This document shows positions 1 through 6,275 of a stretch of 6,275 nt of DNA, piece by piece (the stretch's first letter is position 1; every line of letters begins with the position of its first letter). Source of the stretch: a virus; the IMG/VR virus record IMGVR_UViG_3300000281_000051, positions 1-6,275 of that record, one strand, 5' to 3'. Both the position numbers and the translations under genes were made by a program. The notes below the pieces were generated by a model. The model saw only the letters and a program-made list of their open reading frames with translations. It searched no databases and was not told the origin of the DNA.

Positions 1-55
1 TTATTCTTGTGATGATTTTATTTTGCATCATGTTAAACAATAATTTATTTAAGTT

Positions 56-286
56 ATGGAAAGAAGATATCAAGGTGTTTTAAAATTTAAGCGTTTTTTT
101 GGTGTTAAGGCTGGTCGTTCTATCTGGAAAGAGTCTTTTGTTAAGACGCATGTTTATACCGATCCTTTACCTGCTCGTTCCGAGCTTTGTTGGCTCCGCG
201 ATTATATTGTACCTGCCACTGGTGCCTGTGTCGTTGGTTATTATATTGATACTTTTTTTGATATGGATGAAAATCTTCCTTTATAA
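56..286 (+). CDS. Small hypothetical protein (76 aa) with a basic N-terminal half and an acidic C-terminal half. It may be a DNA-binding or packaging protein of the J/ORF8 kind.
   Basis: ATG at 56 and TAA at 284-286, two nt before the Rep ATG. Third-codon positions are strongly T-biased (ggt/gct/cgt/gtt), the same pattern as in VP1 and VP2. There are 11 K/R in 76 aa, concentrated in residues 3-46. No homology could be checked. Confidence 0.5.
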   Translation: MERRYQGVLKFKRFFGVKAGRSIWKESFVKTHVYTDPLPARSELCWLRDYIVPATGACVVGYYIDTFFDMDENLPL

Positions 287-288
287 TC

Positions 289-1836
289 ATGGATATTAAG
301 TGTTTACATTCCGTTATTCTTATCAACCCAGAAGCCCGTAAAAAGGCTCTGGATTTTGATCGTATTTACATTCGCGAACGTTGTCAATGCTGGATCATGG
401 AAACCTTTGTCCTTGAGCCCTGGCAATATTCCCCGAAAAAATGGTCTATTGGACTTTCGGATATAGATCATTGTTATCTCTTAAATTCTGAAACTGGTTA
501 TATGATTCCTCTTTATATCGCTGTCCCCTGTGGTTCTTGTATTATCTGTCGTAAACGTAAAGCTAATGCTTTGGCTACTCGTGCTATTATGGAGACAGAG
601 ACTGCTGGTTCTGCACCCCTTTTTATTACACTCACTTATAATCCCGAACACCTCCCTAAAAATGAACATGGTTATGAAACACTCCGAAAATTGGATTTTC
701 AATTGTTTTTTAAGCGTTTACGTTCTTTACTTGATAACCAAGCTATTCCTCATTCGCTGCGCTATCTCGCGTGTGGCGAGTATGGTTCTAAAACCAAAAG
801 ACCTCATTATCATTTACTTTTGTGGGGTTTTCCTGTTACGCATTTTAAGGATATACTTAAAGTCCAATCATTTATACAAAAAGCATGGTCTTACTTCCAG
901 GTTGACGAAAACGGTAAACGCATACCTTTCTATAGTAAATGTCGAACCTGTCCATTCAATCAATATAAGGAGCGTAACTCCTGCTCGGCTATTGCGCATC
1001 TATGCGCTGGCGCGCGTTTACGTTATCCGTCAGGAGCTTTTATTTATCGTCGGTATCCGATCGGATCGATAAAGGTTCTTCCTGCTAATTCTGGCGCACC
1101 TGCCTATATTACTAAATACATGGTTAAAGGTTCTAATGCTCCTCATTCTACCTGCGAGCCTCCTTTTCGTACCGCCTCTAATAGAGGCGGTGGTATTGGT
1201 TCTGCTTATATCCGTGCTCGGAAGGATGAAATTTTGAGTAACCCCTCTCTCGAAGCTCTTCCCGTTGTTGACCGTGTCACTGGTTCTGGTAAGCTCTTTT
1301 ATATGCCCATAGATTCGTGGGTAAAATCTACATTAATACCCTCTCCGTCATCCTATTTAAAATCTAAAGAATATGAGACAGTTCGTGATTTTTGTTACAC
1401 TTTTACATTATTTGAACAATGTGCCCAGCAGTTATATCGTCTTTGGCCTATGGATCGCTTTTTTGATGGTGAGTTGCAGTACTATACGGATGAGTTTTGT
1501 GACCCCTTTAAGCGTGAAAAATGGGCTGAGGCTTATGCTCATGTGCGCGAATATACTCCTGTTAATATACCTCACATTAATATCGGTAATTGGATAAAAT
1601 CTCGTGAGTATTTTAACGAATATATGTACACTTTAACAGAGCGTTTGGATATTTTAGCACGAAAAGTTTTGGAGATTGAAATACATGATTCGTATTTTCG
1701 CAGTCGAGAACAGTATTTGAAAACCCGTGTTGAGATATTTAAAAAGAAATATGGTGACAAAAAAACAAATCTTGGCGCTCTTGCAGAAAATATTGCCCTC
1801 TCCGTTGAGCGCAATAGATGGCGCGAATACTTTTAA
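289..1836 (+). CDS. VP4: Microviridae replication initiation protein, the rolling-circle HUH endonuclease (VP4 / gene A-like).
   Basis: 515-aa ORF. It has a CxxC Zn-finger-like motif (PCGSCIICRKRK, aa 80-91). RCR motif I is LFITLTY (nt 619-639). Motif II is the HUH block HYHLLLWG, preceded by ACGEYGSKTKRP (nt 805-828). Motif III is YITKYMVK (nt 1105-1128), which matches the phiX174 gene A active-site block YVAKYVNK with two Tyr four residues apart. Alternative in-frame starts are at 397 (METFVLE...) and 502. The true N-terminus is uncertain. Confidence 0.9.
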   Translation: MDIKCLHSVILINPEARKKALDFDRIYIRERCQCWIMETFVLEPWQYSPKKWSIGLSDIDHCYLLNSETGYMIPLYIAVPCGSCIICRKRKANALATRAIMETETAGSAPLFITLTYNPEHLPKNEHGYETLRKLDFQLFFKRLRSLLDNQAIPHSLRYLACGEYGSKTKRPHYHLLLWGFPVTHFKDILKVQSFIQKAWSYFQVDENGKRIPFYSKCRTCPFNQYKERNSCSAIAHLCAGARLRYPSGAFIYRRYPIGSIKVLPANSGAPAYITKYMVKGSNAPHSTCEPPFRTASNRGGGIGSAYIRARKDEILSNPSLEALPVVDRVTGSGKLFYMPIDSWVKSTLIPSPSSYLKSKEYETVRDFCYTFTLFEQCAQQLYRLWPMDRFFDGELQYYTDEFCDPFKREKWAEAYAHVREYTPVNIPHINIGNWIKSREYFNEYMYTLTERLDILARKVLEIEIHDSYFRSREQYLKTRVEIFKKKYGDKKTNLGALAENIALSVERNRWREYF

Positions 1837-2026
1837 CCTCGTAGTATATTATATTGTGTATGCGCTTGTCGTTATTTGTCTCTCGCTTTTGCTTTGGTTC
1901 TTGCCGTCTTGTACGGTAACCTTCTCGGTCCAGAAAAACAACAACAACTCCACTCAAAGTAGTGAGAGTAGTAGTAGTAGTTCTGTGGATTCTACGACTA
2001 TTTTTCAACCTCAAACATTTAAGTAA
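1751..2026 (+). CDS. Candidate overlapping gene for a 91-aa single-pass membrane protein. It has a basic amphipathic N-terminus, one TM helix (LVVYYIVYALVVICLSLLLWFLP) and a Ser/Asn-rich C-terminal tail. It may be a lysis or membrane protein.
   Basis: The +1 frame relative to Rep is open from 1727 (GTG) or 1751 (ATG) through the whole 189-nt Rep-VP1 spacer. It ends with TAA at 2024-2026, which overlaps the VP1 ATG (2026-2028) as TAATG, a configuration typical of translational coupling. A 189-nt non-coding gap would be out of character for this compact genome. An alternative GTG start at 1856 would give 56 aa. There is no RBS and no homology evidence. Confidence 0.3.
   Translation: MVTKKQILALLQKILPSPLSAIDGANTFNLVVYYIVYALVVICLSLLLWFLPSCTVTFSVQKNNNNSTQSSESSSSSSVDSTTIFQPQTFK
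1937..1981 (+). repeat. Tandem trinucleotide tracts: (AAC)4 at 1937-1948 and (AGT)2-GAG-(AGT)5 at 1958-1981.
   Basis: Read directly from the sequence. The repeats are in frame with the 1751..2026 ORF and encode NNNN and SSESSSSS. Confidence 0.9.
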
Positions 2027-4368
2027 TGGCAAGTGTTTTTAATAAAATCGGTGACATTAAAAATGATGTCAAGCGTAACAGTTTTGACTGGTCGCATGAT
2101 AACAATTTTACTACAGATTTAGGTCGCATCACTCCTGTTTTTACGGAGTTAGTGCCACCTAATAGTTCTATTCGCATTAAGCCAGAGTTTGGTCTTCGGT
2201 TTATGCCTATGATGTTTCCTATCCAAACAAAAATGAAAGCTTATCTGTCTTTTTATAAAGTCCCTTTGCGTACTTTGTGGAAGGATTATATGGATTTTAT
2301 TTCTGCTGATAATACAGAGGAATATCAGCCGCCTTTCATTAAGTTTAGCGGTAAGTCTTTCTCCGAAGGTGGTGCTTTATCTGAATCTGGTTTAGGCGAT
2401 TATATTGGTATGCCTGTTTCTAATATTGATACCAATTGGCAGGCTATAGATGTTGGCACTTTGGTTGATTCGACTAAAGGTGCTACTGCTATCTTTGGTT
2501 CTGCTACTAAACAGGGCAATTTACCCGAACTGCGTTTTTCTGTTATGGAGTACGTTAATGGTCCTTTCACTCCGCAGATTTCTTATTCTGACAATTCATG
2601 TTACATGCCTATTGGTAATGATTACTCTTTCTTTTCCCCTATCATTACTTTCTATTTTACTAAGGAGATGATAGATGCTGGTACTTTCCGTGTTAAATGG
2701 ACTGGTTCCTTGAATTTTGAGGGTACTTCTGCTCGTCAGGTTGCTGAACAGTTTGTTAATTTCACAAAGTGTTCTAAAACTCCTGTTATTCTTACTTTTA
2801 AGAAAAAACTAACTTCCACCCCTGTTGGTGATATTGGTCTACCGTTTGATGCTTCACAGAAGGTTTCATTCTTTGATCCTTTTTATGTTACTGACACGAA
2901 TTATCGTGTTAAATTTTCGTTTGAAGCTACTTTTAATATCGCTAATTTCCCCAATATGGGTATCAATGAAGAGGATGCTTTTAGTCTTGGCTTTACTGGT
3001 AGCATTTATAATATTTTCAATCTTGGTGGTAAACTCGGTTCTACGAATGTCAATTTGACATTCTCTTATAATACTTCTGGCGATTCGTCTTTGGTTTTCG
3101 CTCGTCCTGTTTCTGGTATTTCTACTCCTTATTATTCGGTTTATAATTCTACCGAAAAAGCTATTAAGGTGTCTGCTTATCCTTTCCGCGCGTATGAGGC
3201 TATATATAATGCTTATATTCGCAATACTCGCAATAATCCTTTTGTTCTTAATGGTAAAAAGACCTATAATCGCTGGATAACTACTGACGAAGGCGGTGTG
3301 GATTCTCTTACTCCTCTCGATCTTTTGTATGCTAATTGGCAATCGGACGCATATACTACCGCTCTCGCTGCTCCGCAACAAGGTGTTGCACCCCTTGTTG
3401 GTTTAACTACTTATGAAACTTCTTCTGTTAATGAAGCTGGTCATACGGTTACTACCGTTAATACTGCTATCGTTGACGAGGACGGTAATGCGTATAAAAT
3501 TGATTTTGAAAGTAATGGTGAGGCTCTTAAAGGTGTTAATTATACGCCTCTTAAAGCTGGTGAAGCTGTTAATATGCAGTCTCTCGTGTCTCCTGTTACT
3601 TCTGGTATTTCTATCAACGATTTTCGTAATGTTAATGCTTATCAGCGTTATTTGGAATTGAATCAGTTCCGCGGTTTTAGCTATAAGGAAATCATTGAGG
3701 GTCGTTTTGATGTTAATGTCCGTTATGATGCTTTGAATATGCCAGAATATCTTGGTGGTATTACTCGCGATATTATCGTTAATCCTATTACCCAAACTGT
3801 CGAAACTACTGATACTGGCTCGTACGTTGGCTCTCTTGGCTCTCAAGCTGGTCTCGCTACTTGTTTTGGTAATTCTGACGGTAGTATATCTGTGTTCTGT
3901 GACGAGGAAAGCATAGTAATGGGGATTATGTATGTGATGCCTATGCCTGTTTATGATAGCATTCTTCCTAAATGGTTGACTTATCGTGAACGTCTCGATT
4001 CTTTTAATCCCGAGTTTGATCACATTGGTTATCAGCCTATATACCTCAAAGAGTTGGCAGCTATTCAGGCTTTTGAATCTGGTAAGGATTTGAATACGGT
4101 TTTTGGTTACCAACGTCCTTGGTATGAATATGTTCAAAAGGTTGACCGCGCTCACGGTCTTTTCTTATCTTCTCTGCGTAACTTTATCATGTTCCGTAGT
4201 TTTGAGAACGCGCCCGAGCTTGGTGAGAGTTTTACTGTTATGCAGCCTGGTAGTGTCAATAATGTGTTCTCTGTCACTGAGGTTTCTGATAAAATTCTTG
4301 GTCAGATTCATTTTGATTGTACCGCGCAGTTACCTATTTCTCGAGTTGTTGTACCCCGTTTAGAGTAA
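2026..4368 (+). CDS. VP1: Microviridae major capsid protein (VP1 / F-like), 780 aa.
   Basis: The N-terminus MASVFNKIGDIKNDVKRNSFDWSHDNNFTTDLGRITPVF...LVPPNSSIRIKPE matches the conserved Microviridae VP1/F N-terminal pattern (S.F..s...ttT.d.G.l.P.....vLPgds). It is the longest ORF, with strong T3 codon bias. The ATG overlaps the upstream stop (TAATG). Only 6 nt separate it from the next gene. Confidence 0.93.
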   Translation: MASVFNKIGDIKNDVKRNSFDWSHDNNFTTDLGRITPVFTELVPPNSSIRIKPEFGLRFMPMMFPIQTKMKAYLSFYKVPLRTLWKDYMDFISADNTEEYQPPFIKFSGKSFSEGGALSESGLGDYIGMPVSNIDTNWQAIDVGTLVDSTKGATAIFGSATKQGNLPELRFSVMEYVNGPFTPQISYSDNSCYMPIGNDYSFFSPIITFYFTKEMIDAGTFRVKWTGSLNFEGTSARQVAEQFVNFTKCSKTPVILTFKKKLTSTPVGDIGLPFDASQKVSFFDPFYVTDTNYRVKFSFEATFNIANFPNMGINEEDAFSLGFTGSIYNIFNLGGKLGSTNVNLTFSYNTSGDSSLVFARPVSGISTPYYSVYNSTEKAIKVSAYPFRAYEAIYNAYIRNTRNNPFVLNGKKTYNRWITTDEGGVDSLTPLDLLYANWQSDAYTTALAAPQQGVAPLVGLTTYETSSVNEAGHTVTTVNTAIVDEDGNAYKIDFESNGEALKGVNYTPLKAGEAVNMQSLVSPVTSGISINDFRNVNAYQRYLELNQFRGFSYKEIIEGRFDVNVRYDALNMPEYLGGITRDIIVNPITQTVETTDTGSYVGSLGSQAGLATCFGNSDGSISVFCDEESIVMGIMYVMPMPVYDSILPKWLTYRERLDSFNPEFDHIGYQPIYLKELAAIQAFESGKDLNTVFGYQRPWYEYVQKVDRAHGLFLSSLRNFIMFRSFENAPELGESFTVMQPGSVNNVFSVTEVSDKILGQIHFDCTAQLPISRVVVPRLE

Positions 4369-4374
4369 TTTTTT

Positions 4375-4680
4375 ATGAAAGTTTTATCTCGTATTAATCC
4401 CAATGAGTCGTATCATCGCGTTGTCGTTGTGCGATCATCTTCTGATGAACCTGTTGTTTCTGGTCTCTCTGTCACTCCCTCGGATATTGAACGTCTTGCT
4501 CGTCAAGGTATTCCCGTGTCTGTTCCTAATGCCAATAGTTTTTATAACATTGATTCTGGTTTGGATGTTCCCCCGGAATTAAAGGTTGATGCGGATCGCA
4601 ATACTCTTTGGGAAACTTCCCAGGCTTCTAAAGCTCGTATTATGAAGGCGCGTAAGCGTGAACGCGATCATTTGACATAA
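4375..4680 (+). CDS. Small hypothetical protein (101 aa) between VP1 and VP2, with a basic C-terminus (KARIMKARKRERDHLT). It may be an accessory, scaffolding or DNA-binding protein.
   Basis: The ATG lies 6 nt after the VP1 stop, and TAA at 4678-4680. Codon usage matches the neighbouring structural genes. No homology could be checked from sequence alone. Confidence 0.55.
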   Translation: MKVLSRINPNESYHRVVVVRSSSDEPVVSGLSVTPSDIERLARQGIPVSVPNANSFYNIDSGLDVPPELKVDADRNTLWETSQASKARIMKARKRERDHLT

Positions 4681-4708
4681 TTTGTTCATATATCTAAAGT
4701 GTAATTTT

Positions 4709-5860
4709 ATGAGTGCTGCTGCTTTAACTGCCCTTTTGGGCGCTGGTACTGGTGGCGCAACTCTTTTAAATGCTGGTGCTGGCGTTGCTTCTGGTATCTT
4801 CGGTTCTATTGGAGCTGGTAGACGCCAAAAGCGCGCCATTGCTGCACAAAAAGAGGAGAACGCGCAAGCCCGTGCTTGGTCTGAAAAAATGGCTCGTTGG
4901 TATGCTAATAATGAGCGTGCCAATCTTGCTGATGAACGTGCGTATAATAATCCTTCTGCCGTTATGTCACGTTTAAAGGATGCTGGTTTAAATCCTGATC
5001 TTATATACGGTAATGGTGCTGCTGGTCTTGTTGATAGTAATGTTGCTGGTACTGCTCCTGCGTCCTCTGTTCCCCCTGCTGATGTTGCAGGTCCTATTAT
5101 GGCTACTCCTACCGCTATGGAGTCTTTGTTTCAAGGTGCTGCCTATGCGAAGACTCTCGCTGAGACGAATAATATTAAGGCTGATACTTCAAAAAAAGAA
5201 GGTGAGGTAACCTCTCTTAATATTGATAATTTTGTTAAGGCTGCCTCTTCTGACAATGCTATAAAGATGTCTGGCTTGGAAGTTCAGTTAACTAAGGCGC
5301 AGGCTGAATATACTGAAAGTCAGAAAAGTAAGTTGATTTCTGAAATTAATGATATTAACGAGCATGTTAATCTTCTCAAGGCTCAAATATCTGAAACTTG
5401 GTCTCGTACTGCGAATTTGGATGCTTCTACTATTGCTACTCGTACCGCTGCTATCCTTAATAACCGTCGTTTTGACCTCGAGTGTGAAGAGTTTGCACGT
5501 CGCGTACGTGAGACTGATGCGAAAGTTAATCTTTCCGAAGCGGAAGCAAAGAGTATCCTTGTAACCATGTATGCTAAAGTTAATAATATCGATACCGATA
5601 CCGCTTTGAAGCAAGCGAATATCCGTCTTACTGATGCCCAAAAGACACAAGTCGAACATTATACCAATAGCATAGATATTCATCGTGATGCCGCCGTCTT
5701 TAAGCTCCAACAGGATCAAAAGTATGATGATGCCCAGCGTATCGTTACCGTCGCTAATCAGGCTACCCAGTCATTGTATCACATTTCTCAGGTTGCCTCT
5801 GATTGGCTTCCGTCCCCTGGTGGCATTGCGAAAAAACTCCTGCGCTCTGGCAAGAAATAA
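4709..5860 (+). CDS. VP2: Microviridae minor capsid / DNA pilot protein (VP2 / H-like), 383 aa from ATG 4709. The ORF track extends it to a TTG at 4682.
   Basis: The N-terminus is Gly/Ala-rich and hydrophobic (AAALTALLGAGTGGATLLNAGAGVASGIFGSIGAG). The motif NPSAVMSRLKDAGLNPDLIYG resembles the conserved VP2 block (..RLKAAGLNP.L.YG) of gokushovirus-type pilot proteins. The C-terminal ~200 aa are heptad-like, K/E/Q/A-rich coiled coil, consistent with an H-protein-like DNA-translocating tube. Confidence 0.8.
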   Translation: MSAAALTALLGAGTGGATLLNAGAGVASGIFGSIGAGRRQKRAIAAQKEENAQARAWSEKMARWYANNERANLADERAYNNPSAVMSRLKDAGLNPDLIYGNGAAGLVDSNVAGTAPASSVPPADVAGPIMATPTAMESLFQGAAYAKTLAETNNIKADTSKKEGEVTSLNIDNFVKAASSDNAIKMSGLEVQLTKAQAEYTESQKSKLISEINDINEHVNLLKAQISETWSRTANLDASTIATRTAAILNNRRFDLECEEFARRVRETDAKVNLSEAEAKSILVTMYAKVNNIDTDTALKQANIRLTDAQKTQVEHYTNSIDIHRDAAVFKLQQDQKYDDAQRIVTVANQATQSLYHISQVASDWLPSPGGIAKKLLRSGKK

Positions 5861-5869
5861 CTCGCTAAT

Positions 5870-5917
5870 CGCCGTTAGGCGTACTCATTATCCATTAATG
5901 TAGCAAGCCGTAGGCGT
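5870..5917 (+). other. Two copies of a short GC hairpin motif downstream of VP2: CGCC-GTTA-GGCG at 5870-5881, and the related GCCGTAGGCGT at 5907-5917.
   Basis: Each has a 4-bp GC stem with a tetraloop. They make a direct repeat of GCCGT(T)AGGCGT. No U-tract follows, so any terminator function is doubtful. Confidence 0.3.
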
Positions 5918-5934
5918 GGCGAAATATACCAAAT

Positions 5935-5970
5935 GAGCGTGAGCGAATCGAGCGAAGCGAGCCAAGCGCG
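5935..5970 (+). repeat. Iteron-like cluster of GAGCG/AGCGA short direct repeats (gagcgtGAGCGAatcGAGCGAAGCGAGCcaAGCGCG).
   Basis: GAGCG occurs at 5935, 5941 and 5950. AGCGAG is at 5956, and AGCGCG is at 5965. All lie within 36 nt of the main non-coding region. Confidence 0.6.
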
Positions 5971-5975
5971 TTACA

Positions 5976-5989
5976 GGATAGATGTATCC
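5976..5989 (+). other. Small hairpin GGATA-GATG-TATCC, followed by a TATCCGT direct repeat (5985-5991 and 6016-6022).
   Basis: 5-bp inverted repeat with a 4-nt loop, read directly from the sequence. Confidence 0.3.
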
Positions 5990-6038
5990 GTAAATGCTAA
6001 TGGTTCGCCTCGTTTTATCCGTTTACCGTCAACAATAG

Positions 6039-6109
6039 ACGCGCGTACCCTAAACCAATAAGAATGAATAGAATTGTCCCACCGCGGTTAGAGCGGGCTT
6101 TTCCCCTCT
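6039..6109 (+). promoter_or_regulatory. GC-rich structured segment with two perfect 8-bp palindromes, ACGCGCGT (6039-6046) and ACCGCGGT (6081-6088), and an imperfect hairpin AGAG(C)GGG-CTTTT-CCCCTCT (6090-6109). It is a candidate origin or Rep/host-factor binding region.
   Basis: The palindromes and the stem-loop (7 bp with a 1-nt bulge) were read directly. The segment sits in the only large non-coding region of the genome. Confidence 0.35.
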
Positions 6110-6134
6110 TGATAATATAAGCGCAACTGACATG

Positions 6135-6221
6135 TTGACTATTGAAGTTGCAAATGTTACCTTAGCATTATAGAAATAATATTCCGAAATATGTTTTATA
6201 ACATATAGTCGGTTCTTGCTT
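6135..6221 (+). promoter_or_regulatory. AT-rich putative promoter/operator region upstream of the first gene of the + strand gene block. It contains TTGACT (6135-6140) and the inverted repeat ATATGTT-TTAT-AACATAT (6189-6206).
   Basis: AT-rich sequence immediately 5' of the gene block (continues as nt 1-55). TTGACT is a sigma70 -35-like hexamer, but no good -10 sits at 17 bp. TATTTTG near nt 19-25 is a near match to the Bacteroidetes -7 motif TAnnTTTG. Host and sigma factor are unknown. Confidence 0.3.
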
Positions 6222-6275
6222 TTATTCTTGTGATGATTTTATTTTGCATCATGTTAAACAATAATTTATTTAAGT
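6222..6275 (+). repeat. Terminal redundancy that comes from circular permutation: nt 6222-6275 are identical to nt 1-54. The unit genome is 6221 nt.
   Basis: Exact 54-nt match between the start and the end of the window. Confidence 0.95.

Follow-up and report, generated by a model that had tools for sequence, protein, structure and literature searches.

Microviruses of the type examined here rank with the most abundant phages in the vertebrate gut, and the question raised by this locus is how they leave their hosts. Their exit from Bacteroides and Prevotella can be set beside just one mechanism that has been worked out, that of phiX174 E (PMC3394797, PMC3091885). The Alpavirinae have no E homologue (PMC3091885) and, as the first-pass annotation of this DNA also stated, a lysis gene is not known for the virus group (PMC3394797, PMC3091885). 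That annotation drew attention to a reading frame in a 6,275 nt stretch of viral DNA (here, the window) and described it as a hidden gene, possibly for E-like lysis, between the genes for Rep and VP1. Here, we ask whether the frame is a gene, to what its product is related, and what that product may do.

Coding status of the frame between Rep and VP1

Besides the ORF in question, the window contains Rep, VP1, a 101-aa ORF in the VP3 position, VP2 and two small ORFs. The upstream gene, for the replication initiator Rep (VP4), lies at 289–1836 on the plus strand (Pfam REP_ORF2-G2P, 8e-16; PHROG 942, 3e-56) and ends in a stop codon at 1834–1836. Downstream on the same strand is the gene of VP1, the major capsid protein (2026–4368; Pfam Phage_F, 5e-50; PHROG 514, 1e-88). 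An ORF scan placed the intervening ORF at 1751–2026 on the plus strand, stop codon included, with an ATG inside the 3′ end of the Rep gene and a 91-aa product, MVTKKQILALLQKILPSPLSAIDGANTFNLVVYYIVYALVVICLSLLLWFLPSCTVTFSVQKNNNNSTQSSESSSSSSVDSTTIFQPQTFK. The first-pass annotation had given it this extent, and its further observations, that the 189 nt Rep-VP1 spacer (1837–2025) is open only in the frame of this ORF and that the ORF meets VP1 in a TAATG stop-start overlap (2024–2028, plus strand), were also borne out by the sequence. The final A of the ORF stop codon TAA (2024–2026) is the first base of the VP1 ATG (2026–2028). At its 5′ end, 86 of the 276 nt (1751–1836; 31% of the gene) overprint the final 28 codons and the stop codon of Rep in the +1 frame, and this part encodes the basic, amphipathic N-region MVTKKQILALLQKILPSPLSAIDGANTF. 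A longer version of the frame would run from a GTG at 1727 to 2026 on the plus strand. As the relative L011 has a stop codon between this GTG and the ATG at 1751, the GTG is not a conserved start; the ATG is retained in all 12 genomes compared.

Openness and length are weak evidence for a gene here, because the window contains longer ORFs that are not genes, one of 180 aa on the plus strand (530–1072) and one of 250 aa on the minus strand (3403–4155). At the base composition of the window, 63 open codons are expected by chance with P=0.023 in a given frame and P=0.07 in any of the three, so that the estimate of about 5% made in the first-pass annotation was a fair one. The reading in which the spacer is a non-coding regulatory or origin region, open by chance in one frame, can draw on both of these facts, and it is refuted by the pattern of substitutions and by the existence of a homologous family.

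The first-pass annotation had proposed a comparison of related genomes among its checks, and the frame is open in 12/12 of them. The ORF product is 90–95% identical in the 11 relatives, whose Rep proteins are 76–96% identical. Variable sites in the spacer fall at codon positions 1, 2 and 3 in numbers of 14, 9 and 40 (12 genomes), and in the non-overlapping part of the gene (1838–2020) pN/pS is 0.135 in the ORF frame, the values for the remaining frames being 2.39 and 6.35. Serines encoded by the spacer are retained through switches between AGY and TCN codons. Synonymous diversity in Rep reaches its minimum exactly over the overlap (pS of 0.097 vs 0.345 over all of Rep). More than 1,000 homologous ORFs occupy the same position in other sequences (see below). 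The ORF at 1751–2026 is a real protein-coding gene under purifying selection.

Two further ORFs were considered as sister overprinted genes and rejected. The ORF at 530–1072, which is in the +1 frame within Rep, contains stop codons in 6/11 relatives, and the ORF at 1373–1597 has two breaks in L011 and an ambiguous pN/pS of 0.57. No match to the Bacteroides-type promoter motif TTTG-N17-23-TAnnTTTG was found within the window, and scans for sigma-70 promoters and terminators gave no signal above background near the ORF at 1751–2026.

A family encoded directly upstream of VP1

Profile searches place the ORF product in a large, unnamed family encoded directly before VP1 in Alpavirinae-like microviruses. 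At 90% identity, the searches returned lists of 1274 and 114 clusters, or approximately 1,300–1,400 if their mutual overlap, which was not checked, is allowed for. None of these clusters is named, and the majority are on contigs of 6.0–6.7 kb. At 50% identity there are 129 clusters, all of 44–150 aa, with no larger homologues among them. The family HMM matched the window ORF with E=4.8e-26, though the window sequence was itself part of the alignment from which it was built (A4), as were the two relatives closest to it.

Members sit directly upstream of VP1 in the prophages of Bacteroides as well as elsewhere, and the same-strand arrangement ahead of VP1 was found in 44/45 loci examined. The family HMM found a member in 44 loci besides the window. 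Between the stop codon of the gene and the start of VP1 there are 0–17 nt in close relatives and distant members alike, a distance that exceeds 7 nt in just one case. Nearly the whole clade carries the gene. Prophages that carry it are present in the chromosome of Bacteroides sp. f07 and in a Bacteroides metagenome-assembled genome, and in another prophage context the adjacent genes are those of a Bat operon. The family is thus associated with Bacteroides.

The gene is not hidden everywhere, to use the word of the first-pass annotation: MG945130 lists it as a hypothetical protein, and so do many further microvirus records in GenBank. A member is present in 72 such records and, where the stretch is annotated, it is labelled 'hypothetical protein'. 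Several gene callers shorten the gene to 60–83 aa or skip it. The family is defined here as the pre-VP1 small lipoprotein family, and genome annotation pipelines should call its gene. Literature searches turned up no earlier account of a lysis gene, or of any lipoprotein, in Alpavirinae or gokushoviruses.

The N-terminus of the window protein, M-x-T-x-x-Q-I, resembles that of the family, MK[ILV]T.xQ[WI]. After a Cys-Thr junction the family consensus is C-T-x-S-L-S-V-x-K-N-N...V-D-S-T-x-I-N, and C-T-x-S/T-x-S-V-x-K-N-N and V-D-S-T are common to the window ORF and the family. Comparison of the window protein, together with 20 members of the family, with Pfam, PHROGs, NCBIfam, PADLOC and PDB sequences returned nothing significant. 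Sub-threshold matches in NCBIfam mostly concerned lipoprotein families, at their N-termini, and one was to a 'smalltalk' protein. One entry, P0007, has the appearance of a VP1 fragment fused to a family protein's tail. It was rejected as a natural fusion and treated as a chimeric or defective assembly; it is on a scrambled 1.5 kb contig with repeated VP1 segments.

Predicted export and lipidation

The basic N-terminus, hydrophobic helix and Ser/Asn-rich tail described in the first-pass annotation are all evident in the translation. Before the hydrophobic core, K4, K5 and K13 are set against D23, for a net charge of +2. This n-region is followed by an uncharged, putative h-region, LVVYYIVYALVVICLSLLLWF (residues 30–50), which together with L51-P52-S53 of the putative lipobox is encoded by 1838–1909. 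Cys54 (TGT, 1910–1912), which is invariant in the family, is the predicted site of cleavage and lipidation. The predicted mature peptide of 38 residues, CTVTFSVQKNNNNSTQSSESSSSSSVDSTTIFQPQTFK (1910–2023), is the conserved and presumably periplasmic effector part, and in it D80-S81-T82 (1988–1996; all on the plus strand) matches the O-glycosylation sequon of Bacteroidota. The helix had been taken for a single transmembrane (TM) segment. A hydrophobic helix is present, but as it ends in a lipobox-like [S/A/G]-Cys, a lipoprotein signal peptide is the likelier reading, ahead of a permanent TM anchor. Most likely, then, it is the exported tail that does the work of the protein.

Support for this prediction is found throughout the family. 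Cys-Thr is invariant in 240/240 retrieved proteins, and the Cys is present in all 115 anchored representatives of the 50% identity clusters. The residue at −1 is Ser, Ala or Gly in 240/240 retrieved proteins and in 103 of the 115 representatives, in which the residue at −3 is mostly Val, Ala, Leu or Ile. A strict PROSITE-type lipobox, applied as [LVI]-[ASTVI..]-[GAS]-Cys, is present in 149/240 family proteins. Many members have the Cys at positions 16–30, and textbook short signal peptides with the Cys at 16–26 occur in many representatives, examples being MNKFAIILSTLLVASC and MKKRINYVVLSLVAIIAASC, each followed by Thr. We regard it as probable that the family consists of small exported lipoproteins.

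The window protein is a less regular member. In L51-P52-S53-C54 the residues at −3 and −1 conform, and the strict rule fails because of the Pro at −2, a position that is Asp in 81/240 family members. Owing to an N-terminal insertion, PSPLSAIDGANTFN, the Cys in the window clade is at position 54, outside the usual range of approximately 15–35 (the family median is 31). A V/L-x-S sequence ahead of the Cys would also be compatible with cleavage by signal peptidase I (SPase I). That the window member itself is an exported lipoprotein is still the better supposition, held with rather less assurance than for the family as a whole.

Mean pairwise identity across the family is 0.22 in the hydrophobic segment and 0.41 in the part after the junction, and the mature peptide, 35–42 residues long in the family, is more conserved than Rep or VP1. 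From the positive-inside rule, the conserved tail is predicted to be periplasmic. AlphaFold2, run on the family alignment, gave a pLDDT of 59.5, with helices at residues 4–14 and 25–50 and a disordered tail. The sequon D-(S/T)-(A/L/V/I/M/T) directs O-glycosylation of non-cytoplasmic proteins in Bacteroidota (PMC12871550). The corresponding D-[ST]-[AILVMT] is present in 240/240 retrieved family proteins; among representatives it was found in 86%, 24–28 residues past the Cys, vs 16% of shuffled peptides. A J/VP8-like DNA-packaging protein, which the position ahead of the capsid gene might suggest, was rejected, as the protein lacks a basic character and contains a hydrophobic core of 20 residues.

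Candidate functions of the predicted lipoprotein

The best explanation overall, to which we give a little less than even confidence, is that the gene encodes the precursor of a small exported lipoprotein most likely used for host lysis or virion release. Translation would start at the ATG at 1751, inside the 3′ end of Rep, and the basic amphipathic N-region and hydrophobic core (residues ~30–50) would act as a Sec/SPase II-type signal peptide. Cys54 would be lipidated and become the first residue of the 38-residue Ser/Asn/Thr-rich peptide, a step to be read with particular caution given the Pro at −2. By its predicted topology, the lipopeptide would be anchored at the periplasmic side of the Bacteroidota envelope and probably O-glycosylated at Ser81 of the sequon. 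The conserved exported tail, rather than the hydrophobic segment, would then act upon a conserved envelope component, with host lysis or virion release as the likeliest outcome. Working from the periplasmic side, the protein would fill the role that falls to phiX174 E, or to the M15 peptidase in other microviruses.

A lysis role is plausible because the gene is near-universal in a clade whose genomes have no peptidase, and because the slot between Rep and VP1 holds lysis genes elsewhere. In other microvirus families, accessory genes associated with lysis lie between VP1 and VP4 (PMC9239249), and, the present gene apart, the M15 peptidase is the one lysis candidate that has been put forward for these virus groups (PMC3394797). 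An M15 peptidase was found in none of the 44 family-bearing loci, and Pfam and PHROGs searches detected no muralytic domain in the main ORFs of the window. The Bacteroides microvirus phiHBP1, on the other hand, has no family member and carries an M15 peptidase, a ~134-aa enzyme of a recognisable fold family, in the same slot; this anti-correlation involves a single peptidase-bearing genome and a set of loci picked by VP1 similarity. Two considerations count against a lysis role. Single-gene lysis proteins usually evolve fast, and the degree to which the mature peptide is conserved is unusual for that class. Further, a lipopeptide has no evident way of breaching peptidoglycan alone. The gene is nonetheless plausible as the best candidate for the lysis function of Bacteroides-type microviruses, though the assignment of a lysis or release function to the predicted lipoprotein is tentative. 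A fuller proposal is possible but more doubtful. By it, the lysis gene that is missing from Bacteroides-infecting (Alpavirinae-like) microviruses would be this family, with an O-glycosylated, lipoprotein-type single-gene effector acting from the periplasmic face on a conserved target in the Bacteroidota envelope. As the virus group lacks a known lysis gene, lysis was a reasonable guess on the part of the first-pass annotation.

The part of that annotation for which support was not found is the likening to E. Its model was of an uncleaved single-pass membrane protein acting through its TM helix, either by an E-like block of the membrane step in peptidoglycan precursor synthesis or as a small holin or pinholin. 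phiX174 E (PF04517, Microvir_lysis) is likewise a 91-aa microvirus protein with one hydrophobic helix, overprinted in the +1 frame in a genome without an endolysin, and the basic N-terminus and hydrophobic helix of ~23–26 residues in the window protein would suit such a mode of action, as would the partial overprinting. The L-P-S-C of the window clade and the Cys at position 54 are also poor SPase II features, so that the helix might remain in the membrane. However, there is no sequence relation to E; PF04517 was not matched by the window protein (E<=0.1) or by 20 family members (E<=10). The whole of E lies within gene D; the pre-VP1 gene overlaps its neighbour over less than a third of its length. 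Conservation is also reversed. In E, the N-terminal TM helix is functional and conserved and the C-terminus is basic and cytoplasmic, while in the family it is the tail that is conserved; this tail is neutral, Ser/Asn-rich and predicted to be periplasmic, and the helix before it shows the lowest conservation in the protein and runs into a lipobox-Cys. A TM-acting protein leaves unexplained both the invariant junction of a small residue with Cys-Thr and the short lipoprotein signal peptides of other members, and a holin would have no endolysin to serve. We consider this mode of action quite improbable.

The main rival to a lysis role is superinfection exclusion or receptor masking in the style of T5 Llp or phi80/N15 Cor, in which the lipopeptide would bind the envelope receptor of the phage, shielding lysogens and infected cells from reinfection and progeny from inactivation on cell debris. 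Llp and Cor belong to the class of molecule predicted here, small phage-encoded lipoproteins, and adjoin the gene for a receptor-binding protein, as llp does in T5; the pre-VP1 gene abuts that for VP1, the receptor-binding capsid protein. Exclusion genes pay off in prophages, and many members of the family are found there. One member weakly matched PHROG 8545, 'superinfection exclusion Sie-like' (E=0.0046), but this was one of 20 members and is not significant over 20 x 38,880 comparisons, and no significant sequence match to Llp or Cor was found. The mature peptide does not change in step with the likely receptor-binding surface, as it is >90% identical in genomes in which the variable region of VP1 drops to ~61–74% identity, and it is still recognisable where VP1 identity is 40–55%. 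Exclusion genes are, moreover, usually sporadic accessories, unlike this one. An exclusion function is on balance unlikely. Some other envelope role, as a membrane-anchored assembly or egress helper or as a modulator of the host surface (capsule, outer membrane vesicles or lipoprotein traffic) that helps the prophage, would fit the strong conservation, the apparent co-expression with VP1 and the temperate lifestyle in Bacteroides, and is left unconstrained by the absence of functional homology. Positive evidence for such a role is absent, a 6 kb genome rarely retains so conserved a gene outside its core cycle, and a separate lysis gene, of which none is visible, would still be required. We would place it among the unlikely readings too.

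Among known systems, the closest analogy in kind to the predicted lipoprotein may be the small colicin-release (lysis) lipoproteins, which offer a possible model of envelope destabilisation, or 'quasi-lysis'. ColE1 Kil and the bacteriocin release protein (BRP) of pCloDF13 (PF02402) are likewise very small lipoproteins with a signal peptide, a lipobox and a short Ser/Thr-rich mature peptide, which in BRPs is ~28–33 residues long, and they too allow a small mobile replicon to export its product from a Gram-negative cell without an endolysin. PF02402 was not among the Pfam matches of 20 family members at E<=10, a search in which the HMMER filters may drop very weak matches. The hosts of the colicin plasmids are enterobacteria and those of the microviruses are Bacteroidota. 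The cargo of the latter is a virion of ~25–30 nm that requires a breach of the peptidoglycan and, unlike in the colicin lysis proteins, conservation is centred on the mature peptide, in which there is a glycosylation sequon. The o-spanins (λ Rz1-type) are also small phage lipoproteins that are often overprinted on a neighbouring gene and act late on the envelope. However, spanins require an inner-membrane partner (Rz) and act after the holin-endolysin step, and no Rz partner, holin or endolysin was found in the 6.3 kb window genome; the family tail is Ser/Asn-rich rather than Pro-rich.

What began as a single odd frame is a defined family, with >1,000 clusters, a fixed place ahead of VP1, a lipobox-Cys-Thr junction and a sequon-bearing tail, and it provides a concrete, testable candidate for a microvirus release function. 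Known single-gene lysis inhibitors target MurA, MraY and MurJ. Should the predicted lipoprotein be a lysis effector, it would represent a new mechanistic class beside these. What it targets would then be a point of weakness conserved in the Bacteroidota envelope, and a lead to a new antibacterial target in a dominant phylum of the gut; should it be an exclusion factor, the receptor is what it would indicate. A Bacteroides microvirus has now been isolated (PMC13064476). With that isolate, a gene-bearing prophage in an assembled Bacteroides chromosome and the possibility of knockouts that are silent in Rep, testing is feasible.

A conserved gene between Rep and VP1

The window is a complete microvirus genome of 6,275 nt, and the nearest GenBank records, MG945130 and MG945725, are Microviridae from dog faeces that share 84–87% nucleotide identity with it. 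It encodes Rep/VP4 (289–1836, + strand; Pfam REP_ORF2-G2P), the VP1 capsid protein (2026–4368, + strand; Phage_F), the VP2 pilot protein (4682–5860) and a few further small ORFs. Two of the latter, a 76 aa ORF (56–286, + strand) and a 101 aa ORF (4375–4680, + strand), have no Pfam or PHROG match, and in the two nearest GenBank genomes the corresponding positions carry hypothetical-protein annotations. The 101 aa ORF occupies the site of the VP3-like scaffold predicted by Krupovic and Forterre (PMC3091885).

The sequence features that the first-pass annotation described at the Rep-VP1 junction are all present. The frame is open throughout from a GTG at 1727, through an ATG at 1751, to a TAA at 2024–2026 (+ strand), and the final A of this stop doubles as the first base of the VP1 ATG (TAATG). 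It is the only frame open across the 189 nt Rep-VP1 spacer. The encoded protein begins with a basic N-terminus and continues through a hydrophobic stretch into a tail rich in Ser and Asn; AlphaFold2, run with the family alignment, predicted helices at residues 4–14 and 25–50 followed by a disordered tail. The earlier estimate of how often a spacer would be open by chance was about right (P = 0.023 when the frame is specified and 0.07 when any frame counts). Openness alone is weak evidence in this genome, because longer ORFs occur in alternative frames. These include 530–1072 (+ strand; 180 aa), in the +1 frame inside Rep, which contains stops in 6 of 11 relatives, and 3403–4155, 2866–3381 and 5288–5719 on the − strand; the four are 143–250 aa long, so length is no proof of coding here.

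Comparison with 11 related genomes, in which Rep is 76–96% identical, was more informative. The small-protein frame is open in all 11, and the protein is 90–95% identical. In the part of the gene that does not overlap Rep, variable sites fall 14, 9 and 40 times at codon positions 1, 2 and 3, and pN/pS (Nei-Gojobori) is 0.135 in its own frame versus 2.39 and 6.35 in the alternative frames. The serine run is retained through switches between AGY and TCN codons. Over the 28 overlapped codons, the pS of Rep is 0.097 compared with 0.345 for Rep overall, the minimum among all segments scanned along Rep and the pattern that dual coding predicts. On this comparative evidence the small-protein ORF is a real gene, and the alternative that it is not a gene is refuted. 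In L011, the most distant of the 11 relatives, the upstream GTG is separated from the ATG by a stop, which makes the ATG at 1751 the conserved start. The A-rich run TAAAAAGAAAT precedes it (1740–1750), with A at −3 and −6. In Bacteroidota, A at these positions in an A-rich run forms a Kozak-like start context that replaces the Shine-Dalgarno site. As the run also encodes the conserved KKK of Rep, it is not independent evidence. The ORF has previously been predicted, as a hypothetical protein only: MG945130 labels it 'similar to hypothetical protein', MG945725 leaves it unannotated, and other gene callers shorten it to 60–83 aa.

A very hydrophobic 74 aa ORF inside Rep (1373–1597, + strand), in the same +1 frame as the small-protein gene, is open in all 11 close relatives yet has two stops in L011. 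The coinciding Rep segment has a pS of 0.124, below its pN of 0.132, and the own-frame pN/pS of the ORF is an ambiguous 0.57. It is probably not a gene.

Spread of the family and its hosts

Nearly all of the more distant genomes compared (Rep 33–51% and VP1 39–60% identical) also have a small ORF before VP1, with its stop 0–17 nt from the start of VP1, a distance that exceeds 7 nt in only one case. The products align with the window protein, examples being MKVTPNQWIEIVKLISTFVIGIITTLFVQSC continued by TLSLSVAKNNNNATQKTEQTSTSSVDSTHVNLYR, and MKLTNEQIKAIITAICTLITTVSAIVLSTAC continued by TLSLSISKNNSNSTQKTEQTSTSSVDSTHININPKNF. Profile searches of a 5.8-billion-protein collection returned 1274 and 114 clusters at 90% identity, two lists that may overlap, all unnamed and without Pfam domains and most on contigs of 6.0–6.7 kb. 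When 1.84 billion representatives were scanned exhaustively with HMMER, 129 clusters at 50% identity emerged, all of 44–150 aa, and no larger or cellular homologue. In GenBank, 72 microvirus records from lemur, rodent, tortoise, human, dog and chicken gut carry a family member, always called 'hypothetical protein' where the stretch is annotated. We found no description of the family, its lipoprotein character or any function in the searchable literature, Pfam, PHROGs or NCBIfam.

Two Bacteroides assemblies, a MAG and the 3.7 Mb chromosome contig of Bacteroides sp. f07, contain prophages in which the gene immediately precedes VP1, and a further gene-bearing prophage adjoins Bat-operon-type genes. 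The Bacteroides prophages are consistent with the published Alpavirinae host range of Bacteroides and Prevotella (PMC9239249, PMC3091885).

Two records have unusual arrangements. In MG945256 (L013, marked 'UNVERIFIED'), a tandem duplication (1400–2310) takes in the small lipoprotein gene together with the start of VP1, inside a 751 nt Rep-VP1 interval; it could be an assembly artefact or real. The JGI contig carrying family protein P0007 contains a 155 aa ORF (444–911) in which a VP1 variable-loop segment runs into the C-terminal 27 residues of the small protein. As this 1.5 kb contig appears scrambled, with repeated VP1 segments, we attribute the fusion to chimeric assembly or a defective genome.

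Probable lipoprotein architecture

All 240 retrieved family proteins contain an invariant Cys-Thr, preceded by S, A or G in every case. A strict PROSITE-type lipobox rule is passed by 149 of the 240; among the failures, the −2 residue is Asp in 81, Pro in 6 (the clade of the window) and His in 2. Many representatives of the 50% clusters have textbook short lipoprotein signal peptides, such as MNKFAIILSTLLVASC, MKKRINYVVLSLVAIIAASC and MIRWIIAGLIAMLVAAC, each followed by T. In representatives aligned at the Cys, the preceding 18 residues were hydrophobic (mean Kyte-Doolittle value 1.8) with an average identity of only 22%, and the 14 residues from the Cys onwards were 41% identical, with the consensus C-T-x-S-L-S-V-x-K-N-N-x-N-S. 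Another conserved block, 24–28 residues past the Cys, reads [V/A]-D-S-[T/A/L]-x-[I/V]-N. The motif D-[ST]-[AILVMT] is found in 86% of representatives versus 16% of shuffled peptides, and in 240/240 of the closer family set; it fits the sequon of the general O-glycosylation system of Bacteroidota, which modifies non-cytoplasmic proteins (PMC12871550). Sub-threshold NCBIfam matches of family members are mostly to the N-termini of lipoprotein families, where signal peptide and lipobox lie.

A variable hydrophobic segment, an invariant junction of small residue and Cys, and a conserved polar tail bearing the sequon together make the pattern of a secreted lipoprotein. The family thus most likely consists of secreted lipoproteins with the mature part as the effector, though the pathway is less secure for the window's clade, which has an L-P-S-C lipobox with the Cys at position 54 owing to an N-terminal insertion. 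Sec would export the precursor, Cys54 would be lipidated and the signal peptide cut off, leaving a 38-residue lipopeptide on the periplasmic side that would probably be O-glycosylated at Ser81. Surface lipoproteins of Bacteroidota have acidic residues just after the Cys, and the small protein has none there. In one subfamily (P0228 and P0234, residues 7–32), the signal-peptide part QWIEIVKLISTFIIGVITTLSVQSC resembles the 29-residue Bacteroidota 'smalltalk protein' of NCBIfam below threshold (E = 0.0025; 17.6 bits, with the cut-off at 24.7), which may reflect either ancestry or mere composition.

Candidate roles

The reading that we favour, tentatively and at somewhat less than an even chance, is lysis or virion release. 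The gene is near-universal in the VP1 clade of the window, and three loci without a family-HMM match have another small lipoprotein or membrane protein in the Rep-VP1 region: a different canonical lipoprotein, MKEKIKEFLIENWKSVALVTGAATLLLISSC followed by GSTW..., in L036 (717–899), a 50 aa single-helix protein in L047 (4919–5071) and a 52 aa lipoprotein with C-T and D-S-L in L016 (1560–1718). These suggest functional replacement at this position. No ORF of the window contains a muralytic domain, and none of the 44 family-bearing loci has an M15 peptidase. In phiHBP1, an isolated Bacteroides microvirus that lacks the family, an M15 peptidase fills the Rep-to-VP1 slot. In other microvirus families the VP4-VP1 interval holds lysis-associated accessory genes (PMC9239249), Alpavirinae lack an E homologue (PMC3091885), and phiX174 is the sole microvirus with a known lysis mechanism (PMC3394797). 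The nearest analogues in kind are the small colicin-release lipoproteins, which have no sequence relation to the family. Against lysis, a gene of that kind would not usually be so strongly conserved, and a lipopeptide has no obvious way through peptidoglycan. The product is a candidate single-gene lysis effector in the form of a small phage-encoded lipoprotein, and such an effector in Bacteroides microviruses is a directly testable possibility.

The first-pass annotation had proposed an E-like single-TM protein. Such a transmembrane model, or a holin-like one, would suit the poor lipobox of the window's clade, but it does not match the conservation pattern of the family, in which many members also have short canonical signal peptides. 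A Llp/Cor-like lipoprotein for superinfection exclusion or receptor masking fits in molecular class, adjacency to VP1 and temperate lifestyle. However, the gene is not sporadic, and the peptide shows no co-variation with VP1, which is highly variable. Relative to L001–L010, the VP1 variable region (2400–3300; codons ~125–425) is strongly divergent, with best-segment identity as low as 61–74% while Rep and the small lipoprotein are >90% identical, and overall VP1 identity is 71% in L002. Such divergence points to recombination or to diversifying selection acting on the capsid surface.

Follow-up and report, generated by a model that had tools for sequence, protein, structure and literature searches.

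The 30-nt ori(+) of phage phiX174, CAACTTG/ATATTAATAACACTATAGACCAC (in nick motifs the slash marks the cut), is cleaved by the gene A protein, and the rep_origin is annotated at 4306 (A4306), i.e., as CAACTTG/ATATTAATAAC. The dso of plasmid pC194 is reportedly nicked within CTTG/ATA. The intergenic region of the Ff phages (M13/f1), about 0.4-0.5 kb long, contains several plus-strand hairpins and has the complementary-strand origin beside the viral-strand nick, and ssoA-type origins are characterized by RSB plus CS-6 (TAGCGT) in the terminal loop. The nick in phiX174 DNA was placed at G4305/A4306 (bioRxiv 10.64898/2026.07.25.740675), and in the T_F/ori(-) hairpin of the same phage a transcript end overlaps an origin (bioRxiv 10.64898/2026.07.25.740675; PMC5714925). 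RepA of pC194 belongs to the Rep_1 proteins and uses a single catalytic Tyr together with a Glu (PMC5703833). In roodoodoo- and reekeekee-microviruses, conserved intergenic hairpins with compensatory substitutions were described and proposed to act in strand synthesis (PMC9865509, 2022). We found no description of a microvirus replication origin outside the phiX174 group in the searchable literature, and searching it for an origin in Alpavirinae or gokushoviruses, or for the text of the motif reported below, returned nothing relevant.

The window, i.e., the whole 6,275-nt stretch analysed here, is a complete circular microvirus genome of 6221 nt (positions 1-54 are repeated as 6222-6275) with all genes in one direction. 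The phage probably infects Bacteroidales. A scan of genome contigs revealed a CRISPR spacer in a Parabacteroides genome that exactly matches the putative origin core described below, which also provides a host link. The ORF list leaves a sole long non-coding stretch, estimated in the earlier note at about 415 nt and in fact 416 nt long, between VP2 and the first early ORF; ARAGORN finds neither tRNA nor tmRNA genes in 5861-6275. This gap had been described as locally GC-rich, which is true of 5861-6100 (48.3%) but not of the gap as a whole (39.4% versus 40.0% for the genome); 6101-55 is very AT-rich (27.3% GC). More striking than GC content is the loss of T excess in the gap. The gap folds more stably than its shuffled versions (z = -2.4 with DNA and -3.6 with RNA parameters), and so does 6070-6225 (z = -3.2).

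It is highly improbable that the stretch is not non-coding and that ORF 5933-6061 encodes a 42-aa protein. Its ATG and stop are retained in two relatives (L001 and L048; L numbers designate related sequences), but variable columns are distributed 10/12/17 by codon position, without an excess at the third one, frameshifts alter the C-terminal half in L004, L006 and L014, only 19 aa of the frame are left in L050 and L051, L003 lacks it, and the product has no Pfam match. This reading was rejected. We consider the gap to be, probably, a composite cis-acting control region: a (+) origin core of the phiX174/pC194 type at 6078-6151, with hairpins E and B and an early promoter downstream of it and a plus-strand fold upstream (Table 1).

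Table 1. Positions of features in the intergenic gap of the window and of the rep gene
Feature	Position	Strand	Basis or remark
Whole intergenic region (probable control region)	5861..6275 (on the circle, 5861-6221 and 1-55; 6222-6275 duplicates 1-54)	+	ORF list, terminal repeat
Small hairpin CGCC-GTTA-GGCG	5870..5881	+	just after the VP2 stop; in the DNA fold
Hairpin D, GCC-GTA-GGC, then conserved GTGGCGAAAT	5907..5915	+	stem covariation
Long imperfect hairpin	5935..6026	+	5' arm, GAGCG repeats, 5935-5963; 3' arm, GGTTCGCCTCGTTTTATCCGTTTAC, 6002-6026
Apical hairpin GGATA-GATG-TATCC of the long hairpin	5976-5989	+	fold prediction
3' arm of the long-range closing helix	6039..6053	+	pairs with about 5911-5921; includes ACGCGCGT; followed by conserved unpaired CCCTAAACCAAT
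Hairpin A, CCGC-GGTTAGA-GCGG	6082..6096	+	upstream flank of the core; 3/4 pairs change on both sides
Pyrimidine tract CTTTTCCCCT	6098..6107	+	directly 5' of the nick motif
Nick motif CTTG/ATAATATAAG, predicted cut G6111/A6112	6108..6121	+	conservation; match to phiX174 and pC194
Hairpin C, GCAACT-17-nt loop-AGTTGC	6123..6151	+	downstream flank of the core; 98% paired
AACTGACA box, putative Rep binding ('key') sequence	6125..6132	+	14-21 nt 3' of the nick
Hairpin E, ATTAT-AGAA-ATAAT	6167..6180	+	100% paired; 3/5 pairs change on both sides
Hairpin B, outer stem CCGA/TCGG, inner palindrome ATATGTT-TTAT-AACATAT	6184..6212	+	covarying outer stem
Bacteroidetes-type -7 box TTATTTTG	6239..6246 (= 18-25)	+	the ATG at 56 lies 30 nt downstream
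Rep (VP4), putative cognate rolling-circle initiator	289..1836	+	Pfam REP_ORF2-G2P, 8e-16

The conserved core and the predicted nick site

Comparison with about 30 related genomes delineates a conserved core at 6078-6151 that consists of hairpin A, the pyrimidine tract, CTTG/ATAATATAAG, the AACTGACA box and hairpin C. About 30 microviruses, whose Reps are as little as 32% identical to that of the window, share the genomic position of the core motif: annotated GenBank records have one copy, located in the gap that follows VP2 or the scaffold gene, and the contigs L048-L055 contain a single syntenic copy each. In 27 distinct sequences, every position of C-T-Y-G/A-T-A-W-T-A-W-W-W-G-NNN-AACTGACA is either invariant or two-state, and 4 further sequences carry near variants. 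The heptamer CTTGATA itself lies at 6108-6114 on the plus strand and C-T-Y-G/A-T-A is invariant among the 27 (CTCG replaces CTTG in L014 and L016); the AACTGACA box is the same in 26 of them, the exception being L069 with ACCTGACA, and its constancy does not depend on its pairing partner. The two elements are separated by an AT-rich spacer (ATAWTAWWW), and positions -13 to -4 are mainly C/T. Across six relatives, 6121-6180 is 80% identical, which equals the best capsid-coding segments.

The full nick motif matches the genome only once. The sole other plus-strand CTTGATA, at 730-736 within rep, is not conserved in relatives, so that a phiX-like origin inside rep, a location that had been recommended for a check since it would speak against an intergenic origin, was rejected. 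When nick regions are aligned, the window (CTTTTCCCCTCTTG/ATAATATAAGCGCAACT) resembles both phiX174 (CTCCCCCAACTTG/ATATTAATAAC) and pC194 (TCTTTCTTATCTTGATAATAAGGGTAACT), and one relative, L054, is identical to phiX174 at 12/12 positions (AACTTGATATTA); the pyrimidine tract is also present in phiX174 (CTCCCCCAA) and pC194 (TCTTTCTTAT). By analogy with these systems, we predict the nick between G6111 and A6112 and suggest that Rep binds at the AACTGACA box. The most conserved element of the gap, CTTGATAATATAAG...AACTGACA at 6108-6132, was overlooked in the earlier note, and the range recommended there for nicking assays, 5930-6110, stops one base before the predicted nick (6111/6112).

The putative initiator is encoded on the same replicon. 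The translation of Rep contains FITLTY, the HUH motif HYH (173-175) and the YxxKY motif YITKY (273-277), the latter comparable with YVAKY of the phiX174 A protein. The BLASTP match between the two proteins is marginal (E = 0.09) and covers the HUH region only, and a PDB sequence search with Rep gave no match. A nick core, an AT-rich spacer followed by a 3' box, an HUH initiator and a single syntenic copy, i.e., the features of a phiX174/pC194-type dso, are all found in the window, and the gap very probably holds the start site of rolling-circle replication, with the CTTG/ATA nick motif placed between two conserved hairpins.

The motif is not universal in the family, since no equivalent in a comparable setting was found in the classical gokushoviruses Chp2, phiMH2K and SpV4. 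Three IMG/VR scans with window-specific patterns returned the close clade and chance matches only. The nick pattern matched 85 times when 185,579 genomes were scanned, about as often as expected by chance, and apart from the CRISPR spacer none of them adjoined microvirus genes or marked a prophage junction carrying the motif. The latter result bears on a very improbable reading of the region as an attachment or dif-like site for chromosomal integration. Related microviruses do exist as Bacteroidales prophages and the region contains palindromic AT-rich sequences, e.g., ATATGTTTTATAACATAT, but the Coprobacter prophage L055 carries the core motif in its interior, so that the motif does not serve as the attachment site, and the prophage ends at junctions located between rep and the ORFs preceding the capsid gene; this reading was rejected. 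A short AT-rich motif beside hairpins could alternatively be an operator for a protein.

If the core is the origin, its operation may be envisaged as follows. On the supercoiled double-stranded replicative form, Rep, a two-tyrosine HUH endonuclease, would bind the AACTGACA box together with hairpin C, the AT-rich spacer ATAATATAA would melt, and Rep would cut the plus strand at G6111/A6112 in CTTG/ATA and remain on the 5' end. Hairpins A and C and the pyrimidine tract would frame the nick and keep it exposed. The 3'-OH would then be extended by the host polymerase, and after one round Rep would cut and rejoin the regenerated site and release the circular plus strand. Downstream, hairpins E and B would be followed by the Bacteroidetes-type promoter of the early operon (ORF 56-286 plus Rep), and upstream, the GC-rich plus-strand fold would prime the (-) strand through the host primosome or RNA polymerase.

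Flanking hairpins and the transcriptional reading

The helices around the nick motif are preserved through compensatory changes. Hairpin A is 94% paired and occurs as CCTC/GAGG, CGGC/GCCG, CAGC/GCTG, CGCC/GGCG and CCGT/ACGG; compensated variants of hairpin C are GGAACT/AGTTCC, CATAACT/AGTTATG, ACAACT/AGTTGT and CGTAAC/GTTACG, and those of hairpin E are ATTCT/AGAAT, ATTTT/AAAAT, GTGAT/ATCAC and GTTAT/ATAAC. The outer stem of hairpin B is compensated in L006 and L007 (CGGT/ACCG), and its inner stem is nearly identical among 18 sequences. Taken together, helices A, C, E and B are 92.5% paired, compared with 33-47% in slid controls, and contain 10 pairs changed on both sides, a level reached by 0/500 shuffles, although the shuffle control overstates the significance because the sequences share descent. 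When 22 genomes were folded with DNA parameters, nearly all of them showed a hairpin on each side of the motif, built from unrelated stem sequences (mean z about -2 per side); on the upstream side, the fold chose another pairing in two close relatives, L004 and L005. Two GC hairpins had also been claimed just after VP2, and both are there (Table 1). The first keeps its stem in relatives while the loop varies, and no T-run follows it; the stem of the second, hairpin D, covaries (GTAAC/GTTAC in L050, GAAAC/GTTTC in L051).

Hairpins in a gap of this kind invite the explanation that the region is purely transcriptional, its hairpins terminating late-operon transcripts or stabilising the 3' ends of the mRNA ahead of the early promoter, and that the origin is elsewhere. 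The genes are co-directional, so late transcripts must end in the gap, many G.T pairs suit RNA, and in phiX174 terminator and origin roles are combined in hairpins. The position 6239-6246 is that of a conserved Bacteroidetes -7 box: relatives have TATCTTTG, TAGCTTTG, TACCTTTG, TATATTTG, TATTTTTG or TACATTTG at the equivalent position, in seven of them the canonical TAnnTTTG is aligned with it, and the window's own box has one mismatch to this consensus and lacks a correctly spaced -33 TTTG (about 19-21 nt upstream). The strict Bacteroidetes promoter pattern has no match in the window, and a scan for sigma-70 promoters and terminators found no plus-strand sites in the gap. A T-rich run does follow hairpin B in the window, but it is not conserved, which makes a terminator role of this hairpin doubtful. 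The transcriptional explanation does not account for the invariant unpaired CTTG/ATAWTA...AACTGACA, which matches two mapped nick sites, and the genome has no second copy of the motif. In L052, a canonical terminator lies just 5' of hairpin A and the promoter box TACATTTG lies 3' of the core, i.e., the core is outside the transcription units, which speaks for a function as DNA. We therefore regard a purely transcriptional region as unlikely and retain the composite region with an origin core.

The upstream GC-rich domain

The part of the gap upstream of the core (approximately 5907-6053) is dominated by a long imperfect hairpin, which is predicted with both DNA and RNA parameters, in the consensus fold and in each relative folded alone. 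In L050, GTGAGCG/CGTTTAC of the window becomes GCCAGCG/CGCTGGC. The hairpin contains numerous G.T pairs and G-C to G.T changes in either direction, and the many G.T pairs imply that the fold forms on the plus strand. In the consensus fold, columns 26-36 pair with columns 159-169 to close the domain, and all changes in this helix are wobble-compatible (T/C opposite G, A/G opposite T). Two segments of the domain, ATATACCAAAT and CCCTAAACCAAT, are conserved and unpaired.

The earlier note had suggested that a GAGCG/AGCGA cluster in this part of the gap might be Rep-bound iterons, and that two palindromes and a stem-loop with a CTTTT loop might be recognition elements for Rep or PriA. The repeats are present at 5935-5963 (TRF reports a tandem repeat at 5941-5968 with a period of 9 and 3.1 copies), and their sequence is conserved in the window clade, L048, L050 and L051, with variation at the two middle bases of GAGCG-NN-AGCGAA (TG in the window; TC, TT, AT or CC in relatives). 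They are, however, the 5' arm of the long hairpin: the block pairs lengthwise with the 3' arm, where L050 has compensating changes. The repeats do not track the initiator, since they are missing in L003/L053, where an unrelated long hairpin occupies their place, and in L052 and L054, although these Reps (51%, 53%) are about as close to that of the window as the Rep of L051 (55%), and they are about 150 nt away from the nick motif rather than being duplex sites near it. The palindromes ACGCGCGT (6039-6046) and ACCGCGGT (6081-6088) do start 42 nt apart, but both are arms of helices and are lost as palindromes in relatives, whose counterparts are ACCTCGGT, ACGGCGGT and ACAGCGGT for one and ATGCGCGC... 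for the other. The CTTTT stem-loop (AGAGCGGGCTTTTCCCCTCT, 6090-6109) belongs to the DNA minimum-energy fold; it has 0 pairs changed on both sides, no better than shuffles, overlaps and competes with the covarying hairpin A, and was rejected as a conserved structure. Thus, iterons and the associated recognition elements are quite unlikely. Of the checks that had been recommended, folding confirmed the excess stability of the region and the CTTTT stem-loop in the DNA fold and turned the palindromes into helix arms, and the comparison of relatives showed that the named motifs are largely unconserved as such and that a different core is conserved. The broad idea that the intergenic region carries the Rep nick site together with structures for strand synthesis is nevertheless supported by the conserved nick motif and the covarying hairpins; it is the particular elements named for this role that are not.

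A stable imperfect hairpin on the plus strand, non-coding and orientation-specific, is the structure expected of a complementary-strand origin, and the most likely role of the domain is to start the synthesis of the complementary (-) strand on the incoming single strand. It may double as the 3' end of late transcripts, by analogy with the T_F/ori(-) hairpin of phiX174. L052 and L054 lack the domain and must start their complementary strand otherwise. We propose, tentatively, that the closing helix, hairpin D, the roughly 90-nt GAGCG hairpin and the two unpaired ACCAA(A)T segments constitute a previously undescribed complementary-strand origin of Bacteroidales ssDNA phages, a plus-strand fold that would recruit host polymerase or primase and could be swapped as a cassette. 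If true, the abundant gut microviruses that do not belong to the phiX174 group would have, in the domain and the nick core, their first complete (+)/(-) origin map.

The evidence on the domain fits a role of single-stranded DNA and a role of RNA alike. A structured non-coding RNA of a new family, encoded at about 5885-6060 and having its own function apart from replication, would account for the closed multi-helix fold (z = -3.6 with RNA parameters), for the many G.U pairs with one-sided changes between G-C and G-U and for the conservation of the unpaired segments. Such an RNA is nonetheless improbable: Rfam 15 covariance models match nothing in 5861-6275 at E <= 10, no promoter-like site was found upstream, and the domain is patchy among close relatives, L003 having the unrelated hairpin instead. 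Neither was the domain found beyond this clade in IMG/VR and metagenome scans. The IMG/VR scan with the block-1 motif yielded no further relatives, and the matches listed in the metagenome scan for the GAGCG cluster were chance matches to GC-rich contigs from soil (64% GC on average) and a single true relative, L289. A start of complementary-strand synthesis remains our preferred role for the domain.

Comparison with described origins

The core resembles ori(+) of phiX174 in its C-rich tract, CTTG/ATA, AT-rich spacer and plus-strand polarity and in the conserved box that follows the nick on its 3' side at about 11-23 nt, and the initiators are alike in being HUH proteins with two tyrosines in Y-x-x-K-Y. 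The phiX174 origin, however, lies within gene A, whereas that predicted for the window is intergenic, with no conserved copy in rep; the 3' boxes differ (AACTGACA in the window, CACTATAGACCAC in phiX174), the predicted nick of the window is framed by two covarying hairpins, and the similarity between Rep and the A protein is at the level of motifs only.

The layout is nearly the same as in the dso of the pC194/pUB110 family, where a hairpin and a pyrimidine tract precede CTTGATAATAAG and another hairpin follows. The downstream hairpin of pC194, GGGTAACTA...TAGTTACCC, takes the place of hairpin C and contains TAACT in its 5' arm, so that in both pC194 and the window (T/C)AACT of this arm pairs with AGTT(A/G). 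Both origins are intergenic and have a structured lagging-strand origin, a putative one in the window, just upstream. The initiators differ (one Tyr plus Glu in RepA, YxxKY in Rep), and the pC194 family comprises plasmids of Firmicutes whereas the window is a Bacteroidales phage.

The upstream domain is comparable to the ori(-)/PriA site of phiX174 and to ssoA origins as a long imperfect hairpin of the viral or displaced strand that is intergenic and located just upstream of the nick; sequence similarity to either was not demonstrated. CS-6 is not found: the apical loop is GATG (5981-5984) and TAGCG is absent from the window. A resemblance between the pC194 loop GAGCGTAGCGA and GAGCGTTAGCGAA of some relatives was dropped because TAG is unconserved. 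With Ff phages, the gap shares the packing of several plus-strand hairpins into one non-coding region, but the sequences and the initiator are unrelated, and the packaging signal of Ff has no indicated counterpart in the window. The hairpins of roodoodoo- and reekeekee-microviruses are likewise located between structural genes and rep; they belong to other clades, have other sequences, and a nick motif was not identified there (PMC9865509).

We regard the predicted origin of the window as a new example of the known phiX174/pC194 class. It provides a single-nucleotide prediction (G6111/A6112) and a minimal origin of roughly 75 nt for large-capsid, Bacteroidales-associated gut microviruses. The core can serve as a conserved non-coding anchor to align, orient and detect such genomes and is a candidate part for single-stranded DNA vectors of Bacteroidales. 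The CTTG/ATA type of origin would link phiX174, plasmids of Firmicutes and phages of the gut.

Gene content, host and non-coding gap

With positions 1-54 repeated at 6222-6275, the window amounts to a 6221-nt circular genome, and its plus strand carries every gene (Table). Its nearest matches in GenBank (85%, 84% and 72% identity) are unclassified Microviridae sampled from dog faeces. A Rep homologue in a Coprobacter secundus prophage, a Parabacteroides CRISPR spacer match and Bacteroidetes-type promoter boxes in relatives point to Bacteroidales as the host. The CRISPR array, with at least 52 repeats (GTTCTAATTGTACCTTTATGGAATTGAAAT), lies in a MAG of an uncultured Parabacteroides sp. (L108 3319-3354, CAKVBA010000004.1). 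One of its spacers, in reverse complement, reads CATCCCCTACTTGATAATATTAGTGCAACTGACAGG, which corresponds exactly to the core of a related microvirus with its pyrimidine tract, nick motif and AACTGACAGG; this match links Parabacteroides to motif-bearing phages.

Two coding-region features may be recorded here. A hypervariable block of the capsid gene (2400-3120), with 24-43% identity among six relatives against 70-84% elsewhere in the gene, probably specifies surface loops on which host or immune selection acts. The rep-to-capsid spacer holds eight copies of an AGT trinucleotide (1958-1981), read as a serine run in an ORF (1727-2026) that overlaps the end of rep.

Features of the window
Feature	Position	Strand	Detail
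76-aa ORF	56-286	+	
Rep/VP4	289-1836	+	Pfam REP_ORF2-G2P
Major capsid protein	2026-4368	+	780 aa; Phage_F
101-aa ORF		+	
VP2	4709-5860	+	
Long hairpin apex	5976-5989		GGATA-GATG-TATCC
Long hairpin 3' arm	6002-6026		
Helix A	6082-6085 with 6093-6096		
Core pattern	6098-6132		CTTTTCCCCT CTTG ATAATATAAG CGC AACTGACA
Helix C	6123-6128 with 6146-6151		
Helix E	6167-6171 with 6176-6180		
Helix B outer	6184-6187 with 6209-6212		
Helix B inner	6189-6195 with 6200-6206		
Promoter-type box	6239-6246		TTATTTTG

The earlier note correctly described a single non-coding gap (5861-6221 plus 1-55, 416 nt) and placed each of its motifs accurately, but the GC richness that it ascribed to the gap holds for the first 240 nt only (48.3%): the whole gap has 39.4% GC against 40.0% for the genome, and its last 176 nt have 27.3%. 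The folding energy of the gap beats that of shuffled sequence (z = -2.4 with DNA and -3.6 with RNA parameters; z = -3.2 for 6070-6225), and no tRNA or Rfam match was found within it. The gap's one ORF (5933-6061, 42 aa) was rejected as a gene: its substitutions are spread 10/12/17 over the codon positions, frameshifts occur in three close relatives, and it is truncated or absent in more distant ones.

The predicted nick motif core and its hairpins

Close relatives were drawn from IMG/VR. Searching for Rep homologues and looking up their contigs gave a graded series (L048 to L054, Rep identity 68% down to 39%) as well as the Coprobacter prophage L055 (Rep identity 32%). Further microviruses, sampled from chicken, pig, dog, bat, rodent, lemur and marmot, came from a BLASTN search of GenBank phages with the core; in these, the match falls 25-45 nt 3' of the pilot or scaffold gene, in DNA without annotation. 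The pattern C-T-Y-G A-T-A-W-T-A-W-W-W-G NNN A-A-C-T-G-A-C-A, with a C/T-rich tract on its 5' side, is invariant or two-state in 27 distinct sequences, and near variants occur in four further genomes. The window genome has one copy of the motif, and 6121-6180 is 80% identical to six relatives, on a level with the most conserved stretches of capsid-coding sequence (up to 84%).

The best-supported reading is that 6078-6151 is a putative viral-strand origin of the phiX174/pC194 type, with the nick predicted between G6111 and A6112, with a plus-strand structural domain upstream of it and a segment of hairpins and promoter downstream. The origin very probably does lie in the gap, as had been proposed, though it is made up of other sequences than those named. 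The sole other plus-strand CTTGATA (730-736, codons L-L-D-N of rep) is not conserved in relatives, and a phiX-like origin inside rep, an option suggested for checking, is therefore rejected. Two IMG/VR genomes (L014, 3300022758_000016; L016, 3300045988_004901) have CTCG/ATAATA instead of CTTG/ATAATA in otherwise near-identical cores, and prophage L055 shares this variant; C is therefore tolerated at position -1.

Five helices were tested on an 18-sequence alignment. Pairing is kept in 92.5% of cells, against 33-47% with slid partners, and ten pairs have changed on both sides; the observed values were reached by none of 500 shuffles. The palindrome ACCGCGGT, previously listed as an element of its own, is really the 5' arm and loop start of helix A: relatives have ACCTCGGT, ACGGCGGT or ACAGCGGT in its place, and the 3' arm has changed to match in every case. 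The bulged CTTTT stem-loop, which shares positions with helix A, shows no pair altered on both sides and scores no higher than shuffled sequence. When 22 genomes were folded with DNA parameters, a hairpin ended 8-20 nt 5' of CTTG in almost every genome, two close relatives adopting another upstream pairing, and a second began directly 3' of the motif; the stem sequences are unrelated across genomes.

Many HUH nick sites are usually presented in a hairpin loop. Two 5.3-kb microviruses, Dipodfec virus RodF1_53 and Dulem virus 196 (L073, L075, ~490-540), have CTTG/ATATT in such a loop, on a compensated stem (CTGCTATA...TATAGCAG vs CCGCT...AGCGG). Hairpin B has an inner palindrome (ATATGTT-TTAT-AACATAT, 6189-6206) that hardly differs among 18 diverged sequences and does not covary, which suggests that it is recognised as sequence, for example as an operator that precedes the promoter box by ~35 nt, and not purely as structure.

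Ahead of the first early ORF, relatives have TAnnTTTG where the window, in the alignment, has TTATTTTG (6239-6246). In the related genome L052, helix A is directly preceded by a canonical intrinsic terminator and a TACATTTG box follows the core, and this location between transcription units argues for action of the core at the DNA level. An attachment site was rejected because the motif is internal to prophage L055. This microvirus prophage (~5300-11600; Coprobacter secundus GCA_027690015, JAQFDL010000002.1) is bordered by a TPR gene and a THUMP-like gene, its circle opened between rep and the small ORFs preceding the capsid gene, with the origin-like core at ~9938.

The upstream GC-rich domain

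A long imperfect hairpin, with the GAGCG repeats (5935-5963) as its 5' arm, is predicted under DNA and RNA parameters and in each relative folded singly. In the relative L050, GTGAGCG/CGTTTAC of the window becomes GCCAGCG/CGCTGGC; in place of the repeats, L003 and L053 have a long hairpin (~25 bp) of unrelated sequence; in L052 and L054 the entire domain is absent. A hairpin arm with paired change, replaced elsewhere by an unrelated hairpin, does not fit the Rep iterons once proposed, and the domain fits a structural element swappable as a module. The palindrome ACGCGCGT, also taken for a separate element, belongs to the 3' arm of a closing helix, an arm that pairs with ~5911-5921; all changes observed in this helix are wobble-compatible. 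For hairpin D (5907-5915), covariation is seen in L050 and L051. That the fold forms on the plus strand is indicated by its many G.T pairs.

Its most likely function, proposed tentatively, is that of a putative complementary-strand origin. By analogy, it may double as the late-transcript end, like the phiX174 T_F/ori(-) hairpin, which combines transcript end and origin roles (bioRxiv 10.64898/2026.07.25.740675). Two conserved, predicted unpaired segments (5923-5933 and 6047-6059) flank the long hairpin, each with ACCAA(A)T (ATATACCAAAT, CCCTAAACCAAT); on single-stranded DNA, the two copies could act as a repeated motif for recognition.

Likeness to the phiX174 and pC194 origins

The origin class is known and the window element is read as a new member; no earlier description of a window-type origin was found in the searchable literature. 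The phiX174 origin has recognition, spacer and key parts. Its sequence is CTCCCCCAACTTG/ATATTAATAACACTATAGACCAC, and the rep_origin annotation is at A4306. A 2026 preprint states that Tyr343/Tyr347 of protein A cleave at G4305/A4306 (bioRxiv 10.64898/2026.07.25.740675). The relative L054 reads AACTTGATATTA, with 12 nt identical to phiX174. The window Rep has FITLTY, HYH and YITKY motifs, the last two comparable to HFH and YVAKY of protein A.

For pC194, the origin sequence was taken from PLSDB. The loop GAGCGTAGCGA in its hairpin upstream of the nick site (91-170, NC_002013) looks like the window clade's GAGCG-NN-AGCGAA block (GAGCGTTAGCGAA in relatives L006 and L016), probably by coincidence, since TAG is not conserved among the phages. 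The order in pC194 is a hairpin (AAAGGATTT...AAATCCTTT), TCTTTCTTAT CTTGATAATAAG, with the nick within CTTG/ATA, and a second hairpin (GGGTAACTA...TAGTTACCC); window 6082-6151 has the same three-part layout, including the AACT/AGTT pairs of the downstream stem.
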